Made by a program: the position numbers and the translations under genes
Origin: a virus
Taxonomy: Duplodnaviria > Heunggongvirae > Uroviricota > Caudoviricetes
Length of the DNA stretch: 44,752 nucleotides
IMG/VR virus record: IMGVR_UViG_2671180296_000008
Span: 1-44,752 of that record
Reading direction: 5' to 3' (one strand)
Notes under the pieces: generated by a model
What the model was told of the DNA's origin: nothing
What the model saw: the letters and a program-made list of their open reading frames with translations, nothing else
The model's database searches: none
Shown: positions 1-44,752 of the stretch, piece after piece
How the letters are laid out: every line of letters begins with the position of its first letter
How positions within the stretch are numbered: the stretch's first letter is position 1

Positions 1-504
1 TTATTGATAGTGTTTTATGTTCAGATAATGCCCGATGACTTTGTCATGCAGCTCCACCGATTTTGAGAACGACAGCGACTTCCGTCCCAGCCGTGCCAGG
101 TGCTGCCTCAGATTCAGGTTATGCCGCTCAATTCGCTGCGTATATCGCTTGCTGATTACGTGCAGCTTTCCCTTCAGGCGGGATTCATACAGCGGCCAGC
201 CATCCGTCATCCATATCACCACGTCAAAGGGTGACAGCAGGCTCATAAGACGCCCCAGCGTCGCCATAGTGCGTTCACCGAATACGTGCGCAACAACCGT
301 CTTCCGGAGCCTGTCATACGCGTAAAACAGCCAGCGCTGGCGCGATTTAGCCCCGACGTATCCCCACTGTTCGTCCATTTCCGCGCAGACGATGACGTCA
401 CTGCCCGGCTGTATGCGCGAGGTTACCGACTGCGGCCTGAGTTTTTTAAATGGCGGAAAATCGTGTTGAGGCCAACGCCCATAATGCGGGCGGTTGCCCG
501 GCAT
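1..504 (-). CDS. insB: IS1 transposase InsB
   Basis: 167-aa [19 protein letters not shown]... recognised as IS1 InsB. Confidence 0.9.
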
Positions 505-698
505 CCAACGCCATTCATGGCCATATCAATGATTTTCTGGTGCGTACCGGGTTGAGAAGCGGTGTAAGTGAACTGCAGTTGCCATGTTTTACGGCAGTGA
601 GAGCAGAGATAGCGCTGATGTCCGGCAGTGCTTTTGCCGTTACGCACCACCCCGTCAGTAGCTGAACAGGAGGGACAGCTGATAGAAACAGAAGCCAC
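423..698 (-). CDS. insA: IS1 InsA
   Basis: 91-aa [26 protein letters not shown]... recognised as IS1 InsA; overlaps insB as in the IS1 frameshift arrangement. Confidence 0.9.
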
Positions 699-771
699 TG
701 GAGCACCTCAAAAACACCATCATACACTAAATCAGTAAGTTGGCAGCATCACCTAATTGAGGGATAACAAC

Positions 772-803
772 AAAAAAGGTGAGTTTTGCGACTCACCTTT
801 TTA
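772..803 (-). terminator. Rho-independent terminator downstream of mlaA (potentially bidirectional)
   Basis: Hairpin AGGTGAGT-TTTGCG-ACTCACCT flanked by an A-run and a T-run. Confidence 0.5.
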
Positions 804-811
804 TTTGTTTC

Positions 812-1567
812 TTATTCAGAATCGATATCTTTTAACTCATCCTGAATCGCTTGCGCGTTCGGGTTTTCCTGCGGTTTGAGTTCGCCGCCATTGGCGATGA
901 AATCATGACGCTGGAAGTACGCTTCGCGCACCATAATGTATGGGTCGGACGACTGACGCAGCAGGCCGTCGGAATCCAGCAGTTGCGCACGGGTTTCGAT
1001 ACCTTCAAGCGTCCATTTACCCACGGACATCGGCCAGGTCAGCCAGGAAAGTACCGGGTAAAGACCATCCGCCATATCACCGCCGTCATCACGCAGCGTG
1101 AAGCTTCCGTAGAACGGTAATTGTACGTACGGCCCATACCCCACGCCATAATGACCAAGCGTACTACCGAAGCGGTGAGGTTCAGTCCGTTGCAGTTTCG
1201 GGTTCGCCATCCCCGCAACATCAATAAAGCCGCCCATCCCCAAAATAGTGTTCAGGAAAAAGCGGGTAAAGTGGACCATCCCCTGATAAGGGTCGCCCTG
1301 CAAGAAGTAGTTAACCATCACCGCAGGTTCTTCAAGGTTGCCGGTAAAGTTGCTCAAACCGTTACGCGCCGGTTGCGGAACATAATCACGCCAGGCGACT
1401 GCGACCGGTCGAACAATATACGGGTCTAATACATTGAAGTTGAAGTTGTACATGGTGCGGTTGAACCCTTCTAATGGGTCAGAACGCCCTTGCTGATCTG
1501 TACCGGAACTCGCACACCCCACCAGAAGCGTAGTTCCAAGAGCAAGCGCCGACAGGCGAAGCTTCAT
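812..1567 (-). CDS. mlaA: Outer-membrane lipoprotein MlaA (VacJ)
   Basis: Protein from MKLRLSALALGTTLLVGCASS... (lipobox LVGC) recognised as MlaA; the ORF-track N-terminal extension MANCISHKKNRETF is rejected. Confidence 0.9.
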   Translation of the reverse strand: MKLRLSALALGTTLLVGCASSGTDQQGRSDPLEGFNRTMYNFNFNVLDPYIVRPVAVAWRDYVPQPARNGLSNFTGNLEEPAVMVNYFLQGDPYQGMVHFTRFFLNTILGMGGFIDVAGMANPKLQRTEPHRFGSTLGHYGVGYGPYVQLPFYGSFTLRDDGGDMADGLYPVLSWLTWPMSVGKWTLEGIETRAQLLDSDGLLRQSSDPYIMVREAYFQRHDFIANGGELKPQENPNAQAIQDELKDIDSE

Positions 1568-1861
1568 AAATGTCTCCCTGTTTTTTTTATGGCTTATGCA
1601 GTTTGCCATCCATGACGGAACGATACCGTATCCGCCTGTTTAGGTGTGGGCGATTGTAACAGCACGTCAACTGATGTCCAGACGCCCTGATTTGCTGATT
1701 TGATCATAGCCTGGTAATCGACGCCCTGTAGGCTACTTGATTCTATAGAAACAGAAAAAGGCAAACACAGCCTTTTCTACATTTTCAGAGTAACTCCCGC
1801 CAGTTGCGAGCAAAAAAGCCGCTACGCTTTAGCTATACGTGCTAATTCAAGAGAAGAGACC

Positions 1862-2794
1862 ATGGACAACGACAAAATTGATCAACACAGCGACGAAATT
1901 GAAGTTGAGAGCGAAGAAAAAGAACGCGGCAAAAAAATAGAAATAGATGAAGACCGACTCCCCTCCCGGGCGATGGCAATTCATGAACATATCCGCCAGG
2001 ATGGTGAAAAAGAGCTGGAACGCGACGCAATGGCGCTACTGTGGTCAGCCATTGCGGCGGGTCTGTCGATGGGCGCTTCACTACTGGCAAAAGGGATATT
2101 TCATGTCGAACTGGAAGGCGTGCCGGGCAGTTTCTTGCTGGAGAATCTCGGTTATACCTTTGGCTTTATTATCGTCATTATGGCCCGCCAGCAATTATTT
2201 ACCGAAAACACCGTGACTGCGGTACTACCCGTCATGCAAAAACCGACAATGAGCAACGTCGGCTTACTTATGCGGTTATGGGGCGTCGTGCTGCTGGGGA
2301 ATATTCTCGGGACAGGTATTGCGGCGTGGGCATTTGAATATATGCCTATCTTTAATGAAGAAACTCGCGATGCATTTGTAAAAATCGGCATGGATGTGAT
2401 GAAGAACACCCCCAGTGAGATGTTTGCCAACGCGATCATTTCCGGCTGGCTGATCGCCACTATGGTATGGATGTTTCCTGCAGCGGGTGCGGCAAAGATT
2501 GTAGTGATTATATTAATGACCTGGCTTATCGCCCTCGGAGACACCACCCACATCGTTGTCGGTTCTGTAGAAATCCTCTATCTGGTATTTAACGGCACGC
2601 TGCACTGGAGCGATTTCATCTGGCCCTTCGCGCTGCCTACTCTGGCAGGAAACATCTGCGGCGGCACCTTTATATTCGCGTTAATGAGTCATGCACAGAT
2701 CCGTAACGACATGAGCAACAAGCGCAAAGCAGAAGCACGACAAAAAGCAGAACGTGCGGAAAACATTAAGAAAAATGATAAAAACCCGGCATAA
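1862..2794 (+). CDS. yfdC: Inner-membrane formate/nitrite-transporter-family protein YfdC
   Basis: 310-aa ORF MDNDKIDQHSDEIEVESEEK... recognised; K-12-like gene order mlaA-yfdC-argW. Confidence 0.85.
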   Translation: MDNDKIDQHSDEIEVESEEKERGKKIEIDEDRLPSRAMAIHEHIRQDGEKELERDAMALLWSAIAAGLSMGASLLAKGIFHVELEGVPGSFLLENLGYTFGFIIVIMARQQLFTENTVTAVLPVMQKPTMSNVGLLMRLWGVVLLGNILGTGIAAWAFEYMPIFNEETRDAFVKIGMDVMKNTPSEMFANAIISGWLIATMVWMFPAAGAAKIVVIILMTWLIALGDTTHIVVGSVEILYLVFNGTLHWSDFIWPFALPTLAGNICGGTFIFALMSHAQIRNDMSNKRKAEARQKAERAENIKKNDKNPA

Positions 2795-2869
2795 ATGGCG
2801 AGGGTTTAAGCAATCGAGCGGCAGTGTACTTACCCCGCTGAGCATTAGCGGGTATACTCATGCCGCATT

Positions 2870-2944
2870 GTCCTCTTAGTTAAATGGATATAACGAGCCC
2901 CTCCTAAGGGCTAATTGCAGGTTCGATTCCTGCAGGGGACACCA
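2870..2944 (+). tRNA. argW: tRNA-Arg (anticodon CCU)
   Basis: GTCCTCTTAGTTAAATGGATATAACGAGCCCCTCCTAAGGGCTAATTGCAGGTTCGATTCCTGCAGGGGACACCA; anticodon loop CTCCTAA; T-arm GGTTCGATTCC. Confidence 0.9.
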
Positions 2945-2950
2945 TTTATC
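2930..2950. repeat. attL core: 21-bp direct repeat CTGCAGGGGACACCATTTATC covering the tRNA 3' end
   Basis: Exact 21-nt identity with 43055-43075. Confidence 0.65.
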
Positions 2951-3105
2951 AGTTCGCTCCCATTCGTACCAGTCCGCAAAATTCCCTGAATATCAAGCCT
3001 TCCGCAGATTCACAGTTCGTAATGGTTCGCGTCAGATCGTTGACAGCCGCACTCCGTGACGGGTAAAAAGTGGATAAAATAATTTTACCCACCGGATTTT
3101 TACCC

Positions 3106-4263
3106 ATGCTCACCGTTAAGCAGATTGAAGCAGCAAAGCCGAAAGAAAAACCATACCGCCTTCTCGATGGTAATGGCCTGTACCTTTATGTCCCTGTATC
3201 CGGGAAAAAGGTATGGCAGCTTCGCTACAAGATTGACGGTAAGGAGAAAATCCTGACCGTCGGAAAATATCCGCTTATGACTTTGCAGGAGGCAAGGGAT
3301 AAAGCATGGACTGCGAGGAAAGACATCTCGGTTGGCATCGATCCGGTAAAAGCGAAAAAGGCTTCGTCTAACAACAATTCCTTTAGTGCGATTTACAAGG
3401 AATGGTACGAGCACAAGAAGCAAGTATGGTCAGTAGGCTATGCAACTGAACTTGCCAAAATGTTTGATGACGACATTTTACCCATCATCGGCGGCCTTGA
3501 GATTCAGGATATTGAGCCGATGCAACTGCTGGAAGTAATCCGCAGATTTGAAGATCGCGGTGCAATGGAGCGAGCCAACAAGGCCCGCAGAAGATGCGGC
3601 GAGGTTTTCCGTTACGCTATTGTCACTGGTAGGGCTAAATATAACCCGGCACCTGACCTTGCAGACGCCATGAAAGGATACCGTAAGAAGAACTTCCCAT
3701 TTCTTCCTGCAGACCAGATCCCGGCATTCAACAAAGCACTGGCAACATTTTCAGGAAGTATCGTATCGCTCATTGCCACCAAGGTTTTACGCTATACAGC
3801 CCTAAGAACGAAAGAGCTTCGTTCCATGCAATGGAAGAACGTCGATTTTGAAAACAGGATTATCACCATTGACGCCAATGTGATGAAGGGACGCAAAATT
3901 CATGTGGTTCCTATGTCAGACCAGGTAGTTGAACTTCTCACTACGCTAAGCTCAATCACCAAACCAGTATCAGAGTTTGTTTTTGCCGGGCGCAACGATA
4001 AGAAGAAGCCAATCTGCGAGAACGCGGTATTGCTTGTGATTAAACAAATCGGCTATGAGGGTCTGGAAAGCGGTCACGGATTCAGGCATGAATTCAGCAC
4101 GATTATGAACGAGCACGAATGGCCTGCTGACGCTATTGAAGTGCAACTTGCACATGCCAACGGCGGATCTGTGCGCGGGATTTACAACCATGCTCAGTAT
4201 CTAGATAAGCGCAGAGAAATGATGCAGTGGTGGGCGGACTGGATTGATGAAAAGGTGGAGTGA
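3106..4263 (+). CDS. intS: Tyrosine integrase, IntS-like
   Basis: MLTVKQIEAAKPKEKPYRLLDGNGLYLYV... recognised; start taken at ATG 3106 rather than the GTG at 3070 of the ORF track. Confidence 0.8.
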   Translation: MLTVKQIEAAKPKEKPYRLLDGNGLYLYVPVSGKKVWQLRYKIDGKEKILTVGKYPLMTLQEARDKAWTARKDISVGIDPVKAKKASSNNNSFSAIYKEWYEHKKQVWSVGYATELAKMFDDDILPIIGGLEIQDIEPMQLLEVIRRFEDRGAMERANKARRRCGEVFRYAIVTGRAKYNPAPDLADAMKGYRKKNFPFLPADQIPAFNKALATFSGSIVSLIATKVLRYTALRTKELRSMQWKNVDFENRIITIDANVMKGRKIHVVPMSDQVVELLTTLSSITKPVSEFVFAGRNDKKKPICENAVLLVIKQIGYEGLESGHGFRHEFSTIMNEHEWPADAIEVQLAHANGGSVRGIYNHAQYLDKRREMMQWWADWIDEKVE

Positions 4264-4357
4264 TCCACCTTAATCACTATCGAAGAGCACAAAGCCTTGC
4301 AATCCAGTGCAAAGCTTTGTGTGTCTCAGTTTTGTTTCATCTGTAATTATGTGTTCG

Positions 4358-4660
4358 CTACGATGCAAGAATCCATACCAATAAGCATCCGATAATTGGG
4401 AAAGAAAAATCCAACAAACTTCCCACACCCCACGCGCGCGGATCAAAACCGCCCCACCACGGCATATTCATACGCTTGCCATGCCCGAACATTTCAATCC
4501 AGCGATATTCTGCCTGGATGTGTTCACGCGCAATGAAGAACGTACAACCAGCTATCGCACCGTAAGCCCAGTTTCCGGTAAAATGACCAATCAGTAGCTG
4601 CGCAGCCACAGCACAAAGTGCATGAAGTAAGGGTGTTATATCCATTTTCATCCTACCCAA
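4358..4660 (-). CDS. Hypothetical small membrane protein (conversion-module neighbour)
   Basis: 100-aa ORF with hydrophobic segments; start uncertain (MGRMKMDITPLL...); not recognised. Confidence 0.45.
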   Translation of the reverse strand: MGRMKMDITPLLHALCAVAAQLLIGHFTGNWAYGAIAGCTFFIAREHIQAEYRWIEMFGHGKRMNMPWWGGFDPRAWGVGSLLDFSFPIIGCLLVWILAS

Positions 4661-4687
4661 TAAAACGGGGCGCTCGGCCCATTAATA

Positions 4688-4867
4688 TTATTTAGACGCA
4701 AGCGCTGCCTCAATTGCAGATAACATTTGTCTTAATTCTGCGTTTTCTTCTTCCAGTGCTGTTATTCTGTCGTCTGACTCTCTGGCTACCTGAACAAGCA
4801 AGCCAGTAACACCAGAATAATCTACAGTGTAATACCGTTCACCTTCTTCACCTAAAGGATGACAAAA
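4688..4867 (-). pseudogene. 3' remnant of a gene encoding a tail-fibre C-terminal chaperone-like coiled coil (no start codon)
   Basis: Open frame ...GERYYTVDYSGVTGLLVQVARESDDRITALEEENAELRQMLSAIEAALASK*, bounded upstream by an in-frame stop; resembles the C-terminal helix of intramolecular-chaperone (S74-like) domains by recollection. Confidence 0.35.
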
Positions 4868-5116
4868 TCACATAAATAATTTAAAAATCATAGCATTAGA
4901 TTACTTAATGATTAAATAATAGACTGCAAAACGCGACAAAACACAACATATCCAGTCACTATGAATCAACTACTTAGATGGTATTAGTGACCTGTAACAG
5001 AGTATTAGCGCAAGGTGATTTTTTGTCTTCTTGCGCTAATTTTTTGTCAACGCACTGGGTTAGTTGAATTTACAACCATGCTCAGTTTGGTGATCTCTTT
5101 AGGTCGATTGTTATGG

Positions 5117-6157
5117 TTATGCTCTGCTTGATTCAGTGATTTTGGAATCCTGCATTTTAGTAATCATACCCATAATTTTATGCCTAAGCTTTTCCATTGG
5201 GTTTTCGATTAGATAAAAACTTACCGCCCCAACTAAGATTGATGCTACCATCGTTGCTATATACATATAGAAACTGATTCCTACGTACCACACACCCATT
5301 GCTAGAATCAGGAAGTGCCATAGGTATATAGAGAAGCTCCATTTACCAATGTAAGACATTAACGGTGTTGACAGAGCCCAAGCAAATACACCTTCTCCAT
5401 AGCTCATTAGCAGAACAATGAGTCCAAATATTGGCGCATAGAAAATAAATTTGTTGAGAACCCATCCATCAGTAAACCCACCAGTTAACTTCCACATAAC
5501 TTTAGGCAGTGCAATAAGCATTGATACAATAAAGAACAGGAAGGCTATATCAGACAACTCTTGACCAATTTTAAGGAAATTATCGTGATAGAGAAATGCT
5601 GCAATCATTCCGCAAGCAAACAGTGGGAAATACCACATCACCATTCCGCCATACGCACTATCCATCGCAGGGTACAATCCCTGTAGCAATACAGCCAGTG
5701 CGAAAATAAGGAATGCCGCTGCTTTTCCATTGTACACTTTTTGAATTGCGACACCAGCATACGCAAAGAATGGAAGTATGAAGTAGAATTTATACTCAAT
5801 TGGTATTGTCCAGAAATGAAGCACGGCCTCTTTCATCGTTATGATTGAGATTGCCGTATTCAAATCAAAATACCCAAAATATGAATACACGAGAACAGCT
5901 ATTGCGAACACCGGAAGGATTCTCATTGTTCTTCCAAGGAAATAACTTAAAAGAGACCGCCAGGAAAATCCGGTAGAAATAAATCTACTGGTTAGCAAAA
6001 ATGCGCTGAGAACAAAGAATATCCAAACGCCAAACTGTGAACTTCCACCAAGCATAACCTCATACTCATGAAAATATATTCCTGTAGCGTGGGCTATTAT
6101 TACAAGGAATACCGCTATTGCCCTTAGTCCATCAAGAGACTTGATTTTACCTTTCAT
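5117..6157 (-). CDS. Acyltransferase-3 family membrane protein, Oac-like O-antigen acetyltransferase (candidate lysogenic conversion gene)
   Basis: Multi-pass membrane ORF with the LDGLRAIAVFLVIIAHA motif typical of Acyl_transf_3; start placed at MKGKIKSLDGLRA (ATG 6157), the ORF track extends to 6244; AT-rich. Confidence 0.7.
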   Translation of the reverse strand: MKGKIKSLDGLRAIAVFLVIIAHATGIYFHEYEVMLGGSSQFGVWIFFVLSAFLLTSRFISTGFSWRSLLSYFLGRTMRILPVFAIAVLVYSYFGYFDLNTAISIITMKEAVLHFWTIPIEYKFYFILPFFAYAGVAIQKVYNGKAAAFLIFALAVLLQGLYPAMDSAYGGMVMWYFPLFACGMIAAFLYHDNFLKIGQELSDIAFLFFIVSMLIALPKVMWKLTGGFTDGWVLNKFIFYAPIFGLIVLLMSYGEGVFAWALSTPLMSYIGKWSFSIYLWHFLILAMGVWYVGISFYMYIATMVASILVGAVSFYLIENPMEKLRHKIMGMITKMQDSKITESSRA

Positions 6158-6240
6158 TTCTTTCCCAGATATGGAGTGAACATCTGCGAAAATGTAGCAC
6201 ATTTCAAGGTAAACAAGAAGCGCATCCATGCGCATTTTCA

Positions 6241-8160
6241 TCACCCTGCCTTGGTGTATGTCCAGTTAAATGTTGTTGTTCCCTGGCTTGTGATGGTTAC
6301 AATCCTTCCTGTCACTGTAAATGATATCAACCCTCCTGACTTAAGCGGAGTTAAAGTAAGTGTTGTTCCGTCCCACATGGCAAGCTGAAGCGAAGAGAAA
6401 TTTGTTCCACTGCTTTCTGCCCAAACGCTTATCAGGTACATCCCTTGGCTATTTGGCAGTTCAAACAACGTAGTTGCTACGTTAGCTGCAACAGCCTGAG
6501 TTCCTTTCGCTGTGTACACTGCTGGCAACTGATTACCTGCAGAGCTTCGTGATTCAACATATGAGCCTGAAGTTTGCGTCCCAGTTAATGAGCAGTCAGT
6601 AAATACTCCATTCCCTGTGCTGTAAGTTGATATTACAGGAGTCCCACCAGTCGGAGCCTTAAACCGGCATCCCTCAGCAATTATTTTTGCTGTTGAGTCT
6701 GTCAGCAATGTGTTTGGGTATCCAGAGCCAGTGTAGGTTATTGATTCGCTATCAAGGAAGCTATCGGTACTTGATTTTATGTTAACAATGCTTGTGCCTG
6801 TTGCAAAGATAAATGCTGCTGTCCCACTCCCCGTTGTTTGCATTGAGTTTCCATGCCCGGCCAATCCTGATATATGGGCAATAGTATCATTAAGTTTTAT
6901 ATACGACGCAGTAATTCCATTTGTATTTTTTATTATATTAGACTCACCATCATACCCTGTAATAGTAAGACACTTACATCCAGAAAAATATAACCCTGAG
7001 GAATCAAATGTATATTGCGACCCGTCAACTGTGATCTGGTCTCCTGCACAGTTTATTAGCTGAGGAGACAGGCAATTTACAACATACCATGCCTGTGCTG
7101 CATCCAGCACATAACATGTATCCCACTGTATTGTCGTTCCGTTCGCCTTATAGAAACCATGCGCAACTCTCCTCGCCCATACCTGGGTATACTTTGTTAG
7201 GTAATTTCCAGAGTCATCATATATGGCCCACCATGCACCATCAACCTCAACATTTTTAATGTGCATAACGCCTGGTGAAGTAGTTCCTCCATCAATTAGA
7301 ATGCCAATTTTACCATCATTGCCAGTAGGTGATGTAGGGCGTCCTCCATCGTAAAAAATATAGACATTTTCAATATTTATTGTATTAAACGCTGCGTGGT
7401 AATGGAAACAAGCTATATTTCCTATTACTGCTATGAAAGTTTCCGGCCTATTTATGTTGCTGTTTGTTTCGCCATTTATTGTGCAGTTTGAATTCATCTC
7501 TATCGTTGCATTTACGAAGTAAGTTCCAGATGTCAATAATACATTCCGCCCTGTATTAATTGCGGCCTGTATGCCTGCATAGTCAAGAGACTGAGTTAGT
7601 GATGTTACGAATGGATAAACAGCCTGCGCCGCTGATAGTGTGGAGAATTTCTCGCTGAGTGGATGCAGAGTTCCGTCAGCTGTTGCACCGAAATCCTTGG
7701 CTGAAATGAAGTTGGTATTTTTATCATGTTGAGTTAAAGCTATTGAGCCGATATATGGCTGCTTAACTGCAACTAGTGCATCTCCCATTCCATCAGCATC
7801 GCTTTCTAACTGCTGCTTAAACTGATCAGGGTCATACTTCAGCACATTAGGAAAATAGAACTGCTGTGCACCATACGCATCATATACAGCCATAGAATGG
7901 CCTTGCACAGTTACGAACTTGGCAATCTGTCCGTTATATACAGGGTAACCAGCGGCGTTAATGATGATTGGTTGCGAAACAGGAACGTGAGAGCCGTCTT
8001 CGTTCTCTACATAAACCTGAATCTGGTTTTCAGGATTTACCGGGTCAGTGTCAATTTTACCGATATAAATTTTGCCATTGGCTACGGCTTTAAAAGAACG
8101 AGCCATAGTGAAGAGTTGCGAAGGCATGCTTACCACAACATTTGCGGTGATATCTGACAT
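6241..8160 (-). CDS. Tailspike protein with P22-type N-terminal head-binding domain and a distinct receptor-binding domain
   Basis: N-terminus [59 protein letters not shown]... matches the P22 gp9 head-binding domain by recollection; the rest is divergent. Confidence 0.85.
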
Positions 8161-8281
8161 TTCATTGCTCCAGACGAATGATATGATGCAACCATGATGT
8201 GATTGCATACCGAAATGGTACTATTGAGTATTTATCCAGTAGGTTACGATGCCATTCCACCCAACTGGTGAGGCATCAAGG

Positions 8282-8548
8282 ATGTACAGCAAATACGATG
8301 AGGCGCAGTTTCACTTGAGACTTCCGCATGAACTCCACGCGAAAATTAAGCAGCGTGCGAAGATGAATAACAGATCGCTGAACTCAGAGATAATTGCAGC
8401 GATTGAAGAATCGTTGACTAAACAAAGCTCTGTATCCGTTTACATTGACGATGCAGAGCGTATGGCAGAACAACAATCTGATATGGTTAAGAAAATGGTT
8501 TTTGAAACGCTTAAGACCATGTATAGCAATAATAAAAAGGAAACATAG
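8282..8548 (+). CDS. mnt: Mnt-like ribbon-helix-helix repressor
   Basis: MYSKYDEAQFHLRLPHELHAKIKQRAKMNNRSLNSEI...VKKMVFETLK resembles P22 Mnt by recollection; divergent from the tailspike gene. Confidence 0.6.
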   Translation: MYSKYDEAQFHLRLPHELHAKIKQRAKMNNRSLNSEIIAAIEESLTKQSSVSVYIDDAERMAEQQSDMVKKMVFETLKTMYSNNKKET

Positions 8549-8618
8549 AAATCTAGTTTCCGGATAAAATGGCATTGCCTTCATGATATCCTGTGAAAAA
8601 CTAAGGAGAGTTAACCAT

Positions 8619-9104
8619 ATGAAAAAATCACTGTTAATTATCCCGCTTCTGCTGGTTGGATGCGCAAAAGTAAGTGACTATCAAGCAAGTTGCGAACAAC
8701 GCTATCAAAAGCTTAGCGATATGGCTAATTGCCTTGATGCCAGTGTGAAGAACGACTCACGCATGGCATCAGCACCAACACCTAAGCTGTATGTCCTTGC
8801 TGCAAAGATGCTCGGGCAAGGTGTCGATGAAGGCAAGATAAGTGACGCACAGGCAAGACTTGAGCTTCAGAATCTTTATGTTCAATTACAAAGCCAAGAA
8901 CAAGCCCAACAAATAGCACAAAGCCAAGCATTCCAGCAGGCTTTATTGAATTATCAGGCTGTAAACACAATGCAAGCGATCGAGCAAAAAGCGCGCCAGC
9001 CTGTTATAACTCAACCTTACCCAACACGCGTTGACACATATACAAACTGCAATTCAGGGTTTGGAAATACAGTCACATGCAACAGTAGCAGTAACATAAG
9101 ATAA
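8619..9104 (+). CDS. Lipoprotein of unknown function, Gln-rich (candidate lysogen-expressed exclusion factor)
   Basis: MKKSLLIIPLLLVGC lipobox signal peptide; AGGAG about 10 nt upstream of ATG 8619; immediately follows mnt on the same strand. Confidence 0.6.
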   Translation: MKKSLLIIPLLLVGCAKVSDYQASCEQRYQKLSDMANCLDASVKNDSRMASAPTPKLYVLAAKMLGQGVDEGKISDAQARLELQNLYVQLQSQEQAQQIAQSQAFQQALLNYQAVNTMQAIEQKARQPVITQPYPTRVDTYTNCNSGFGNTVTCNSSSNIR

Positions 9105-9194
9105 CAATCAGCAAAGGTATCGCCTATGCAGAGTGGTACGATAAACCTCGCGTTCTACATATTTGGTTTTTGCACGTTCCTGGTGTTTGAAAAG

Positions 9195-11192
9195 CTATTC
9201 TGACAACGCATCAGACTTAGCCCCCTGCGTCAGAGCGTTAATTGCCTTTTGTGCCTGCTGCATTGCTTTCTCAAAGGCTGTTGATCCGCGTGGGGTGTTT
9301 GCCATTCGGAGCATTGCATTTCTGAATGGTTCGCTCTCATAGGCGCGAGTAAGAAGTCCGTAGCTTACCGCTGCGCCAGTTGTCGCCGGGTTCATTGCCG
9401 TCCCATACCCGATAATGAACGGGATGGTTTGCTGCCCTGTTGGTGTTGTTACTGCCGCTTTTGCAGCCTGCTGCGTGGATTGCAGGTAGTTTTTCAATCC
9501 TTTCAGATAAGCAGCGTCCTGCCCCTTAAATGTGATGCCAGTCTGGTTTTGCAGGATGTTAAGTTGTCGAAGGAACTGATCAGGGGAACCACCTGATTTC
9601 TCCATCGCCTTTCCAATGATGCCATTGCGCATTTGCGCCCTGCCAACACGACCAACTGAGTTATACAGCGTCTTAATTTCCGATTTGTTCTTGCTGAATA
9701 GCATGTTGTTGACAACTTCCGGCGTCAGGTCGCCTTTCATGAGAACATTCTTCAGCCTGGTATTCTTTAGTTTCGCCGCTTCGTCAGCGTAGACGGCATT
9801 GGCCTGCTGATATTTACGGAGAGTATCGTTGCCCAGATTCTGACCAATGGCACCATTGATATCGTCGGTCATCGCCTTGTAAACACGTTGAATGGCGGCA
9901 TCGGAACGGTTTGGTAACACTGGTCGCTCCCCCTTCACGTCCATTCTGAACTGGCTGCGCAGATCGCTTAATTGCTTCAAATCCAGATTAACCGGACCAT
10001 CAGGGCCAGCATTGCGAACAAGCTCATCACGATATGACTGAAGTTTTGAAATAGTCTCGTTATCAGCAACCTTACCAAGCTTCTGCAGGTTAGATATTTC
10101 TGTATCAATCTGCTGAATTGCTCGCGCAGGCTGAATGTTTACTCCAGCCATAGCATTCTGAACCTGCTCCAGTCGATTACCGGCGGCACGACGAATTCCT
10201 GATGCTTTCGCTTTAAGGCTGTCAATAACAACTGCTGGATCATACTCACCGAATTTATCAGCAAATCTCTGCACCAACTGGCTTCTCGCTTCCTGTTGCG
10301 TTGCTCTCATTCCACTTGTGCCAGCCAGAGGGATATTTTCTGCTGTAGTCTGCGCCATTTTTCCGACGCGGGAAGTTGGTTGTAACAGGTCTGTGGTGTG
10401 CAGAGGAACTCCTTCACGCTCTGCAAATCTGATAGCCTGCTGCGCTTCTGGCGCGATAGCACCACGAACGCCACGATAAGCAGCACCTAATCCACGTCCG
10501 GCAGCGTTAATAGCACCGCCAGCAAGTACACCAACGCCTAAATCGGTGGCGAGTGCTTCCGCATCATCTTTCGCACTATTTGCAGCAAGTGATCCAACTG
10601 CGTTTTCTGCTAGAAGGCGAGTTGCCCCCTGAGCAATTCGACCAGCAAGTGTTGGTGCCTGTGTTGCCGCTCTCTCAACGCCAGCAGGAGTGAGGTAAGG
10701 CAATGCTTCAGCAAACACCCTGCCCTCTGTAGTTTGTGGAGTCAGCGCGCCTTGCTGAAGGCCAAAGTCCTGCTCTAATCCCTGCGTTGTTACTCGTGGC
10801 GCTGGTTGATATGTACCATCGCCAATGCCGAGTTTACCGCCAGCCCAAGCCGCCGCGCTTGTTACAGCATCTGCAACTGATGCAGGTATGTTTGCCACGT
10901 TCACGCCAGCCTGCACCAGTCCGCGACCAGTCTCTTTCACTGCTTCACCAAGATCAGACATAAATCCACTTTGCTGTGGTTGTTGCTGTGCTACTGGTTG
11001 CTGTGTATCCACTGGCTGCACAGATGGCAATGGATAGGCAGCATAGAAAGCTTGCTTAGCCTGCTCTGCATTTTCTCCGGCTTGCGGGGCCACGACTTCA
11101 TTGAAGTATTGCTCCTGAGCCTGCGCTTTTTGTTCTGGTGCTAACGCCTGATACTGTGGAGAGGCGATAACATCTTTCCATGCTTTAGCCAT
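9195..11192 (-). CDS. DNA-ejection (internal virion) protein, P22 gp16-like
   Basis: 665-aa Ala/Gln/Gly-rich ORF in the gp16 position after gp20. Confidence 0.7.
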   Translation of the reverse strand: MAKAWKDVIASPQYQALAPEQKAQAQEQYFNEVVAPQAGENAEQAKQAFYAAYPLPSVQPVDTQQPVAQQQPQQSGFMSDLGEAVKETGRGLVQAGVNVANIPASVADAVTSAAAWAGGKLGIGDGTYQPAPRVTTQGLEQDFGLQQGALTPQTTEGRVFAEALPYLTPAGVERAATQAPTLAGRIAQGATRLLAENAVGSLAANSAKDDAEALATDLGVGVLAGGAINAAGRGLGAAYRGVRGAIAPEAQQAIRFAEREGVPLHTTDLLQPTSRVGKMAQTTAENIPLAGTSGMRATQQEARSQLVQRFADKFGEYDPAVVIDSLKAKASGIRRAAGNRLEQVQNAMAGVNIQPARAIQQIDTEISNLQKLGKVADNETISKLQSYRDELVRNAGPDGPVNLDLKQLSDLRSQFRMDVKGERPVLPNRSDAAIQRVYKAMTDDINGAIGQNLGNDTLRKYQQANAVYADEAAKLKNTRLKNVLMKGDLTPEVVNNMLFSKNKSEIKTLYNSVGRVGRAQMRNGIIGKAMEKSGGSPDQFLRQLNILQNQTGITFKGQDAAYLKGLKNYLQSTQQAAKAAVTTPTGQQTIPFIIGYGTAMNPATTGAAVSYGLLTRAYESEPFRNAMLRMANTPRGSTAFEKAMQQAQKAINALTQGAKSDALSE

Positions 11193-12493
11193 TAATCACC
11201 CCATAGTGAAGAAAAGTTACTGCCAGTAGTAGATTGTTGCCCTGGCATATTCTGCACCGGCTCCTGATAATCAAACTGTTTTTTAACAGTGCTCAACTTG
11301 CTTTCAAGCTGATTTCTAATCTTTCCGATAGAGTCACGAAAAGCCTTTTCACTCATTTTGGGACTTAGGGCACCAACCGCATCGGATAGTTTTTTACCCT
11401 CAGCATCTGAAAGAGCGCCCATACCCTTCAGGGACTGCACCATAGGAAGGAATGTTTGAGCTTTAAAGGTGTCGAGCCTTGCTTCAAAGTTAGCCGCATC
11501 AGAACCAGGAACTGTCGGAAACGCGGAGCGAATTCCTACTGCTTTTGAAAGGCCGGGGCTTTGCTCTATCTCGTTGAGAGAATCAAGCGCGGTGCTGAAC
11601 GTATCAACTGCACCCTGAGCGGCGGCCTGCCTGTCAGCGCGTGCTATGTCAGCCTTTTGCCGAACATCTGCCTGTTTCTGTTTTAGCTCTTCAAGTTTTA
11701 ACTGATTGCTTTCTCTGGCTATCTGTCTGTCCAGAGCCTTTTCTTGTAATTCTGCTCTTTGTATTTCACGGGAAAGAGCAGCATTCTGTGCGCTGATGTT
11801 CTGTCCACGTATCTGGATGTCCTGACCTCGAGCTGTTAGAGCTTCTCCTGCCTGATTGCTGCGGATTGTCTCTGCAAGTTTTCCGCGATCAATCTCACGC
11901 CCAACGATTCTGTCTTGCGCCTGAAAATATTGTTCTGGACCAAGTGCAGCCATTCCAAGGTGATCAACAAACTCTGTGAAACCTTGTGGATTTTGCTGAT
12001 ACATTTTAGCCACATCCAGAGGGTCTACTCCGGCACGAGTAAGCTCAGATGAGTTGTTCTGCAACCATGACATCATGGCTTCTGGAGATGAAGCTGCGAG
12101 TCTGGCACTTGCTGCCAGTGTACCGACAGTGGAACGCTGGTCTTCATCGACAAATTTCATGCCGTTTCTTACAGCGTCAAACTGCTCAGGATACTGTGAT
12201 GCCAGTTTTCGCATTGCATCGCGGTCACCAGATGTATATGCATCAGCATAAGCCTGCTGAAACTCTTGCTGCCGCTTCTGCTGATCCATCTGCTTATACA
12301 TATCCATGACAGATGAAATACCCTGCAAAGCCTGCAAGCCAACGTTATTACGTCCTGAACGCTCCATCTCATTATTCTGTCGAATGTATGCAAGCGTGGC
12401 GTCTGCATCACTTGCTCTTGGAGCGTTGGAGTTCATGCCGCCTAACCCGGCAAGAAGCGCGCCTGAATTACCAGCCTGTTGCCATGTAGCCAA
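11192..12493 (-). CDS. DNA-ejection protein, P22 gp20-like
   Basis: 433-aa ORF at the conserved position; coiled-coil-rich. Confidence 0.7.
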   Translation of the reverse strand: MATWQQAGNSGALLAGLGGMNSNAPRASDADATLAYIRQNNEMERSGRNNVGLQALQGISSVMDMYKQMDQQKRQQEFQQAYADAYTSGDRDAMRKLASQYPEQFDAVRNGMKFVDEDQRSTVGTLAASARLAASSPEAMMSWLQNNSSELTRAGVDPLDVAKMYQQNPQGFTEFVDHLGMAALGPEQYFQAQDRIVGREIDRGKLAETIRSNQAGEALTARGQDIQIRGQNISAQNAALSREIQRAELQEKALDRQIARESNQLKLEELKQKQADVRQKADIARADRQAAAQGAVDTFSTALDSLNEIEQSPGLSKAVGIRSAFPTVPGSDAANFEARLDTFKAQTFLPMVQSLKGMGALSDAEGKKLSDAVGALSPKMSEKAFRDSIGKIRNQLESKLSTVKKQFDYQEPVQNMPGQQSTTGSNFSSLWGD

Positions 12494-12505
12494 GAGACAC
12501 CTCCA

Positions 12506-13165
12506 TTAAAAAAGTGAACCAAGAAGACCGACGCCAGCACCAATTGCCGTCCCCCAACCAGGCATGATTGCAGTACCTGCAGCTGCACCTGCCGCCGCTC
12601 CACCCAAGGCACTCTGAAATCCTGATGGTTTATTCGCATTAGCCGCAGATGCTGCCGCCTGCTGTTGATACAATTGGCTGACGTTGTTAGCGTAGTTCTG
12701 CCCAGCGTTTGCCTGACCTGTAAGAGCACCAAGGCCAATGTTTGCCAGATTGTTGTAGTTGTTCATCTGACCTGACAGCCAGTTTTGACCGAGTGTAGGT
12801 GCGATTGCTGCTAACTGGTTTCCTGTTGCTGTAGAGCCTAATCCACCCGTTGCCTCTGCTGCTGCCAGACTCTGATAGCGTGCCTGCCCTGCAAGGTCTT
12901 TATACTGCTGAGAGTTGTAATACTGGTTAAGCGCCTGACCTTGCCCCTGAAGAGAGGAAAGATTCTGCAACTGTGATACGTACTGCTTAGCGAGTGGCGT
13001 GAACGGTGCAAGGTTCTGCATGTTCGTTTGCCACATTTCACGCTGCAGTTCGATGCCCTTTTCAGTTGCGCGTGCCTGGGCTTTAGATCCGGAGTCGCTG
13101 CCGCCTTTCATATACCCATTCATGGGAAGCAATTTATTCTTGAAGCTTTCGCTAAGTACTAACAT
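12506..13165 (-). CDS. DNA-ejection protein, P22 gp7-like
   Basis: 219-aa Gly/Ala/Gln-rich ORF at the conserved position. Confidence 0.6.
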   Translation of the reverse strand: MLVLSESFKNKLLPMNGYMKGGSDSGSKAQARATEKGIELQREMWQTNMQNLAPFTPLAKQYVSQLQNLSSLQGQGQALNQYYNSQQYKDLAGQARYQSLAAAEATGGLGSTATGNQLAAIAPTLGQNWLSGQMNNYNNLANIGLGALTGQANAGQNYANNVSQLYQQQAAASAANANKPSGFQSALGGAAAGAAAGTAIMPGWGTAIGAGVGLLGSLF

Positions 13166-13622
13166 TTAATAGCTCCTCATATTTTGAACGAGGTAATTGA
13201 TAGAGGGTGATTCCAACCGGTTTTCCGTTACTCATGTACGCATCATCAAGGTGACCAACACGGGTAGCGCCAAGCAAACGGATAATTGCCCGTCCGTATT
13301 TCGTGGTGTCAGGAACCATGGTAATGCTGTTAAGGAATGGTGAGTTTTCGAGAAGCCACTTGCAGAATAATCGATGCCCTTGCAGTGCATATTCACCACG
13401 GAATCCGGGGTCGTACACCGCATGGCATTCAACAACACTATGCCAGAAGTTACGCACTTCATGAACGCCAGCCAGCACTAATCCTTCGTAGATGCCGAGG
13501 TATACCGCATCAGGCTTGATGTAGTATTTATCTCCACTATCTACGATATTTCCCGTGTTTGCCGGGTTGTTGAGGAATTCTGCAAGCTTCACCGGATTAT
13601 CGATGAGCTTTATTTCCATCAC
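13152..13622 (-). CDS. Head assembly protein, P22 gp14-like
   Basis: 156-aa ORF at the conserved position between gp26 and gp7. Confidence 0.6.
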
Positions 13623-14467
13623 TGCTCCGCAATGATTTTGATAGTTGTGGCAGTAAACGCCGCACCATTCGACTGAATGGTTAACGTACTGCCATTTGTG
13701 GCAAGAAAGCCGTCTTTATCAACGCTAAAGAACGTAGCTAACAAGATGTTATCGGTTGTTGTAGCCGAGTTGCGACTGCTTACCAGTGTGTCAGGAACAG
13801 AGCCGGAAAAGGTTAGCTGCATTGACCTGTTGGCGGTTCCGCTGGGCCACGTCCCGACGATCGACAGCTTGAAGAACAAGGTTTTGTTCTCGTTGAACAC
13901 AACCATCTTGTTGTTAACGGTGTCGAAGAATGGTGCCAACGTGCCGGATGACGGCGTGAGCGTTTTCAGTAGGCTAACAAGGTTGGTCGGCGCTGTCGGG
14001 ATGGTTACAGATACGCCAGAGTAAACAACCTCCGACTTCTTGCGAGTAGTGGCATACTCCAGAGCATCGATGCGCGTTTCATGGTCTGAAACCTGCGATT
14101 CCAGCGACTGAACTCTGGTATCAAGCGACGCAATATCGCTTTCATTCTGAGCGATTCGCGTTTCATGTTCCTGAAGAGTTGATTCTGCCTGGCTGATTCG
14201 CTCCTCATGATTAACAAGCGTTGCTTCCGCAGCAGAAATTCGCTGCTCATGGTCAGCGAGAATCACATCCTGCTCATCGTTCCTGACTTGTGCGTCATAA
14301 GCACCCTGTCCGGCCTCGTTGGCCTTGTTAGCCACGTTACCAACATCAGTGCCCTGTGCGATAACGTACAGCAGATATGACTGCGAGAAGATATTGCGTG
14401 GAAGGACTGATGTGTCGAGCCGCGTAGCCTGGATGATTACCGGCTCATTGAGATTCGAATCCGCCAT
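13619..14467 (-). CDS. Tail needle protein (P22 gp26-like N-terminus) with C-terminal knob domain (Sf6-type)
   Basis: [43 protein letters not shown]... matches the gp26 N-terminus by recollection; extra C-terminal ~100 aa. Confidence 0.8.
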
Positions 14468-15885
14468 TACTCAATCCTTATCTGGCAGCCAGACAGAGTG
14501 ACAGGTGACTTCGTGATAACGCGCAATTTGAAGCCGACATTTTTCCTGATGCGCCCTACTCGCTTCCACAAAACACGCTTGTCGTAAACGAACGGTTCAT
14601 TCTGCTCAATCATCTGCTCACGACCATAATTTATGCCGTCAGTGGTTGCAGAGAGAAAAAGGCGGTCAGCATACTGCGCAACTCCAGTTGACGATTCAAC
14701 TTCAAGGTCGAAAACTCTGGCGTTATCCGCTTTGAACAGTGGAGTAAACAGCAGGTGTTCCTGTTGAAGCCCATACTGGCTGCTGATATCGAACTGCAAT
14801 TTCCCGATCACCGATTCCAGCTTATCGCCGCACGTTATCTGATTGCCTTCGTAAATGAAGTCGATAGCGCGGTACACATCGTCATACAAGCCTGTTTTCA
14901 GTACACACCATTGCGGACCATTGGCGCTTGAAGATGCGTCGTACACGAGAACATGGCGAGGAAGGTGGATAATCAGCAACTCATGGGCATCAAACCGCAG
15001 CGATTCCATTACGCCATCAGCCAGTTCATCAGCAGTGTAGGAGCGTAGTATTTTCTCAATGCTCGCGCTGGCGATTGGTGACACCTGACCGGAGCCGATG
15101 ATATATACAGACGGCGCACCTGTTGCCGGATTGCTGATGAATGCATAAGAATCAGCGAATGGCGTTTTGCAGTAAGTCCCGGCAATGCCTTTTTGCACCA
15201 TCAGCGATGGCTGTGCGACATACAAAGCGGCACCAACGGTGGTTGCCCCCGTCAGGGAGAAATATTCAATCGTCGATGAACCAAAGCAGACGATGAAGTC
15301 TCGCCATGTCCCGATACCGATGATGCCGTCCGGCTGAGACTCGGCACGATATTGTGCGCTGTAACGGTCAGGATGCGATTCGTCTTCAAGGTCAGTGATA
15401 AACCATGAATCAGTGCCGTCTTTTGACCACGCATAACGCCCACGTAAACGCGTAATGTCGCGAACCGAACCTAACTCATACTGAGTGAATCCGCTGTCTG
15501 TAGGCCAGTTTGAGACGGTTTTAACCGTGCCATCATAACGATACTCGACCAGTTGACCATTAACGCCTACCGCCTGTGATGTCCGACCATGCGCCATTGA
15601 TACGCGACCACTTCCGGCAACATCACCGACTTCACTTTCGCCCTTATACAACTTGCTACCACACACTCGATAAACAGCACTCTGCGCCATGTTGTACTCG
15701 ACGCCTCGAGATACACCGTTCACATCAGAACGTTTGGCAATGCCCGGGAATGATCGAAGATATCCGCTGCTGTTGAGGATTTCTTTGGGGGTTGCCAGCA
15801 TATTCACTGGCAGATAGTCGATATAGTCGGCGTTTCGAAAGTCTTTGCCGACACCTTTCATAAGCGGAAGTTGCTGAATCGGCAT
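14467..15885 (-). CDS. Tail hub protein, P22 gp10-like
   Basis: 472-aa ORF, same length and position as P22 gp10. Confidence 0.8.
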
Positions 15886-16386
15886 TTATTCGCTCCCGTC
15901 ATCGCAAGGTTCCTTCCGGTGGAAGTAATTCCAACCGTTCCACTTCGCCAACTGGTTACCGCTACCAACAGGCATACGGTTTGGATAACCGGACTTACAT
16001 TTAGCGGCTTTTGCTCTGTCCATTGCAGACAGTTTGACGAGTCGCTCTTTCCCGTATCTGGCAGTGGTTATAAGTTTTGCTGACGATTCCAGCGCATAAT
16101 CCGGAGCAATGCGGCAGGCAAGGTTGAAAATGACGGCATTGATAGCGTTATTTGATAAACCGTGCTCATCGCCCGGATCCGGAGCGACATCTGCATCAGC
16201 AAAAATGTAGCCAACGTTGATACCAGGTGACACATCACCGCCAAGCCATTCAGCCATCATCATTTCAAGGTCGTTGACGCCGTCTTCCATAGACTGCGGT
16301 TCGACATCGGTTAACGTGGCATTTGATGCCACACCGAGCTTACGTAATGCCGCAAGAACTAAATCACCCTTCGTTGTCAGGTTCAT
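15886..16386 (-). CDS. Tail accessory factor, P22 gp4-like
   Basis: [33 protein letters not shown]... matches P22 gp4 by recollection; start at ATG 16386, the ORF-track extension is rejected. Confidence 0.8.
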
Positions 16387-16600
16387 CTGCTGCCGCCTTA
16401 GGTTTTCGACCAGGCTTTTTACGCTGTTTTTCTTCTGGCTCTGGCTCTGGCTCTGCAACATCCTTCAAAAGGTCATCAGGATGTGAAAACCAACCAGCAT
16501 CCAGATATTCCTGAAGCTCTTCGGCTTTCACGATTTCAAAGTCGTAGCCAACGCCTTTCCACTTCTTCATGTCGCCATGACGAAAGATCATGTGTGTCAT
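16364..16600 (-). CDS. Hypothetical small protein between coat and gp4 genes
   Basis: ORF with GGAG upstream of ATG 16600; acidic/PEPEPE C-terminus; start uncertain. Confidence 0.4.
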
Positions 16601-16612
16601 GCTTGTCTCCAG

Positions 16613-16638
16613 ATAAAAAAGGGAGCCGAAGCTCCCTC
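16613..16638 (-). terminator. Rho-independent terminator just downstream of the coat gene
   Basis: Minus-strand GGGAGC-UUCG-GCUCCC followed by a U-run. Confidence 0.55.
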
Positions 16639-16644
16639 TGGTTA

Positions 16645-17940
16645 TCACGCGGTCTGGTTAGGCAGACCAACACCAATTGCCTCTGGTCGTACAGCACATG
16701 CTGAATACCACACAGCAATACGGCACTTACCAGACAGAGTGTTGATATCACCCTGCGTTGCGAAGATGCCGTTAACACCAATACCAGGAATGCTGAAGGA
16801 AGACGTTTTCATGCCAGCAAACAGCTCATGGGTTACCGGGATCGGCTGAGACAGCAGACGGATTGAGTCATCAGCCCAGAACACGTTAGCGGTGGTTGTT
16901 GCCACGTTCAGAACGTTTACCGGAGTGGTATCAGCAAGAGAGGTGTTTACGTTAGCGTAAGCCTTCTCTTCTTTTGTCAGTGACGCGTCATCCAGCGCAA
17001 TAGGCTTCGGCGTGATTTCGATGTGAGTACCATCGATCACACGGGTGATTGAGAAAGTCGCGTCATCAGTCAGCACGTTCTTCGCCATCTGAGACAGGAA
17101 TTTCACGCCAGTGAAGCTGATTTTGTCGCCGCGCTTAAATCCGGTGGTGGAGGATACGGTCACCGTTGCAACACGGTTGTCGACGTTCTCTTTGTTACCA
17201 TCGGTATCAAGAGTGTATGCCTGCGGCTTAAACTTCTGCGCACCAGAAACAGTTACACCAGTAGCGGTTGACTTGGTAACTGCCGGAAGTTTCGGTGAGC
17301 GAAGAATTTCATCAAAGCCAGCAATCTGACGCTGAATAGTACCGTTGCGATACGCTTCTTCAGGAACGCGCCCGAAGATGTCACCATCTACCAGGTTGCG
17401 GCCTGCTTTGCGGTAATCGTCAGGGTTCAGGAAGTAACTGATGCCCATATCGCGGTTTAGCTCACGGGAGAACATCAGGCGCTCTGCATCAGACACAAAA
17501 TCCCAGCCAGACAGGCCAGTAGATGGACCAATTGCTCGGGTATCGTGAACAACAAGTGAGCCCATTTCAGTTGCCTGTTTGGCAATTGCTGACTCAATGT
17601 TATTCGCCAGTTTTTTAGCGGATGCCTGGATGCGGCGACGGTAAGAACGCTCATCACGCAGGTCATCTGCACGAAGCTCGAAGAAATCGTTATCCGGATC
17701 GCCCATGTTGCATTTCACGGACAGTTCCAGAATACCGGTAGCGTTGCCAGTTAAATCCCAGCCAGTCTGCGTTGGCGCTTCCTGCTCAACAGGCATCCAC
17801 ACGGTGTTGCTTGAACGCTGCATGGATTCTGCCGGAGGGGTGTATTTTGTCACTTTGGACGCCATTGGCGTCAGGTTCTGGACGGTTTCGATGATTTCAT
17901 CCAGAGCATACGTGACCAGTTGACCTTCATTTAATGCCAT
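16645..17940 (-). CDS. Major capsid (coat) protein, P22 gp5-like
   Basis: [29 protein letters not shown]... near-collinear with the P22 coat protein by recollection. Confidence 0.9.
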
Positions 17941-18851
17941 TATCGAATTCCTTTATTCAGTTGCGCCTTGAGCTTGCGGTATGTCTCTACATCCCCTTTG
18001 TTTGCTGCCGCTTCCATCTGCTTTTCAATCGCAGAGATATTTGCAGCAACAGCATGTCCCTGAATGGGTTCATCAGGTAACGGGGCTTCTGAAACAGGCT
18101 TGGCTCGAGGCTTGAGAGTTAAACGTTCTGACAGTCGAGTGAGTTCAATCAACGCGGATTGCCCGTCCATCGCCAGCAACTGGCGTGTTTTCTCAGGATT
18201 AGCACCAAGGTGATACATGAGAGCAGCGGATTTCTCCGGGAAGAGGCGCATGATGTCGGCACCGACTGCTGGCGGCACCAGTTGCATGAATGCATCCTCT
18301 TTCTCCTGATAGTCAGGGATATTAAGCTTTTCCGCTGCGTCGTAGTGCTTACGGGCTGCCTCGACGTATTGCGCTGATTGCTGGGTGAACTCCTGAGTTT
18401 TGCGACCCTGCTCGGCGACAGCCTGGCTTCGTGCGTCCATAGCCTTGATCTGCCATTCACTGTTTGCCTGCTGGAAGGCAGCCAGTGCTCGGCTCTGGTC
18501 ATAGTCGTACTTAGCCAGCGCATCTTCGGAAAGATAATCGTTAGGGTCTGGTTGTTTTGGTAACTCAGGGTTCACCCGCAGGTGCTCCGGCAACTCACCA
18601 CGCTTAACCGCTTCCATCTGCTGCTCAAGCTCACGCTGGCGTTTGCGTTCGATGCGGCGACGGGCAAATTCAGCATTAGTTGCCGGGTCTTGTTTTGGTT
18701 TCTCATCGTCTTTCAGGACAATCTCGAAGCCTTCTTCCTGACCTGCGTTGTCGTTGGCATTATCGACAACTAAGCCATCAGCAGATGCCGCTGCATGATT
18801 GCCGGGCAGGGTTAATTCTTCAGAAGCCTGAATGTCGGTGGTTTGGTCCAT
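17940..18851 (-). CDS. Scaffolding protein, P22 gp8-like
   Basis: 303-aa acidic coiled-coil ORF directly upstream of the coat gene. Confidence 0.85.
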
Positions 18852-18864
18852 GATTAACTCTCTC

Positions 18865-21030
18865 TTATTGAGGTGTCTCGGCTACTCCGCCGGAGGGGAT
18901 TTGAACTTGACGCATAAGATTCGCGAAATCCATGCGTTGTGAATGAGTCTGGTCTGCATCTTTAAGAAGCAGCTCAGCGTTAGCGCGAGCATCTTTGCTG
19001 CGCTGTTGCTGGAATTGACCTACGAGCTTGAGGTACTCACGCAGTTCTGCCTGCTTGTCGAGGTCCATATTGTTGAAGATTTCTGCAATCTTCGCGGCGT
19101 TGAGTTGGTTTTGAGCTTCAACCTTGGCAGCTTCAACCTGAATCTGCGCCTGTTGGTTCTCTGCCTTGAGCAATTCAGCCTGACCTTGCAGAAGGATACC
19201 CTGCGCCTGAATTTGCTCTGCTGATGGCTGCTGCGGCTGTTGTTGTGCCTGTTGCACCATCTCCATCTCTTCAGGTGTTTCTGGTTTCTTCAGCCCCATC
19301 ATCACCAGTTGCTTGTTAGCGTACTCTCGCATCATCTCGACGCCTTTACCGTCAAGCAGCGTGAAGTATTGCAGCATCAGCATCTGGAACTCTGGAGTAC
19401 CTTGCGGAACCTTGGTTAGCAACTCCTGAATCTCTGCGCGGTTCTGTTCCTTCATACTCTGGAAGGATGGCCCAACGTCTGTATAGCACTCATATCGACC
19501 ACGAATGTCGTTGAGTGTGACCACATTGCCGGACTGGTAATCGACAACTTGCGCATAGAGTTGAACGTCTTTCTCGCTTCCATCTTCAAGTGTCAGCGTT
19601 ACATGACGAGGAACGTCATAAATATCGTTGACCATTGAGGCATAAATCTCGCCATCACGTCGCATTGCAGTAGCCAGGTTATCCTGAAACACGTATGTCT
19701 CAAGATCTGCCCGCATGTTCAGTTGATTGACGGTATCGAAAGCGACCTGAGAGTTTGCTGCCTGCGCATCCACACCAAGACTAGCCACCTCTTTCACTGC
19801 GTTGGTGGCAGCCTCAAGCATGTAAGCGTTGGCTTGCGGCACTTCAGGGTTTTCCATGTAGGAGATTGGACCAATCGGCAGGTCGTTACCGTTTTCATCG
19901 GTCCTGTTCTGCAGATAGTACGGATAGTCATCATTTCCACCGTACATGTATTCGTAGCCTTCGATTTGCTCAGGGAAGAAGGTCGGTTTCTTCTTCGGTG
20001 AACGAGCAACAATATCGGCGTTGAACGACATGATCATGTTACGAAGGCGTTGACCGTCTTTCGTCAGCCTTACCACGCCCTCGTAGCACTCCTTGTCACC
20101 AGCGAATGACCATTCGCCGTACACAGGAACGATTGGGATATGCTCTCCAGCTATCTTCTCGCGGTCTTTCAGTATCTGCGTGCAGGTGATGATCGACTTA
20201 TACACACGCCGACGCTTCACCTTGCGCTCTGCTACCTTAATAAATCCACGATTAGCCAGGTCGTCGATGACGTCTTTGATATCCTGCTGGTAATAGCTGA
20301 CTGGCTCACCTGTCAGCGGGTCGCGGTAGATGAAGACTTTCTCTTTCTTCTCTTCGACCTCGTAATACTCAGCGACGTAGACGACATCATTCGATACCCA
20401 CGGAAACAGCCATGTATCGTTCGGATTCTGGAAAGATGGCAAGGTGTCCGGATCAATACCGTAATCCTCTGCGAACTCTTTCCAGCCATTGCGCGACAAG
20501 GCGTTAATCACCGTGCAGTGCTTAGCGTCGCTCTTATCCATCTGCTTGCTGTTGGCGTCCCATATGACGTGTGAGCAGGCTTCATGAATTGGCAGGCGTC
20601 GAATTACCTGATTGTTGCTTGTTGGGTCGTTGTCTTCGTACTGCGTGACCAGACGCCATGCACCAACGCCGGACTCTATCTGCTCACGAACGCCAACGTT
20701 AACAGCAATCTTTGCCGTGTTATGGCGCATATCAGTACGATACATCCCCATCAACACATCGGCAGCATCAGGATTAGCGCCATCTTTTGGTCGGAAGAGA
20801 ACGTCGATAGGGTTCCGGCGCATCTCTGCGACAAGCTTCCTGACCACCGGGCGAACAACATCGAATTGCCCGCGATATTGCAGGGTGGTGTAGTTTGATA
20901 GCCAGTCATCCCATTGCGACACTCGGCTAAAATACAGGTCATTTGTCGCCTCGGTTCTGGCTTCATCGCTCGCCATCCAGTCCGCGTCAAACTTACACAG
21001 AATGGAATTGAGTCTGTTTTCGTCGGCCAT
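18865..21030 (-). CDS. Portal protein, P22 gp1-like
   Basis: 721-aa [28 protein letters not shown]... at the portal position. Confidence 0.9.
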
Positions 21031-22530
21031 TTAAGTTCTCCGTGCGATGGGCCTGATTGGGGCTGGTATCTTTTTCTCTTTTGGTTTTTTGATGTCGCGC
21101 ATCATTTTGGCGAAGCGGCGCATCATGTATGCATAGCGAACGGCTGAGAGAACGTCGTCGTTAAGCTTGACGATCTTCCCGTTTTCATCACGGTGATAGA
21201 GGCGGAACTCTTCAAAAAATGGCTCACAGGTGTTGAATACTTTGAAGCGACCATCGAGCATCATGTCGCGCAATTCAGTGATGCCAGGCTCAACAGCATT
21301 ACCGCCATCAGGCCATGTCGCATGCTCATGCAACATCATAAAACCAGCGTCCGCGTACTGCCCTTTAAGCTGCTCACCGCCGCCCTTCTCGTGCTGGTTT
21401 CCGTCATGAGGCCATGCGGTTGGCACTTTATGCGCCCATGATTTAACGGCTCCCCACGCCTGAACGGCTGTTTTTTCTTTCGCCTTCCACACGCGTGAAA
21501 CGTAGATTGTGTCTGCGTCCTTATCCCACCAAAGCTGAACCTGCGCCTGTGGGTGATCCCATCCGAAATCCATCCCGCCAATTACGTAGAAGTGATCAGG
21601 ACACTCGAACGGCTGACACTTAATCGTCTCTTCCGGTATCTGGAAGATTCGACCACTACCCATCGTAGGAATACCGCGAGCACGCGCCTCTCTCTCATGC
21701 TCGGGATAAGATGCGATGATTTGCTCTTTCTGTTCGTCTGTGTAGTGCTCAGCGTCGTAGATGGTCATGTTGACCACTTTCTGCGACTTGCTTGGATTCT
21801 TCAGGAATTTGGTAACAACGTCAGACATCCCCATCAGCGGGGTAAACGTCAGAATTGAGAATTGCCCGTATTTGTTGGTACGGGTAAGACCTTCGCCATA
21901 AATGCTGTATGGTGGCTCTTCGTCAAACCACACGCCGTGGATTGTGTCACCCTGCCAGCGAGCGCGGCCTTGCGAGTATGGTTTGAAGTAGCAGATTGAA
22001 ATGCCATCTTCAACGCCATCAGCCGTGTGATGCTTAACCAGAAGATGATCAACAAGGTTCGGAAAGAAAGGAGACTTCTTCCAGCTAATGATGTCTTCTT
22101 TCGGTATGGAACCGTAGCCAGGTTCATCATTCTCTTCGATACGACCGCACAGGATGCGTTGAGTCGTTTTGGTTACCGTCTCGTTTGTCTCGCCGCCAAT
22201 CCAGAAGACAACAGGCTCATAGAAACGCTTACCTTTCCACTCACCGCCATATTTACCATCAGCAGGATAGCCTTTTGTGCCCGGATAACGCCCGGTAAGG
22301 TGAAACGCGACTTCAGCAGCACCAGTAAATGACTTGCCAAGCTGGTTACCAGCCATAAAACATCGCTCTGGGTAGTCATGTCCGGCGTCGATGAACTCAC
22401 GCTGTTTGCTGTATGGCGTAAATTCATATAGCAGGTGTGTGTTCCGGTAGTTCTCTTCTTCTTCGAGTAGCTCGAGCAACTCGATTTGCTCTTCGTCGCT
22501 CAGGTTATCAAGAATCGCGTCCAGTTCCAC
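21031..22530 (-). CDS. Terminase large subunit, P22 gp2-like
   Basis: 499-aa ORF at the conserved position. Confidence 0.9.
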
Positions 22531-23002
22531 GGTTGAATAGCTCCTTGATACGAGAGCGTCGCTTATCGCGATCTCCCTTATCAGGTGTCACGTCTTCAAC
22601 TTGCGACTGCTCTTTGAGGCCCAAATCACGGGCGATGATGTTAGCGTTGAGAAGGTCAGCGGCTGCGCCAGAGAATTTCTGGTCGTAGATGATGTCTTCC
22701 GCTCGTGATGTGACGTCAGAAAAACCTTCCATTGACCGGAAGGTTCCCCATGTTTGTCTGGTGATATCAAGGAAGGTACACAATCCTGAAATAGTCATGG
22801 CTCGCATCTTAGGGACATTAGCCTTAATTATTTCTCCCTGATATGAAAATACCTTACCCTCCCATAGCGGGTTATCATCAGCCCACTCGAAGTATTCACA
22901 ACAAGCAGCCCACAGCGCCTCAGGCGATTCGAATTTAGGATTTCGCCCATGACTACTGCGGGCCTCCCAAAATCGGTTGCCCTTTGGTGCTGCCATATTC
23001 AT
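22508..23002 (-). CDS. Terminase small subunit, P22 gp3-like
   Basis: ...[38 protein letters not shown]... matches P22 gp3 by recollection; the start may be the ATG at 22996. Confidence 0.85.
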
Positions 23003-23031
23003 CTCACTTAGTTGTTATTTCAGGTTGAGCA

Positions 23032-23274
23032 TCATGCTCCGGTAGTGAACAGGTCTAACGCTTCCTTCGATTTACGCACCGCTTCAAATGTGCGGATCGT
23101 GATATCCGAATTAGCGCCGCATGACTGGAAGTGAATTTTGAATAGCTCAAGCTTCAGCTCGTCAGTGCCAATGAACTGAAATGCTTCCTCTGCGGCTGCG
23201 TTCTGGTTCATGACCAGTTTGTAAATCTCTAACTGGAATTTCTGTTCTTCAGTCATGGGAATAATCTCTGCCAT
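23032..23274 (-). CDS. Hypothetical protein upstream of terS
   Basis: 80-aa ORF, not recognised. Confidence 0.45.
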   Translation of the reverse strand: MAEIIPMTEEQKFQLEIYKLVMNQNAAAEEAFQFIGTDELKLELFKIHFQSCGANSDITIRTFEAVRKSKEALDLFTTGA

Positions 23275-23521
23275 TGTTGGCTCCGTTTATCCGTTAAAAG
23301 GGATATCAGTTAAGTTATCCCGTGTAGGGTATAAGCCATTGTCGAGACCACTCATTGAATGGCCTCTGCAATAACCGATGTCTTTCCATCAGTCCGCCAC
23401 CACAAAGAATCTTTTTTGCCATAAGGCAGGAGGTTCATCTTTCAGTGGCTGCCAGTGTTATTTCCCCACTTACTGGCTTGGGTTGTTTCGCTGTACTGCC
23501 GTTAATTGGTGAGTCTGGGGA

Positions 23522-24007
23522 TTATTTCAGTTCGTTACCAGGCATTTCTTTTAGCTCTTTCAAATGACAACGATTGAGACTAAACCACTCCCCGTGCGAC
23601 CTATAGTTGTAATATTTTTGGTGCAATTTGGTTTCAAGCTCTCTATCGGCCGGAATCTTTGCAATTAGATTTAGCTTCCCACCACTCATGCGAGATATCT
23701 CTGAAATCCGTTTATTAACTCTGCGACTAAACCCTATTTTTGTTAGCCCACTATCTTCAGCATGCAGAACGTACACATATGATTTTTGCGAAGCACTGGG
23801 TGCGACTTTGTTGTAATTAATCATGTCAAACATGAAGCCTTGCTTTAGCAAAGTTTCAAAAAAGATAGAATTAACACACCCATTCCTTCTCAGCTCTGCA
23901 CTTAGCTTGTCAATTTCCTCTATGATGTCGCCAGACCCCTTTCCACTTATAAGAAAATCTTGGTACATGCGACCAATTCTTGAGGTAATTTCAACAAAGT
24001 TATTCAT
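23522..24007 (-). CDS. T5orf172/GIY-YIG-like domain protein (moron; candidate nuclease)
   Basis: C-terminal SYVYVLHAEDSGLTKIGFSRRVNKRISEI...HGEWFSL fits the T5orf172 (GIY-YIG-like) pattern by recollection; AT-rich; unrecognised N-terminal ~75 aa. Confidence 0.55.
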   Translation of the reverse strand: MNNFVEITSRIGRMYQDFLISGKGSGDIIEEIDKLSAELRRNGCVNSIFFETLLKQGFMFDMINYNKVAPSASQKSYVYVLHAEDSGLTKIGFSRRVNKRISEISRMSGGKLNLIAKIPADRELETKLHQKYYNYRSHGEWFSLNRCHLKELKEMPGNELK

Positions 24008-24152
24008 AGCGTTTACCTTTTAGAAAGATGAGCCTGTTCGCACAGAAAAGCCGCCCCCGAGATGGTCGCCACCATACACGGCAATTCTCAGGCTCAGCTT
24101 TCTGAAAGACTCGGGATTGTTACGCGCTGCGATGCGCGGTTTACTGCAGATG

Positions 24153-24178
24153 TAAAAAAGCCCCGCGAATGCGAGGCT
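24153..24178 (-). terminator. Candidate rho-independent terminator between Rz and the moron gene
   Basis: Minus-strand GCCUCGC-AUU-CGCGGGGC followed by UUUUUU. Confidence 0.4.
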
Positions 24179-24351
24179 AAATCCTGGTGTTTGTAATGAC
24201 TGGCTCTTATCTCAACGCAGCCCCTTACCGCGCGCCAGATGCTCAATATCAAGCATCAGCAATGAGATGTTTAATCTGGATTCACTCCAGAAGTGATCAC
24301 CATCCTGTCTACAGAGCCAGATGTGAAGGATGATGAGTAAAATTATCGCTA

Positions 24352-24789
24352 TCATCGAAGGCATTGCGTCATGATGTACTCCTGCAGGTAGTTAACCTGC
24401 GCGGTTATCCTGTCGATTCCGCTTCGGAGACGGTAATAATTGAGTTCAGCATCTGCTGTAAGTCTTGGGCTTTCTCCATCGCCCATGCTGCTGGCTCCGG
24501 TCGTTGACTTTGCACAGGTGGCGGCGACTTGCAGCCGCTTACGCCCAGCAGAAACATCATCACGGAGACTTTCGATAGTCGCGTTAGCATCAGCAAGCTC
24601 CTTTGTGTATCTGGCGTCGAGTTCTGCTACATCACGTTGACGCTTCTGCATGTCAGCGATTGTGGATGTGGCCTTATCGCGCTGCTCTTTGTAGGCGATT
24701 GCGTTATCACGGTAATGATTAACAGCCCATGACAGGCAGACGATGATACAGATAACCAGAGCAGAGATAATCGCGGTTACTCTGCTCAT
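24352..24789 (-). CDS. Rz: Spanin inner-membrane subunit Rz (lambda-type)
   Basis: [31 protein letters not shown]... matches lambda Rz by recollection. Confidence 0.85.
24405..24596 (-). CDS. Rz1: Spanin outer-membrane lipoprotein Rz1, embedded in Rz in another frame
   Basis: Embedded ORF with LLGVSGC lipobox and Pro-rich segment; start uncertain. Confidence 0.7.
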
Positions 24790-25262
24790 ACCTCAATCTC
24801 TCTGACCGCTCCGCCAGCTTCTTTGAATTTTGCAATCAGGCTGTCAGCCTTATGCTCGAACTGACCATAACCAGCGCCCGGCAGTGAAGCCCAGATATTG
24901 CTGCAACGGTCGATAGCCTGACGGATATCACCGCGGTCAATCATCGGCAAAGCGCCACGCTCCTTAATCTGCTGCAATGCCACAGCGTCCTGGCTTTTGG
25001 GAGAGAAGTCTTTCAGGCCAAGCTGCTTACGGTAGGCATCCCACCAACGGGAAAGAAGCTGGTAACGTCCGGCGGCTGTTGATTTGAGTTTTGGGTTTAG
25101 CGTGACAAGTTTGCGAGGGTGATCGGAGTAATCAGTGAATAGTTCTCCCCCTACAATGACGTCATAACCATGATTTCTGGTTTTCTGACGTCCGTTATCA
25201 GTTCCCTCTGACCATGCCAGCATATCGAGGAACGCCTTACGTTGATTATTGATTTCCACCAT
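24786..25262 (-). CDS. R: Endolysin R (lambda-type lytic transglycosylase)
   Basis: [39 protein letters not shown]... matches lambda R by recollection. Confidence 0.9.
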
Positions 25263-25569
25263 CTTCTACTCCGGCTTTTTTAGCAGCGAAGCGTTTGATA
25301 AGCGAACCAATCGAGTCAGTACCGATGTAGCCGATAAACACGCTCGTGATATAAGCGAGATTGCTACTTAGTCCGGCGAAGTCGAGAAGGTCACGAATGA
25401 ACCAGGCGATAATGGCGCACATCGTTGCGTCGATTACTGTTTTTGTAAACGCACCGCCATTATACCTGCCGCGAAGGTACGCCATTGCAAACGCAAGGAT
25501 TGCCCCGATGCCTTGTTCCTTTGCCGCGAGAATGGCGGCTAACAGGTCATGTTTTTCTGGCATCTTCAT
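25246..25569 (-). CDS. S: Holin S (lambda-type, dual start)
   Basis: [39 protein letters not shown]... matches lambda S107/S105 by recollection. Confidence 0.9.
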
Positions 25570-26031
25570 GTCTTACCCCCAATAAGGGGATTTGCTCTAT
25601 TTAATTAGGAATAAGGTCGATTACTGATAGAACAAATCCAGGCTACTGTGTTTAGTAATCAGATTTGTTCGTGACCGATATGCACGGGCAAAACGGCAGG
25701 AGGTTGTTAGCGCAACCTCATGCCACCCGCTTTCACGAAGGTCATGCGTAGAAGGCCGCAGCATAACTATCACTGATGAGTTCAGGATAGCCAGTGGCTA
25801 CGGCTCAGTTTGGGTTGTGCTGTTGCTGGGCGGCGATGACGCCTGTACGCATTTGGTGATCCGGTTCTGCTTCCGGTATTCGCTTAATTCAGCACAACGG
25901 AAAGAGCACTGTATGTTGCCGGGCCAGATGTCGGCTGCACAGGGAGTCATTGCCGACCCACGCCCTAAACACGCTCGTAAATGCGCTTAGGGTTGTCTCC
26001 CCTGGTATCCAGTTATTCCCCGGCTGGGGAT

Positions 26032-26085
26032 ACTCCGCGCGACGCTAATGCGTTTCGTCCCTCATGGACTCGTCAGGCGCGCAAT
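26032..26085 (-). ncRNA. Hammerhead ribozyme motif, type-I topology (stems II and III closed, stem I open)
   Basis: Minus-strand RNA UUGCGCGC-CUGACGA-GUCC(AUGAG)GGAC-GAAA-CGC(AUUA)GCG-UC|GCGCGGAGU; all conserved core positions present; predicted cleavage after GUC between plus coordinates 26041 and 26040. Confidence 0.6.
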
Positions 26086-26354
26086 GCTCTTACCTGTTGT
26101 GTGCCCATTATTAATCACACCGGGCCAGTGCGCCGAATTTGTTTACAAGGAGTCGGAAGACCTTGCTGACTTACAGGCTATTACGCCGCCATCAGAACAA
26201 CATCATCGTTTGCATTTATCTTTGTGGTCAGTTTCTAAAAAACCGCAAAGTCGCCAACTCTGACGAAAACTATCGTTGTGCTGCCACAACGATAAGAGCA
26301 CTCGGTGCATTTAAGCCAAGCCCCATAAGGGAGAATGCTCTTACCTGTTACACA

Positions 26355-26418
26355 GATATAAAAAATCCCGAAACCGTTATGCAGGCTCTAACTATTACCT
26401 GCGAACTGTTTCGGGATT
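26355..26418 (-). terminator. tR'-like terminator of the short 6S leader transcript
   Basis: AAUCCCGAAAC ... GGUUUCGGGAUUUUUUAU hairpin plus U-run, positioned as in lambda downstream of pR'. Confidence 0.55.
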
Positions 26419-26558
26419 GCATTTTGCAGACCTCTCAGCCTGCGATGGTTGGAGTTCCAGACGATACGTCGAAGTGACCAACTAGGCGGAATCGGTAGTA
26501 AGCGCCGCCTCTTTTTATCTCACTACCACAACGAGCGAATTAACCCATCGTTGGGTCA

Positions 26559-26587
26559 AATTTACCCAACTTTATTCAATAAGTCAA
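26559..26587 (-). promoter_or_regulatory. Late promoter pR' (-35 TTGACT, 17-bp spacer, -10 TAAATT); Q-utilisation region nearby
   Basis: Minus-strand TTGACTTATTGAATAAAGTTGGGTAAATT immediately downstream of the Q gene. Confidence 0.6.
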
Positions 26588-26629
26588 TATCATGCCGTTA
26601 ATATGTTGCCATCCGTGGCAATCATGCTG

Positions 26630-27253
26630 CTAACGTGTGACCGCGTTCAAAATGTTGTCTGCGATTGACTCTTCCTTGTGGCATTGCACCACCAGAGCGT
26701 CATACAGCGGCTTAACAGTGCGTGACCAGGTGGGTTGGGTAAGATTTGGGATTAGCATCGTCACAGCGCGATATGCGGCGCTTGCTGGCATCCTTGAATA
26801 GCCGACACCTTTGCATCTTCCGCACTCTTTCTCAACAACTCTCCCCCACTGCTCTGTTTTGGCTATATCAACCGCACGGCCTGTACCGTGGCAATCTCTG
26901 CATCTTGCGCCCGGCGTCGCGGCACTACGGCAATAATCCGCATAAGCGAATGTTGCGAGCACTTGCAGTACCTTTGCCTTAGTATTTCCTTCGAGCTTTG
27001 CCACACCACGGTATTTCCCCGATACCTTGTGTGCAAATTGCATCAGATAGTTGATAGCCTTTTGTTTGTCGTTCTGGCTGAGTTCGTGCTTACCGCAGAA
27101 TGCAGCCATACCGAATCCGGCTTGTGATTGCGCCATCCCCATAGCAGCCATCACATCAGTACCGGAAAGAGAGTCAGAAGCCGTGGCCCGTGGTGAGTCG
27201 CTCATCATCGGGCTTTTTGGCGAATGAAATTTAGCTACGCTTTCGAGTCTCAT
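26630..27253 (-). CDS. Q: Late antiterminator Q (lambda-type)
   Basis: [52 protein letters not shown]... matches lambda Q by recollection. Confidence 0.9.
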
Positions 27254-27915
27254 GCGCCTTCTCCCTGTACCTGAATCAATGTGAGGTTTCCGCAGAACAC
27301 TGCGCCGGTATCGATATACATCTGGTTGGCAAACTTGAGTGGTTTCACTGCTGGCGTATGACCAAAGATGAACGTGTCCGCGCCTTTGATTTCTTTCACG
27401 ATCCCGTCTTGTGAGTTGCTGATTCGTTCGCGGTTCCAGATTGCCTGCTGATGATCAACTGGCTTTCCAAACTCGTATTCGTCACAAGGATAATCGGCGT
27501 GGCAGATGACATATTTTTTATCTTTGCTCACCAGTTCGATGATTAACGGAAGTTCATCTGCTTTATGGGCAAGAGCTTTAGCCAGAATTTCTTTGTCGTA
27601 ATCGAGATTAAAGAACCAGCCACCGCCATTAAGCAGCCAGTGATTAACGTTTCCACGCTCTGATAAGCCATCAATCATCATTTGCTCATGGTTTCCACGT
27701 ACAGCTCTGAACCAGGGGAATGTGATTAATTCCAGGCATTCGACGTTCTCTGTACCGCGATCAACCAAATCGCCCACTGAGATAAGCAGGTCTTTTTTGG
27801 TGTCGAATCCTATCGTCTCCAGTTTTTTCATCAGGTTCGTGTAGCATCCGTGCAGATCGCCAACTACCAAAATATTTCGGTATTTGCTGCCATCAATTTT
27901 TTCGTAATAGCGCAT
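27250..27915 (-). CDS. Ser/Thr protein phosphatase (lambda NinI / orf221-type)
   Basis: [29 protein letters not shown]...GNHE metallophosphatase motifs; start at ATG 27915, ORF-track extension rejected. Confidence 0.9.
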
Positions 27916-28099
27916 CTCTTTCACTCCATCCGCGATGAACCATGAGAACGTCGTTGACGATGGCGTGCATTTTCCCGTCTTTATCATCAACGTATTTTCT
28001 GACCGTACCGCGACTACATTTCAGTCTGCGTGCTACTTCTGTCTGGTTTCCGTATGCTTCAACGAGCATGTCTGGAATGGTTTTTACTGAGAACGTCAT
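27893..28099 (-). CDS. ninH: NinH
   Basis: 68-aa [40 protein letters not shown]... (HTH) at the lambda NinH position. Confidence 0.8.
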
Positions 28100-28707
28100 G
28101 CGGCCTCACTTCTGCTATTTCGTAGGTCTTTGAGTTTCTGTTGGTACTCTGCCTTGATCGCCTTGCACTCTTCGATAGTCCAGCGATGGCGGTTATGGTT
28201 TGATTCGATTTCGTCTACTGCTTCCTGCCCGATGCGGCTAATCAGTTCGACGCGATACGGAACGAGATTTCCGCTTTTGTGCTGGTTGCACACCACGCAT
28301 TGCTTGTGAATATTGCGTTCATCAAATCGGAGTTGAGGTGCCGCAGCAGTTGTCCGGTAATGCCCGGCATCCCACTGAGCAGACGTGAGCGTTCCGCACG
28401 AGATACATGGTAAGTCGCGGTCTCTTTCTCTGATGAAGGCGTTTACGGCTTGTTGGGCTTGTTTAATCCAGTAACTGCGGGGCTTTAAGGCGAGTTTTCG
28501 AATCTTAAGTTTATCTTTCTGTTTCTGCTCCTCTCGTCGTCGTTTCTTCTCTGCTGCCTTTTCCGCTTTTTCGCGTTCTTTGCTTCGTCGTTCGAGTGCT
28601 ATCTTGGTTCCACACTCTGGAGAGCACCACCACTGATTAGCGAATGCAGGGTGAAACCATTCCCGACATTCTTCGTTTTTACATCGTCTTCGCGCTGGTT
28701 TAGCCAT
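28096..28707 (-). CDS. ninG: NinG / Rap recombination-promoting endonuclease
   Basis: [41 protein letters not shown]... matches lambda NinG by recollection. Confidence 0.85.
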
Positions 28708-28876
28708 CGTCTTCTTCCTCGTACATTGAGCTATTCGGATCGCTCATCAGTTCTGCGCAGCAGTGCTCACACATGTGAACTTCCAGCACATGCAGCTTCT
28801 GACCGCAGTTAGCGCACGTTAAAGCCCGCTCGACGCTTTCTTTCTGGTATTGAAGGGATTGGGATGGGCTAAGCAT
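28700..28876 (-). CDS. ninF: NinF (58 aa, Cys-rich)
   Basis: Translated by hand: [58 protein letters not shown]; below the ORF-track length cutoff; stop overlaps the ninG start. Confidence 0.7.
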
Positions 28877-29237
28877 TATTGGCGTCCTGCATCATGAGAA
28901 AGACAATCATGGCGGCGCGGAGAACATTTTCATGCTCATGCACCCAAATAGGGTTGGCAGAAGCACCGTGCAAACCGCTTTCGTTCCAGTCCCAGAGAAT
29001 GTTAACTCTGTTATCATCAATAATCGGCCATGCGTCTGCTGGGTTTGCGCATGGGTTAAAGGATCCGCGCTCAACTTCTACTTCAACTGCGTCTCCGTTC
29101 ACAATGTCTCCCTCAAATGAGACAAACACCATATCGCCATTCTCACCTTCTTTGTAATCCGGTGATCCGTTATGAATGGCTTCGAATACCGCCACGTTAA
29201 TTTCAAAATCACTTAACTGTGAATAATCCATTGTCAT
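28869..29237 (-). CDS. nin-region protein of unknown function (possibly NinX-like)
   Basis: Start ATG 29237 overlaps the ninE stop (ATGA); acidic 122-aa product; family assignment uncertain. Confidence 0.45.
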
Positions 29238-29410
29238 TTCCTCGCACGATGTCTTAGCCACCGGATATCCCACAGGTGAGCCGTGTAGTTGAAGGTTTTT
29301 ACGTCAGATTCTTTTGGGATTGGCTTGCGTTTATTTCTGGAGCGCTTCGTTGGAAGGTATTTGCAGTTTTCGCAGATTATGTCGGTGATGCTTCGTCGCT
29401 GTCGTCTCAT
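29234..29410 (-). CDS. ninE: NinE-like protein
   Basis: [51 protein letters not shown]...; start at ATG 29410. Confidence 0.65.
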
Positions 29411-29817
29411 TCGTACCTCCTGTCGGTAAATCTGACACCCTGACCAATAGCCCATGCTGTCGTGTACTCAATCAGACTTGCCATACGCTTCACACTCATC
29501 TGCGCGCTGCTTTCGCGAATGTTGACGCATTCGCCTTCAAGCCCGGGTAAAACATCAGCTTCCTGTTTCGTTGCCACTGCATGACCGCTTATCAACAAAA
29601 CCTTCCATTGTTCTGGTTTTAACCATTTGCCGCGCCACTGAACTTGCCTAGCGATATCTGCGACCATCGCGTGAAATTTTGCGTTCTGGTCAAGGTTGCG
29701 CTTGTAGTCAGTAATGCGGATGGTAACTGGCTTGTCTTTATCGAGTGGTGTTGCGAGGATGGCGTTGATTGCGGCTTGCTGTTGTTGCTTAGTTCGGAGG
29801 AAGATTGTTTGCTTCAT
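29407..29817 (-). CDS. ninB: NinB/Orf-family recombination mediator
   Basis: 136-aa ORF ...[27 protein letters not shown]... resembles the NinB family by recollection. Confidence 0.7.
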
Positions 29818-29819
29818 CG

Positions 29820-30107
29820 TTACTCCTTCACTTTGACTCCAGCAGCGCGGATGTTTTCCTCATAAGCATCCATTGCATCACCGAAGCCATTGGAATAATC
29901 AACAGTAAACCCTTTGGATAATGCTTCTCTGCTGTCGATAAACTTTGGCGCGGTTATTTCAATAGCTGCGCGAGATGCCTGCCATGCCCTCCATGCCATT
30001 TCCGTGGATGAATAAACATACCCGCAATCACCATATGCAAGGCTTAAATTTTGCTTTTTCGCGAACTCCAAAAACTGCTTTCTTGATTCGTCCATATCAC
30101 TCTCCAT
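29820..30107 (-). CDS. Hypothetical protein
   Basis: 95-aa ORF in the nin/replication junction; start uncertain. Confidence 0.45.
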   Translation of the reverse strand: MESDMDESRKQFLEFAKKQNLSLAYGDCGYVYSSTEMAWRAWQASRAAIEITAPKFIDSREALSKGFTVDYSNGFGDAMDAYEENIRAAGVKVKE

Positions 30108-30122
30108 CGATGATTTTTTGGG

Positions 30123-30305
30123 TTACCAACAATATTTGATAGTCGCCATAATTATCGGTAGCAACGCGCAGACAACTGAAAACCGTAAAACAAAACCTAC
30201 TCCCAATATGCGATATCCATTATTCCAGAGAACAAAACTCATCATCAGAAGGAATCCATGAAAAATCGCGACAAGAAATAAACTACAAATAAATGCATTT
30301 ACCAT
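30123..30305 (-). CDS. Hypothetical small hydrophobic membrane peptide (60 aa)
   Basis: MVNAFICSLFLVAIFHGFLLMMSFVLWNNGYRILGVGFVLRFSVVCALLPIIMATIKYCW; AT-rich; could be non-coding. Confidence 0.3.
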   Translation of the reverse strand: MVNAFICSLFLVAIFHGFLLMMSFVLWNNGYRILGVGFVLRFSVVCALLPIIMATIKYCW

Positions 30306-30388
30306 CGGTACTTACCCCTCGCTCTTAATCCAATAAAAAAGGGCTACTGTGTAAATAGCCCCTGTTATTAGCTCAGTGATGTAGATGG

Positions 30389-31765
30389 TCATACGTCAGC
30401 CCCTTGTGCATATCGTCTGCCACGCGCAGCAGGTGCATTTGATGCTGTGCAAATCTGTCTGGCTTCATCCTGGTCACATGCAACAAAGTGTCCGTTACAG
30501 AACCGCTGGTAAACCGTACCAAGCGAGCCAAAACGGTTTTTCGTCACGATGATTTCAGCAAATGGCGCGGCGCTACTATTCTCGTCATATACCGCTTCCC
30601 GATAGAGCATGATGATTGAGTCTGCGTCCTGTTCAATGCTTCCTGAATCACGCAAATCTGCGTTTGTCGGGCGTTTGTTTGGTCGCTTCTCAACATCGCG
30701 CGAAAGCTGACTTAGGGAGATAACAGGCGTTTTCAGGTCTTTCGCCATCGCCTTCAGGCTTCCTGAGATGTGAGCAATTGCGAGGTCGTTGCGGTCTGCT
30801 TTCGGCTTCTCAATCAGGCCAAGATAATCCGCCATGATGAGTGACAGGTTTGGATTTTCCTGTTTGTGCCGCTCTGCGATTGAGCGAATTTCTTCTACCG
30901 ATAACCGCGAGGCATCGACTACCCATACATCCAAATCTGCAAGCTGACTCATGCCGTTAGCAACACGCGCCCAGCCTTCGTCATCCATCGATGCAGGATT
31001 TCGCAGTACGCTAACCGACATCCTCCCGGCGTTGGCAATGCTCCGCTCTGCAATCTGCAATGCGCTCATTTCCATCGAGAAAATCAACACTCCGCGCCGG
31101 ACGTCAGAACCAGGAATAACGCGGCTTGCAACACCTTCGGCAATCTTCAGCGCCAGCTCGGTTTTCCCCATACCAGGACGAGCAGCGATAATCACCATGT
31201 CTTCCGCGTTCATCCCTCCGGTGATGGCATCAAGTTCTTCGATTCCGGTCTTCAGGGTATCTGACTCTTCTCCGTTCCTCAGACGCCTGTCAAGCGTGTC
31301 AGTGTAGTCAGTGATGATTTCCCCTAACCGTACAGGTTTAACCTCGTCACGGGGCTTTCTGATAGCTGAGAGACGTTTTACAAGTTCATCCATCGCCTGA
31401 CTCGATGCGTCGATGGTTCCGCTCTGAATTGGTTCACGCATTTCATCCATGATTTCCAGCACCAGACGGCGGTGATAGTTATCCGCGACCATTCCGGCAT
31501 ATCCCTTCAGGTTTGCGGCACTCGGGCAGTTCTTGCTGGTCATCAGGATTGACGTGAAATGCTCCTCTCCGCACGCCTCGGCAACCATCAGCGCGTCGAT
31601 TAGGTTTCTGTTTCGCGCCTGCTTGCGGATAACCTCGAAGGCTTTCCGGTAGAGCGGAATTGAAAACGCTTCCGGCTCCAGCGTTGCCAGAACGTCGCTG
31701 GCGGTTGGTGTTAATCCACCAATCAGCAGGCCACCGATAACGCTCGCTTCGATATCCTGTTTCAT
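30389..31765 (-). CDS. Replicative DNA helicase, DnaB family (P22 gp12-like)
   Basis: 458-aa ORF with Walker [13 protein letters not shown] and DnaB C-terminal motifs. Confidence 0.9.
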
Positions 31766-32709
31766 GCAATCCCCCTGTCTGCAAACTTCCCTTCCCGAAC
31801 TCCCGTTAACGAATCTTCCCTCAGCAGGTAATCAAAATCAGCTGTCCAGCCCGTGTCGTTGTCTCCGAAGTAAAACGGCTTGGCCTGATGCACAAACGCC
31901 CTGACATACGCTCTGAAACCGTCCACGTTTGGCGTTTTCAGTTGCGGGATGATTTTCTTCAGGCGGCGTTTGCGTTTCTCGTTGACCGCAACAGCGTGTG
32001 GAAGTCTGTCACCGACTTCGGTGTTGTAGGCGTTCAGGAAGGATTCGTAGTCGATTCGTTCTGCCTTGCGACGTTCAGGTTTAACCTGCCCATCGCCGCC
32101 CCCATTGGGGGGTAGGGGGGTATTATTTATATTCTTGTTAATACCTTCTTGTTCATGATGTGCGGTTGTTTGTGCGGCTTCATGTGCGCTTTCATGTGCG
32201 GCATGTACTCTGAAAGCCGAGCCATTGCTGGCTTCGTCATGTGCGGCATCATGTGCGGTTGTTTGTGCGGCTTCATGTGCGGGTGAATTGTCCATTTTTT
32301 GAGCGTATTCATGGTAATTTGTGATGGTGATCACACGACCTTTTTGCTTCTCTCCATCAATGGAGATCATCCCCTCTTTCACAAAAACCTGAAGCATCCG
32401 CTCAACCTGATCACGGCTTGCTGGCTTGCCATGTCTGTCGCATAACTGAAGACCTAAATCAGCTGCTGTCACAACCAGTTGACCGGGTTGCAGATGCCAT
32501 TCATGACCTTTGAAATTCGCTTTGTATGGCTTTCTGGCGGCATTCAGGAGAATGTTTTCCCACAGGGTGCGAAGATAAACATCTTTCGCCCATGACTGTT
32601 TCAGAATGCTCCGGTACAACGGAATGTAACCAGTTTTCTGGTTCTCCATCCTGTTGCTCCTGCGCTCGTGTGCGGCGCTGAAATCGTAGATTTTTGCTGT
32701 ATTGCTCAT
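31762..32709 (-). CDS. Replication initiation protein (lambda O-like / P22 gp18-like) containing the iteron origin
   Basis: N-terminal DNA-binding domain, internal His/Ala repeat encoded by DNA iterons, start overlapping the helicase gene. Confidence 0.75.
32155..32283. repeat. Candidate ori iterons: about 8 copies of (T/C)(C/T)ATGTGCGG including a 31-bp duplicated block
   Basis: ATGTGCGGTTGTTTGTGCGGCTTCATGTGCG at 32158-32188 and 32251-32281 plus further copies of the short motif. Confidence 0.55.
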
Positions 32710-32711
32710 AA

Positions 32712-32984
32712 CTACCTGCCTTGACGAAAGACCTTAAGAACATCGTTAAACTGACTTACGGATATGTCTTCTTTGAGAAGCTTTTCCAGAAATGCGTTTG
32801 GAATGAACGTATATCCCTCCTCTTTTGGTAGAGACGGGAGCAACGCCCTCGCCTCAGCCTTCAGAAGCTCAGTTCTGGCAACTTTCACAAAAGAGATTTG
32901 AGTTCTTTCATCAATGGAACGAAGGAAGCGCAAACGCTTAACTTCTTTGTGTGTATCAGGTGGATTAAAGCCTTTGTTTCGCAT
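32712..32984 (-). CDS. Hypothetical protein between cII and the initiator gene
   Basis: ORF from MRNKGFNPPDTHKEVKRLRF...; the longer ORF-track version would overlap cII and is rejected. Confidence 0.45.
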   Translation of the reverse strand: MRNKGFNPPDTHKEVKRLRFLRSIDERTQISFVKVARTELLKAEARALLPSLPKEEGYTFIPNAFLEKLLKEDISVSQFNDVLKVFRQGR

Positions 32985-33006
32985 ATAATTACCTCGTTGG
33001 ATGTTA

Positions 33007-33300
33007 TTAAAATTCCATTTGTATTTGTTCAGAACGCTCGGTTGCCGCCGGGCGTTTTTTATTGGTGAGAATCGAAGCAACTTGTCGTGCCAATCGAGCC
33101 ATGTCGTCGTCAACGACACCCCATTCAAGAACAGCAAGCAGCATTGAGAACTTTGGAATCCAGTCCCTCTTCCACCTGCTGATCTGCGACTTATCAACTC
33201 CCACAGCTTCCGCTGTCTTCTCAGTTCCAAGCATTGCGATTTTGTTAAGCAACGCACTCTCGATTCGTAGAGCCTCGTTGCGTTTGTTTGCACGAACCAT
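33007..33300 (-). CDS. cII: Transcriptional activator CII (lambda-type)
   Basis: MVRANKRNEALRIESALLNKIAMLGTEKTAEAVGVDKSQISRWKRDWIPKFSMLLAVLEWGVVDDDMARLARQVA...; start at ATG 33300. Confidence 0.85.
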   Translation of the reverse strand: MVRANKRNEALRIESALLNKIAMLGTEKTAEAVGVDKSQISRWKRDWIPKFSMLLAVLEWGVVDDDMARLARQVASILTNKKRPAATERSEQIQMEF

Positions 33301-33379
33301 ATGTAAGTATTTCCTTAGATAACAATTGATTGAATGTATGCAAATAAATGCATACACCATAGGTGTTGTTTAATTTGAT

Positions 33380-33411
33380 GCCCTTTTTCAGGGCTGGGAT
33401 GTGTAAGAGCG
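33380..33411 (-). promoter_or_regulatory. nutR (boxA CGCTCTTA and boxB GCCCTGAAAAAGGGC)
   Basis: Minus-strand CGCTCTTACACATCCCAGCCCTGAAAAAGGGC between cro and cII. Confidence 0.8.
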
Positions 33412-33419
33412 GGAATGTC

Positions 33420-34772
<1,353 letters not shown>

Positions 34773-34822
34773 TTCCCACCTCAATCTCGATAACCAAAAA
34801 ACAAACTATTTTCCGTTTAAAA

Positions 34823-34890
34823 ACAACGGAGTTTGTTTTTCACGCCTCTTTTTACAATATTTCTTGTTTACAACATACAATCTTTCTTGT
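34823..34890. promoter_or_regulatory. OL operators (434-type) and pL promoter region
   Basis: 14-bp ACAA-N6-TTGT sites at 34823-34836, 34854-34867 and 34877-34890. Confidence 0.7.
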
Positions 34891-34934
34891 AATTTTAAGC
34901 CATCAGCAGGACGCACTAACCACCATGAAGGTGA

Positions 34935-34965
34935 GGCTCTTAAAAATTAAGCCCTGAAGAAGGGC
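34935..34965 (+). promoter_or_regulatory. nutL (boxA GCTCTTA, boxB GCCCTGAAGAAGGGC)
   Basis: GGCTCTTAAAAATTAAGCCCTGAAGAAGGGC upstream of N. Confidence 0.8.
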
Positions 34966-35151
34966 AGCATTCAAAGCAGAAGGCTTTGGGATTGGATGAA
35001 TGCGCAGGCTGATGCGCACACGAATGTAACTTGCTGGTCAAGTCTCCCCACAGCGACGGGGGTGCAACTGATTCATTTCGTGGCATGTCTAGCTAGCCGG
35101 GGTTCAGCGCCGGCCATCCAATCACCAAAGCTAACTGACAGGAGAATCCAG

Positions 35152-35478
35152 ATGGATGCACAAACACGCCGCCGCGAACGTCGCGCAGAGAAACAGGCTC
35201 AATGGAAAGCAGCAAATCCCCTGTTGGTTGGGGTAAGCGCAAAACCAGTTAACCGCCCTATTCTCTCGCTGAATCGCAAACCGAAATCACGAGTAGAAAG
35301 CGCACTGAATCCGATAGACCTTACGGTGCTGGCTGAATATCACGAACAGATTGAAAGCAACCTGCAGCGTATTGAGCGCAAGAATCAGCGCACATGGTAC
35401 AGCAAGCCACGCAGTGAAATGGGTGTGACTTGTGTCGGTCGCCAGAAAATGAAATTAGGCAGCAAACCACTTATTTGA
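35152..35478 (+). CDS. N: Antiterminator N (lambda-type)
   Basis: MDAQTRRRERRAEKQAQWKAANPLLVGVSAKPVNRPILSLNRKPKSRVESALNPIDLTVLAEY...; start at ATG 35152, ORF-track extension rejected. Confidence 0.9.
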   Translation: MDAQTRRRERRAEKQAQWKAANPLLVGVSAKPVNRPILSLNRKPKSRVESALNPIDLTVLAEYHEQIESNLQRIERKNQRTWYSKPRSEMGVTCVGRQKMKLGSKPLI

Positions 35479-35556
35479 GGTGATATATGGAAGAAGAATT
35501 TGAAGAGTTCGAAGAGCATCCTCAGGATGTGATGGAACAATACCAGGACTATCCTT

Positions 35557-35757
35557 ATGACTACGACTATTGATAAAAATCAATGGTGTGGACAATTCAA
35601 GCGATGCAATGGATGCAAGCTGCAATCGGAATGCATGGTTAAGCCTGAAGAAATGTTTCCTGTAATGGAGGATGGGAAATATGTCGATAAATGGGCAATA
35701 CGAACTACGGCAATGATTGCCAGAGAACTTGGTAAACAGAATAACAAGGCTGCCTGA
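35557..35757 (+). CDS. ral: Restriction alleviation protein Ral
   Basis: MTTTIDKNQWCGQFKRCNGCKLQSECMVKPEEMFPVMEDGKYVDKWAIRTTAMIARELGKQNNKAA matches lambda Ral by recollection. Confidence 0.8.
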   Translation: MTTTIDKNQWCGQFKRCNGCKLQSECMVKPEEMFPVMEDGKYVDKWAIRTTAMIARELGKQNNKAA

Positions 35758-35784
35758 TGGTGGTCTTTATTTTTAAGGTGCTAT

Positions 35785-36027
35785 ATGAAAATTAAAACCA
35801 TGGGCGCAAGCCCATTAAGCGGTCGTATTTTTCAAGGAACATTAAACACTGAAAAAGGAATGTGGGTAGGAAAGAAAGAAGATGTCACCGAACAGGCAGT
35901 TAAGGCAGTAGCTGAACACCTGATGATAAAAGACCAGAAATACGCATACGAAACGAAGGATGGCAAATGGCTGATAATAAGCCATCAACTGGTTGATAAA
36001 TTACCAGAAGATTTTATTGCTGATTAA
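35785..36027 (+). CDS. Hypothetical protein (pL operon)
   Basis: 80-aa ORF, not recognised. Confidence 0.45.
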   Translation: MKIKTMGASPLSGRIFQGTLNTEKGMWVGKKEDVTEQAVKAVAEHLMIKDQKYAYETKDGKWLIISHQLVDKLPEDFIAD

Positions 36028-36099
36028 AATTTTTTTGGCATAAACAACAGAATAAACACTGCACTGTGTATTCATTCCAACGAGTGAATACACGGAGCA

Positions 36100-36471
36100 A
36101 TGTCGCTCGTAACTAAACAGGAGCTGACTTGTTCTGATTATTGGAAATCTTCTTTGCCCTCCAGTGTGAGGGCGATTTTTTTGACGGAGTGTTTTATGGG
36201 TGACATGGGTGAATTTTGGCGAGACTGGAAACCAGAACTTAAAGAAAGACGCCGAAAGGCTCGCGACTCGGCTTTCGAAAGAATATCGGCTTTCTTTAGG
36301 CGCAATGAAGTTGAGTTTGAGGAAGGAAATAACACTCTGATATTCAGAACTCCGAATGGAACAGTAGCTTATTATCCGCCATCGCAACGCATGCAGCATA
36401 AAAACACCTGGAGAGATTGCAGTCCTACCTATTGCATGAATTATGTAAAAAAACTAAGAGCCACCGAATAA
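36100..36471 (+). CDS. Hypothetical protein (pL operon); start uncertain, possibly ATG 36196
   Basis: Same strand as the pL operon; competes with antisense ORF 36001-36399. Confidence 0.3.
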   Translation: MSLVTKQELTCSDYWKSSLPSSVRAIFLTECFMGDMGEFWRDWKPELKERRRKARDSAFERISAFFRRNEVEFEEGNNTLIFRTPNGTVAYYPPSQRMQHKNTWRDCSPTYCMNYVKKLRATE

Positions 36472-36555
36472 ACGACTTTTAATTACCGCATCTTAGTTAG
36501 CATTTATTCAAGTGTTCAATCGTAATGTAATCACAACTAACCAAGGAACTTCCCC

Positions 36556-36690
36556 ATGATGCAACTCAGCTATGCGGGAAGCGGCGTCATGTCCGCTTTC
36601 TACCCGCACGAATCTGAATTATCACGCCGAGTTAAACAATTAATCAGAGCAGCAAAGAAACAACTGGAGGCGTTATGCGCAATGAAATAG
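36556..36690 (+). CDS. cIII: CIII-like small protein (44 aa; candidate FtsH inhibitor)
   Basis: Translated by hand: MMQLSYAGSGVMSAFYPHESELSRRVKQLIRAAKKQLEALCAMK; resembles lambda CIII by recollection. Confidence 0.5.
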   Translation: MMQLSYAGSGVMSAFYPHESELSRRVKQLIRAAKKQLEALCAMK

Positions 36691-36827
36691 CCATCAATCA
36701 CCAGATGCTTCGTGCTGCACAGAACAAAGCAGTAATAGCCAGATTTATTGGTGATTCCAAAATGTGGATTGAAGCAAATAAAGCGATGAAATCAGCTATC
36801 AACCTTCCGTGGTATCGCAGGAAATGA
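36675..36827 (+). CDS. kil: Kil-like small protein (50 aa)
   Basis: Translated by hand: MRNEIAINHQMLRAAQNKAVIARFIGDSKMWIEANKAMKSAINLPWYRRK; the FIGD.KM segment resembles lambda Kil by recollection. Confidence 0.45.
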   Translation: MRNEIAINHQMLRAAQNKAVIARFIGDSKMWIEANKAMKSAINLPWYRRK

Positions 36828-36908
36828 GTTTTACAGATAACTGGTCAGACGAAGAATTCATTCGTCAGATGAACAAAATGCTCAATCAGCACAAAGAACA
36901 GGAGAAAG

Positions 36909-37220
36909 ATGATGATTCTGACTCTGAATGATAAGCGTGAAATATCGCAAATAATCGCAAGTTTTACTGATGAAGATTACGAACGAATCAACAGTGAAGT
37001 TGATCGCCTATGCAAACGTTGCGACCCAATAAGCGAAATGCTTCGCTCATATAAACCAGATGAACACACTAAGGACGCTATCGACTGGCTGGAAGATGAT
37101 GACTGTAACTATCAGGAAAAAGCCGCTGAATGGTTCTGGGATGCAATAACCGAAAGAGTTAAGGCTGAATATGCCTTCGCAATATTCAAACGCAGACATA
37201 TTTATGGAGAAGCAGCATGA
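36909..37220 (+). CDS. Hypothetical protein upstream of recT
   Basis: 103-aa acidic ORF; start may be ATG 36912. Confidence 0.45.
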   Translation: MMILTLNDKREISQIIASFTDEDYERINSEVDRLCKRCDPISEMLRSYKPDEHTKDAIDWLEDDDCNYQEKAAEWFWDAITERVKAEYAFAIFKRRHIYGEAA

Positions 37221-38119
37221 GCAATATCGTTGAATTCGTTAAACAGCAAGAGCAGTTATTCTGCGGAGCATTGACTGAACAGACGGTGACATGGGCTAAG
37301 GAAAGCCAGTTTGCAATTCAGTATTTCCAGAAAAATGATTACCTGGCTAAAACGGCACTGGCAAATCCAACCAGCGCACAGAACGCCATCATCAATGTTG
37401 CGGCGATCGGCATCACCTTAAACCCGGCCAGCAAACTTGCTTATCTAGTTCCGCGCGACGGCATGGTTTGCCTTGATATCAGCTATATGGGATTACTTCA
37501 CCTTGCACAGTCGACAGGATCAATTAAGTGGGGGCAATGCAAACTGGTGTACTCAAACGACACCTATGAATCAAACGGCCTTGATTCAGCACCAACCCAC
37601 AAATACAACGCATTTGGTGAACGAGGCTCTATTGTTGGTGGTTATTGTACGGTTAAAACAGCAGATGGTGACTACCTCACTGAAGAAATGAGTCTGGCAG
37701 AAATTAAAGCTGTGGAAGCAACGAGCAAGGCAAAGAATGGACCGTGGAAGACATTCTGGAATGAGATGGCGCGAAAGACGGTCGTAAAGCGTGCAAGCAA
37801 GTATTGGCCTAAGGCATCACGCCTTGATAGTGCTATTCACGTACTAAACGAAGAAGAAGGCGTGTGGACCGAACCAGTTATGCCGCACAAATCAGAGGAA
37901 GATATCCGCGAAGATGAACGGAAACGCCAGCAGGAAATAATGGATAAAGCACAACTTCTTTGCGATGAAATGGCTCAGGCAGAAAACATGGATGATTTGA
38001 AGCGATATTTTGCAGAAGCATATCGCCTGACATATGGAATGAAATTGCAGCAGAACGTACAAGCCATTTACATAGAATGCAAAGCGAAACTGGAGGTTGC
38101 CAATGAGCAAACTGTATGA
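37217..38119 (+). CDS. recT: RecT-family single-strand annealing recombinase
   Basis: 300-aa ORF with RecT-like core (…GLLHLAQSTGSIKWGQCKLVYSNDTYE…) by recollection. Confidence 0.75.
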   Translation: MSNIVEFVKQQEQLFCGALTEQTVTWAKESQFAIQYFQKNDYLAKTALANPTSAQNAIINVAAIGITLNPASKLAYLVPRDGMVCLDISYMGLLHLAQSTGSIKWGQCKLVYSNDTYESNGLDSAPTHKYNAFGERGSIVGGYCTVKTADGDYLTEEMSLAEIKAVEATSKAKNGPWKTFWNEMARKTVVKRASKYWPKASRLDSAIHVLNEEEGVWTEPVMPHKSEEDIREDERKRQQEIMDKAQLLCDEMAQAENMDDLKRYFAEAYRLTYGMKLQQNVQAIYIECKAKLEVANEQTV

Positions 38120-38585
38120 AATTGCCAATGAATACGCAAAATTGATGGATTCAGATTTAGAACCAGAGATGATTGCTGACACAATAGAAGGCATGGAAGG
38201 AGAATTTACCGATAAAATAGAGCAACTTCTTGCCATTATTAAAAATGAATCTGGTTATGCTGAACGCCTCAAGGAAGAGGCAAAGTCACTGAATGAGCGA
38301 GCCGCAGTAATTCAAAATAAGATTGGCAGCATTATGGCGTATATAGCGTCATCGCTTGAAATGGTTGGCAAGAAAAAGATTAGAGCAGGTATTCACCAGG
38401 TAACAATCCGCAAACCGTCAGAAACTGTAGAAATCATCGACTCAAGCGCCCTTCCTCCTGAATACGTTGAGTTTGAAACGACAATTAAAGCCGACAAACT
38501 GGCAATCAAACACCAACTAAAAGCAGGAATAAATATCCCCGGCGCTCAACTCAAAGTTGGGAAACCTTCACTTCTTATCAAATAA
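38097..38585 (+). CDS. Gp157-family protein (commonly partnered with RecT)
   Basis: 162-aa acidic ORF immediately after recT; family assignment by recollection. Confidence 0.5.
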   Translation: MPMSKLYEIANEYAKLMDSDLEPEMIADTIEGMEGEFTDKIEQLLAIIKNESGYAERLKEEAKSLNERAAVIQNKIGSIMAYIASSLEMVGKKKIRAGIHQVTIRKPSETVEIIDSSALPPEYVEFETTIKADKLAIKHQLKAGINIPGAQLKVGKPSLLIK

Positions 38586-38596
38586 CGGTATCGCCT

Positions 38597-38911
38597 ATGA
38601 AAAAGACTCCATGGGAGAAATGGGAAGTCGATTTCTTGCGCGAAGTGGCGGCAACAATGCCAGTTGAAGTTATCGCTGAAAAACTGGAAAGGACTGAAAA
38701 AGCAGTAATGGCGAAAGCAACAAGGATTGGCGCTGACATTGTTAGCCGACTTCGTGGAAGACGCTGGACAAGAGCCGAAGTATCACTTTTCGGTAAGTTC
38801 TCCGCAGAAGAAATAGCAATTGCAACCTGCCGCTCAATTTATTCAGTAAGAGCTATGCGATACAAGCTAAAAAAACTCGATGAAGAAAGAGCAGGCATAC
38901 GAATAAATTAA
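38597..38911 (+). CDS. Hypothetical protein
   Basis: 104-aa ORF, not recognised. Confidence 0.45.
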
Positions 38912-39091
38912 CAAAGAGGAATTTACCATGAGAGGACTTGCATACAATCCCGGCATTCTTCCGGCAGAAATGATTATTCGCCAACGCGTAAAGCCAATGC
39001 CATCGAGAGAGGAATTGCTTAAGAGAAATTCTTTTCCATCAGTGAATCAAAACAAATATCTGAATGCGATGTGGCGCAAAGGAGGCAACCA

Positions 39092-39736
39092 GTGAGCAAC
39101 CGTTTTTACATGATGTGCTCGCGTGAAACTGTGGGTAATAACGCTTCATTCCATTGCCATAACGGCAATGGTTACAGTTCTGATATCGATCGCGCTCATG
39201 TTTACACGCTGGAAGAAGCCCAAAAAGCCTGGAATTGTGGGCGAGATATAGATCAGCCTGTTTGTGCCGATAGTGTGGATGCAATGGCAGTGTGGCACGT
39301 TGATTGCCAGTACATCCCTACAGAAAGCCTGATTGAGTCAGATTGCACTGAATATGTAGCCTACATAAAAGGTAGATGGAACGGCAACGATGTTTACTGG
39401 CTTCAACATGGTGGATTTCCAACCGATGACTTCAGTAAAGCAACCATCTTTAGCGTCGCCAACAAAAACGAACCAGGAATAGTTTGGTTGCCATTTTCCA
39501 TCACTGATGCAGTAAAGCGCCGGACGTTCAATATCAATAATTTTAACCGCAGAACAATGGTTCAGGGCGCAGGTTTGATCATGCCTGACTGGTTGAAAAA
39601 GCAAAACAGAAGAAAGAAGTCGCGAAGCGGGAAAGTGCGATGGAATTGTCCGCATTGCGGAAAAATTATCTGGCAGTACAGCCCATATGATTTTGAAGGC
39701 TGTCGTGATTACAACTGTGAAGGATGGCGAGTATGA
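39092..39736 (+). CDS. Hypothetical Cys-rich protein with C-terminal zinc-ribbon-like CPHCG...C..C motif
   Basis: GTG 39092 with AGGAGG 7 nt upstream; alternative starts GTG 39071 or ATG 39110. Confidence 0.45.
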
Positions 39737-40620
39737 GAATTGACTATCAGGCACTACGTGAAAAGGCAGAGAAAGCAACGTGGGGTGACTGGGACTCATA
39801 TAAACCACACCGTGGCGCACGTGGTTATGAAGTCAGGCTAAGTAGTCAGGCCATTGCGCAACACGTTCTGAAAAACAACGCTGAATTTATTGCTGCCTTT
39901 AATCCAAAGATTGCTTTGGCATTACTGGATGAACGGGAAAGAAACCAGCAATACATCAAACGCCGCGACCAGGAGAACGAGGATATTGCGCTAACGGTAG
40001 GGAAGCTGCGCGTTGAGCTTGAAGCAGCAAAATCAAAACTCAACGAGCAGCGTGAATATTACGAGGGAGTAATAGCGGATGGAAGTAAGCGCATAGCAGA
40101 ACTGGAAAAACAATGCGCCGAATGGGAGCGAAAAGCATTAAGCAACTTTGAAGAGTGTGCTGCGATGGCTGAACGTATCGAAGAGTTGCAGACAAAATCT
40201 GCACCAGATTCGTTTGGCATCATCGGTGAAAATATTCGAACACAGGATAATCGAATAACGTCAGACCCTATGTTTTGTGTGTATCAAAAGCGCGAAATCG
40301 TTGTTGATGCTGATTATGACTATGACCGGATTGTCTGGGTTGATGAAGATGGCAATGAAGCCAATAAACGCCAAAGTCGTCATCTCGAACTACTTCACGA
40401 AAACTTTCGAGAGCCACCAGAAAAATGGCGGCGCGTTGCTGTGAAAGATATTGATGAATTCGTTACCTGCTGTTTCACCGAACAGGGTTGTAAAGACTAC
40501 CTGGCAGTCAATGGTCACAATCTTCGCTTGCCATTTATATATGTAAATGGCGGTTTCAGGAACGCTGAATATATCGGCATAAGAAACTGGCTTGCTGGCA
40601 TTCGCATCAAAGGAGAGTGA
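39724..40620 (+). CDS. Ead/Ea22-like family protein
   Basis: N-terminal ...IDYQALREKAEKATWGDW... motif and coiled-coil middle resemble Ead/Ea22-like proteins by recollection. Confidence 0.45.
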   Translation: MASMRIDYQALREKAEKATWGDWDSYKPHRGARGYEVRLSSQAIAQHVLKNNAEFIAAFNPKIALALLDERERNQQYIKRRDQENEDIALTVGKLRVELEAAKSKLNEQREYYEGVIADGSKRIAELEKQCAEWERKALSNFEECAAMAERIEELQTKSAPDSFGIIGENIRTQDNRITSDPMFCVYQKREIVVDADYDYDRIVWVDEDGNEANKRQSRHLELLHENFREPPEKWRRVAVKDIDEFVTCCFTEQGCKDYLAVNGHNLRLPFIYVNGGFRNAEYIGIRNWLAGIRIKGE

Positions 40621-40621
40621 T

Positions 40622-40816
40622 ATGGCAACCAACAACCGTAAAGCAAAGATTCTGTTAGTTCGCAGAAACGCTCCTGGCGTCTGGCAGTGGGTGAGACTCA
40701 GCAACCGACGGGTGGGGTTAATGAAACATTACGGGATGATGGATTGTGGTTTTTGCAAAAAGCCCAGCGCGGCGCAAAACCGCTGGAAAAACCACTTGCG
40801 TACTAAAGGAGAGTGA
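40622..40816 (+). CDS. Hypothetical small protein
   Basis: MATNNRKAKILLVRRNAPGVWQW...; preceded by the conserved AAAGGAGAGTGATATGGC junction. Confidence 0.4.
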   Translation: MATNNRKAKILLVRRNAPGVWQWVRLSNRRVGLMKHYGMMDCGFCKKPSAAQNRWKNHLRTKGE

Positions 40817-40817
40817 T

Positions 40818-41027
40818 ATGGCTATTGCCGCAAGTTACACCATGCATCTCTATTGTGACTGCCGCCAGTGTACGGAAGGTGTATATCCAGTGCCAGACTT
40901 CGGTGAGTATATCGGTACGTCATGGTCTGGTTGTGCAAAAGAGGCGCGCAAGGATGGCTGGCGAATAAGCAAAGACAAAACGCGTGCTTTTGCGCCCGGG
41001 CATAAAGTTTTGAGGATTAACAAATGA
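40818..41027 (+). CDS. Hypothetical small Cys-rich protein
   Basis: MAIAASYTMHLYCDCRQCTEG...; preceded by the same junction motif. Confidence 0.4.
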   Translation: MAIAASYTMHLYCDCRQCTEGVYPVPDFGEYIGTSWSGCAKEARKDGWRISKDKTRAFAPGHKVLRINK

Positions 41028-41503
41028 CCACTATTACCAAAGAGCGACTGCTGACAATCAAGCAGTGGCGCGAAACATACGGACCTGGTAGCAACGTTGT
41101 ACTGCCAGCAGAAGAAGCGGAAGAACTGGCGCGGATTGCGCTGGCATCGCTGGAAGCAGAGCCGGTGGCGTGGAAGGTAACCTTCACGCAAATTGACCGT
41201 GAATATAACACGTTCACTGGTATGTATTCTGACAAAGCAGAAGTCGAACGGTGGGTACGTCTGCATAAAGCATGTAATTTTCGGGCAGATATAACACCGC
41301 TTTATACCGCCAAGCCAGTGCCGGTAACTCCGGATGGTTGGGTTATGGTGCCGAAGGAGTTAACGCCGGAAATGATGAGAGCCGTTCAGATTAGAAGTGA
41401 GCTTGGAGGGTATGCCACTTCCAATCTATCTGGTGCATACAATATGTTTTCTGAGTTCTGGAATGTTGCTGTCTCAGCTGCGCCTAAGGTGGATGATTTA
41501 TGA
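41024..41503 (+). CDS. Hypothetical protein
   Basis: 159-aa ORF, overlapping start/stop with its neighbours. Confidence 0.45.
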   Translation: MTTITKERLLTIKQWRETYGPGSNVVLPAEEAEELARIALASLEAEPVAWKVTFTQIDREYNTFTGMYSDKAEVERWVRLHKACNFRADITPLYTAKPVPVTPDGWVMVPKELTPEMMRAVQIRSELGGYATSNLSGAYNMFSEFWNVAVSAAPKVDDL

Positions 41504-41796
41504 ATCTATATCGCTGCCCATTCTGTGGTTCCACTGTGCTTAACATCGGATACTCATTCAGTATCAGAGGGAAAATGCGCTATGTGTCATGCAAATGTGG
41601 TGCCCAAGGATCAGAAAAACGAACTAGATCTGAAGCGATTTCTTCATGGAATAGTCGAATGAAAGTATGGGTTTATGATCCAGAAACAATATTAAACGCT
41701 GAAGAGCGCAGGAGAACAGAAGCCTATATTCATAACCTTAATGAAGATGGATTTACACCAGTGCTTGTAAAGGCTACTCCACAGGAGGTGAAGTAA
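41500..41796 (+). CDS. Lar-family-like restriction alleviation protein (Zn ribbon)
   Basis: N-terminal YRCPFCGS...CKCG motif as in Lar-family proteins by recollection. Confidence 0.5.
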   Translation: MNLYRCPFCGSTVLNIGYSFSIRGKMRYVSCKCGAQGSEKRTRSEAISSWNSRMKVWVYDPETILNAEERRRTEAYIHNLNEDGFTPVLVKATPQEVK

Positions 41797-42074
41797 TGGA
41801 CGCCTTCGCGAAATATACGATTATTGACTGGATAGCCTTCCTTCAGGTTTTGCTCATCTGGTTTTATATGGCTTACAGGAGTGGACAGTGGATTGTCAGT
41901 GTAGCCTGTAGCAAGGGATGGCGTTGGTGGAACCGAAAGAATAAAAAAGCACTGGCATTGGATTCGTTTTACGAAGCATTCAATCTTAACAGTCTTCAGC
42001 CTGGTTCTGTCATTGTAGTCACCACTCAAAGCGGCATGACCATTCAGATTCATAAACCAAAAGAGGAAAAATGA
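41796..42074 (+). CDS. Hypothetical membrane protein
   Basis: 92-aa ORF with a hydrophobic N-terminal segment. Confidence 0.4.
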   Translation: MDAFAKYTIIDWIAFLQVLLIWFYMAYRSGQWIVSVACSKGWRWWNRKNKKALALDSFYEAFNLNSLQPGSVIVVTTQSGMTIQIHKPKEEK

Positions 42075-42385
42075 TGTGGCCTATATGTGTTAATTGCGGA
42101 CGGATGTGCCTATCTGGATGGTGCCGAAAGTGCGACAAATGCACGAAGAAAAGACAATAACATTCCTCGCACTCGCGGGGATTTCTTTTATCTGAACTCG
42201 CTACGGCGGTTTTTTATGGAGATGATAAATGCACTTCCGAGTTACAGGTGAATGGAATGGAGAACCATTCAACAGAGTTATCGAAGCAGAGAACATCAAC
42301 GACTGCTATAACCACTGGATGATATGGGCGCAGATAGCGCATGCAGACGTAACCAACATTCGAATTGAAGAACTGAAAGAACACC

Positions 42386-42410
42386 AAGCCGCCTGATGGC
42401 GGTTTTTTTT
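42386..42410 (+). terminator. Rho-independent terminator
   Basis: GCCGCC-TGAT-GGCGG followed by TTTTTTTT. Confidence 0.6.
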
Positions 42411-42421
42411 GGTGGTAGTAG

Positions 42422-42637
42422 ATGGCTGCAATTCACATTGTATCAATAATATGCAATGCAATTCAGATAGTTGCTTGCATTATCTTTGTTTTCTCAATCC
42501 TTCGCTCCCGACGATATTCTCCAGCAATTAACCGACATCCTGCACAAGTTGAAGCCGTCAGGATGGCTATAGAGTTACGAAATGAGATGAATAAGGCATT
42601 AATGGAGATGGAGAAACCATTCACTGACAAACATTAA
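42422..42637 (+). CDS. Hypothetical small membrane protein
   Basis: 71-aa ORF with hydrophobic N-terminus, between two terminators. Confidence 0.4.
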   Translation: MAAIHIVSIICNAIQIVACIIFVFSILRSRRYSPAINRHPAQVEAVRMAIELRNEMNKALMEMEKPFTDKH

Positions 42638-42713
42638 GAGTGGAAATAAAGAAATCACACCACCTCACTCTCAATGAGGCATTTTCATTTATCAAGATAT
42701 CCAGACCTACCAT

Positions 42714-42736
42714 CACCGCATCAATGCGGTTTTTTA
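42714..42736 (+). terminator. Rho-independent terminator
   Basis: ACCGCA-TCAA-TGCGGT followed by TTTTTTA. Confidence 0.5.
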
Positions 42737-42780
42737 TTGCCTGATTTGCAGGTTCGATTCCCTATTCGGAGATAGCACTC

Positions 42781-42981
42781 ATGCAACACGAACTACAACC
42801 TGATTCACTGGTTGATCTGAAATTCATCATGGCTGATACTGGCTTCGGTAAAACCTTCATCTATGACCGGATTAAGTCCGGCGACCTGCCAAAAGCCAAA
42901 GTTATCCACGGGCGAGCAAGATGGTTATATCGTGACCATTGTGAATTCAAAAATAAGCTCTTAAGCCGCGCCAATGGGTAA
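42781..42981 (+). CDS. torI: Excisionase / recombination directionality factor, TorI/AlpA-family
   Basis: 66-aa ORF MQHELQPDSLVDLKFIMADTGFGKTFIYDRIKSGDLPKAKVIHGRARWLYRDH...; adjacent to attR as for TorI of KplE1. Confidence 0.55.
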   Translation: MQHELQPDSLVDLKFIMADTGFGKTFIYDRIKSGDLPKAKVIHGRARWLYRDHCEFKNKLLSRANG

Positions 42982-43054
42982 AATAGCGGGTAAAATATTT
43001 CTCATATCTCAAAAACACCATTCCAATCAATCCCCTGCTGCCTCAAGTAGATGT

Positions 43055-43075
43055 CTGCAGGGGACACCATTTATC
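43055..43075. repeat. attR core: 21-bp direct repeat CTGCAGGGGACACCATTTATC
   Basis: Exact identity with 2930-2950 (tRNA 3' end). Confidence 0.65.
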
Positions 43076-43504
43076 CTTCCAACGAAATCTACCTTCCCCG
43101 CGTAAAAGTTGGGTTTGGCAGCACACTTGCCCTAAATCTACTCATTTTCCCTGCAACAGGTTGAAATCTCAGCACTGTGCGGCGATGACTAAACAGCCCC
43201 GGGCCTGGCAATGTAATCATCACACAGAATCCTGATCGCGAAATCTGGCTTGACTCGATACTTCACTCCGCAATGCATTCCTTGATGGATTAGCAGGCCC
43301 GTGATACACGGGACAGGTCGCTGAATTACGACAATTTCCTGGAAATCAGCGAACCGCGTATCCTGAGTACATTTGAGCGGCTGTTCCAGAACATGAATGA
43401 GGCGTTTGGATTAGGCGATTATTAGCCGCGCTAAGCATTTTGGTATTATTATTTTCCGGTTGAGGGATATAGAGCTATCGACAACAACCGGAAAGAGTTT
43501 ACGT

Positions 43505-44752
43505 CTATATTGCAGAAGGTACAGGCGTTTCCATCACCATTTGCTCACGTTTTTTACTCAGGAAGAAAATGCCAAATAACAACATCAGGCAGACAATACC
43601 CGAAATTACGAAGAAAACCGTCTGGTAACCTGCATGGTCAAAAAGTATTCCAGTCGGCGTTGAAAGCAACACAATCCCCAACGAACTGGCAATTTGAAAA
43701 CCAATCAGAAAGATCGTCGACGACAGGCGTTTATCAAAGTTTGCCACGCTGTATTTGAAGACGGAAATGACACACAGTGGAACCTCAATGGCATGTAAAA
43801 GCTTCACTAATGAAATAATCCAGGGATTAACGAACAGTGCGCAGGAAAGAATACGCAACGCCATAATCACAACACCGATAAGTAATGCATTTTTTGGCCC
43901 TACCCGATTAACAAAGAAAGGAATAATGGCCATGCACAGCGCTTCGAGTACAACCTGGAATGAGTTGAGATAACCATACAGGCGCGTTCCTACATCGTGT
44001 GATTCGAATAAACCTGCATAAAAAACAGGAAAGAGCTGTTGATCAAAAATGTTATAGAAAGACCACGTCCCCACAATAAATATGACGAAAATCCAGAAGT
44101 TTCGGTCCTTGAAAACTGCAATAAAATCCTCTTTTTTTACCCCTCCCGCATCTGCCGCTACGCACTGCTGATCCTGATATTTAAAACGCATGTTGATCAT
44201 CATAAATACAGCGCCAAATAGCGAAACCAACCAGAAGTTGATATGGGGACTGATACTGAAAAATATGCCAGCAAAGAACGCGCCAATCGCATAGCCAAAA
44301 GATCCCCAGGCGCGCGCTGTTCCATATTCGAAATGAAAATTTCGTGCCATTTTTTCGGTGAAGCTATCAAGCAGACCGCAGCCCGCCAGATACCCCAAGC
44401 CAAAAAAGAGCGCCCCCAAAATTAGACCTACAGAAAAATTGCTTTGCAGTAACGGTTCATAAACGTAAATCATAAACGGTCCGGTCAAGACCAGGATGAA
44501 ACTCATACACCAGATAAGCGGTTTCTTCAGACCGAGTTTATCCTGGACGATGCCGTAGACCATCATAAATAGAATACTGGTAAACTGGTTGACCGAATAA
44601 AGTGTACCTAATTCCGTCCCAGTCAACCCTAGATGTCCTTTCAGCCAAATAGCGTATAACGACCACCACAGCGACCAGGAAATAAAAAAGAGAAATGAGT
44701 AACTGGATGCAAAACGATAGTACACATTTCTGAATGGTATATTCAGTGCCAT
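43505..44752 (-). CDS. cscB: MFS oligosaccharide:H+ symporter, CscB-like sucrose permease
   Basis: 415-aa 12-TM ORF MALNIPFRNVYYRFASSYSFLFFISWSLWWSLYAIWLKG...; LacY-family features; recollection that the csc locus lies next to argW in some E. coli. Confidence 0.55.
   Translation of the reverse strand: MALNIPFRNVYYRFASSYSFLFFISWSLWWSLYAIWLKGHLGLTGTELGTLYSVNQFTSILFMMVYGIVQDKLGLKKPLIWCMSFILVLTGPFMIYVYEPLLQSNFSVGLILGALFFGLGYLAGCGLLDSFTEKMARNFHFEYGTARAWGSFGYAIGAFFAGIFFSISPHINFWLVSLFGAVFMMINMRFKYQDQQCVAADAGGVKKEDFIAVFKDRNFWIFVIFIVGTWSFYNIFDQQLFPVFYAGLFESHDVGTRLYGYLNSFQVVLEALCMAIIPFFVNRVGPKNALLIGVVIMALRILSCALFVNPWIISLVKLLHAIEVPLCVISVFKYSVANFDKRLSSTIFLIGFQIASSLGIVLLSTPTGILFDHAGYQTVFFVISGIVCLMLLFGIFFLSKKREQMVMETPVPSAI

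Follow-up and report, generated by a model that had tools for sequence, protein, structure and literature searches.

Within the stretch of viral DNA analyzed here (the window, 44,752 nucleotides), which carries a P22-like, 40-kb prophage at a tRNA-Arg gene (argW), we consider it probable, at roughly 70%, that positions 2870-8208 form a two-part mosaic made by a single site-specific join, with an IntS/argW module captured from a lambda-like prophage. One part, running from 8160 to 4847 on the minus strand, would come from a P22-like phage whose integration module was of the lambda/HK022 type, and would form the end of its late operon, in the order tailspike, AT3 acyltransferase, sib/tI, attP P arm, core C site, and 7-bp overlap. 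The other, from 4853 to 2870, would be what a lambda-like siphovirus prophage residing at argW carries at its left end, comprising the last 55 codons of an S74-chaperone fiber gene, a 95-aa gene, a convergent intS, and attL in the tRNA-Arg gene. The parts meet within the HK022 core overlap AGGTGAA, and the fiber remnant therefore now reads as the B' flank of a fossil attR (P-O-B'). The features are collected in Table 1.

Table 1. Features between argW and the tailspike gene, with positions counted along the window.
Feature	Position	Strand	Evidence
tRNA-Arg(CCT), argW	2870-2944	+	ARAGORN
IntS-type tyrosine integrase (CPS-53/KplE1, HK620, Sf6 type)	3070-4263	+	Pfam and DNA identity
95-aa three-helix membrane protein (PHROG 1443)	4358-4645 (100-aa ORF to 4660)	-	PHROG, AF2
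Tail-fiber pseudogene, last 55 codons including stop	4688-4853	-	PHROG 4563 and DNA identity
7-bp crossover interval AGGTGAA	4847-4853	-	Base-by-base junction table
HK022-type attP P arm and C core site (CATCCTTT)	4854-5004	-	Alignments
sib/tI element	5005-5046	+	Alignment with lambda, HK97, mEp235, Gally, JEP4; RNA folding
IntS-type integrase gene 3' vestige, ~23 nt, antisense of ...IYNHAQ...	5063-5085	-	Alignment, BLAST overlaps
AT3-only membrane acyltransferase	5117-6157 (346 aa from M30; annotated starts 6241 or 6244)	-	Pfam, PHROG
Terminator-like hairpin and T-rich tail	6220-6233	-	Consensus scan only, weak
P22-type tailspike	6241-8160/8208	-	Pfam Head_binding

An att-like junction in a tail-fiber gene

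Read on the minus strand from 5046 to 4847, a lambda/HK022-type sib/tI terminator is followed by the P arm of attP and then by the core. The sib/tI element is a hairpin (5005-5039) followed by UUUUUU, with a folding energy of -32.7 kcal/mol (z = -5.5), and it reads as an intrinsic terminator on the plus strand, the int-sense direction, as in lambda. This hairpin was examined by RNA folding, the promoter/terminator consensus scan being blind to its large loop, and an Rfam scan of 4100-6400 returned nothing real from a collection without a sib family. The HK97 copy of the element carries the annotation 'sib retroregulation site'. The P arm is 93% identical to the attP of Gally, 87% to that of mEp235, 85% to lambda 27535-27709, and 99.9% to the attR of PSJ-23, a genuine attR at torT; the mEp235 reference site is an annotated HK022-type attP. 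Motif searches place arm-type Int sites at ~4991 (P1) and ~4961 (P2, inverted), and the full P arm, sib/tI, both arm sites, and the C core site are all features of lambda and HK022 attR. The IntS-type integrase is the sole integrase of the window, tblastn detected no lambda/HK022-type int or xis within it, and neither a lambda-type P' arm nor a reciprocal attL (B-O-P') lies there; the P arm is orphaned, without a cognate Int in the window. The initial annotation overlooked 4847-5116, a 'spacer' that it did not recognize as sib, attP P arm, and core.

On the other side of the junction is an open frame without a start codon (4688-4867), as initially described. Its fiber-derived stretch is 4688-4853 only, and the rest of the frame, 4854-4867, belongs to the attP arm and is open by chance. 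The translation aligns with PHROG 4563 'tail fiber protein' over the final 54 residues of that family (293-346 of 346; E 7e-29), and seven further tail-fiber or tail PHROGs match it, each at the extreme C-terminus. At the DNA level, intact 346-aa fiber genes share 95% identity with the remnant at their 3' end; one of them is Tritos gp21, a full-length homologue in which Pfam Peptidase_S74 occupies residues 227-278 (E 4.8e-14). These matches identify it as the true C-terminus of a side tail fiber with an S74-type intramolecular chaperone, and the early proposal of a chaperone-domain resemblance was right in this respect. Of the profile searches suggested with it, the one for Acyl_transf_3 gave a match, and the remnant matched tail PHROGs instead of Pfam S74: the 59-aa translation gave only sub-threshold coiled-coil noise against PF13884 (Peptidase_S74), because that model covers the N-terminal ~58 residues of the chaperone domain, autocleavage site included, which lie upstream of the breakpoint and are missing from the window. 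Compared with the Tritos gp21 type, the remnant and its downstream PHROG 1443 gene retain 95% DNA identity as a pair, but only the last 55 codons of the fiber are left. A PDB sequence search with the full-length fiber as the query returned no match. RefSeq labels the same 165 nt 'tail fiber domain-containing protein, incomplete' (pseudogene).

Homology to attP stops, and homology to intact fiber genes starts, within AGGTGAA, which is the overlap in the att core of HK022 type and occurs in both attP and the fiber gene. Immediately left of it the window has T, the attP base, where the fiber has A; immediately right it has G, the fiber base, where attP has T. Judged base by base, this join is an orphan attR-like (P-O-B') junction. 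According to PMC7736782, the HK022 attB is 21 bp long, the 7-bp overlap must match between partners, the B and B' requirements are tolerant, with only ~5 bp per half-site reported as needed, and 'attB'-like secondary sites exist. We rebuilt the HK022 core from genuine attR and attP sequences and from the primers given in PMC6814406, which yield the attL/attB sequence of this type. The putative fiber target, GATCGGA-AGGTGAA-GAAGGTG, compares with the true attB, GCACTTT-AGGTGAA-AAAGGTT, at 5/7 positions in half-site B' (GAAGGTG vs AAAGGTT) and 2/7 in half-site B (GATCGGA vs GCACTTT), a poor match. As in HK022 secondary-site integration, the overlap is identical in the partners and the B'-like half-site is correctly oriented. 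Unlike the classical HK022 attR, the partner is another phage's tail-fiber gene instead of torS/torT, both the reciprocal attL and the cognate int/xis have been lost, and for excision and integration the element now relies on the unrelated IntS system.

Among eight P arm/core matches in IMG/VR, the six with readable downstream sequence all continue into a canonical B' or P', and the junction in the window is therefore exceptional. The P arm/core 21-mer had 0 matches among GTDB species representatives. We also searched for the reciprocal join: a chimeric 190-nt query had 0 matches spanning it in 5,426 complete E. coli genomes, and a 27-mer had 0 matches in JGI metagenomes. The single IMG/VR match to a 23-mer was rejected as chance, lying within a 1,477-aa ORF where neither flank fits. 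With no reciprocal junction in E. coli genomes, IMG/VR, or metagenomes, integration is inferred from one junction, and with no cognate int/xis either, the site would be a fossil, non-functional att site.

Genes on either side of the junction

As originally proposed, an acyltransferase (5117-6244, -) and a small membrane protein (4358-4660, -) lie between the integrase (3070-4263, +) and the tailspike (6241-8208). The description of both genes as AT-rich holds for the acyltransferase (39.1% GC vs 47.3% for the window) but not for the membrane-protein gene (48.6%). The membrane protein matches PHROG 1443 (E 5e-53) and has 281 homologues, all without a name, and it has no match in Pfam, NCBIfam, or PADLOC. 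Its conserved core motif is AREHTQAEYRWI...NMPWWGGFD; at position 43 the window has I where the homologues have T, conserved in at least 90%. The AF2 model (pLDDT 92) places helices at 4-23, 26-53, and 74-94, and Foldseek found nothing for it with E <= 0.001 in PDB or BFVD. Among lambda-like prophages, CPww7 and Tritos inherit this gene together with the fiber gene and intS, and it accompanies other tailspikes in HZ41, Gally, and JEP4. It may possibly be a separate conserved prophage moron, with an inner-membrane exclusion factor as a guess at its role, and it ought not to be annotated as a conversion partner.

The 375-aa acyltransferase ORF belongs to Pfam Acyl_transf_3, as first annotated (PF01757; E 1.1e-23, 84.3 bits against a gathering cutoff of 31 bits), and to PHROG 3333 'O-acetyltransferase' (E 1e-37). 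The start is probably M30 (ATG at 6157), where every homologue begins. The Pfam match spans residues 35-340, with no further domain and no fused SGNH. The motifs R41-X10-H52 and R105-T-M-R108 are kept and are invariant among eight homologues; FFVLSA replaces FFXISG, with FFVLS invariant and the alanine, in place of glycine, conserved in the subfamily. In OafA, OafB, and Oac, the R/K-X10-H (TMH1) and RXXR motifs are essential, and within FFXISG the residue G53 is critical in Oac, while OafA tolerates G46A (PMC7448272). The protein is thereby predicted to be an AT3-only enzyme with intact catalytic motifs. A promoter scan gave no convincing site, promoter-like sites being fewer than in shuffled sequences. 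The weak hairpin at 6220-6233 lies just past the tailspike stop and upstream of the likely acyltransferase start.

Sf6 Oac, like Salmonella BTP1 GtrC and the Oac of SPC32H/SPN1S, is a prophage AT3 O-antigen acetyltransferase adjoining a tailspike gene. The acyltransferase in the window shares with Sf6 Oac its AT3-only architecture, its AT-richness, the R-X10-H and RXXR motifs, and its slot between the tailspike and the IntS-type integrase of an argW-integrating P22-like phage. In Sf6 and HK620, phages that had been suggested for comparison, this slot holds oac and hkcF, but identity to Sf6 Oac is only 25% over 207 aa (E 2e-9), with the Salmonella enzymes at 22-23%. The acyltransferase gene also follows the tailspike gene directly and in the same orientation, whereas oac of Sf6 lies on the other strand and has a promoter to itself.

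The tailspike has a complete N-terminal head-binding domain (PF09008; E 2.1e-67, profile positions 1-113 of 113). Its PDB matches are limited to the N-terminal ~120-170 residues (the Sf6 gp14 and P22 gp9 N-termini), and the PDB search returned no solved close relative of the receptor-binding part. In an Enterobacter asburiae prophage, an 88%-identical acyltransferase homologue lies directly downstream of a tailspike-like protein that is 74% identical to the receptor-binding part and has a different N-terminus, and the 44% acyltransferase homologues come after tailspikes with unrelated receptor-binding domains. This co-variation with the receptor-binding domain across phage types and genera indicates a functional link between the acyltransferase and the tailspike. 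The tailspike-AT3-sib-P arm block recurs at 99-99.9% identity in PSJ-23, at torT, and in MFDS1019527, at the lambda att site beside ybhB/bioA, and a canonical attR closes it in each; in both places it lacks the 95-aa membrane-protein gene. To the P22-like prophage in MFDS1019527, 4913-8511 of the window is 99.2% identical. The mobile functional unit is the tailspike receptor-binding domain plus the AT3 acyltransferase. E. coli has it in three different att contexts and an Enterobacter prophage carries it too, and such a unit helps to predict which prophage acyltransferases change which phage receptors or serotypes.

The acyltransferase is a candidate enzyme of lysogenic conversion that goes with the receptor-binding domain of the tailspike. 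It would acylate the surface glycan, most likely the O-antigen, recognized by the co-inherited tailspike domain, and this might alter the serotype and block superinfection. Alternatively, it might modify a different glycan of the envelope (ECA, colanic acid or capsule, peptidoglycan) or be an inactive passenger, which we regard as unlikely. AT3 proteins act on many different substrates (PMC9558356), the closest characterized phage enzymes are only 22-25% identical, NCBIfam offers no equivalog, and the FFXISG glycine is an alanine here. Against this alternative, however, stand the conserved place directly downstream of tailspike genes, the co-variation with the receptor-binding domain instead of the phage backbone, the retained essential R-X10-H and RXXR residues, and the tolerance of OafA for G46A (PMC7448272).

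How the mosaic may have arisen

Joints in lambdoid mosaics are usually ascribed to homologous or random illegitimate recombination. A breakpoint inside the 7-bp att overlap appears instead to be the signature of integrase-mediated recombination, not of a homologous swap of receptor-binding proteins. The likeliest origin is the integration, by its own Int, of a P22-like phage with an HK022-type att site into the fiber gene of a lambda-like prophage resident at argW. In a first step, the HK022-type Int would recombine the incoming attP with the secondary site in the fiber gene. A second crossover, by homology within the early region that lambdoid phages share, would then eliminate the siphovirus virion genes together with the HK022-type int/xis and the reciprocal junction. 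The outcome would be a full-size P22-like prophage now using IntS and argW, in which the fiber remnant and P arm are presumably inert.

Both parental arrangements are present in E. coli genomes. The prophage CPww7 has the uninterrupted recipient layout, J-lom-stf-hyp-fiber(346 aa)-95 aa-intS-argW, and is collinear with the window over 2743-4852 at 96.4%. Its own fiber gene lacks the first AGGTGAA, so no sequenced genome joins the exact target with the argW layout. The proposed event resembles that of helper-embedded PICIs, which integrate into prophage late genes (PMC10111431), in that a tyrosine integrase places a mobile element within a late structural gene of a lambdoid prophage already in the host. 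Those elements, however, are satellites that have their own integrase clade, use 14 regular sites, and are still excisable (PMC10111431), whereas the window would hold a full phage, a lambda-family Int, and an apparently accidental site, with the composite resolved into a hybrid.

Short microhomologies are common at lambdoid mosaic joints. Recombination independent of any integrase, by microhomology end joining or replication slippage with the identity of AGGTGAA a coincidence, would also fit the poor B half-site and the failure to find the reciprocal product in 5,426 E. coli genomes and JGI metagenomes. We nevertheless consider this quite improbable: the microhomology must equal the exact 7-bp strand-exchange region out of ~40 kb of phage DNA and must adjoin a B'-like site (5/7) in the right orientation, and sequence inspection shows a second fiber AGGTGAA, 9 nt off and without such a flank, that was not used. 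The initial reading, of one AT-rich conversion cassette beside the tailspike with a fiber scrap left when the tailspike replaced a tail-fiber gene as receptor-binding modules were exchanged by ordinary recombination, homologous or illegitimate, is very improbable and appears largely refuted by the linkage data, since for all that both genes lie between int and the tailspike, that relatives keep O-antigen genes in this slot (Sf6 oac, HK620 wzy-like hkcF), and that the remnant is a true fiber C-terminus, the two genes differ in GC (39.1% vs 48.6%) and in inheritance, an orphan sib/attP arm stands between them, and the breakpoint is exactly the att overlap and not fiber/tailspike homology.

Returning to Int-mediated integration, we lean towards the P-O-B' junction as the record of a podovirus-like lambdoid phage integrating, through its own lambda-family integrase, into a structural gene of a resident siphovirus prophage and coming out as a viable hybrid, its entire integration module exchanged (HK022-type Int at torS/torT for IntS at argW). 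If this is true, site-specific recombination at pseudo-att sites within prophages is a real route to lambdoid mosaicism. The mechanism of this joint, Int acting at a secondary att site, would be readable to 7 bp with both parental layouts still extant, and the region would show one phage capturing the integration module of another. A stronger version would make AGGTGAAGAAGGTG, widely conserved in S74 fiber genes, a recurrent docking site through which incoming phages can disable a competitor's fiber. Every component belongs to a known class, and the fiber fragment was already a RefSeq pseudogene; the region illustrates known processes well.

Prophage boundaries and integrase

The prophage is bounded by argW-type attL and attR sites, a 26-nt direct repeat with its attL core at 2925-2950 and its attR partner at 43050-43075, for a spacing of 40,125 bp (40.1 kb). 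We considered whether the window is the same phage as vB_EcoP-611R6 and ruled this out: the contiguous match covers only 1862-8174, at 98%, and the virion genes differ. Gally, JEP4, phage 434, and EC190329 keep a longer version of the integrase vestige at 5063-5085, and in them it adjoins sib. The intact integrase carries the Pfam domains Arm-DNA-bind_3, Phage_int_M, and Phage_integrase, and the DNA of its region is 96-97% identical to the int regions of HK620, Sf6, CUS-3, and HK633. Its RefSeq relatives start ~36 nt further inside.

A putative fossil attR between the integrase and the tailspike

The window begins in host DNA, with mlaA and yfdC homologues followed by a tRNA-Arg(CCT) gene, and a 26-nt direct repeat flanks a 40.1-kb prophage whose P22-type tailspike carries a Pfam Head_binding domain. 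DNA of the integrase region is 96-97% identical to HK620, Sf6 and CUS-3, and likewise to the siphovirus HK633. We studied the 2 kb from the integrase to the tailspike, where the open reading frames lie as described in the initial annotation.

Features of the window and of the sequences compared with it
Feature	Sequence	Position (strand)	Remarks
IS1-like element	window	1-770	extends past window start
tRNA-Arg(CCT)	window	2870-2944
26-nt direct repeat	window	2925-2950; 43050-43075
IntS-type integrase	window	3070-4263	Pfam Arm-DNA-bind_3, Phage_int_M, Phage_integrase
Palindromic element (AAAGCTTTGCACTGGATTGCAAGGCTTTGTGCT)	window	4294-4331	between convergent intS and 95-aa genes
95-aa gene	window	4358-4645 (-)	starts at ATG 4645
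Fibre remnant frame	window	4688-4867 (-)	fibre-derived 4688-4853
AGGTGAA overlap	window	4853-4847
Predicted sib/tI, P arm and core	window	5046-4847
Vestige of intS end, ~23 nt	window	5063-5085	cf. 4180-4263
Acyltransferase	window	5117-6244 (-)	likely start ATG 6157
Candidate receptor-binding domain-AT3 cassette	window	5117-7860
Terminator-like hairpin	window	6220-6233	after tailspike stop codon
~12-nt-phased repeat (CATGTGCGG...)	window	32154-32281	four copies, two pairs 81 nt apart
Fibre-gene target (GGAGAAGAAGGTGAAC)	CPww7 (L013)	7007-7050
sib-intS-end fusion	Gally (L003)	4230-4693
sib-intS-end fusion	JEP4 (L006)	3180-3645
sib-intS-end fusion	EC190329 (L014)	4998-5667
sib-intS-end fusion	phage 434
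Junction carrier, left end	SB0258h1 (L008)	6895-12201
732-aa protein and acyltransferase homologue	Enterobacter asburiae CP077411 (L018)	3719-7041
Rejected 23-nt match	IMGVR_UViG_3300032285_001232 (L026)	8755-8777

The frame reported to be open and to lack a start codon is so. Its translation corresponds to the final 54 positions of PHROG 4563 'tail fiber protein' (E 7e-29) and also matches seven further tail-fibre or tail PHROGs at their very C-terminal ends. The DNA at 4403-4853 is 95% identical to phage Tritos, in a stretch that takes in where a 346-aa tail-fibre gene ends plus the 97-aa gene after it. The remnant gave no match to the Pfam Peptidase_S74 model and falls beyond the part that the model covers. 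Since the full-length Tritos-type fibre has Peptidase_S74 at residues 227-278 and the remnant is its end, the guess that the frame came from the C-terminus of an intramolecular-chaperone fibre was correct. RefSeq already lists these 165 nt as a 'tail fiber domain-containing protein', marked incomplete.

A 'spacer' that had been passed over separates the acyltransferase from the remnant; on our alignments it consists of a sib/tI hairpin, an attP P arm and a core C site. Minus-strand 5049-4874 aligns with lambda 27535-27709 at 85% and with the P22-like phage Gally at 93%, and also with the annotated sib site of HK97 and with mEp235, which has an annotated HK022-type attP. On the plus strand, where tI spans 5005-5046, the hairpin folds at -32.7 kcal/mol (z = -5.5) with a U-run directly after it; the P arm carries P1 and P2 arm-type sites, and the core C site at the spacer end is CATCCTTT.

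Base-by-base alignment of the junction
Sequence	Left flank	Overlap	Right flank
attP (Gally, mEp235)	...GTCATCCTTT	AGGTGAA	TAAGTTGTATATTT...
Genuine attR at torT (PSJ-23, EC190329)	...GTCATCCTTT	AGGTGAA	AAAGGTTGAGTCGC...
Window	...GTCATCCTTT	AGGTGAA	GAAGGTGAACGGTATTAC...
Intact fibre gene (Tritos)	...GCGGATCGGA	AGGTGAA	GAAGGTGAACGTTATTAC...

In the window, the base just left of AGGTGAA is attP-specific and the base just right is fibre-specific, which places the crossover inside those 7 bp. We take AGGTGAA to be the HK022 central overlap, from the published data cited next and from the HK022 literature in general. Primer sequences in PMC6814406 give, on reconstruction, an HK022 attL of GCACTTT-AGGTGAA-TAAGTTG. 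According to PMC7736782, the HK022 attB is 21 bp, its 7-bp overlap must be identical in the partners, and about 5 bp suffice in the flanking Int-binding sites. At the fibre-gene target (GATCGGAAGGTGAAGAAGGTG), the B' site is good (GAAGGTG against AAAGGTT, 5/7) and the B site poor (2/7). The otherwise collinear fibre gene of CPww7 differs at this target and lacks the first AGGTGAA of Tritos-type fibres; the pseudo-att site is thus polymorphic among fibre alleles. No lambda/HK022-type int, xis or P' arm was found within the window, and the junction therefore reads as an orphan, a fossil attR.

The scar proposed in the initial annotation would record the integration of a phage into a prophage, and it is this specific reading that is new. 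Its pieces are all of familiar kinds, namely an Oac-like gene for conversion, the end of a fibre gene turned pseudogene, and an att site of the lambda family with integration at a secondary site. HE-PICIs are elements that insert in prophage late genes, a feature shared with the present locus (PMC10111431).

Parental arrangements and proposed history

Both putative parental arrangements exist in nature. The tailspike-acyltransferase-sib-P arm block forms, at 99.9% identity, the right end of a P22-like prophage next to torT, the true HK022 site (PSJ-23), and recurs at 99.1% identity in MFDS1019527 at the lambda site, beside ybhB/bioA; there the other end of the prophage carries lambda-type int/xis. 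The 95-aa gene and the fibre remnant are absent in both cases. From 4913 to 8511 the window agrees with the MFDS P22-like prophage, as do most virion genes. The second arrangement is found in E. coli CPww7, where a lambda-like siphovirus prophage at argW has the order J-lom-stf-hyp-fibre(346 aa)-95 aa-intS-tRNA-Arg-yfdC, collinear with window 2743-4852 at 96.4%.

If the attP of the P22-like parent and the fibre gene of the siphovirus parent underwent a single reciprocal exchange, the product would be exactly the arrangement of the window. A further crossover, by homology within the early region that both share, would then take out the HK022-type int along with the reciprocal junction and the virion genes of the siphovirus, leaving a complete IntS/argW-bounded P22-like prophage like the present one. 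Such a fossil attR would explain a swap of integration modules between podovirus-type and siphovirus-type lambdoid phages. In several phages with lambda/HK022 att sites, sib abuts the final ~100 nt of an IntS-type integrase gene (...IYNHAQYLDKRREMMQWWADW...), and the spacer downstream of IntS and the 95-aa gene come next; the window retains a vestige of that intS end. Such a fusion has the look of an earlier swap of int modules that ran the other way.

The argument is weakest at the reciprocal junction, which was not found in 5,426 complete E. coli genomes, IMG/VR or JGI metagenomes. One exact 23-nt match to its hypothetical sequence, in an IMG/VR contig, was judged to be chance, although the expected frequency of such a match is low; it lies in an unrelated 1,477-aa ORF, with neither flank matching.

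Only seven of the 5,426 genomes matched 80% or more of a 201-nt probe across the junction, and five carried the full 2-kb module. In IMG/VR, the same P arm/core 21-mer was followed by a canonical B' or P' in all six readable contigs (of eight matches). Carriers include backbones with differing virion genes, and vB_EcoP-611R6 shares only 1862-8174 contiguously, so the joined module has since moved by homologous recombination. In the carrier E. coli SB0258h1, intS is truncated, and beyond it lie an ash-family gene, one for a 1,069-aa RNA-directed DNA polymerase and one for an AbiEi antitoxin. This points to replacement of the carrier's left end by another element or a defence island.

The acyltransferase and its tailspike

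The large ORF was rightly identified as an Acyl_transf_3 protein (E 1.1e-23; PHROG 3333 'O-acetyltransferase'). Its proposed start is most likely wrong, the better candidate being M30, the start of all homologues. RefSeq and GenBank give 370-374 aa, overlapping the tailspike stop codon; homologues are 336-356 aa and start at the M30 equivalent, just past the terminator-like hairpin, so the annotated start is probably over-extended. Both genes of the supposed conversion cassette had been called AT-rich, which holds for the acyltransferase (39.1% GC) but not for the 95-aa gene (48.6%; window 47.3%).

In Enterobacter asburiae, an 88% homologue directly follows a 732-aa protein whose N-terminus differs but which shares 74% identity with tailspike residues 117-639; homologues at 44% come right after head-binding tailspikes with unrelated receptor-binding parts. 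By these neighbours, the acyltransferase is evidently tied to the receptor-binding domain of the tailspike, and the two may form a portable cassette that has reached another genus and another type of phage. In P22-like phages at argW, the slot between tailspike and int holds oac in Sf6, wzy-like hkcF in HK620 and an Oac-like gene here. Identity to Sf6 Oac is only 25%, and 22-23% to Salmonella phage enzymes; unlike Sf6 oac, the gene is co-oriented with the tailspike. It retains R41-X10-H52 and R105xxR108, with FFVLSA in place of FFXISG; the R-X10-H and RXXR residues are essential in OafA, OafB and Oac (PMC7448272). We infer, with good motivation, that the enzyme would acylate the tailspike's glycan receptor.

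The 95-aa membrane protein

The initial annotation placed the acyltransferase and the 95-aa gene in a single cassette, which was not borne out: in many lambdoid siphoviruses the latter stands behind an S74-type fibre gene, and in HZ41, Gally and JEP4, which are P22-like phages, it comes directly after other tailspikes. Its product matches PHROG 1443, with no match in Pfam, NCBIfam or PADLOC; its 281 homologues, none of them named, share a core that is strikingly conserved, AREHTQAEYRWI...GKRxNMPWWGGFDxRxW. The AlphaFold model is a confident three-helix one and gave no fold match. Our guess is a prophage-expressed inner-membrane exclusion factor. Codon 43 (4517-4519) encodes isoleucine in the window and threonine in at least 90% of the family, within its most conserved motif, REHTQAEYRW; the change may reflect relaxed constraint or a functional variant.

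Other sequence elements

A near-identical copy of the palindrome between the convergent genes aligns immediately left of sib in lambda, and the element may be a common sequence that terminates transcription in both directions or marks a boundary. Partly because it is shared, some part of the 2-kb query was matched by 3,832 of the 5,426 E. coli genomes. Upstream of mlaA is an IS1-like element, with minus-strand ORFs (1-504 and 423-698) that we take from their translations to be InsB and InsA. The phased repeats look like lambda-type ori iterons; the surrounding 30361-33317 matches the replication-gene region of the MFDS prophage (cII, replication protein, helicase).

Follow-up and report, generated by a model that had tools for sequence, protein, structure and literature searches.

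The window (the whole stretch of 44,752 nt analyzed here) derives from an E. coli P22-like prophage integrated at a tRNA-Arg (anticodon CCT) gene, in which an mnt repressor gene and a lipoprotein gene separate the tailspike gene from ejection gene 16 and are encoded on the strand opposite to both. We consider it fairly probable that this segment (8161–9104) is a reduced version of the "ant moron," as the immI/sieA region at this site of P22-like phages is called, carrying a lipoprotein that is a candidate for phage exclusion. At its right end, the window carries a LacY-family gene that was read briefly as a rearrangement; this reading was dropped given what we take to be its likeness to the sucrose permease CscB, normally encoded near the argW tRNA gene.

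The tailspike gene (P22 gene 9 homologue; 6241–8160, minus strand) was identified from the ORF list and a Pfam Head_binding match (1.9e-67), and its product joins a conserved N-terminal head-binding domain to a variable receptor domain. Between it and the divergent mnt gene (8282–8548, plus strand) are 121 nt of intergenic DNA (8161–8281), which we compared with Sf101, VSe13, L027, Gally, ST64T, and P22. A gap of 70 nt (8549–8618), with the ribosome-binding sequence AAGGAG at 8603–8608, leads to the lipoprotein gene (161 aa; 8619–9104, plus strand), which was recognized by its lipobox, homologue alignment, dN/dS, and an AlphaFold2 model. The lipoprotein gene is convergent with the ejection (DNA transfer) protein gene, a homologue of P22 gene 16 (9195–11192, minus strand; phrog_770 at 1.2e-238) whose product shares 33.5% identity with P22 gp16 over about 580 aa. 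P22 Arc and Ant, used as tblastn queries, found no match anywhere in the window, and the tailspike–mnt spacer is too short to leave room for either gene; sar has been lost from the locus along with them. The arrangement thus agrees with the preliminary description, which had reported a Mnt-like repressor gene divergent from the tailspike gene, followed on the same strand by a 70-bp gap, a ribosome-binding site, and a lipoprotein ORF, with arc and ant absent.

The ant moron of P22-like phages, including the mnt-only versions in ST64T, ST104, and Sf101 (Villafane et al., 2008), occupies the same site between gene 16 and the tailspike gene, has the same orientation against the late genes, places mnt next to the tailspike gene, and shows the same P22-like promoter/operator layout, whereas the window lacks arc, ant, sar, orf59a, and sieA. 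Compared with the complete P22 immI region, it is without arc, ant, and the strong Pant promoter that reads toward the tailspike gene. The 2008 study defined the ant moron, described its mnt-only versions, and included a prophage of strain B7A among the drawings of its figure 3 (PMC2629481). The mnt-only layout has been known since then and is ordinary; the new points concern the lipoprotein, the gene for which is lacking in P22, ST64T, and Sf101. Of 5,426 complete E. coli genomes, at least 105 carry the module at full coverage, strain B7A among them. A tailspike gene and an mnt of the window type are directly adjacent in 255 E. coli genomes. P22-like prophages as a whole are common: their tailspike head-binding module occurs in about 1,165 of the 5,426.

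The mnt ORF encodes 88 aa, and NCBI PGAP places its start at the same codon in a prophage with 99.7% identity. The protein contains an N-terminal ribbon-helix-helix (Arc-like) domain (Pfam PF03869, 2.3e-15; 56.6 bits, curated cut-off 20.4) and a C-terminal tetramerisation (coiled-coil) domain (Repressor_Mnt, PF11423, 4.1e-12; 46 bits, curated cut-off 20.9). Over 76 aa it shares 49% identity with P22 Mnt. Among solved structures its best match is 1mnt (1.4e-19), and the tetramerisation domain matches 1qey at 1.1e-6. With a dN/dS of 0.1–0.3, mnt is maintained by selection as an intact gene for an Mnt-family repressor, and it adjoins the tailspike gene. Its recognition strand reads QFHLR, compared with HFNFR in P22 and QFNLR in Gally and ST64T, and the aligned site, a candidate operator in the window, changes in step with the recognition strand across P22, Gally/ST64T, and the window.

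Within the intergenic DNA, the part nearer mnt, starting at about 8205, accompanies mnt, whereas the part to the left differs in relatives. A candidate Mnt operator (CATACCGAAATGGTACT, of the form TACC-N5-GGTA; 8206–8222) was located by positional alignment with the P22 (AGGTCCACCGTGGACCT), ST64T (AAGACCACGGTGGTCTT), and Gally sites; it is directly upstream of the Pmnt −35 element, where P22 has its 17-bp Mnt operator. Unlike the P22 and ST64T sites in sequence, it is poorly symmetric (just 4+4 bases), and its left half varies among close relatives. Alignment to P22 Pmnt (annotated as TTGAGA-17-TATCAT) places an equivalent promoter-like site, TTGAGT-15 nt-TACGAT, at 8224–8250 on the plus strand. 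Its 15-nt spacer is suboptimal (VSe13 has 17 nt) and its position-weight score is 6.9, whereas the best sites in 540-nt stretches of background have a median of 8.1. On the minus strand, the position-weight scan gave a Pant-equivalent site facing the tailspike gene (ATGGCA-17 nt-AATACT; 8227–8255), with a predicted start inside the candidate operator. This site is degenerate relative to P22 Pant (TTGACA-17-TATATT): it has 8 of 12 consensus positions and a score of 6.3 against the same background, and the consensus promoter scan did not pick it up. A repeat search of the window also revealed an inverted repeat (ATGCAACCA-N5-TGATTGCAT; 8186–8208), 26–48 nt upstream of the tailspike ATG and present once, where 0 copies are expected by chance. 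The arms are perfectly complementary in one natural variant, and L027 and VSe13 are without the repeat; the RNA fold of the repeat and tailspike leader is not significant (z = −1.1). Neither this repeat nor the candidate operator has a second copy in the window.

The lipoprotein begins with MKKSLLIIPLLLVGC, in which a positive stretch and a hydrophobic stretch precede a match to the lipobox [LVI][ASTVI][GAS]C. The signal peptide comprises residues 1–14, followed by Cys15 as the lipidation site and Ala at position +2. Cys15 is invariant and Gly14 nearly invariant among 24 aligned homologues, and Cys15 is conserved in at least 90% of 125 family members. Judging from these features, lipidation probably occurs at Cys15, and the protein is probably delivered to the inner leaflet of the outer membrane, since position +2 is Ala and not Asp. 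A dN/dS of 0.04–0.13 indicates that the ORF is a real coding gene. The predicted fold (AlphaFold2, mean pLDDT 79.8) is a four-helix bundle with conserved Cys25 and Cys38, continued by a long Gln-rich helix that ends near residue 125 and, C-terminally, by a beta-hairpin that contains Cys. The term "Gln-rich," applied earlier to the lipoprotein, fits the long helix at about residues 92–125 and not the protein as a whole; a weak GspK match was set aside as due to this helix. Searches of Pfam, NCBIfam, and PADLOC gave no informative match, nor did structure and fold searches, and the only family match is phrog_6067, a PHROGs family of unknown function. A profile search of a protein database recovered the close family only. 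The wider family comprises 249 clusters, in which remote homologues are mostly on contigs too short for gene context. A role as o-spanin (Rz1-like) was ruled out, as the lysis cassette is elsewhere (about 24352–25569) and the lipoprotein gene runs against the late genes.

The lipoprotein gene is a cassette separate from mnt, occurring with a full immI region, with mnt only, or alone. It is the last gene before the gene 16 3′ end in every locus with both flanks (about 90), and this position is kept across at least 10 moron layouts in Escherichia, Salmonella, Morganella, Yersinia, Providencia, and Tatumella. Within the Enterobacterales, the gene is strictly confined to the gene 16–tailspike junction, with a 3′ flank that varies according to the type of gene 16. 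Sister prophages have the lipoprotein ORF exactly in place of the sieA ORF: the PsieA region ahead of it is the same, and the left junction falls at the ribosome-binding site. In one such locus (L088), a stretch of 1,622 nt that runs from ant and stops 7 nt short of the sieA start matches P22 at 92.8% identity; the lipoprotein ORF then stands instead of sieA, and homology resumes in gene 16. The assignment to the immI/sieA position made in the preliminary description therefore holds, with the lipoprotein gene in the sieA slot. Comparison with P22 and the sister loci shows that the window retains a remnant of the sieA 5′ region (8580–8608, plus strand; 25 of 29 nt identical), which contains an extended −10-like motif, TGnTATCCT (8584–8592), and the shared Shine-Dalgarno sequence AAGGAG. 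The PsieA region is whole in the sister loci and reduced to these 29 nt in the window, and none of the promoter-like sites exceeds background. In P22, 85 bp upstream of sieA suffice for SieA function (PMC10883804). P22 SieA (type A only, as tblastn query) had no match in the window or in any lipoprotein locus.

Expression in the lysogen, for which the lipoprotein gene had been thought well positioned, is documented by published RNA-seq for the 97.5% identical orthologue GALLYPH_13 of phage Gally; these data transfer in part to the window, where the upstream sequence differs from that of the Gally copy. Transcript levels in lysogens are log2 6.0–6.3 in LB and 10.3 in macrophages, the latter at the 1 h time point in adherent-invasive E. 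coli LF82 (PMC9928086, S1 Table). In LB, GALLYPH_13 is 4.5-fold above the prophage median, just below the 5-fold moron cut-off, while the flanking gene 16 homologue stays at log2 3.6–4.1 and the late genes are silent (PMC9928086). All five Gally genes at that prophage end rise together in macrophages (PMC9928086), so the induction of the lipoprotein gene may be regional rather than gene-specific. Tailspike transcripts of Gally, which is itself mnt-only, rise from log2 3.9 to 7.8 with the upstream late genes silent (PMC9928086), implying some late-independent transcription into the tailspike gene. No terminator-like site was found on the plus strand of the window between 8000 and 9300; mnt is followed by no convincing one, and predicted RNA structure downstream of the lipoprotein gene is not significant (z = 0.14).

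In the mechanism that we propose, the prophage would express mnt and the lipoprotein gene in the direction opposite to the late operon, from the Pmnt-like promoter with read-through, from the retained PsieA remnant, or from both; read-through from Pmnt is invoked because mnt is followed by no convincing terminator. Mnt would most likely autoregulate this small unit and silence any residual promoter directed at the tailspike gene. The lipoprotein would expose a helical bundle, probably disulfide-bonded according to the predicted structure, to the periplasm and would most likely change the envelope of the lysogen. We suggest tentatively, and with clearly less than even confidence, that this change brings about superinfection exclusion and that the step affected is not binding to the O-antigen receptor but one shared by P22-like phages, for example the building of the ejection-protein conduit through the periplasm. 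The preliminary description had pointed to receptors or DNA entry as possible targets. A block of the phage's own receptor is opposed by the constancy of the protein: the 72 complete tailspikes adjoining the gene form 53 receptor-domain clusters, about 48 of which are found beside lipoproteins at least 95% identical, and lipoproteins at least 97% identical accompany about 50 different receptor domains. The lipoprotein is thus uncoupled from tailspike receptor specificity, which argues against a block matched to the receptor used by the phage itself.

The closest functional parallel in position is P22 SieA, which occupies the same slot by the gene 16 3′ end on the same strand, shares PsieA and the ribosome-binding site in sister prophages, and, as shown for sieA and for the Gally lipoprotein orthologue, is expressed from the prophage. 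The two proteins have no sequence similarity, and SieA resides in the inner membrane with predicted transmembrane helices (PMC10883804), whereas the lipoprotein has a cleavable lipoprotein signal only, a predicted outer-membrane anchor, and predicted exposure to the periplasm; its exclusion role is putative. Small phage lipoproteins predicted at the periplasmic face of the outer membrane also include Llp of T5 and Cor of phi80, N15, and T1, and in minimal loci the lipoprotein gene adjoins a receptor-binding protein gene divergently, as in those systems. Llp and Cor are about 60–80 aa in size, compared with 161 aa here, and exclude by inactivating FhuA, matched to a particular protein receptor, whereas the window lipoprotein is independent of tailspike receptor specificity. 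An earlier suggestion of a Cor or Llp type did not survive sequence and fold searches: there is no homology to either (one of 22 family members weakly matches the Cor PHROG, at 3.7e-4), and T5 Llp (8a60_B) aligns with the profile at positions 1–31 only, signal peptide included, with E = 0.39. Lambda Bor/Iss is likewise a prophage-expressed outer-membrane lipoprotein moron among late genes, but the window protein has no Lambda_Bor match and the locus is different. Finally, STnc6030 of phage BTP1 arises from the same gene 16–tailspike junction by anti-late transcription, is expressed in lysogens, and gives superinfection immunity (PMC7067206), but it is non-coding and sequence-specific to BTP1, whereas the window locus encodes a conserved protein.

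The main competing view of the lipoprotein holds that it works as lambda Bor does, as a moron that serves host fitness or virulence through changed envelope properties (survival in serum, in macrophages, or under stress), and excludes no phage; we regard this as possible and, on balance, doubtful. The induction of the Gally orthologue in LF82 inside macrophages (log2 10.3 at 1 h, about 6 in LB) would fit such a role, as would constancy over roughly 50 tailspike specificities, which a host-directed function predicts. Relatives also occur in ordinary chromosomal contexts; at least one family member (L096) does so, and thus the family may have a cellular role unrelated to phages. Against this view, no match to Lambda_Bor or another known virulence lipoprotein family was found, and the induction may be regional, as noted above. 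The strict confinement to the gene 16–tailspike junction in Enterobacterales and the exact swap with sieA point instead to a phage-directed role. That the active product is an RNA, with an unterminated mnt–lipoprotein transcript antisense to the gene 16 3′ end silencing the late transcripts of superinfecting relatives as STnc6030 does, is very improbable. The missing plus-strand terminator, the unstructured downstream region, and the immunity given by STnc6030 from the same junction are what such a model would expect, but the low dN/dS of the lipoprotein ORF and the conservation of the protein across genera in which the DNA has diverged to saturation indicate that the protein is the selected product; the changing 3′ flank also counts against an antisense function.

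Two further alternatives concern Mnt. The preliminary suggestion that Mnt, bound to an operator in 8161–8281, gates a Pant-like promoter reading into the tailspike gene independently of the late promoter appears unlikely. It draws on the preserved P22 geometry, with the Pant-equivalent facing the tailspike gene and starting inside the candidate operator, on the rise of Gally tailspike transcripts over silent late genes, and on speculation in the literature that Mnt and Arc influence tailspike levels (PMC2629481). However, the promoter-like site scores below background and escaped the consensus scan, Gally has no −10 element at the aligned Pant position (judged by eye), and the left operator half varies even among near-identical relatives. 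Moreover, mnt and tailspike transcripts of Gally rise together, where repression predicts otherwise. Quite unlikely, in our estimate, is a function of Mnt as an orphan immunity factor that represses the ant promoter of incoming P22-like phages with the same operator type and so spares the prophage from antirepressor induction. Mnt has an established role in P22 immI immunity (PMC2629481), and the gene is common (the 255 E. coli genomes above), intact, and under purifying selection without an ant of its own to control. Yet among the E. coli matches listed, the window-type mnt is always directly beside a tailspike gene and never linked to ant with this operator type, so that no cognate target phage was identified; the candidate operator is also present only once in the window. 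Deletion of mnt in Gally left LF82 survival in macrophages unchanged, the sole phenotype tested. The Mnt-only arrangement raises the question of what role the antirepressor's repressor has once the antirepressor is gone.

Post-adsorption exclusion of short-tailed phages is known only from SieA. Returning to exclusion by the lipoprotein, the protein could conceivably, although we hold this with low confidence, be the founder of a new family of outer-membrane-anchored, periplasm-facing exclusion proteins, interchangeable with SieA behind the same promoter and blocking conduit or needle penetration whatever the O-antigen specificity. If this is true, a second, unrelated protein that swaps with sieA would offer a natural comparison for how the ejection-protein conduit can be obstructed from the side of the outer membrane. 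Should the lipoprotein serve the host instead, its strong induction within macrophages in adherent-invasive E. coli would make it a candidate fitness factor narrowly missed by the published 5-fold threshold. The lipoprotein gene is thus a reasonable candidate for a new phage-exclusion or host-fitness factor.

The window holds an E. coli chromosome segment with mlaA, yfdC and a tRNA-Arg gene (anticodon CCT, 2870-2944), then the integrase and a P22-like (Lederbergvirus) prophage. The late operon is on the minus strand, as are the homologues of gene 20 (11192-12493) and gene 16 (9195-11192), the tailspike gene (6241-8160) and an acyltransferase gene (Acyl_transf_3, O-antigen acetylase-like; 5117-6244). 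Between gene 16 and the tailspike gene, on the plus strand, lie mnt (8282-8548) and a lipoprotein gene (8619-9104), and all elements of a preliminary description of this region were found in place. A 4-nt overlap with the tailspike stop codon, both genes being on the same strand, suggests that the acyltransferase gene is co-transcribed with the tailspike gene; in the near-identical sister prophage PEC408 it is on the opposite strand. In place of the Rha-family regulator gene of PEC408 and P22, the window has a gene with a T5orf172/MUG113 domain (23522-24007, minus strand). Outside the prophage, near mlaA at the left end of the window, we observed an IS1 terminal inverted repeat (731-753) and a match to DDE_Tnp_IS1 (IS1 transposase family) in one scanned ORF, most likely 1-504 on the minus strand.

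Mnt (88 aa) matches the Pfam Arc (2.3e-15) and Mnt tetramerisation (4.1e-12) domains, each over the curated cut-off, and is 49% identical to P22 Mnt across 76 residues; its best solved-structure matches are 1mnt (1.4e-19) and 1qey (Mnt C-terminal domain). Its start is identical to the PGAP (NCBI) call in a 99.7% identical prophage. The reported absence of arc and ant was borne out, as P22 Arc and Ant gave no tblastn match in the whole window. Mnt is an ordinary member of its family in a reduced context.

The lipoprotein ORF begins with MKKSLLIIPLLLVGC and is preceded by AAGGAG 10 nt 5' of the ATG, in agreement with the strong ribosome-binding site described earlier. The lipobox Cys is invariant in 24 homologues from at least eight enterobacterial genera and at least 90% conserved in 125 members of the wider family, and dN/dS against orthologues is 0.04-0.13, which shows the gene to be real and constrained. 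An AlphaFold2 model built on the 125-sequence alignment (mean pLDDT 79.8; >90 at residues 21-90) comprises a signal peptide with Cys15, a four-helix bundle with invariant Cys25 and Cys38 whose last helix runs on into a long Gln-rich helix reaching about residue 125, then a flexible linker, and a C-terminal beta-hairpin with conserved Cys (TxC...G...CxS motif). Under the standard +2 rule, Ala at this position predicts sorting to the outer membrane, and the conserved Cys pairs would suit a disulfide-bonded protein of the periplasm. A 25-codon ORF (9126-9203, plus strand) in the 90 nt that separate the lipoprotein gene from gene 16 encodes the hydrophobic peptide MQSGTINLAFYIFGFCTFLVFEKLF. VSe13 has an equal-length ORF at the equivalent place with about nine amino-acid changes, and the segment is missing from loci having another gene 16 type; either a small membrane peptide or a chance ORF is conceivable.

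The name "ant moron" for the variable stretch separating gene 16 from the tailspike gene comes from Villafane et al. (2008; PMC2629481), who distinguished ten types among sixteen genomes; in ST64T, ST104 and Para1 it holds only mnt and one gene of unknown function. The E. coli B7A prophage is among the sources of their figure 3, and the match in B7A (H41) carries the module at 97.1% identity with the full query covered. At full coverage the module occurs in at least 105 of 5,426 complete E. coli genomes, and window-type mnt directly adjoins the tailspike N-terminus in 255 E. coli genomes. The arrangement is a known kind of mosaic region that is common in E. coli. Phage Sf101 differs in having window-type mnt alone, and VSe13 and Gally in having mnt, a reverse-strand gene and the lipoprotein gene.

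We classified about 95 loci carrying the lipoprotein gene (80 from IMG/VR) by the content between it and the tailspike gene. The lipoprotein is at least 95% identical over at least ten layouts among E. coli and Salmonella loci: window-type mnt and the lipoprotein gene (42 loci); Gally-type mnt followed by a reverse-strand lipoprotein gene (10) or by orf59a (10); ant and mnt (8); complete ant-arc-mnt-orf59a; or orf59a, each followed by the lipoprotein gene; and the lipoprotein gene alone (L074, an E. coli-type locus). Beyond these, lone distant copies (48-63% identical) occur in Morganella, Yersinia ruckeri and one metagenome-assembled genome, and Tatumella terrea combines ant, an arc-like gene and mnt with a 60% identical lipoprotein. 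In all informative loci the lipoprotein gene adjoins the 3' end of gene 16 convergently, and P22-type sieA was found in none of the lipoprotein loci, so it is a cassette separate from mnt; its pairing with mnt in the window is one mosaic combination out of many. The reverse-strand gene of Gally-type morons (L003 1964-2383, GALLYPH_14; also the loci of that type within L072-L094), between mnt and the lipoprotein gene, encodes a second, unrelated small lipoprotein (MKRIIGVVAGAILLSGC...). GALLYPH_14 is the top-transcribed Gally gene bar the c2 repressor in four of five RNA-seq conditions (log2 up to 11.0), the sole exception being overnight LB culture.

The relation to sieA shows in the sister locus L088, which matches P22 at 92.8% identity over a 1,622-nt stretch that takes in ant, arc, mnt and orf59a and stops 7 nt short of the sieA GTG. 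There the lipoprotein ORF replaces the sieA ORF, and homology returns in the C-terminal part of gene 16. The left junction of the swap is the Shine-Dalgarno sequence (...TTTTTTCATGGTATCCTGCACAAAACTAAGGAG|GTTGGTGTG in P22; ...TTTTTTCATGGTATCCTGCGCAAAACTAAGGAG|AGTTAATTATATG in sister loci). Together with the adjacency to gene 16, this upholds the proposed sieA position, and the lipoprotein gene is an exact cassette alternative to sieA. Since 85 bp of P22 DNA 5' of sieA, with the putative PsieA, suffice for one chromosomal copy to confer SieA function (PMC10883804), the lipoprotein gene of these sister prophages is under PsieA. The window retains only the proximal 29 nt of this region (8580-8608, 25/29 identical), among them the Shine-Dalgarno sequence and an extended -10-like motif, TGnTATCCT; the end of mnt stands in place of the annotated -35.

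On both strands of 8100-8640, no promoter-like site rose above the window background (best score 9.2, against a median best score of 8.1 per 540 nt), and a consensus promoter scan gave fewer sites than in shuffled controls. Only a weak hairpin (6 bp, 11-nt loop) with no run of T follows mnt, so a Pmnt-like promoter could plausibly also serve the lipoprotein gene by read-through. The preliminary description had placed the lipoprotein for expression in the lysogen, and the 97.5% identical GALLYPH_13 of the Gally prophage in LF82 is indeed transcribed (log2(fpkm+5), PMC9928086 S1 Table): 6.29 and 5.96 in overnight LB, 7.9-8.2 in the non-macrophage conditions labelled B1 and B6, and 10.3 at 1 h and 8.5-8.7 at 6 h in macrophages, beside a gene 16 homologue at 3.6-4.1 in all conditions. 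In LB it stands 4.5-fold over the prophage median, slightly below the authors' 5-fold moron cut-off, which is why Gally was reported without morons (PMC9928086). Thus, the gene is transcribed in at least one lysogen; however, the Gally upstream sequence is unlike that of the window except for the ribosome-binding site, so this evidence transfers only in part.

Aligning mnt-proximal DNA from P22, ST64T, Gally, Providencia, VSe13, Tatumella and the window revealed a candidate Mnt operator, CATACCGAAATGGTACT (8206-8222), in the same place as the P22 operator AGGTCCACCGTGGACCT, directly 5' of the Pmnt -35. Recognition strand and DNA co-vary (HFNFR with TCCAC in P22, QFNLR with ACCAC in Gally and ST64T, QFHLR with TACC in the window), and Tatumella morbirosei, read by eye, apparently shares the QFH motif and a TAC-containing site with the window. 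The candidate is a weak palindrome with symmetry at only 4+4 bases; near-identical relatives differ in its left half (TACA, TATC, TGCC) but not in its right half, and the mnt module boundary falls just outside the site in three different left-hand contexts. The Pmnt-equivalent (8224-8250; TTGAGT-15-TACGAT) has a spacer two bases under the 17 nt of VSe13. By eye, the 15-nt spacer is present in 14 of 16 intergenic variants of E. coli type, probably in all 16, and the 2-nt deletion alters both divergent promoter-like sites together. The tailspike leader holds an inverted repeat, ATGCAACCA-N5-TGATTGCAT (8186-8208), single in the window, with perfectly complementary arms in one natural variant and missing in relatives with another left flank. 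In two loci (L021 and L056; intergenic region of 734 nt) and in E. coli matches H33 and H114, an HNH endonuclease gene separates the tailspike start from the mnt promoter region, and a short piece of the tailspike 5' end is duplicated; a homing endonuclease seems to have inserted at this junction.

The preliminary description proposed that Mnt gates tailspike transcription, and the predicted start of the Pant-equivalent (ATGGCA-17-AATACT) does lie inside the candidate operator, as in P22; moreover, tailspike transcripts of Gally (mnt-only) rise without the late genes, so late-independent tailspike transcription exists. However, the Pant-equivalent scores below background, and Gally tailspike and mnt transcripts rise together, where repression predicts otherwise. 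Gating thus finds an echo in the P22-like layout but no positive support. An orphan Mnt that shields the prophage when incoming phages bring an antirepressor would be plausible from P22 genetics, yet no ant-linked copy of window-type mnt occurs among the collected loci and the E. coli matches listed. Deletion of mnt in Gally left bacterial survival in macrophages unchanged.

For the lipoprotein, the 72 complete tailspikes adjoining its gene (loci L016-L095) form 53 receptor-domain clusters at a threshold of at least 70% identity, which shows how quickly receptor domains are swapped at the junction. About 48 of the 53 stand beside lipoproteins at least 95% identical, and the adjoining gene 16 is of several types. 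This diversity makes it unlikely that the protein blocks the O-antigen receptor of its own phage, and the target is something common to these phages or their hosts, whatever the action of the protein. A role in exclusion is a tentative reading, favoured by the precise exchange with sieA, the constant place next to ejection-protein genes, and the predicted periplasmic location, the site at which gp7, gp16 and gp20 form their conduit (PMC10883804). It is also favoured by BTP1, in which the same junction yields STnc6030, which confers superinfection immunity (PMC7067206). Against exclusion, chromosomal relatives of the lipoprotein and the induction of the Gally copy in macrophages speak for a role in host fitness, an equally tentative reading. 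The part that deserves follow-up is the lipoprotein, an uncharacterised and widely spread envelope protein.

Follow-up and report, generated by a model that had tools for sequence, protein, structure and literature searches.

The 44,752-nt stretch of viral DNA analysed here (the window), a lambda-like prophage, carries between genes Q and S a region that is probably (at a probability of about 0.6) a processing island of small-RNA genes, located in the lambda-type late-operon leader directly after the terminator tR'. Judged by comparison with related phages, the repeated arms of this region belong to a conserved phage RNA stem that is present twice here and once in lambda.

The late leader and its repeated stem

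The Q-S spacer was 1,060 nt in length, compared with 677 nt in lambda (J02459), in agreement with an initial annotation of this DNA that had described enlarged spacing (about 1.06 kb against about 0.7 kb). The following features were located in this part of the window.

27253..26630, minus strand: gene Q
26559..26587, minus strand: late promoter pR' (TTGACT, 17-nt spacer, TAAATT), found by promoter scan in a region 97% identical to lambda 44209-44805
26364..26418, minus strand: terminator tR', a hairpin with U-tract (inverted repeat, 15-nt arms, 93% complementary), identical to lambda tR'
26284..26353, minus strand: hairpin 1, with left arm L1 (26353..26333), 29-nt loop (26332..26304) and right arm R1 (26303..26284)
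26271..26294, minus strand: junction hairpin, a perfect 10-bp inverted repeat UAUCGUUGUG-GCAG-CACAACGAUA, then UUUUCGU
26082..26101, minus strand: left arm L2 of hairpin 2, CACAACAGGUAAGAGCAUUG, a duplicate of lambda 44787-44806
25892..25911, minus strand: right arm R2 of hairpin 2, CAGUGCUCUUUCCGUUGUGC, at which lambda homology restarts and continues into S
25569..25246, minus strand: gene S

All downstream parts of the island are transcribed from pR', and the island begins 10 nt downstream of tR'. Lambda has one copy of the hairpin directly 3' of tR', with a 38-nt loop (lambda 44786-44863), and in the window this loop is replaced by 422 nt (26333..25912). Hairpin 1 has the left arm of lambda, but its loop and right arm are non-lambda; the loop family was observed 20 times in related loci. 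Further downstream, positions 25911..25270 correspond to lambda 44844-45485 with 98% identity. The 16-mer AATGCTCTTACCTGTT occurred exactly twice, at 26083-26098 and 26334-26349, while shuffled sequences gave a mean of 0.41 matches even when three mismatches were allowed, and its inverted partners were CACAACGGAAAGAGCACT at 25893-25910 and CACAACGATAAGAGCACT at 26285-26302. Direct repeat and both partners were thus located as initially annotated. The two helices predicted from them, with loops of 30 nt and 170 nt, were both present in the RNAfold structure and covary, and the perfect hairpin described alongside them was recovered with arms 26271-26280 and 26285-26294 and a 4-nt loop. The folding proposed at that time as a check was carried out with RNAfold, which recovered the perfect hairpin as well as the two long helices and predicted the fold of the hammerhead. 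The minus strand from 26355 to 25885 gave a minimum free energy of -168.5 kcal/mol (z = -3.1, 471 nt against shuffles). Folded alone, hairpin 1 gave -27 kcal/mol (z = -2.8) and the arms of hairpin 2 gave -26 kcal/mol (z = -4.8).

The same stem was found in lambda, P1, Jersey-like, G7C-like, Vi1-like and T7-like phages. It comprises about 20 bp (19-22 bp), arranged as 7 bp, a bulged A, 2 bp, a U.U mismatch and then 10-13 bp. When 32 distinct arm pairs of related phages were compared, pairing was intact in 94% of the arm cells and both sides had changed at 10 of the 19 pairs; slid-partner controls gave 36-59% and none of 500 shuffles reached the observed values, indicating that the helices are far beyond chance. 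Covariation, proposed initially as a check on related lambdoid prophages, was seen across these arm pairs. G.U and U.G pairs were frequent in the arms and one U.G was retained in 25 of the 32 pairs, which argues that the helix is selected as RNA, in the sense of the late transcript. The earlier view of this region as structured RNA and not random spacer was borne out for that strand (minus), on which the helices are real and covarying. Arm-bearing loci span six unrelated phage types. The stem sequence is about 85-90% identical across unrelated phages, for which RNase III processing alone offers no explanation.

The loops hosted by the stem fall into approximately 28 families unrelated to one another (k-mer clustering gave 30, including two artefacts of a permissive arm search), each folding with the long stem. 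Its usual position is just past an intrinsic terminator, as after tR' in lambda, after the capsid gene in EhYP, and in L164, L174 and L166. The left part of the island was also seen with other second-hairpin loops (L011, L027), and in the lambdoid loci L176, L164 and L174 the hammerhead loop was present and hairpin 1 and module A, described below, were absent. Imported RNA modules travel flanked by arms, which accounts for the two stem copies in the window. The junction hairpin reuses the outer part of R1 and was terminator-like in the scan, and the same arrangement with loop GCGA was present in L015; from its sequence it looks like a recombination joint of a right arm with a left arm. A protein-coding explanation of the region was rejected, since none of the five ORFs of the island region had a Pfam match and frame-breaking indels were present in homologues.

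The exact 16-mer repeat and the two near-identical arm pairs in direct order, together with the better folding of the whole 471 nt than of shuffled sequence, would also be expected if a structured stem-loop cassette had been duplicated in tandem and had a cis function, such as influencing how stable the S/R/Rz message is or how well it is translated, while the ribozyme is carried along. Such a duplication is, however, quite unlikely. The two loops and the inter-hairpin sequence are mutually unrelated, homologues of each part occur independently in unrelated phages, the intervening module is present in other genomes, and lambdoids occur that have the hammerhead loop only, or hairpin 1 and module A with a different second loop. 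The independent distribution of the parts argues for modular acquisition by recombination in the arms rather than for local duplication. The initial reading of the region as a duplicated cassette was not borne out, since lambda has one hairpin copy, 422 nt replace the lambda loop and the modules travel separately. A further alternative is that the arms are DNA-level sites of a mobile element (MITE terminal inverted repeats or attC-like hairpins) and that RNA structure is incidental. The arms are precisely where modules have been exchanged, their outer boxes GCACAAC and GTTGTGC are similar to RYYYAAC and GTTRRRY, the inverse-core and core sites of attC, and the junction hairpin (26294..26271) resembles a joint of right and left arm. 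The frequent G.U pairs, of which one is conserved, would nevertheless be A.C mismatches on the other strand or on the bottom strand of a cruciform, indicating that selection is strand-specific and acts on the RNA. Target-site duplications were not observed, and the variable part is the hairpin loop and not the place next to the R' box where integron cassettes are inserted. An origin of the arms as DNA sites is therefore very unlikely, and the arms are read in the following as RNA stems of a processing island.

Module A, a tmRNA-like small RNA

A tmRNA-like module of about 175 nt, which had been overlooked in the initial annotation, lies between the two hairpins (26274..26102).

26102..26274, minus strand: module A, starting with GAUAGUUUUCGU and containing the conserved motifs GCGACUUUGCGG and UUUAGAAAC
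26178..26213, minus strand: start-less tag frame GCA AAC GAT GAT GTT GTT CTG ATG GCG GCG (ANDDVVLMAA), then TAA TAG
26165..26161 / 26150..26146, minus strand: helix H1, 3' of the tag frame
26156..26153 with 26136..26133, minus strand: pseudoknot
26125..26122 / 26106..26103, minus strand: hairpin H2, with loop GGUGUGAUUAAUAAU

Module A matched 758 phage records and is spread over lambda-like prophages, P1 and Jersey-, G7C-, Vi1- and Felix O1-like phages. Its place in P1 is the ban leader, and C1 is one of the Jersey-like carriers; Felix O1-like and Erwinia phages have it flanked by tRNAs. In its helices 88% of the cells were paired and both sides had changed at 10 of 14 pairs. Variants of the 3' helix and pseudoknot were CCGA/UCGG, CCAG/CUGG and GUCG/CGAC. 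An upstream equivalent of PK1 (CUUUG/CAAAG) is possible and is out of register in some lineages. In the phages C1, Sf18 and Omen, dedicated sigma-70 promoters were found immediately 5' of AGUUUUCG, indicating that module A is a discrete RNA.

The UAAAU before the GCA resume codon was invariant, and the tag frame consisted in every variant of 10 codons and an invariant TAA, with highly variable bases thereafter. Synonymous codon differences numbered 222 in the tag frame; the two remaining frames had 41 and 88 and contained stops in 20/20 and 18/20 variants. Within the tag frame, 122 of the variations were at third codon positions and 42 at second positions, and replacements were conservative (V/I/L/M, D/E, A/V). 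This coding-type pattern was maintained across P1, Felix O1-like and Erwinia phages. As judged from these substitution patterns, the tag frame is under codon-level selection. The frame has neither a start codon nor a Shine-Dalgarno sequence, and an in-frame upstream UAG and frame-shifting indels rule out that it belongs to a conventional upstream ORF.

Several features of module A are shared with tmRNA. The phage tmRNA resume consensus of ARAGORN, agtaaatgcaaacgatga, is nearly identical to GAUAAAUGCAAACGAUGA of module A, which also has U and A at positions -5 and -4. The tag of 10 codons has the form A-N-D-D-...-A-A with TAA, comparable to ANDENYALAA of E. coli, and is followed on its 3' side by a helix and a pseudoknot. 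An "AACAnAA" linker is present, as in the alpha and permuted models. The closest form is the coding piece of two-piece (permuted) tmRNA, which ARAGORN found in the aquatic viral contigs L014 and L037. Weak matches to the Rfam permuted, alpha and beta tmRNA models were obtained with the window and with three of the four first-fetched homologues (L003, L004, L005), and these local matches covered exactly the part with the start-less tag frame. Module A differs from tmRNA in that acceptor stem, T-arm and CCA are absent, in that it begins at its own promoter with AGUUUUCG in three phage groups, in that its tag ends in MAA, VAA or AVA and not in LAA, and in that it stays under every Rfam tmRNA gathering threshold (26.3 against 47 bits for tmRNA_permuted and 17.2 against 84 for beta_tmRNA). 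ARAGORN, run with and without introns, called a tmRNA neither in the window nor in any of the homologues from enterobacterial phages; permuted tmRNAs were called in other viral contigs in the same scan. A scan for a 7-bp acceptor, NCCA and T-loop within 800 nt yielded neighbouring tRNAs only, and the window contained no tRNA-like T-arm besides the host tRNA-Arg gene and its att-site duplicate. With no recognisable tRNA-like domain, the only known route by which a start-less tmRNA frame is decoded is not obviously available. Nucleotide homology to E. coli ssrA beyond the tag was not significant (score 25, shuffles 21.4 +/- 2.9).

Candidates for a tRNA-like partner were rejected as follows. A one-piece tmRNA made of module A and the arms, with the right arm as 5' acceptor strand and a G3.U70 pair, does not agree with C1, Sf18 and Omen, where the RNA starts at its own promoter and has no right arm, nor with P1, which has G-C at that pair. 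A two-piece tmRNA with T-loop-bearing loops as the acceptor piece was dismissed because the element order in these loops is that of a normal tRNA and is not permuted; the Rfam tRNA model gave no score on the T-loop-bearing loop units. An RNA with a tRNA-like domain beside module A in Erwinia phage Omen is real, but it was confined to 36 phiEa21-4-like records and is not a general partner. The duplex energy of module A with host tmRNA was no better than that of shuffled sequence. The label "dicF-like region" in P1 was likewise set aside, as that region merely abuts the module A match.

Tentatively, module A might be the mRNA-like half of an unrecognised phage mode of trans-translation. It would be a tmRNA-derived template without a tRNA-like domain of its own, loaded on stalled ribosomes during lytic growth with host tmRNA-SmpB or another tRNA-like partner, and would give phage-specific tags (...LMAA, ...MVAA, ...LAVA) instead of ...ALAA; the stem with its interchangeable loops (tRNA-like units, hammerhead with four-helix RNA) would be a shared toolkit by which such RNAs mature. 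A tRNA-domain-less tmRNA-like template in hundreds of enterobacterial phages would then represent a new variant of ribosome rescue, and AANDDVVLMAA-type tails on proteins during infection, together with a need for SmpB, would be a testable question. The corresponding tail in P1 would be AANDDLMMVAA. Alternatively, module A could be an ordinary small RNA acting by base pairing or as a protein sponge, with the tag frame as an untranslated tmRNA relic. The lack of a tRNA-like domain, start codon and Shine-Dalgarno sequence, the non-significant similarity to ssrA beyond the tag and the sub-threshold Rfam scores would all fit a relic. Such an origin is nevertheless doubtful, as the excess of third-position over second-position changes, the surplus of synonymous differences over the other two frames, the constant 10 codons, the invariant TAA with highly variable bases behind it and the conservative replacements all speak against an untranslated sequence, and the pattern is shared by lineages as far apart as P1, Felix O1-like and Erwinia phages.

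The hammerhead and the four-helix RNA

The loop of hairpin 2 was occupied by a type-I hammerhead and a second structured RNA.

26035..26081, minus strand: type-I hammerhead, predicted cut after C26041
26081..26077 / 26040..26036, minus strand: hammerhead stem I
26076..26070, minus strand: hammerhead core CUGACGA
26069..26066 / 26060..26057, minus strand: hammerhead stem II
26056..26053, minus strand: hammerhead GAAA
26052..26050 / 26045..26043, minus strand: hammerhead stem III
25912..26040, minus strand: four-helix pseudoknotted RNA of about 120 nt, beginning at the predicted hammerhead cut
26024..26019 / 25923..25918, minus strand: helix P4 of the four-helix RNA
26012..26009 / 26005..26002, minus strand: helix P5
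26001..25997 with 25946..25942, minus strand: pseudoknot of the four-helix RNA
25992..25979 / 25976..25963, minus strand: helix P7
25957..25952 / 25935..25930, minus strand: helix P8

The 170-nt loop had initially been described as containing the hammerhead. The ribozyme is indeed enclosed by it, but the loop consists mostly of the conserved four-helix RNA, which had escaped notice. Rfam model Hammerhead_1 (RF00163) scored 24.7 bits at 26081..26035 (E = 0.003 for a search of 1.4 kb), below the gathering score of 34, and the match was not reported in the gathering scan of the whole window. The core was nevertheless complete (CUGACGA(G) ... GAAA ... GUC), aligned to all core positions of RF00163, and was kept in the homologues with GUC or GUA. 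The minimum-energy fold was the hammerhead fold; for rapid self-cleavage, tertiary contacts would be required in addition. Stems II (GUCC/GGAC, GUUC/GAAC, GUCUU/AAGAC) and III (CGC/GCG, UAC/GUG, CGCU/AGCG) covary, while stem I was invariant. In the alignment used for the four-helix RNA, 98.8% of the cells were paired and both sides had changed at 18 of the 48 pairs, and four of the five pseudoknot pairs covary. The four-helix RNA had no Rfam match; its homologues were found in four GenBank phages and 19 IMG/VR contigs. The hammerhead module was also located between tRNAs (L168, L175) or directly 5' of tRNA-Met. Reading the apical loop of P7 as an anticodon loop was rejected, as its variation, with a conserved (A/G)CGAG, does not fit.

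Type-I hammerheads of prophages have been described (Perreault et al. 2011, PMC3088659). The one in the window resembles type-I hammerheads (RF00163) in its complete core, its three stems and its open stem I, and resembles those of prophages in its intergenic phage position, consistent with processing of long phage transcripts (PMC3088659). It differs in that the 3' strand of its stem I always leads into the conserved 120-nt four-helix RNA, in being nested in the loop of a conserved stem or in tRNA clusters, and in its score of 24.7 bits, under the gathering score. A hammerhead with a defined and strongly covarying partner RNA would be a rare instance of a bacterial hammerhead whose biological product is identifiable and open to testing. 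None of the three RNAs of the island was annotated in GenBank or RefSeq records or represented in Rfam 15, and no publication or Rfam family was found for module A or the hammerhead-fused RNA. Literature searches likewise yielded nothing specific on a phage tmRNA-like RNA, the tag sequence or lambdoid hammerheads.

Predicted processing of the late transcript

In the proposed processing island, RNA polymerase modified by Q would proceed from pR' through tR', whereupon the two stems would form and would probably be cut by host RNase III, and the hammerhead would cleave itself after C26041. Three products would be expected: a tmRNA-like RNA of about 200 nt (module A), whose 10-codon frame ANDDVVLMAA might be decoded; the four-helix pseudoknotted RNA of about 120 nt, whose 5'-OH end would result from ribozyme cleavage; and a late mRNA with a processed 5' end, split from the 6S/qut leader. 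RNase III cleavage and ribozyme activity are predicted here, and the tag frame may be used, in whichever way, in trans-translation.

RNase III sites in lambda late RNA are reported in a 1988 paper (Daniels et al., Virology 167:568), as cited in PMC7547250 (reference 49). According to minimum-energy structures and covariation, the stem provides the approximately two turns of mostly Watson-Crick double-stranded RNA that characterize an RNase III site, with one bulge and one mismatch. Arms and position are identical to those of the lambda hairpin after tR' (lambda 44786-44863), but the window has two copies. As an imperfect helix of about two turns with bulge and mismatch, the stem is also comparable to known RNase III processing stems (T7 intergenic sites and the leader-trailer helices of rRNA) and, like those of rRNA, it brackets stable RNAs. 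It differs from them in that one stem sequence is common to unrelated phages, with about 28 loop families and one conserved U.G, and in that cleavage is a prediction.

The stem, tRNAs, tRNA-like units and a hammerhead lie between genes of small stable RNAs in many unrelated enterobacterial phages and would serve there as transcript punctuation. On this reading, the much-studied lambda late leader would be a slot for exchangeable small-RNA genes within a conserved processing stem. The wider 481-nt region, which includes module A, matched 621 of 5,426 complete E. coli genomes, about one in nine.

The species 1 and 2 RNAs of T4 are stable non-tRNA RNAs inside a phage tRNA cluster. Module A and the hammerhead RNA are similarly located between tRNA genes in Felix O1-like, Erwinia and uncultured phages, where RNase P and 3' processing would define their ends. 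The window differs in being punctuated by hairpins and a ribozyme and not by tRNAs, and the likeness seen to the T4 RNAs is one of position. In related phages, tRNAs would likewise help to free small RNAs from the Q-antiterminated late transcript; in mEp506 the slot after tR' contains tRNA-Asn and tRNA-Thr.

The Q-S spacer and its counterpart in lambda

The late genes of the lambda-like prophage lie on the minus strand in the order Q (27253..26630), S (25569..25246), R and Rz. The initial annotation had proposed an enlarged Q-S spacing, and the spacer indeed measures 1,060 nt, compared with 677 nt in lambda (J02459). In blastn, lambda 44209-44805 corresponded to window 26930..26334 (97% identity) and lambda 44844-45485 to 25911..25270 (98% identity), while lambda 44787-44806 was repeated by 20 nt at 26101..26082; thus, 38 nt of lambda are replaced by 422 nt (26333..25912) in the window.

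Features of the Q-S spacer
26587..26559, minus strand: promoter pR', from a promoter scan
26274..26102, minus strand: module A, between the two hairpins, with homology to phage records
26081..25912, minus strand: hammerhead module, from an Rfam match and covariation in homologues

The repeats described in that annotation were all recovered, i.e. the exact 16-mer occurring twice, its two 18-nt inverted partners and the perfect 10-bp hairpin, with loops close to the sizes given (29-31 nt in the upstream hairpin 1 and about 172 nt in hairpin 2, which encloses the hammerhead). In the RNAfold prediction for the minus strand (26355..25885), the two long helices formed along with the small hairpin and the hammerhead, at a minimum free energy of -168.5 kcal/mol (z = -3.1). 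Values were -27 kcal/mol (z = -2.8) for hairpin 1 folded alone, -26 kcal/mol (z = -4.8) for the arms of hairpin 2 and -33.2 kcal/mol (z = -4.0) for the lambda hairpin. The left arm and loop of hairpin 1, AGAGCAUUCUCCCUUAUGGGG (26341..26321, minus strand), showed 76% identity in direct orientation with the S translation-initiation region AGAGCAAAUCCCCUUAUUGGG (25598..25578), extending over the small CCCC-UUAUU-GGGG hairpin of the latter; this likeness may be due to chance.

The shared stem and its loops

In lambda the stem consists of GCACAACAGGTAAGAGCATTG, 38 nt and CAGTGCTCTTTCCGTTGTGC, beginning 8 nt past the tR' U-tract. It is native to lambda, and many phages share it. The same arms surround variable loops in P1, many prophages, Jersey-like siphoviruses (C1), G7C-like podoviruses (24-32N), Vi1-like myoviruses (Magnus) and a T7-like Enterobacter phage (SDFMU_EhYP). 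Altogether 140 stem-loop units were collected from 95 loci, comprising 67 distinct arm pairs, and covariation was determined in an alignment of 32 clean pairs (A3). Paired cells amounted to 94.1%, where shuffled controls gave 86.4% and slid partners 36-59%, and 10 of 19 stem pairs had changed on both sides, for example from AAGAGCAUUG/CAGUGCUCUU to AAGCUGCUUG/CAGGCAGCUU, AAGGGUAUUU/AAGUACCCUU or AAGGGCGCUG/CAGCGUCCUU. G.U pairs were common, and one U.G was retained in 25 of the 32 arm pairs. Because of this covariation and these G.U and U.G pairs, the stem is considered to be selected as RNA of the late-transcript strand. The retained U.G (A3 columns 21/32; window 26083/25909 and 26334/26301) is flanked by covarying pairs. 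The commonest of the T-arm-bearing loop families places it at position 3:70 of a tRNA-like register, with U3.G70 reversing the alanine identity pair.

Clustering of the loops by k-mers gave 30 groups, of which about 28 are genuine families and two consisted of spurious arm matches from the permissive search. The loop of hairpin 1 represented a 27-nt family with 20 occurrences; the hammerhead module, lambda's loop and several units whose T-arm reads GGTTCGAATCC were among the others. Stem-loop units were found arrayed among tRNA genes, and an intrinsic terminator often directly preceded them. In many phages (e.g. loci L004, L005, L026, L163 and L180) a short conserved module, GGUGAAUGCGCAGGCUGAUGCGC, which forms a small hairpin, comes immediately 3' of the right arm; it is absent from lambda and the window. 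In mEp506 (locus L184, 376-531), HK446 and Kapi1, a tRNA-Asn/tRNA-Thr pair takes the hairpin's place right after tR'.

Module A and its tag frame

Module A matched 758 phage records at 72-94% identity, 209 of them with coverage of at least 80%. A 481-nt query (25880..26360), wider than module A in taking in both hairpins and the hammerhead module, matched 621 of 5,426 complete E. coli genomes; 264 matching places lay on plasmids. No annotation of module A or the 481-nt region was found among the matches listed. Rfam gave local sub-threshold matches to module A, solely to tmRNA families and in one common segment, and these recurred in the window and in L003, L004 and L005, three of the first four homologues retrieved. 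This segment reads UAAAU followed by GCA AAC GAT GAT GTT GTT CTG ATG GCG GCG TAA TAG, i.e. ANDDVVLMAA; the tag of E. coli tmRNA is ANDENYALAA. A search anchored outside the tag yielded the variants ANDDVVLMAA, ANDDLMLMAA, ANDEQFLAVA, ANDDQFLAVA, ANEERFLMAA and ANEEMYLAVA; the tag is ANDDLMMVAA in P1, ANDNVFLAVA in the Felix O1-like Sf18 and ANDAQFLAVA in Erwinia phage Omen. All variants had 10 codons and an invariant TAA, after which bases varied freely. Variation was highest at third (122) and lowest at second (42) codon positions, synonymous codon differences numbered 222 in the tag frame versus 41 and 88 in the other two, and these two contained stops in 20/20 and 18/20 variants. This pattern argues for coding-type selection, with the tag frame being decoded. 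The frame has no start codon, and ORFs on either strand gave no Pfam matches. A conventional ORF is excluded, because the window has an in-frame UAG seven codons ahead of the tag and upstream indels have shifted the frame between lineages.

Three elements lie 3' of the frame, namely a helix, a pseudoknot and a hairpin whose GGUGUGAUUAAUAA loop is conserved. These covary, with 88% of cells paired and both-side changes at 10 of 14 pairs, despite misalignment of the P1-type rows. A TTGACA-17-TA...T promoter directly precedes AGUUUUCG in three phages, C1, Sf18 and Omen, the last two having a tRNA as the next gene; this indicates a discrete RNA product of about 200 nt. The resume motif of module A is nearly identical to the ARAGORN resume consensus agtaaatgcaaacgatga of genuine permuted tmRNAs from viral contigs. 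Neither ARAGORN nor an acceptor-stem/T-loop scan found a tRNA-like domain for it in the window or homologues, and outside the tag its similarity to the ssrA gene of E. coli was not significant; it is therefore termed tmRNA-like and not classified as tmRNA. Its predicted pairing with host tmRNA was no better than that of shuffled sequence.

Directly upstream of the promoter of the Omen homologue (L182), an unannotated RNA at 1255-1420 is shaped like the tRNA-like domain of tmRNA, with a 7-bp acceptor stem (GGGUGAU/AUCACUC), a GGUUCGAAUCC T-arm, GCCA, and a long helix replacing the D and anticodon arms. ARAGORN made no call there, and the type is limited to 36 phiEa21-4-like records. In P1 (L002, 1552-1760) a module-A homologue and stem lie in the ban-operon leader, in the order annotated 'dicF-like region', module-A homologue, tRNA-Asn, tRNA-Thr.

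The hammerhead module and the proposed working of the island

The type-I hammerhead (26081..26035) scored 24.7 bits in Rfam (E = 0.003 in 1.4 kb searched), below the gathering score of 34, and was unreported in the gathering scan of the whole window. Its core is complete (CUGACGA, GAAA and GUC), with a predicted cut after C26041. The following 120 nt or so, which matched no Rfam family, form a closing helix, three hairpins and a pseudoknot, and are always fused to the ribozyme via the 3' strand of stem I. Stems II and III covaried in nine diverse sequences; over the whole module 98.8% of cells were paired, versus 36-48% with slid partners, with both-side changes at 18 of 48 pairs and covariation at four of five pseudoknot pairs. 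Homologues occurred in lambdoid prophages, some carrying module A and others lacking it, and in SDFMU_EhYP, where the same arms enclose the module between the capsid and tail-tube genes. In Pectobacterium and Dickeya phages the module has no arms and lies directly 5' of tRNA-Met, and in large uncultured phages it lies between tRNAs.

The initial annotation had read the leader as a duplicated structured-RNA cassette. Its structured RNA is borne out by the predicted helices and the covarying arms; its duplication is not, since a simple local duplication producing the repeated arms does not fit parts that are distributed independently of each other. Arms belonging to a DNA-level mobile element do not fit the strand-specific G.U pattern either, and the codon pattern of the tag frame makes module A less likely to be an untranslated relic sRNA.

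The same positions are held in relatives by tRNAs or tRNA-like units, and we suggest that stems, such units and the hammerhead serve as interchangeable punctuation. Transcription from pR' passes tR' only with Q, so that the island is most likely expressed together with the late genes. At two helical turns, the stems suit RNase III in size; a 1988 paper in the reference list of PMC7547250 reports sites for this enzyme in lambda late RNA. The punctuation would free module A and the four-helix RNA and trim the late mRNA leader. Hammerhead cleavage would leave the four-helix RNA with a precisely defined 5'-OH terminus; the 3' end of this RNA would be set by the stem in the window and elsewhere by RNase P at the next tRNA. 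Decoding of the module A frame would require a tRNA-like partner.

The literature searched yielded no account of the tag, of such a tmRNA-like phage RNA or of the lambda leader carrying a hammerhead; prophage hammerheads in general (PMC3088659) and complete phage-encoded tmRNAs (PMC9004378) are already known. We regard three elements as novel forms of known types: a template that resembles tmRNA but lacks a tRNA-like domain, a hammerhead that has its own dedicated partner RNA, and a putative processing stem, common to phages, whose loops are interchangeable.

Elsewhere in the window, the 3' part TTGCAGGTTCGATTCC of a tRNA-Arg(CCT) gene (2870-2944, plus strand) was repeated some 40 kb away, at about 42745-42765 (plus strand); the two are probably attL/attR of the prophage, inserted in the tRNA gene. 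Downstream of Rz, a 161-aa ORF (23522-24007, minus strand) with a YVYVL...GLTKIGFS...KR motif is possibly related to GIY-YIG or T5orf172 domains.

What the first reader, a model, noticed from the sequence alone, without database searches (positions are those of the whole stretch)
26032..26085. Canonical hammerhead ribozyme motif in the late-operon leader, between tR' and holin S
On the minus strand (the direction of pR' late transcription) the sequence reads UUGCGCGC-CUGACGA-GUCC(AUGAG)GGAC-GAAA-CGC(AUUA)GCG-UC followed by GCGCGGAGU. This gives every invariant hammerhead core position (C3 U4 G5 A6, G8 A9, G12 A13 A14, A15.1-U16.1, C17), a 4-bp stem II, a 4-bp stem III, and a stem I of at least 5 bp (GCGCG/CGCGC) formed with the upstream strand. 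Predicted self-cleavage is after GUC, between plus coordinates 26041 and 26040. The motif sits about 460 nt upstream of the S start codon, so cleavage would process the leader of the late lysis/morphogenesis transcript. From my recollection of the lambda Q-S intergenic sequence, lambda has homologous flanks but lacks this segment.
Basis: partly seen in the sequence, partly recalled or inferred. Interest (0 to 1): 0.8.

Follow-up and report, generated by a model that had tools for sequence, protein, structure and literature searches.

The report
Conserved hammerhead ribozyme RNA module
The late-gene leader of this lambda-like prophage carries a hammerhead self-cutting RNA that is conserved across many phages and is always joined to a 129-base folded RNA of unknown function, so the motif is real, although cutting itself has not been tested.

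Summary
The minus strand 26081..26035 contains every invariant hammerhead core nucleotide and three stems. The predicted cut lies between 26041 and 26040. A motif scan finds this one site in the window and none in 1000 dinucleotide shuffles.

Rfam does not report it at gathering score (Hammerhead_1, 24.7 bits against 34). Comparative evidence is strong. I recovered 34 related copies plus the window's own, from lambdoid prophages, a T7-like phage, Pectobacterium phages, tRNA-rich phage contigs and a Bordetella genome. In the 21 distinct sequences aligned, the core is invariant. N7 and H17 vary as the hammerhead rules allow, and all three stems show compensatory changes.

The hammerhead is the 5' end of a discrete module of about 170 nt. 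The rest is a 129-nt double-pseudoknot domain with no Rfam match. In 33 of the 34 other copies, and in the window, this domain is full length and follows an intact hammerhead; the remaining copy is a truncated relic. A model built without the window or its close relatives matches 25912..26085 at 190 bits.

Compared with lambda, whose flanks are about 99% identical, 422 nt replace a 38-nt hairpin loop.

My inferred mechanism is co-transcriptional self-cleavage that gives the downstream RNA a 5'-OH end capped by the folded domain. The domain's function is unknown. I rate this a new variant of a known kind.

The parts
26035..26081 (-). Hammerhead ribozyme in type I topology. Stem I is 26081-26077 paired with 26040-36. 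The core CUGACGA is 26076-70. Stem II is 26069-66 paired with 26060-57, with loop AUGAG. GAA is 26056-54. Stem III is 26053-50 paired with 26045-42, with loop AUUA. C17 is 26041.
   Evidence: Sequence; RF00163 at 24.7 bits; single descriptor hit against 0/1000 shuffles; minimum-free-energy fold; covariation in all three stems.
26040..26041 (-). Predicted self-cleavage site, 3' of C17 (26041) and 5' of G1.1 (26040). The upstream product would end in a 2',3'-cyclic phosphate. The downstream product would start with a 5'-OH G.
   Evidence: The position follows from the hammerhead consensus, which is established chemistry of the family. Homologues have GUC or GUA at this site. Cleavage was not tested.
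25912..26040 (-). 129-nt structured domain fused to the hammerhead. It begins with the stem I 3' strand. Its helices are Pa 26033-28/26010-05, Pb (pseudoknot) 26024-19/25923-18, Pc (pseudoknot) 26002-25997/25946-41, Pd 25992-83/25972-63 and Pe 25957-52/25935-30.
   Evidence: 19 of its 34 pairs show double-sided changes and about 99% of cells are paired. No Rfam family matches it at E<=10. The family model R1 matches 25912-26085 at 190.5 bits.
26083..26100 (-). 5' strand of the flanking hairpin, ACAACAGGUAAGAGCAUU. It is shared with lambda and many other phages.
   Evidence: Lambda alignment; the 216-nt fold closes this stem. In L027 the stem covaries by eye: GAGCAC/GUGCUC becomes GAGAAUA/UAUUCUC.
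25893..25911 (-). 3' strand of the flanking hairpin, CAGUGCUCUUUCCGUUGUG.
25912..26333 (-). 422-nt segment that replaces lambda's 38-nt hairpin loop. It consists of an extra hairpin copy, the tmRNA-like element and the hammerhead module.
   Evidence: Pairwise alignment with lambda NC_001416.
26101..26254 (-). tmRNA-like element lying upstream in the same transcript. Its tag-like reading frame is 26213..26181 and encodes ANDDVVLMAA followed by a stop. PK2-like and PK3-like pseudoknots follow.
   Evidence: Sub-threshold hits to tmRNA_permuted and beta_tmRNA; blastn matches in 758 phage records; the tag is conserved at peptide level.
26353..26385 (-). tR' terminator of the lambda-type late leader, about 270 nt upstream of the hammerhead.
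   Evidence: About 99% identity to the lambda pR'-6S-tR' region. The tR' position comes from my recollection of lambda coordinates.
25246..25569 (-). Holin S gene, the first late gene downstream. Its start codon is 471 nt 3' of the cleavage site.
   Evidence: ORF list; lambda annotation.

Best explanation
The motif is a genuine, evolutionarily maintained hammerhead self-cleaving ribozyme with open stem I (type I topology). It forms the first ~47 nt of a discrete noncoding RNA module of about 170 nt (26081..25912, minus strand). The remaining 129 nt fold into five helices, two of which are pseudoknots. Phages share the module horizontally, and it was co-oriented with the surrounding transcription unit wherever I checked.

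In this lambda-like prophage the module is transcribed from pR' after Q-mediated read-through of tR'. I infer that the hammerhead folds co-transcriptionally and cuts between C26041 and G26040.
- The ~510-nt upstream leader, which includes the tmRNA-like element, would end in a 2',3'-cyclic phosphate.
- The late lysis and morphogenesis RNA would begin with a 5'-OH followed directly by the compact pseudoknotted domain.

In type I topology the catalytic core stays on the upstream fragment, so the cut serves the downstream RNA. I therefore read the module as a self-contained device that sets a defined, structured 5' end on whatever follows it, whether tRNA precursors, structural-gene mRNAs or, here, the S-R-Rz late mRNA. 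This would insulate the downstream RNA from the upstream leader and probably stabilise it.

Shown: motif, conservation, covariation, module boundaries and genomic contexts. Inferred: cleavage in vivo, the end chemistry and the consequence for downstream RNA. The specific function of the 129-nt domain is unknown.
For: Motif and chance:
- All core positions and the three stems are present.
- The descriptor scan gives one hit in the window and 0 in 1000 shuffles.
- The minimum-free-energy fold is the hammerhead fold.
- Rfam Hammerhead_1 gives E = 8e-4 locally. Homologues hit HH_1, HH_3 or HH9 at 23-32 bits.

Conservation:
- I recovered 34 related copies: 4 phage records and 15 of 5426 E. coli genomes by BLAST, and the rest from scans of viral contigs, metagenomes and genomes, including Bordetella trematum.
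- In the 21 distinct sequences aligned, CUGA-GA, GAAA and U16.1 are invariant. N7 is C, A or U, and H17 is C or A.

Covariation:
- 97.2% of cells are paired.
- 25 of 48 pairs have double-sided changes, against 2-6 in the slid controls.
- 0 of 500 shuffles reach the observed values.
- Stem I changes from GCGCG/CGCGC to CACGA/UCGUG, stem II from GUCC/GGAC to GUUC/GAAC, GUCUU/AAGAC or GGCU/AGCC, and stem III from CGC/GCG to UAC/GUG or CAC/GUG.

Module unity:
- The metagenome pattern specified only the 3' domain, yet every hit has an intact hammerhead.
- Model R1, built without the window or lambdoid copies, matches the window full length at 190.5 bits, E = 3.7e-60. It also finds 33 full-length copies and one truncated copy in the other loci.

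Contexts (co-oriented in the loci checked, i.e. those):
- Q-to-S leaders of lambdoid prophages.
- Between the capsid and tail genes of a T7-like phage.
- Directly before tRNA genes inside tRNA arrays.
- About 25 nt before an ORF in L019.

Lambda lacks the module between flanks that are about 99% identical.
Against: - No cleavage data exist.
- The Rfam score is below gathering threshold.
- Stem I is only 5 bp, and I could not identify a conserved loop-loop tertiary contact. Loop II varies. Activity at physiological Mg2+ is therefore not assured.
- Some copies carry stem mismatches (L007, L044, L013), so not every copy need be active.
- The family is shallow. Most copies are more than 90% identical, so much of the covariation rests on roughly 8 divergent lineages.
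- The strongly conserved unpaired nucleotides of the 129-nt domain suggest a specific partner or activity, which a simple end-setting or stabiliser model does not explain.
- Inside tRNA arrays the downstream tRNA is excised by RNase P anyway, so protecting downstream RNA cannot be the whole story.
Confidence: 0.75

Rival explanations
1. The hammerhead releases the 129-nt double-pseudoknot RNA as a trans-acting phage noncoding RNA, for example a decoy, sponge or inhibitor aimed at a host factor or defence system. The hammerhead makes its 5' end. RNase P cleavage of the following tRNA, or processing in the flanking hairpin, makes its 3' end.
For: - The domain has invariant unpaired stretches (GAAUAACU, GCGUGG, GCAAyGA, UGCAGC) and two covarying pseudoknots, as expected for a specific fold or partner.
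- In tRNA arrays it sits like one more gene, 0-25 nt before a tRNA 5' end.
- It occurs in unrelated phage types, including a T7-like phage (taxonomy) that, from general knowledge of T7-like phages, would transcribe its late genes with its own RNA polymerase. The function is therefore unlikely to depend on the polymerase.
Against: - In lambdoid, T7-like and L019 contexts no 3'-end-forming signal follows the domain. It would stay attached to the downstream mRNA unless a host RNase cuts it.
- No partner, target complementarity or co-occurring protein was identified.
Confidence: 0.3
2. The module is a selfish or neutral passenger. It is a small mobile noncoding cassette that spreads by recombination between shared flanks (the ACAACAGGTAAGAGCA...CAGTGCTCTT hairpin, or tRNA arrays), and its ribozyme activity is irrelevant to this prophage.
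For: - Module boundaries are sharp and the same unit sits in many unrelated contexts.
- The window differs from lambda only by a loop swap inside identical hairpin flanks.
- It is rare: 15 of 5426 E. coli genomes and 4 of 50,697 phage records.
- A few copies are degenerate (L013, L044, L007).
Against: - The core is invariant and all eight helices show compensatory changes across lineages as distant as Bordetella and Pectobacterium, which indicates purifying selection on the RNA.
- It was co-oriented with transcription in every locus where I checked.
Confidence: 0.15
3. The 129-nt domain is a ligand-sensing aptamer that controls hammerhead cleavage, which would make this a natural allosteric hammerhead. 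The domain begins with the stem I 3' strand, and helix Pa follows one nucleotide after stem I.
For: - The domain has riboswitch-like complexity and conserved junction nucleotides.
- The stem I 3' strand GCGCGG is contiguous with the domain.
- Hammerhead and domain are never found apart.
Against: - No known aptamer family matches the domain.
- There is no consistent downstream gene class to suggest a ligand.
- I found no alternative pairing that would compete with stem I.
Confidence: 0.1
4. The motif is a chance look-alike or lies within a protein-coding region. Plus-strand ORFs at 25981..26169 and 26048..26263 overlap it.
For: Rfam reports nothing at gathering threshold, and mechanical ORFs of 62 and 71 aa overlap the site.
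Against: - 0 of 1000 shuffles give such a motif.
- The pattern of variation is RNA-type, with paired compensatory changes and indels confined to loops.
- Copies sit between tRNA genes, where no ORF is possible.
Confidence: 0.01

Closest known systems
Type I hammerhead ribozymes (Rfam RF00163, clan CL00010), and the bacterial and prophage hammerheads reported by Perreault et al. 2011 (PMC3088659)
   Same: It has an identical catalytic core, three stems around it and an open stem I. It lies in a phage or prophage within a long polycistronic transcript. Perreault et al. proposed that such ribozymes process long phage transcripts.
   Different: It scores below the Rfam gathering threshold. It is a single hammerhead rather than a pair flanking a gene. 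Its stem I 3' strand runs directly into a conserved 129-nt double-pseudoknot domain, and the two always occur together. Enterobacterial or lambdoid examples are not mentioned in that paper's text or in its held supplements.
Theta ribozymes: HDV-like ribozymes adjacent to phage tRNAs (Kienbeck et al. 2024, PMC10879173)
   Same: Both are small self-cleaving ribozymes embedded among phage tRNA genes, and both are thought to take over an RNA end-processing step.
   Different: The ribozyme class differs. Theta ribozymes cut at their own 5' end and so trim the 3' end of the upstream tRNA. Here the hammerhead core stays on the upstream fragment and defines the 5' end of the downstream non-tRNA domain. 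The theta ribozyme paper does not mention hammerheads.
RiboJ-type synthetic insulators: a hammerhead plus a downstream hairpin placed in 5' UTRs (from my own knowledge, Lou et al. 2012; not checked here)
   Same: A hammerhead removes the variable upstream leader and leaves a 5'-OH followed by a stable structure in front of the expressed RNA. This is the same logic I infer here.
   Different: RiboJ is engineered and its hairpin is 23 nt. The natural domain is 129 nt, pseudoknotted and conserved in sequence, which implies more than passive insulation.
HDV-like ribozymes at the 5' end of R2 retrotransposons (from my own knowledge; not checked here)
   Same: An inserted element is co-transcribed with its host RNA and frees its own 5' end with a ribozyme.
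   Different: R2 encodes proteins and transposes. This module is noncoding and has no associated reverse transcriptase, and its hammerhead remains on the upstream fragment.

Membership tests
Hammerhead ribozyme | Invariant core nucleotides C3 U4 G5 A6 (N7) G8 A9, G12 A13 A14, and H17 that is not G | tested here: met
   CUGACGA at 26076-70, GAA at 26056-54 and C17 at 26041. The core is invariant in 21 distinct homologues. N7 is C, A or U, and H17 is C or A.
Hammerhead ribozyme | Three helices radiating from the core, with Watson-Crick pairs next to the core (1.1-2.1, 10.1-11.1 and A15.1-U16.1), supported by covariation | tested here: met
   G10.1-C11.1 and A15.1-U16.1 are present in 21 of 21 sequences. 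Double-sided changes occur in stem I (2 pairs), stem II (3 pairs) and stem III (1 pair).
Hammerhead ribozyme | Match to the curated covariance models at gathering score | tested here: not met
   RF00163 gives 24.7 bits against a gathering score of 34. Homologues score 23-32 bits against HH_1, HH_3 or HH9. The shortfall comes from stem I sequence and loop lengths, not from the core.
Hammerhead ribozyme | Site-specific Mg2+-dependent self-cleavage 3' of H17, giving 2',3'-cyclic phosphate and 5'-OH ends | not testable with these tools
   This needs in vitro transcription and end mapping.
Hammerhead ribozyme | Tertiary contact between the stem I and stem II elements that allows fast cleavage at physiological Mg2+ | tested here: inconclusive
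   Loop II varies (AUGAG, ACACG, UGAAAU, AAAAA and others) and I saw no conserved complementary partner. The adjoining 129-nt domain could supply the contact.
Type I hammerhead topology | The 5' and 3' ends leave through stem I, while stems II and III are closed by loops | tested here: met
   Stems II and III are hairpins. The stem I strands lie at 26081-77 and 26040-36.
Known Rfam family for the 129-nt 3' domain (riboswitch, other ribozyme or small RNA) | Any covariance-model match at E<=10 in a short search | tested here: not met
   No family other than the hammerhead models matches 25912-26040 or its homologues.
tmRNA (for the neighbouring element 26254..26101) | A tRNA-like domain (acceptor stem with G3-U70, T-arm, CCA) joined to the tag-encoding region | tested here: not met
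   ARAGORN finds no tmRNA in the window or in the related phage loci tested. No acceptor 5' strand precedes GAUAGUUUUCG. Only the tag ORF and pseudoknot parts match tmRNA models, below threshold.

The most novel reading that the evidence does not exclude
The hammerhead plus double-pseudoknot unit of about 170 nt is a previously undescribed class of phage noncoding RNA. It would be a ribozyme-matured structured RNA that lives in phage tRNA arrays and late-operon leaders. Its 129-nt domain would have a specific biochemical role, for example a decoy or inhibitor of a host RNA-targeting defence or RNase, or a ligand-responsive controller of the hammerhead. It is not a mere processing scar.
Probability: 0.35. 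Interest if true: 0.8.

Novelty: new variant of a known kind. Interest (0 to 1): 0.6.

Why it matters
Hammerheads in prophages have been known since 2011, but their function is still unclear. This case offers a tractable system. The ribozyme has a canonical core and sits in a lambda-type late leader, and natural isogenic controls exist, because lambda itself has the same flanks without the module. A dead-ribozyme mutation, 5'-OH mapping and burst-size assays in E. coli could directly test what a phage hammerhead is for.

The invariable fusion to a covarying 129-nt double-pseudoknot domain defines a candidate new structured RNA class. Its recurrence next to phage tRNAs also links hammerheads to phage RNA maturation, alongside the HDV-like theta ribozymes.

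Tried and rejected
- **Rfam at gathering threshold** on the whole window found only a tRNA. Hammerhead hits appear only in E-value mode.
- **Identity of the 3' domain.** E-value scans of the window region and six homologous loci gave no family. By eye I compared its topology with HDV-like, twister, pistol, hatchet and glmS ribozymes, T-loops and the sarcin-ricin loop. None fitted. These comparisons rest on memory only.
- **A mis-specified scan.** One viral-contig scan was wasted on a pattern with N6 where N5 was needed, and returned 0 hits. The corrected pattern returned the same 17 loci as before.
- **Genome-contig scan** found only Bordetella trematum, so the host range among reference genomes is narrow. 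Each species is represented by one genome.
- **Literature.** I found no paper in the held library that describes this hammerhead or module. Full-text searches for characteristic sequence strings gave only unrelated primer hits. The Perreault 2011 supplements do not mention enterobacteria. Topic searches also found nothing.
- **Is the domain the missing tRNA-like half of the adjacent tmRNA-like RNA?** I rejected this because the domain has no T-arm, acceptor stem or CCA.
- **Does the hammerhead trim the upstream tRNA's 3' end, as theta ribozymes do?** I rejected this because the ~47-nt ribozyme would remain on the upstream fragment.
- **Is it an RNA polymerase-directed antitermination RNA, like put?** I rejected this because the module also occurs in a T7-like phage (taxonomy), which, from general knowledge of T7-like phages, would transcribe its late genes with its own polymerase.
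- **Protein-coding reading** was rejected on the pattern of variation and the tRNA-array contexts.

Full report
**Observation**

On the minus strand, 26084..26033 reads UUGCGCGC CUGACGA GUCC-AUGAG-GGAC GAA A-CGC-AUUA-GCG-U C GCGCGGAG. Every invariant hammerhead position is present. G10.1-C11.1 and A15.1-U16.1 close stems II and III. Stem I is five pairs (26081-77 with 26040-36) followed by a G-G mismatch. C17 is 26041, so the predicted cut is 26041|26040, which is 471 nt before the S start codon at 25569.

A descriptor scan that I wrote finds this one site on either strand of the window. It finds none in 1000 dinucleotide-preserving shuffles, even when all stems are relaxed to 3 bp. ViennaRNA's minimum-free-energy structure for the 52-mer is the hammerhead junction. 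That fold is retained in a 216-nt context, where a flanking hairpin also closes.

Rfam reports nothing here at gathering score. In E-value mode, Hammerhead_1 scores 24.7 bits against a gathering score of 34, with E = 8e-4 over 401 nt and 2.5e-3 over 1.2 kb. The core aligns perfectly and the score is lost in stem I.

**Setting**

- The Q-like ORF is at 26630..27253. S, R and Rz lie at 25569..24352. All are on the minus strand.
- Alignment with lambda (NC_001416) shows about 99% identity through the end of Q, pR', the 6S region, tR', and again from 25911 to S.
- Lambda has a 38-nt loop between ACAACAGGTAAGAGCATT and CAGTGCTCTTTCCGTTGTG. The window has 422 nt there (26333..25912).
- The hammerhead lies in the Q-dependent late leader, about 270 nt past tR'. 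The tR' and pR' positions are inferred from lambda coordinates that I recall from memory.

**Homologues**

BLAST with the hammerhead and the following ~150 nt finds the segment in:
- 15 of 5426 complete E. coli genomes;
- the T7-like Enterobacter phage SDFMU_EhYP, between its capsid and tail-tube genes (95% identity);
- three Pectobacterium/Dickeya phages at 79% identity, where the match spans exactly 26081..25914 and is followed within 5 nt by a tRNA-Met.

Pattern scans added 17 IMG/VR loci, 13 metagenome loci and one Bordetella trematum contig. The metagenome pattern specified only downstream-domain sequence, yet every hit carries an intact hammerhead immediately upstream.

Many copies lie inside phage tRNA arrays and directly abut the next tRNA. 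Others follow tR'-like terminators in lambdoid prophages with different Q modules. One lies about 25 nt before an ORF (L019). The module was co-oriented with its neighbours in the loci I checked.

**Covariation**

I aligned 21 distinct sequences (A3).
- CUGA-GA, GAAA and U16.1 are invariant.
- N7 is C, A or U, and H17 is C or A, exactly the freedom the hammerhead consensus allows.
- I wrote an eight-helix structure by eye: hammerhead stems I-III plus Pa-Pe, with Pb and Pc as pseudoknots. For it, 97.2% of cells are standard pairs.
- 25 of 48 pairs show changes on both sides, against 2-6 when partners are slid by 1-3 columns. No shuffle out of 500 reaches the observed values.
- Each hammerhead stem has double-sided changes. 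Stem I goes from GCGCG/CGCGC to CACGA/UCGUG in L026. Stem II goes from GUCC/GGAC to GUUC/GAAC, GUCUU/AAGAC or GGCU/AGCC. Stem III goes from CGC/GCG to UAC/GUG or CAC/GUG.

The caveat is that most copies are closely related, so the signal rests on roughly eight divergent lineages. The slid controls, which preserve relatedness, argue that the signal is nonetheless real.

**The module**

The 129 nt after the cut (26040..25912) fold into:
- Pa, 26033-28 with 26010-05;
- Pb, 26024-19 with 25923-18, pairing the Pa loop with the 3' tail;
- Pc, 26002-25997 with 25946-41, pairing a junction with the Pe loop;
- Pd, 25992-83 with 25972-63;
- Pe, 25957-52 with 25935-30.

Of these 34 pairs, 19 show compensatory changes. 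Several unpaired stretches are invariant: GAAUAACU, GCGUGG, GCAAyGA and UGCAGC. No Rfam family matches this domain.

I built a covariance model from eight divergent homologues, excluding the window and all lambdoid copies. It matches window 25912..26085 full length at 190.5 bits, E = 3.7e-60. Across the 43 other loci it finds 33 full-length single copies and one truncated relic. It finds none in lambda or in loci that hold only the tmRNA-like element. Hammerhead and domain therefore form one unit of about 170 nt.

**Mechanism**

Sequence, conservation, structure, module boundaries and contexts are shown. The rest is inferred.
- The hammerhead would fold on the nascent pR' transcript and cleave 3' of C26041.
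- In type I topology the catalytic core remains on the upstream fragment, and only the six-nucleotide stem I strand stays on the downstream one. The cut therefore defines the 5' end of the downstream RNA.
- That RNA would start with a 5'-OH followed by a compact pseudoknotted domain.
- This description fits every context seen: a tRNA precursor, a structural-gene mRNA and the lambdoid late mRNA. It resembles the logic of engineered hammerhead insulators.
- In this prophage the cut would also detach the ~510-nt leader, including the tmRNA-like element, from the lysis and morphogenesis message.
- Established knowledge, not tested here, is that 5'-OH ends are poor activators of 5'-end-dependent RNase E cleavage in E. 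coli, and that 2',3'-cyclic phosphate ends resist polyadenylation-assisted 3' decay. Both fragments could therefore be stabilised.

What the conserved domain does beyond this is unknown. The rivals are a released trans-acting RNA, an allosteric sensor, or a selfish passenger.

**Comparison with known systems**

Bacterial hammerheads, many of them in prophages and sometimes flanking genes, were described by Perreault et al. 2011, who proposed transcript processing but did not establish a function. That paper and its held supplements do not mention enterobacterial or lambdoid examples.

HDV-like theta ribozymes next to phage tRNAs are the nearest functional analogue. They cut at the tRNA 3' end and belong to another ribozyme class.

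I found no description of this module in the held literature. I file it as a hammerhead: core, helices and topology were tested and met, the Rfam gathering score was not met, and catalysis is untestable here. I rate it a new variant of a known kind because of the obligatory fusion to a new structured domain.

**Side observation: the tmRNA-like element**

Immediately upstream, 26254..26101 resembles the central part of a tmRNA.
- It carries a tag frame at 26213..26181 that encodes ANDDVVLMAA followed by a stop.
- PK2-like and PK3-like pseudoknots follow it.
- It gives sub-threshold matches to several tmRNA models.
- blastn finds it in 758 of 50,697 phage records from many families, mostly unannotated, often in tRNA arrays and in several cases behind a promoter-like sequence.
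- The tag is conserved at peptide level with synonymous changes: ANEEMYLAVA, ANDNTFLAVA, ANDNVFLAVA and ANDAQFLAVA.
- No attached tRNA-like domain is evident, and ARAGORN reports no tmRNA in the window or in the loci I ran it on.

In the window, the hammerhead module occupies the variable loop of the hairpin that ends this element. This deserves separate study.

**Verdict**

The fuller description is a conserved module of about 170 nt, made of a hammerhead and a double-pseudoknot domain, that is shared among phages. Interest is 0.6.

Noticed in passing
window 26254..26101 (minus strand); tag frame 26213..26181: A tmRNA-like RNA lies here. It has the upstream context AUAAAU, then GCA AAC GAU GAU GUU GUU CUG AUG GCG GCG UAA (ANDDVVLMAA followed by a stop), then PK2-like and PK3-like pseudoknots. 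It has blastn matches in 758 of 50,697 phage records (Jersey-like and other siphoviruses, N4-like, Ackermannviridae, Felix O1-like), almost never annotated, often in tRNA arrays and in several cases behind a promoter-like sequence. The tag is conserved at peptide level with synonymous changes (ANEEMYLAVA, ANDNTFLAVA, ANDNVFLAVA, ANDAQFLAVA). No acceptor 5' strand is present, and ARAGORN finds no tmRNA in the window or in the loci tested. It may be a split or otherwise unconventional phage tmRNA.
   Followed up: partly
L040 (phage AYO145A) 883-957; L042 (Erwinia phage Pistou) 454-621; L043 (SP058) about 640-665: Candidate tRNA-like pieces lie next to the tmRNA-like element and ARAGORN does not call them. 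AYO145A has CGGGGCG...GCGGGUUCGAGUCCUGC-CGCCUCG-ACCA, with a G3-U70 pair, about 110 nt downstream. Pistou has a ~170-nt RNA running from GGGUGAU... to ...GGUUCGAAUCCUUAAUCACUCGCCA, just upstream. SP058 has a T-arm, UUAGGUUCAACUCCUAA, 21 nt upstream. I did not resolve whether these supply the missing acceptor function.
   Followed up: partly
window 26349..26285 (minus strand): This is a second, upstream copy of the flanking hairpin. It reads AACAGGUAAGAGCAUU [CUCCCUUAUGGGGCUUGGCUUAAAUGCACCG] AGUGCUCUUAUCGUUGUG. Its loop is the type found in Klebsiella phage MK54. It suggests that the 422-nt insertion arose by recombination between copies of this hairpin.
   Followed up: partly
L037 (lambda) about 1000-1075, equivalent to window 26100-26083 and 25911-25893: Lambda's own late-leader hairpin, including its 38-nt loop GAGTCGATAATCGTGAAGAGTCGGCGAGCCTGGTTAGC, matches the hairpin that ends the tmRNA-like RNA of virulent phage C1. 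Sequence downstream of it (AAGCGAAUACCGGAAGCAGAACCGGAUCACCA) resembles the 3' region of that RNA in IME11. The region between tR' and S in lambda may therefore be a relic of a phage noncoding RNA and tRNA array.
   Followed up: partly
L029 608-701: A metagenome contig that carries the hammerhead module and a tRNA-Ser also has an RprA-like small RNA just below Rfam's gathering score (63.9 bits against 70). It could be a phage-borne mimic of a host regulatory RNA.
   Followed up: no
L044 (E. coli 2017.17.01CC) 1090-2010: Here the module lies in a ~990-nt noncoding region between divergent genes of a different prophage (portal and terminase neighbourhood). It is preceded by a TTGACA-type promoter-like sequence. 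Its hammerhead has an A-C mismatch at stem I position 2.2-1.2.
   Followed up: partly
window 2870..2944 (plus strand): tRNA-Arg with anticodon CCU. It is the only tRNA ARAGORN finds in the window and the only Rfam hit at gathering score. It may mark the prophage attachment site.
   Followed up: no
window 23522..24007 (minus strand): A 161-aa ORF lies just downstream of Rz. Its C-terminal half (YVYVLH...GLTKIGFS...GEWF) looks like a GIY-YIG or T5orf172-type domain. I did not search it.
   Followed up: no

Follow-up and report, generated by a model that had tools for sequence, protein, structure and literature searches.

The window, i.e. the whole stretch of 44,752 nucleotides analysed, carries 13 small genes on the plus strand between recT/Gp157 and the gene of a TorI-type excisionase. 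The ORF list agreed with the ORFs and coordinates given in the first-pass annotation (Table 1). Ten genes form a translationally coupled string and are followed by two single genes, which are set apart by terminator-like hairpins. Within the string, neighbouring genes overlap by 1-13 nt or are separated by gaps of at most 16 nt, which confirms the tight packing of small ORFs downstream of recT noticed before. In profile searches Pfam or PHROG families were found for 12 of the 13 ORFs with E values from 1e-8 to 1e-117; the only ORF without a family is the 29-aa ORF at 42071-42160. On the minus strand seven ORFs were searched, and no match was obtained for any of them. Since the plus-strand ORFs match families and the minus-strand ORFs do not, the block is more than a chance arrangement. 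The description of the genes as mostly unrecognised was thus too strong: the families are already catalogued, and it is the functions that remain obscure, with ten genes of the block carrying no functional assignment. Structure predictions for two block proteins gave no informative fold neighbour.

Table 1 Features of the accessory block and its downstream flank
Feature	Position	Strand	Evidence or remark
104-aa protein, two HTH-like repeats, possibly Abc1-like	38597..38911	+	phrog_11492 (4.6e-23), phrog_323 (2.8e-20)
DUF2737 protein (55 aa), P22 orf56 homologue	38928..39095	+	PF10930, 109 bits; 77% identity to P22 orf56
214-aa protein	39092..39736	+	phrog_2457; 'hkaG: unknown' under IME10 match
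Ead/Ea22-like protein (298 aa)	39724..40620	+	PF13935
Junction sequence AAAGGAGAGTGATATGGC (RBS-stop-start), copy 1	40609..40626	+	exact 18-bp direct repeat
64-aa basic ORF, coding status less certain	40622..40816	+	phrog_1380, 1.8e-38; 40 homologues
Junction sequence AAAGGAGAGTGATATGGC, copy 2	40805..40822	+	exact 18-bp direct repeat
69-aa protein, probable zinc site	40818..41027	+	phrog_926, 9.2e-37
159-aa protein resembling P22 EaA N-terminal part	41024..41503	+	phrog_60, phrog_660, phrog_3323
Lar-family zinc-ribbon protein (98 aa), 44-aa C-terminal extension	41500..41796	+	TIGR03655, PF14354, phrog_599
DUF4752 protein (92 aa), hydrophobic N-terminal helix IIDWIAFLQVLLIWFYMAY	41796..42074	+	PF15944, 124 bits
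28/29-aa microprotein, 5 conserved Cys, MWPICxxCGRxCxxxWCxKCDK	42071..42160	+	tblastn, IMG/VR
Terminator-like hairpin + T tract after ten-gene string	42164..42190 (hairpin 42164-42181)	+	
55-aa acidic protein	42229..42396	+	phrog_676, 1.7e-39
Terminator-like hairpin overlapping stop codon of 55-aa gene	42386..42412 (hairpin 42386-42405)	+	
71-aa protein, N-terminal hydrophobic helix, between two hairpins	42422..42637	+	phrog_15342, 6.7e-52
Terminator-like hairpin upstream of torI	42715..42738 (hairpin 42715-42730)	+	
TorI-type excisionase, last gene of operon	42781..42981	+	100% identical to PGAP 'response regulator inhibitor TorI' WP_001163428.1; matches phrog_66
attR core CTGCAGGGGACACCATTTATC	43055..43075	.	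21-bp att repeat; attL copy 2930-2950

Upstream of the block Pfam matches were obtained for N, Ral, cIII, Kil and RecT, and Gp157 is also encoded there. Ral lies at 35557-35757 (PF11058, 162 bits), as had been annotated. Gp157 ends at position 38585, and the first block gene begins at 38597. With these genes upstream and TorI and attR downstream, the region was rightly placed in the pL operon, as its accessory tail between the recombination genes and xis. The excisionase, formerly counted among the block, is of the TorI type and falls outside the coordinates given for it. Instead of the two terminators claimed, three good terminator-like hairpins were found, and a further, weaker hairpin lies at 42196-42215. 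The sites nutL and pL could not be placed on the sequence, and scanning for promoters was uninformative. The attL copy sits in the 3' end of tRNA-Arg(CCT) and the integrase gene at 3070-4263, at the prophage end that lies opposite to the excisionase gene. The prophage is P22-like, measures about 40 kb (2930-43075), is inserted at argW and has a Head_binding tailspike.

The 104-aa product of the first gene is 100% identical to a protein of phage Gally named 'Anti-RecBCD protein 1, similar to P22 Abc1'. BLASTP against P22 Abc1 gave no match, and the direct pairwise similarity is not significant: the Smith-Waterman z-score is 0.9 over the entire proteins and 3.5 when repeat 1 is aligned with the C-terminal half of Abc1. 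The link to Abc1 is based on a shared PHROG profile, not on direct similarity: P22 Abc1 also matches phrog_323 and overlaps with the 104-aa protein at profile positions 145-190. The gene is located directly after Gp157 and recT, and in P22 abc1 comes after erf. By analogy with P22 Abc1 the double-HTH protein might aid the adjacent recombination module, a role which we consider rather doubtful.

The gene of the 214-aa protein starts with GTG, 6 nt after AGGAGG. The product is predicted to contain a pair of small alpha/beta domains and a basic helix and to end in a C4 zinc ribbon at the C-terminus; the ribbon region was modelled as two beta-hairpins. In a set of 41 homologues with 46-79% identity all sequences retain C186, C189 and C204, and C209 is conserved to at least 90%. 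The protein had been called Cys-rich with a CPHCG...C..C end. This applies to the C-terminal ribbon, but its spacing is CxxC-x14-C-x4-C, and the N-terminal cysteines are not conserved. The family is conserved in early-left operons of gammaproteobacterial prophages. Its predicted structure is confident and is without a known fold neighbour.

The family of the 69-aa protein comprises 151 clusters at 50% identity; C13 and G47 are invariant, and the motifs LYCDCxxC and C-x-APGH / CPxC are present. The 159-aa protein is without the DUF551 domain and shows 39% identity to EaA residues 1-78, and a Pfam search with it gave no match. The ORF at 42229-42396, previously listed as Cys-rich, has a single cysteine and belongs to a real family, phrog_676. 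The E. coli prophage L001, although similar in other respects, does not have the gene of the 71-aa protein. In general, the zinc motifs reported for the block are supported by the sequences as putative zinc sites for the Lar-like protein, the 214-aa protein and the 29-aa peptide, and probably for the 69-aa protein, but not for the 64-aa ORF or the ORF at 42229-42396.

The identification of an Ead/Ea22-like protein stands, with 120.9 bits against a PF13935 cutoff of 27 over residues 6-128. The protein is composed of the N-terminal Ead_Ea22 part, a coiled-coil region and, at residues ~164-298, a C-terminal domain that is both conserved and portable. It fits the tripartite build described for Ead/Ea22 proteins (PMC10834534), in which a short N-terminus and a coiled coil precede a C-terminal domain that can be exchanged. 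The C-terminal domain has 24 invariant residues in 419 homologues, the N-termini of which are variable and in many cases unrelated. The complete protein is 82% identical to Ea22 of Stx phage P27, and the C-terminal domain is near-identical to the P27 variant. Ea22 relatives are tetrameric, and the C-terminal domains of lambda and Phi24B are unlike that of the window protein (PMC10834534). The C-terminal domain differs from the NMR-solved one of lambda Ea22; PDB sequence searches with protein and profile gave no match to a lambda Ea22 chain. For ea22 of lambda and Phi24B a pro-lysogenic effect was reported, not an anti-defence effect (PMC7093339). By analogy, an oligomeric coiled-coil scaffold which presents the C-terminal domain and biases the lysis-lysogeny choice is tentatively the leading candidate function.

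In our view the region very probably forms the accessory, non-essential end of the early-left (pL) operon in a P22-like prophage of about 40 kb at argW, and is the counterpart of the ea region of P22 and the exo-xis region of lambda. After infection or induction the block genes would be transcribed from pL, and a lambda-type N protein would enable RNA polymerase to pass the hairpins and enter torI. The products presumably work separately, not as one system. The remaining genes presumably code for small zinc-binding, basic or membrane proteins, which would probably bind host or phage macromolecules.

According to the first-pass annotation, genes for anti-restriction and takeover of the host usually reside in this region. 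Taken further, the block would be chiefly an anti-defence island, most products of which act against restriction or other anti-phage systems of the host. Known anti-defence genes are typically small, expressed early, subject to mosaic turnover and often code for zinc-binding mini-proteins, a profile which the block would fit. It also contains a Lar-family member that passes the curated cutoffs, and Ral is located upstream. However, anti-restriction homology is found in only one of the 13 genes. The phenotype of Ea22 relatives concerns the choice between lysis and lysogeny (PMC7093339), the first gene would at best be a recombination accessory of the Abc1 type, and the other ten are without assignment. 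Furthermore, the 214-aa family retains 46-94% identity from E. coli through Acinetobacter, unlike fast-evolving counter-defence genes, and the two structure predictions revealed no fold likeness to a known inhibitor. With PADLOC models no match was detected for ten ORFs at E values up to 0.01. Because there is one Lar homologue, no PADLOC match and no informative fold neighbour, anti-defence roles are possible but not evidenced. Thus, support for the earlier statement is confined to the Lar-like gene and Ral, and an anti-defence island is an unlikely description of the block.

The Lar-like gene itself was correctly recognised by its CPFCG zinc ribbon (TIGR03655, 57.0 bits, cutoff 39.6; PF14354, 35.1 bits, cutoff 28.6). 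The cysteines are C6, C9, C31 and C33, and both knuckles are covered in the alignment to Lar/RalR of the K-12 Rac prophage (BLASTP, 36% identity over 53 aa, E 2e-6). The length of 98 aa is above the usual single-domain size of the family of ~55-65 aa; residues 55-98 lie outside TIGR03655 and PF14354, yet within phrog_599. Under the name RalR, Lar was also reported to be a toxin with DNase activity (PMC4041452), and K-12 Rac Lar, the founding member, is annotated as 'endodeoxyribonuclease toxin RalR' with the sRNA RalA adjoining. The window protein aligns to it throughout the zinc ribbon. Hence, instead of serving restriction alleviation, the window gene could encode a toxin which forms a type I toxin-antitoxin pair of the RalR/RalA kind, consisting of a small DNase and an antisense sRNA that holds it in check. 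We judge this to be very improbable. An Rfam search of positions 34000-43600 at E values up to 0.1 gave no family match, where Rfam may hold no RalA model, and no convincing antisense promoter-terminator pair was found beside the gene. Moreover, the gene does not stand alone but is translationally coupled within the ten-gene string by an ATGA overlap on each side, and besides the identity of just 36% to RalR its C-terminal half is unrelated. Modulation of type I restriction-modification, by analogy with Rac Lar, is the likeliest role of this Lar-family protein, and we give it about an even chance.

The two copies of the junction repeat lie 196 nt apart on either side of the 64-aa ORF. Homologues of this ORF have conserved termini and a middle part which is hypervariable or frame-shifted. 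A zinc finger was rejected for it, as C41 and C44 vary in 16 aligned homologues and only the basic termini are conserved. The short Cys-rich ORF at 42071-42160, on the other hand, proved to be real and conserved. PHROGs, Pfam and NCBIfam do not contain it, but tblastn detected it in virulent phages of unrelated kinds, where 64-76% of the amino acids are identical; it is common to these enterobacterial phages and to temperate lambdoid/P22-like phages. It is carried by 83 IMG/VR contigs in 27 peptide variants; an RBS is always present, and the start codon always overlaps the stop codon upstream. When the window was compared with Citrobacter phage Tr1, 10 of the codon changes were synonymous and 5 non-synonymous, and 13 of the 23 nucleotide differences are at third positions. 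The widespread microprotein is unannotated by PGAP in 12 of 12 sampled genomes. That both ORFs are chance reading frames in spacer DNA, as the missing database entries and PGAP annotation of the 29-aa ORF and the hypervariable middle, the other reading frame in two homologues and the unconserved cysteines of the 64-aa ORF may suggest, is highly unlikely, since the former recurs in unrelated phages with a constant RBS/start overlap and a third-position bias, and the latter owns a PHROG and its frame-shifted homologues regain the frame for the conserved C-terminus. It is conceivable, if unlikely, that the 214-aa protein and the five-Cys microprotein (24-29 aa) are new kinds of phage effector, binding a specific host target such as a defence or DNA-transaction protein.

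Pieces of the block are 82-100% identical to phages Gally, IME10 and P27, with values of 93-100% for pieces shared with Gally, IME10, P27 and Kapi1. The closest relative of each block gene belongs to a different phage. A coverage of at least 80% of the region was found in no phage record and in none of 5,426 E. coli genomes. From the different origins of the nearest relatives and the 18-bp junction repeat around one cassette it follows that the block is a mosaic of independently exchangeable cassettes. The region is very probably an ordinary mosaic ea / exo-xis accessory segment of the early-left operon of a P22-like prophage.

The ea region of P22 (orf56, eaE, orf45, eaF, eaD, eaI, eaA, eaG, eaC), located between abc and xis, occupies the same position in the pL operon. 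Counterparts in the window were identified for orf56 (77%), the central segment of EaD (76% over 46 aa) and the N-terminal part of EaA (39% over 104 aa); the likeness to the EaG zinc ribbon is weak. eaC, eaE, eaF, eaI and orf45 are without counterpart. Instead, the window has the 214-aa protein, the 64- and 69-aa ORFs, Lar, DUF4752, the 29-aa peptide, phrog_676 and phrog_15342. Further differences are the recombination module, RecT and Gp157 in contrast to Erf/Abc2 of P22, the TorI-type Xis and the position of int at the other prophage end. The exo-xis region of lambda and Stx phages (orf60a, orf63, orf61, orf73, ea22, ea8.5) is early, pL-transcribed and non-essential, as the block very probably is, and extends from the recombination genes to xis. 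Of this gene set only the Ea22 family was detected in the window ORFs by Pfam/PHROG searches, with no match to the families of orf60a, orf61, orf63, orf73 and Ea8.5. Stx phage P27 has Ea22 (82%) and DUF4752 in common with the window, and it also carries homologues of the genes for the 69-aa and 55-aa proteins. Lar/RalR of the Rac prophage (E. coli K-12 b1348) is, like the window protein, a Lar-family zinc ribbon whose gene lies in the pL operon, after recT and before xis. It has 64 aa compared to 98 aa, the 36% identity is confined to the ribbon, and the second knuckle is CNGC in Rac Lar and CKCG in the window protein. The TorI/IntS module of KplE1 (CPS-53) at argW corresponds to the window in its identical TorI, the integration at tRNA-Arg(CCT) and the location of integrase and excisionase at opposite ends. 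The early-left genes yfdP-yfdT of KplE1 are missing from the window, and KplE1 is a remnant, whereas the window prophage is an apparently complete P22-like genome.

All ORFs listed in the first-pass annotation were found at their coordinates, and 13 + strand genes were counted within 38597-42637. A Pfam or PHROG family match was obtained for 12 of the 13 products (E 1e-8 to 1e-117). For the seven minus-strand ORFs of 55-160 aa in this region no family match was detected, and they were rejected as genes. Furthermore, the + strand is purine-rich across the whole block. Thus, the genes of the block are real and their earlier description is accurate, apart from three corrections. Three good terminator-like hairpins were identified instead of two terminators. 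The genes regarded as unrecognised belong to catalogued families (DUF2737, DUF4752, Ead_Ea22, Lar, several PHROGs). The 55-aa product, described as Cys-rich, contains a single cysteine only.

The first ten genes follow each other closely: neighbours either overlap by 1-13 nt (GTGA, ATGA, TAATG) or are separated by no more than 16 nt. This string runs on from the recombination genes and stops at 42160, directly before the first hairpin with its T tract. The 3' end of the 55-aa gene lies inside the second hairpin, and the third is located between the 71-aa gene and torI. Terminator-like hairpins thus precede torI. The block would be transcribed from pL under N antitermination, and its products would act independently of each other.

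Features of the accessory block and of the surrounding prophage
Feature	Position	Strand	Remark
tRNA-Arg(CCT) (argW)	2870-2944		
attL / attR	2930-2950 and 43055-43075		21-bp direct repeat CTGCAGGGGACACCATTTATC
Tyrosine integrase	3070-4263		
Tailspike	6241-8208		P22 Head_binding domain
Ral	35557-35757	+	Pfam match
Gp157 / Mu-Gam-like protein	38097-38585		after RecT, directly before block
104-aa protein	38597-38911	+	two HTH-like repeats
DUF2737 protein	38928-39095	+	77% identical to P22 orf56
214-aa protein	39092-39736	+	phrog_2457
Ea22-like protein	39724-40620	+	Pfam match
Ea22 C-terminal domain	40213-40620	+	residues 164-298
18-bp direct repeat	40609-40626 and 40805-40822		AAAGGAGAGTGATATGGC
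64-aa ORF	40622-40816	+	
69-aa protein	40818-41027	+	
EaA-like protein	41024-41503	+	like N-terminal part of P22 EaA, DUF551 absent
Lar-like protein	41500-41796	+	
DUF4752 protein	41796-42074	+	Pfam match, hydrophobic N-terminal helix
29-aa microprotein	42071-42160	+	
29-aa homologues	L002:2501-2578, L003:2004-2078, L007:1501-1578, L008:1501-1578, L015-L094		loci of other phages or contigs
First hairpin	42164-42181		T tract
55-aa gene	42229-42396	+	phrog_676
Second hairpin	42386-42405		
71-aa gene	42422-42637	+	phrog_15342, hydrophobic N-terminal helix
Third hairpin	42715-42730		
torI	42781-42981		last gene

In position, gene families and organisation the block matches the ea region of P22 and the lambdoid exo-xis region as described in the literature. 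As an accessory region of the lambdoid/P22-like type, it is typical. At least 80% coverage of the block was found in no phage record and in 0 of 5,426 complete E. coli genomes. Yet for each piece a segment of 82-100% identity exists in Gally, IME10, P27, Kapi1 or an E. coli prophage, and the cassettes differ in phylogenetic affinity, each independently. Judged from these comparisons, the block is a mosaic. An exact direct repeat of 18 bp flanks the 64-aa ORF and provides each of the two junctions with its RBS, stop and start. It looks like a mosaic-junction sequence and would show the kind of boundary at which cassettes are exchanged. A KGE* terminus is common to the Ea22-like protein and P22 EaD.

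Similar units, each made up of hairpin, T-run, RBS and ATG, lead into the 55-aa gene (42196-42231) and the 71-aa gene (42389-42424). The two units are 78% identical (GGCGGTTTTTT..GG.G.T..TA.ATG). Both genes look like terminator-flanked, moron-like single-gene cassettes that were inserted after the ea string and ahead of torI. The phrog_15342 gene is missing from one otherwise similar E. coli prophage.

The block had been read as a region of anti-restriction and host-takeover functions. A defensible functional guess may be made for three products only, the Lar-like, Ea22-like and Abc1-like proteins. Since just one of them is linked to restriction, this reading is supported only in part: the Lar-like protein may modulate restriction-modification, and the guesses for the other two lie elsewhere. 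A PADLOC scan of ten block ORFs gave no match. Sequence searches of the PDB, run with four proteins and with a profile of the Ea22 C-terminal domain, gave chance-level matches only, and these were rejected: NADAR 8bau (E 0.016, on the coiled coil), STY4665 (E 0.27) and clathrin light chain. Nothing useful on DUF4752, DUF2737 or hkaG was found in the literature.

The assignment of the Lar-like Zn-ribbon protein was confirmed, as it scores above the cutoff of both curated Lar models; in the NCBIfam search of the block ORFs the Lar model alone passed. Its identity to Lar/RalR of the K-12 Rac prophage is 36%, in an alignment spanning both zinc knuckles, with an additional tail of 44 residues. In Rac the lar gene is likewise located between recT and xis. 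By analogy, the protein may modulate type I restriction-modification. In another account, the founding member is the DNase toxin RalR (PMC4041452). An Rfam scan of 34000-43600 gave no match to any family, and no RalA-like RNA was detected by it; the gene sits inside the translationally coupled string.

An Ead/Ea22-like protein was likewise recognised correctly. Overall it is 82% identical to Ea22 of the Stx phage P27, and over the last 135 residues the two proteins are nearly identical. This C-terminal domain is a portable module of ~130 aa, found in 419 hits behind many unrelated N-termini. Its 24 invariant residues, including QDNRxT..P.F, CFTE.GCK, GHN.R.P and RN.E, suggest an active site or a fixed binding surface. 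The model of the domain (pLDDT 78.5) gave generic fold matches only, none of them informative. According to published work, ea22 favours lysogeny in lambda and Phi24B, and both lambda Ea22 and the P27 variant form tetramers, their C-terminal domains being dissimilar (PMC7093339, PMC10834534). The Ea22-like protein may bias the choice between lysis and lysogeny.

The 104-aa protein is identical to a protein of phage Gally annotated as 'similar to P22 Abc1', and phrog_323 is matched by both this protein and P22 Abc1 at overlapping profile positions. In direct sequence comparison with P22 Abc1 the similarity was not significant. Thus, 'Abc1-like' is kept as a lead only; as such, the protein may be a recombination accessory.

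For the 214-aa protein 141 homologues of almost constant length and 46-94% identity were found, extending from E. coli, Klebsiella and Yersinia as far as Acinetobacter and Methyloprofundus. All three distant copies examined are located in early-left operons of prophages, between repressor and integrase. No conserved partner gene was detected in the Yersinia, Acinetobacter and Methyloprofundus prophages examined. Conserved cysteines are restricted to the C-terminus, with C186, C189 and C204 invariant and C209 conserved to at least 90%. The proposed C-terminal zinc ribbon thus holds as a C4 motif conserved in the family. A confident AlphaFold model (pLDDT 93.2, pTM 0.81) predicts a pair of small alpha/beta domains together with a basic helix and the zinc ribbon, with no fold neighbour in PDB or BFVD. 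With its deep conservation, confident model and no known fold, this family is a modestly interesting lead.

The 69-aa family comprises 151 clusters at 50% identity. Because of the invariant C13 and the motifs LYCDCxxC and C-x-APGH / CPxC, the protein probably binds zinc; G47 is also invariant. For the 64-aa ORF conservation is limited to the basic termini. Its cysteines vary, and a C2H2-like finger was rejected for this reason. Two homologues (P0426, P0430) have a central part that corresponds to the other frame of the window, and are back in frame at their conserved C-terminus KPSAAQNRWKNH. What is constrained seems to be the termini, or translational coupling to the following gene, and not a folded protein. 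An alternative-frame ORF (40687-40806) lies within this region.

The 29-aa microprotein (24-29 aa across homologues) has the consensus MWPICxxCGRxCxxxWCxKCDK with five conserved Cys and no match in Pfam, PHROGs or NCBIfam. Besides temperate lambdoid/P22-like phages, its hosts are unrelated virulent phages, namely Deseoctovirus C1, Skatevirus KFS-SE2, a Swiduovirus and Citrobacter phage Tr1 (tblastn, 64-76% identity). A degenerate DNA pattern search identified 83 IMG/VR contigs with 27 peptide variants, nearly all of which keep the (K/R)CDK tail, unconstrained by the pattern. Between window and Tr1, 13 of 23 nucleotide differences fall on third codon positions (10 synonymous, 5 non-synonymous codons). 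In every case the start codon either overlaps the stop of the preceding gene or lies right next to it, with an RBS ahead. Its recurrence, third-position bias and coupled start argue that this ORF, correctly noted as Cys-rich, is a genuine micro-gene with conserved Cys and coding-type substitutions. In many lambdoid contigs a TraR/Orf73-like C4 zinc-finger gene precedes it. In 12 of 12 E. coli genomes sampled from 183 carriers, PGAP annotated the DUF4752 gene here and nothing else. Widespread and mostly unannotated, the microprotein is a modestly interesting lead.

In general, this kind of block is already known, with near-identical genes in public phage genomes, and would not surprise specialists. 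As a whole it matters little, its pieces being present in sequenced phages. Its value is a shortlist, the Lar variant with extra domain, the 214-aa protein, the Ea22 C-terminal domain and the five-Cys microprotein, for which assays of restriction alleviation, defence inhibition, toxicity or effects on lysogeny would cost little.

The surrounding prophage is P22-like and ~40 kb long. Pfam matches downstream of the repressor, all on the + strand, are lambda-type N, Ral, cIII, Kil and RecT. A 158-aa ORF (34296-34772, +), hydrophobic at its N-terminus and unmatched in Pfam, lies between repressor gene and N, the place of rexAB in lambda; it may represent a moron expressed in the lysogen. Between the DUF7446 gene and cIII a 123-aa ORF (36100-36471, +) gave no convincing family match, and a strong terminator-like hairpin (36154-36175) lies just within its 5' end. 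Outside the prophage, a sucrose/oligosaccharide MFS transporter gene lies right of attR, and a partial IS1 transposase (PF03400; 1-504, minus strand) adjoins mlaA at the left edge. Integration is at argW, with the integrase at the left end and, at the right end, an excisionase 100% identical to a protein named TorI by PGAP (KplE1 excisionase). KplE1 likewise carries integrase and excisionase at opposite prophage ends. Unlike KplE1, the prophage described here is an apparently complete P22-like genome with the KplE1 int/torI arrangement.

Follow-up and report, generated by a model that had tools for sequence, protein, structure and literature searches.

The two consecutive boundaries that flank a small gene in the early-left operon of a temperate phage carry the same 18-nt sequence, and it is likely that this cassette is a translational-coupling junction which doubles as a short conserved recombination linker in the ea (exo-xis) accessory region of temperate enterobacterial phages. 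The window, by which we mean the whole stretch of 44,752 nucleotides that was analyzed (IMG/VR record IMGVR_UViG_2671180296_000008), is an HK620/P22-like prophage at argW. Both junctions lie within the early-left "ea" operon, 3' of an ead/Ea22-like gene. No promoter-like or terminator-like sites were found on the + strand between 39500 and 42160, and this region is a single transcription unit. The features discussed below are:

30091-30108, - strand: partial third copy, GGAGAGTGATATGG / GATGGAGAGTGATATGGA, matching at 14 of 18 positions with an identical 14-nt core; RBS and ATG only, in an intergenic spacer preceding a nin-region ORF, with no upstream gene terminating inside it
37217-38119, + strand: RecT-family single-strand annealing recombinase of the same operon (Pfam RecT, E 1.7e-33; phrog_148)
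39075-39097, + strand: second linker of the same kind, CGCAAAGGAGGCAACCAGTGAGC, exact in the window; the upstream gene ends ..RKGGNQ-TGA and overlaps a GTG start at 39092
39724-40620, + strand: ead/Ea22-like gene, 298 aa, ending ...AGIRIKGE-TGA, the upstream partner of cassette copy 1 (Pfam PF13935 Ead_Ea22, E 7.6e-35)
40594-40626, + strand: long linker form, GCTGGCATTCGCATC (which codes for AGIRI) plus the 18-mer, 33 nt, with 33/33 identity in loci L016, L113 and L250
40609-40626, + strand: cassette copy 1, AAA GGA GAG (KGE, with the Shine-Dalgarno sequence AAGGAG), TGA, T, ATG GC
40622-40816, + strand: small ORF of 64 aa (MATNNRKAK...HLRTKGE), phrog_1380; profile positions 2-62 of 62 match residues 4-64 only
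40627-40822, + strand: 196-bp indel unit, a small gene plus one cassette copy, between the two 18-bp direct repeats
40805-40822, + strand: cassette copy 2, short form, with preceding codons ...CGT ACT
40818-41027, + strand: small ORF of 69 aa (MAIAASYTMHLYCDC...), phrog_926 (profile 1-69 of 69, E 9e-37)

The 18-mer, AAAGGAGAGTGATATGGC, is exact in both copies, which lie 196 bp apart in direct orientation. When the window was shuffled 100 times with dinucleotides preserved and searched with up to 3 mismatches, the mean number of matches to the 18-mer was 0.02, and 0 shuffles reached 3. Each copy is built of the codons AAA GGA GAG, which encode the KGE that closes the upstream gene and double as the Shine-Dalgarno sequence AAGGAG, followed by a TGA stop, one base and an ATG GCN start. 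The upstream ORF at 39724-40620 ends ...GIRIKGE-TGA and the next, at 40622-40816, ends ...HLRTKGE-TGA, while the downstream starts are ATG GCA at 40622 (MATNN...) and ATG GCT at 40818 (MAIAAS...). Identity between the copies is confined to the junction, since the bases immediately 5' are ..ATC in copy 1 and ..ACT in copy 2, and the match stops directly 3' of ATGGC. The sequence-only reading had described an 18-mer repeated at consecutive boundaries between differing flanks, with KGE-stop upstream and an embedded RBS and ATG leading into MA downstream, and this description holds in the ORFs at both junctions.

The cassette is widespread among phages of enterobacteria. A search with the 32-nt junction found the cassette, or a copy differing by 1-2 nt, in 393 of 50,697 phage records, and at least 120 IMG/VR stretches contain the exact 18-mer. 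Carriers include HK620, P7, ST160, Stx phages, P22-like Salmonella phages and a P2-like prophage, and thus four phage types: lambdoid, P22-like, P1-like (P7) and P2-like. HK620 has a 1-nt variant at hkaG/hkaF, and lambda ea22 retains a vestige that runs up to the TGA and lacks the ATG. All 131 exact occurrences (131/131) close an upstream ORF with KGE-TGA and open another at the ATG. Among species-representative genomes (185,579 genomes, 596 Gb) the exact 18-mer occurred 58 times, where a random 18-mer would be expected about 17 times; some 50 of the 58 are unrelated RBS+ATG sites in random taxa, and the phage junction is confined to enterobacterial or contaminant contigs. These frequencies suggest that independent origin is possible but very rare, and that it cannot explain two copies within 196 bp.

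To define the extent of the cassette we used homologues of the 69-aa gene as an unbiased sample (n=80), in which conservation of at least 80% is limited to about 16 nt (AAAGGAGNNTGATATG) and the upstream side comprises 15 distinct, unrelated gene bodies. Toward the downstream gene, the identity ends at ATG(GC). Many upstream genes carry a longer linker with the added sequence GGCATTCGCATC, a 5' extension of 12-15 nt at ea22-type gene ends. In L016, L113 and L250 the sequence 5' of the 33-nt long form is unrelated to the window, and the long-form tail closes 10 or more C-terminal domains of upstream genes that are unrelated, one of them in an XF1762-family gene of a P2-like prophage.

The earlier suggestion that the cassette is a candidate site of modular gene exchange, recognizable in related phages as the same junction between different genes, found clear support. 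Across 184 non-identical contexts, 25 unrelated upstream C-terminal clusters and 19 downstream families were joined in 64 observed combinations, counts that are biased upward because the loci were in part ascertained on the motif. Upstream proteins were clustered on their C-terminal 56 aa, with the last 7 aa excluded; whole-protein single linkage gave just 3 upstream clusters, because the Ea22-like proteins are themselves mosaic. The common upstream and downstream partners combine in a near-factorial manner. In a k-mer scan, 14-mers of the cassette ranked first by how many unrelated flanks they have on either side.

Breakpoints in pairwise comparisons fall at the same place. Megablast matches of the ead/Ea22-like gene in many E. 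coli genomes and phages stop at query positions 903-906, which correspond to 40626-40629 of the window. Positions 40172-40626 of the window align with L078 8276-8730 (97%) and positions 40805-41038 with L078 8713-8946 (93%), and these two alignments overlap on the single 18-mer of L078, so that relative to L078 the window has a precise extra unit of 196 bp. Relative to L036, the window lacks a 909-bp cassette-bounded unit. Genes enclosed by two direct cassette copies recur, with spacings of 196, 576, 658, 909, 921 and 1313 bp, and the enclosed units differ in gene content. Four-gamete incompatibility was 71% across the junction versus 12% and 46% within the flanks, a contrast that is confounded by distance. 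Taken with the combinations, these breakpoints suggest that the cassette itself is the site of crossover.

Variation within the cassette appears to be constrained at the level of nucleotides rather than of the encoded peptide, because the variants usually change the amino acid yet keep the Shine-Dalgarno sequence. Of 32 in-register variant copies, 31 alter an amino acid (E to D, G or A; G to R), and all but 3 variant copies retain AAGGAG, the 3 exceptions retaining the purine-rich AAAGAG. A functional peptide tail of the form KGE or GIRIKGE is ruled out by these nonsynonymous, Shine-Dalgarno-preserving variants, and the ...KGE or ...GIRIKGE ends of many unrelated accessory proteins are better read as the footprint of an RBS/linker than as a protein motif. 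RNA folding gave z scores of +1.48 and +0.18, indicating no significant structure, and an Rfam search of 36000-44752 (E<=0.1) gave no match; together these exclude a structured RNA or known RNA family.

The cassette had also been proposed to fix the start codons of the two small ORFs, and the starts at 40622 and 40818 are supported by several lines of sequence comparison. In each of the 80 homologues of the 69-aa gene (80/80) the start codon is directly preceded by the cassette or by a copy with 1-2 changed nt, deposited annotations begin the downstream CDS at the cassette ATG, and the PHROG profiles cover the small ORFs from the cassette start. Codon differences in the 69-aa gene were 5839 synonymous versus 2120 nonsynonymous in frame, and 934 versus 7408 in frame +1. 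For the 64-aa gene the corresponding counts, 1929 synonymous versus 5133 nonsynonymous in frame and 1017 versus 6086 out of frame, are only weakly informative, a probable reason being that the 5' half of some alleles is mosaic. The first 3 codons of this phrog_1380 gene come from the cassette, while the native gene begins MKNRKAK; the native 5' end is ATGAAAAACCGTAAAG in about 25 loci, and the window has ATGGCAACCAACAACCGT. At a practical level, the cassette fixes the starts of many small ORFs of unannotated function in Stx and P22-like prophages.

Our proposed explanation has two parts. In the polycistronic mRNA, the final three sense codons of one gene would serve as the Shine-Dalgarno sequence of the next, with the TGA between it and the ATG; AAGGAG is followed by 5 nt (holding the TGA) and then ATG. 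A ribosome ending the upstream gene would thereby be delivered onto the strong start of the next. Since no strong structure sequestering the Shine-Dalgarno sequence is predicted, this coupling may be facilitative rather than obligatory. At the level of DNA, the linker (the 18-mer plus its 12-15 nt extension at ea22-type ends) is common to many unrelated genes, and homologous or short-homology recombination at it, through phage annealing recombinases (RecT here) or RecA, would reassort the flanking genes and also insert or delete cassette-bounded units. The RecT of the window is the candidate enzyme for such exchange; the gene adjoining it (38097-38585) has matches to Pfam Sipho_Gp157 and to a PHROG annotated as Mu Gam-like end protection. 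The cassette was probably in origin the native 3' end of ead/ea22-family genes, first acquired by new genes through illegitimate joining, as in the MAT codons grafted onto the phrog_1380 gene, and once captured it would have allowed genes to be shuffled by homology. The 196-bp unit, bracketed by two copies, should be prone to precise loss.

The principal rival, which we regard as unlikely, is illegitimate recombination followed by selection (Hendrix/Juhala), in which joints are random, survivors keep both genes and a working RBS, and the cassette, not itself a site of crossover, travels with one partner as its 3' terminus. The 5' end grafted onto the small gene (ATGGCAAC+CAAC+AACCGT) lacks homology on the side of the gene, and its extra CAAC shows that at least some joints were made by illegitimate recombination close to the cassette rather than within it. 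Sharing is graded, with KGE only versus GIRIKGE upstream and MA versus MAT versus MATL downstream, and L042 contains a vestigial mini-ORF, MTTSIKGG, both of which favor this model, as does the fact that the cassette's 18 bp fall under the minimal efficient pairing segment. Against it, the same 16-18 nt occur in 64 combinations with breakpoints at identical positions, and near-factorial reassortment would need many independent events on the same nucleotides. A single-origin test argues in the same direction: the grafted allele ATGGCAACCAACAACCGT stands behind five unrelated upstream domains, and what is shared is about 15-22 nt plus the cassette, at most 40 nt. Indels bounded exactly by the repeat are likewise difficult to reconcile with random joining.

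Convergent selection for an optimal Shine-Dalgarno-stop-start arrangement, with copies arising independently, gains something from the near-ideal RBS that the cassette provides, from the roughly 50 unrelated occurrences in diverse bacteria, all of them RBS+ATG, and from the partial copy at 30091-30108, which serves as an RBS alone. Yet some 50 independent occurrences in 596 Gb are few, other junctions in the operon differ greatly (for example, ATGA overlaps at 41024 and 41500), and identity often covers 12-15 nt more of non-Shine-Dalgarno codons (GGCATTCGCATC) and enters the gene downstream. Convergence or chance is effectively refuted by this longer identity and by how seldom the sequence arises independently, and we give it very little credence. 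Only slightly more probable, and still highly improbable, is a dedicated mobile gene-cassette system of integron-like or homing-like type, with the 18-mer recognized by a specific recombinase or nuclease. The recurrence of genes between direct copies and the spread over lambdoid, P1-like and P2-like phages speak for such a system, but the cassette has no dyad symmetry, hairpin or Rfam match, no recombinase or nuclease gene is consistently adjacent while neighbors vary freely, the gene content of the units varies, and the only integrase of the window (3070-4263) lies beside a tRNA-Arg at the opposite end of the prophage. It is improbable, if somewhat less so, that lambdoid, P1-like and P2-like temperate phages share a RecT/Erf/Sak4-dependent gene-cassette system whose dedicated site of exchange is this cassette. 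If that were true, single accessory genes between two copies would enter and leave as units, a functional analogue of integron cassettes, with general annealing recombinases as the engine and a Shine-Dalgarno-stop-start module guaranteeing expression wherever a gene lands. Local tandem duplication or slippage could account for two exact direct copies 196 bp apart, yet the flanking genes are mutually unrelated, belong to different PHROGs and share just 18 nt, so that the repeat units lack homology over their whole length; the same arrangement occurs in the independent contig L123, and each junction is separately present in many phages. These comparative data refute duplication, which has a negligible probability.

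A coupled junction that also acts as a recombination linker is close to the boundary linkers of lambdoid phages (Susskind and Botstein 1978; Clark et al. 2001, HK620 genome), and passages in PMC3029335 and PMC2327257, citing Clark 2001 and Susskind and Botstein 1978, propose such short conserved boundary sequences as recombination sites. Like them, the cassette is short (16-33 nt) and conserved, sits exactly at gene boundaries between non-homologous genes in many different combinations on both sides, and belongs to a non-essential early region of lambdoid/P22-like phages. It differs in not being intergenic, since it consists of the final codons of one gene and the opening codons of the next, with the stop in between, and in reaching beyond lambdoid phages to P1-like (P7) and P2-like genomes. 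The linker idea is not conceptually new, and the cassette is a clear example of the classical short conserved boundary sequences. An exact-string search of the open-access literature for the junction found nothing relevant.

Ordinary translationally coupled junctions are gene-pair specific, and their nucleotides are not conserved between unrelated gene pairs. The cassette resembles junctions of the ATGA/TGAnATG type in its 1-nt gap between stop and start, its AAGGAG within the last codons of the upstream CDS, its 6-nt spacer from GGAG to ATG and the absence of a promoter or terminator nearby; it differs from them in that its nucleotides are conserved across unrelated gene pairs and in that coupling here is predicted from sequence. 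As in the mosaicism driven by Rad52-like recombinases (Red-beta, RecT, Erf; PMC2327257, PMC3945230), a RecT is present in the operon and joints occur at short patches of identity. Martinsohn 2008 (PMC2327257) and De Paepe 2014 (PMC3945230) measured exchange across diverged homologous stretches hundreds of bp long, whereas the identity in the cassette is 18-33 bp, at or under the published minimal efficient pairing segment of 23-27 bp for Red-beta and 31-34 bp for RecA (PMC3945230). The 18 bp of the short form are below that segment even for Red-beta, a point against recombination at the linker, and only the long form of 30-33 nt reaches that length; RecET recombines homologies of 5-13 bp at about 1e-8 (PMC2327257). 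Integron attC cassettes and morons also comprise single small genes, between short repeats and present or absent among relatives. The cassette has no attC-like hairpin, as the folding and Rfam results indicate, and no integron integrase, and the ORFs at 40622-41027 have no promoter or terminator of their own, which excludes their identity as morons.

Joints in phage mosaics have been attributed either to homologous exchange at short linkers or to random illegitimate joining followed by selection, and to our knowledge few well-documented linkers stand behind this debate. The cassette leaves the conceptual picture of phage mosaicism unchanged. It is an unusually clean and abundant example, with about 16-33 nt, hundreds of genomes, at least 64 combinations and four phage types, and visible scars of first capture together with repeat-bounded indels add to its value. 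It should therefore lend itself well, as a natural substrate, to measurements of short-homology recombination by RecT, Red or Erf. A 14-mer related to the linker at 39075-39097, GCTTCGCAAAGGAG, was found at 56 places in related loci, where its flanks fall into 16 and 10 unrelated clusters.

The exact repeat that the sequence-only reading had described at two consecutive gene boundaries, each a KGE-stop end followed by ATG GCN, was confirmed. The 18-nt cassette AAAGGAGAGTGATATGGC occurs in two exact copies on the + strand, at 40609-40626 and 40805-40822, 196 bp apart, while shuffled controls gave 0.02 matches even with three mismatches tolerated. Both copies read AAA GGA GAG TGA T ATG GC: the upstream ORF contributes its final three sense codons (K, G and E) and its TGA stop, and after a single spacer base the next ORF opens with ATG GCN. 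The AAGGAG within the cassette is a canonical Shine-Dalgarno (SD) sequence, with a 6-nt spacer from GGAG to ATG. The flanking ORFs, and a partial third copy, are as follows.

39724-40620, + strand: upstream ORF of copy 1, 298 aa, ending ...AGIRIKGE
from 40622, + strand: downstream ORF of copy 1, MATNN...
40622-40816, + strand: upstream ORF of copy 2, 64 aa, ending ...HLRTKGE
from 40818, + strand: downstream ORF of copy 2, 69 aa, MAIAAS...
30091-30108, - strand: partial copy, 14-nt core GGAGAGTGATATGG, ribosome binding site (RBS) and ATG only, in an intergenic spacer

The partial copy comes after a hydrophobic 60-aa ORF (30123-30305, - strand). Because its SD precedes the second ATG of the nin-region ORF listed at 29820-30107, this ATG (30095) is suggested to be the true start.

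The window is a P22/HK620-like prophage that encodes a tailspike, DNA-transfer protein, portal, head-closure protein and terminase, and both junctions lie in its + strand early-left operon.

3070-4263: integrase, adjoining tRNA-Arg(CCT) at 2870-2944
37217-38119, + strand: RecT, followed by a Gp157 / Mu Gam-like gene and further small genes
then, + strand, in order: ead/Ea22-like gene (PF13935), phrog_1380 ORF, phrog_926 ORF, gene with DUF551-annotated homologues, Lar-like gene
42781-42981: AlpA/TorI-like excisionase, at the prophage end opposite the integrase

An integrase beside tRNA-Arg(CCT) with an AlpA/TorI-like excisionase at the far end is the layout of KplE1/HK620-type argW prophages. 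Next to the excisionase-like gene is one that matching E. coli genomes annotate as an MFS transporter. At the right end of the prophage, even the best E. coli matches reach only ~95% identity, with no match extending over 80% of 36500-44752. No promoter-like or terminator-like site was found on the + strand between 39500 and 42160, so the tightly packed ea-operon genes around the junctions would be co-transcribed. At the mRNA level, the junction is built for termination-reinitiation, by which the two genes would be translationally coupled; folding gave no significant RNA structure at the cassette, and no Rfam family matched.

An exact-match scan of IMG/VR found at least 120 stretches with the 18-mer, and a 32-nt junction query matched 393 of 50,697 phage records, among them Stx phages, VT1-Sakai, P7, Salmonella ST160 and SE10, Kapi1 and others.

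P7, upf88.3/upf89.0: exact cassette
ST160, orf8/orf7: cassette, with ATGGA following the junction
HK620, hkaG/hkaF: AAAGGAGAGTGAGATGGA
P2-like prophage, XF1762-family gene/hypothetical gene: 35-nt identity to the window

Among one genome each for 185,579 species, only 8 of 58 exact 18-mer matches were the phage junction, in Escherichia, in Enterobacter and in contigs that are evidently misbinned or contaminants, the remainder being unrelated RBS+ATG sites. Loci L207, L216 (Segatella copri MAG), L253 (Collinsella MAG) and L254 (Xanthomonas pisi, a 427-bp contig) are short contigs from non-enterobacterial assemblies that share 97-100% identity with enterobacterial phage loci over the aligned junction flanks; misbinning or contamination is the likeliest reason for their presence in these public genomes.

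When all copies were collected with two variable positions tolerated and identical 418-nt contexts dropped, 184 contexts remained. Clustering of the upstream proteins on their C-terminal 56 aa minus the last 7, and of the downstream proteins on residues 5-64, gave 25 upstream clusters and 19 downstream families in 64 combinations, the abundant partners pairing near-factorially. The same junction is thus found in related phages with differing flanking genes, which was the check that the sequence-only reading had itself proposed, and the interpretation of the junction as a candidate site for modular exchange is supported. Since this census was partly ascertained on the motif itself, a second sample of 80 loci was gathered via the 69-aa protein alone. 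In all 80, the cassette, intact or changed at 1-2 nt, lay immediately 5' of the start codon, and conservation of at least 80% was limited to ~16 nt (AAAGGAGNNTGATATG) across 15 unrelated upstream gene bodies. A conserved KGE peptide was ruled out: 31 of 32 in-register variant copies alter the amino acid (GAG to GAC, GGG or GCC; GGA to AGA), yet all but three of these, which have AAAGAG, keep AAGGAG intact, which argues that the constraint acts on the nucleotide sequence.

Megablast against phages and E. coli genomes revealed extreme mosaicism of 39724-41503, no single record spanning 80% of it. Many alignments end at query 903-906, where the cassette has its 3' edge (window 40626-40629), and others at query 1301-1304, the following gene junction. 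The related locus L078 matches 40172-40626 at 97% and 40805-41038 at 93%; both alignments overlap on its lone 18-mer, so the window carries a precise extra unit of 196 bp, made up of the small gene and a single copy of the cassette. Conversely, in locus L036 the small gene and cassette are followed by 909 bp with two other genes, after which another cassette leads into the 69-aa gene; the window lacks exactly that cassette-bounded 909-bp segment. Paired copies in other loci are 576, 658, 921 and 1313 bp apart. Locus L042 (- strand, ~12570) has an 8-codon mini-ORF, ATGACCACTAGCATCAAAGGAGGGTGA (MTTSIKGG*), directly before a gene that starts from the cassette. The mini-ORF resembles the scar of a deletion that joined a DUF551-type gene start (MTT...) to the cassette tail.

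At the DNA level, the short conserved boundary sequence may be a crossover point for general recombination, as proposed for boundary sequences by Susskind and Botstein (1978) and Clark et al. (2001), in the passages of PMC3029335 and PMC2327257 that cite them, and the cassette data fit this classical proposal. A RecT gene is present in the prophage, and Rad52-like phage recombinases act on short and diverged homologies, the minimal efficient pairing segment being 23-27 bp for Red-beta and 31-34 bp for RecA (PMC3945230); with RecET, 5-13 bp of homology recombined at ~1e-8 (PMC2327257). The 33-nt long form (the 18-mer with its 5' extension) is inside the published pairing range and the bare 18-mer is marginal, which is the chief weakness of the crossover model. 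Four-gamete incompatibility in loci with the same gene pair was 71% across the junction versus 12% and 46% in the flanks, a comparison confounded by distance.

Our reading is a two-step one, an illegitimate capture followed by homology-driven reshuffling, with the phrog_1380 gene as an example. Its native 5' end, ATGAAAAACCGTAAAG (MKNRKAK), follows quite different junctions in ~25 loci and differs from the start in the window, ATGGCAACCAACAACCGT; since, in addition, the PHROG profile spans only residues 4-64 of the 64-aa protein, the first codons must have been grafted, with no homology on the gene side, in an illegitimate first capture of the cassette. Such an event would equally be expected if illegitimate recombination and selection were the whole process, the main rival to the two-step reading. 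The grafted, single-origin allele, however, occurs after five unrelated upstream C-terminal domains, which have nothing in common beyond (C)GC(C/T)GCTGGCATTCGCAT(C/A) and the cassette, so later exchanges must, on this comparison, have been resolved inside ~33-40 nt, and we consider the rival unlikely. The 3' end of the ea22 family, present also in lambda, is the most likely source of the long form, whose (A)GIRIKGE tail is common to many unrelated upstream domains, including that of the XF1762-family gene. The lambda ea22 end, taken from phage DE3, a lambda derivative (L262, 880-930), has the long-form linker to TGA (...GGCATTCGCATCAAAGGAGAGTGA) and then GATCGG where HK620 has GATGGA, that is, the upstream half without the ATG, and looks like a vestigial cassette that has lost its start codon. 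The next annotated lambda gene, ea8.5, begins ~190 nt after it.

In kind, the cassette is already known: it is one of the conserved boundary (linker) sequences that mosaic temperate phages have, and HK620, for which boundary sequences were discussed, itself carries it. An exact-string search of the open-access literature found no description of the exact sequence. The cassette adds no new concept but is a clean and abundant example, tractable by experiment, and one of several linkers of like design. When 1.58 Mb of related loci were scanned by k-mer, it ranked first for unrelated flanks on both sides, a ranking that carries ascertainment bias, and further junctions built alike were recovered, including ...CCGCCGCAGGAGGTGA..ATG and a CTTCGCAAAGGAGGCAACCAGTGAGC linker 5' of Ea22-like genes, of which the window has a variant.

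39075-39097, + strand: second junction linker CGCAAAGGAGGCAACCAGTGAGC; the ..RKGGNQ-TGA end of the upstream ORF overlaps a GTG start at 39092

This second linker has 56 occurrences in related loci with many unrelated flanks, mostly 5' of Ea22-like genes. Given the overlap of GTG and linker stop, the phrog_2457 gene probably starts at 39092 rather than at 39071, where the mechanical ORF begins; residues 8-220 are those spanned by the PHROG profile. The k-mer scan also recovered GCGCCGCCATGCTT (RAAML), a linker inside genes, which lies at an apparent domain boundary in related loci (e.g. L036, L046), in proteins of a family elsewhere annotated DUF551, and has no exact match in the window. Past it, the protein ends via the KGE cassette or runs on into a C-terminal region, of which there are several unrelated kinds, which suggests domain-level shuffling by a cassette-like logic.

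Farther along the + strand, 42160-42740 holds three intrinsic-terminator-like hairpins (42164-42181, 42386-42405 and 42715-42730) and, in two imperfect copies 193 bp apart (42205-42231 and 42398-42424), a 27-nt sequence that comprises a terminator tail, an RBS and an ATG. These bracket two small ORFs, 42229-42396 (55 aa) and 42422-42637 (71 aa), putative moron-like units directly ahead of the excisionase-like gene.
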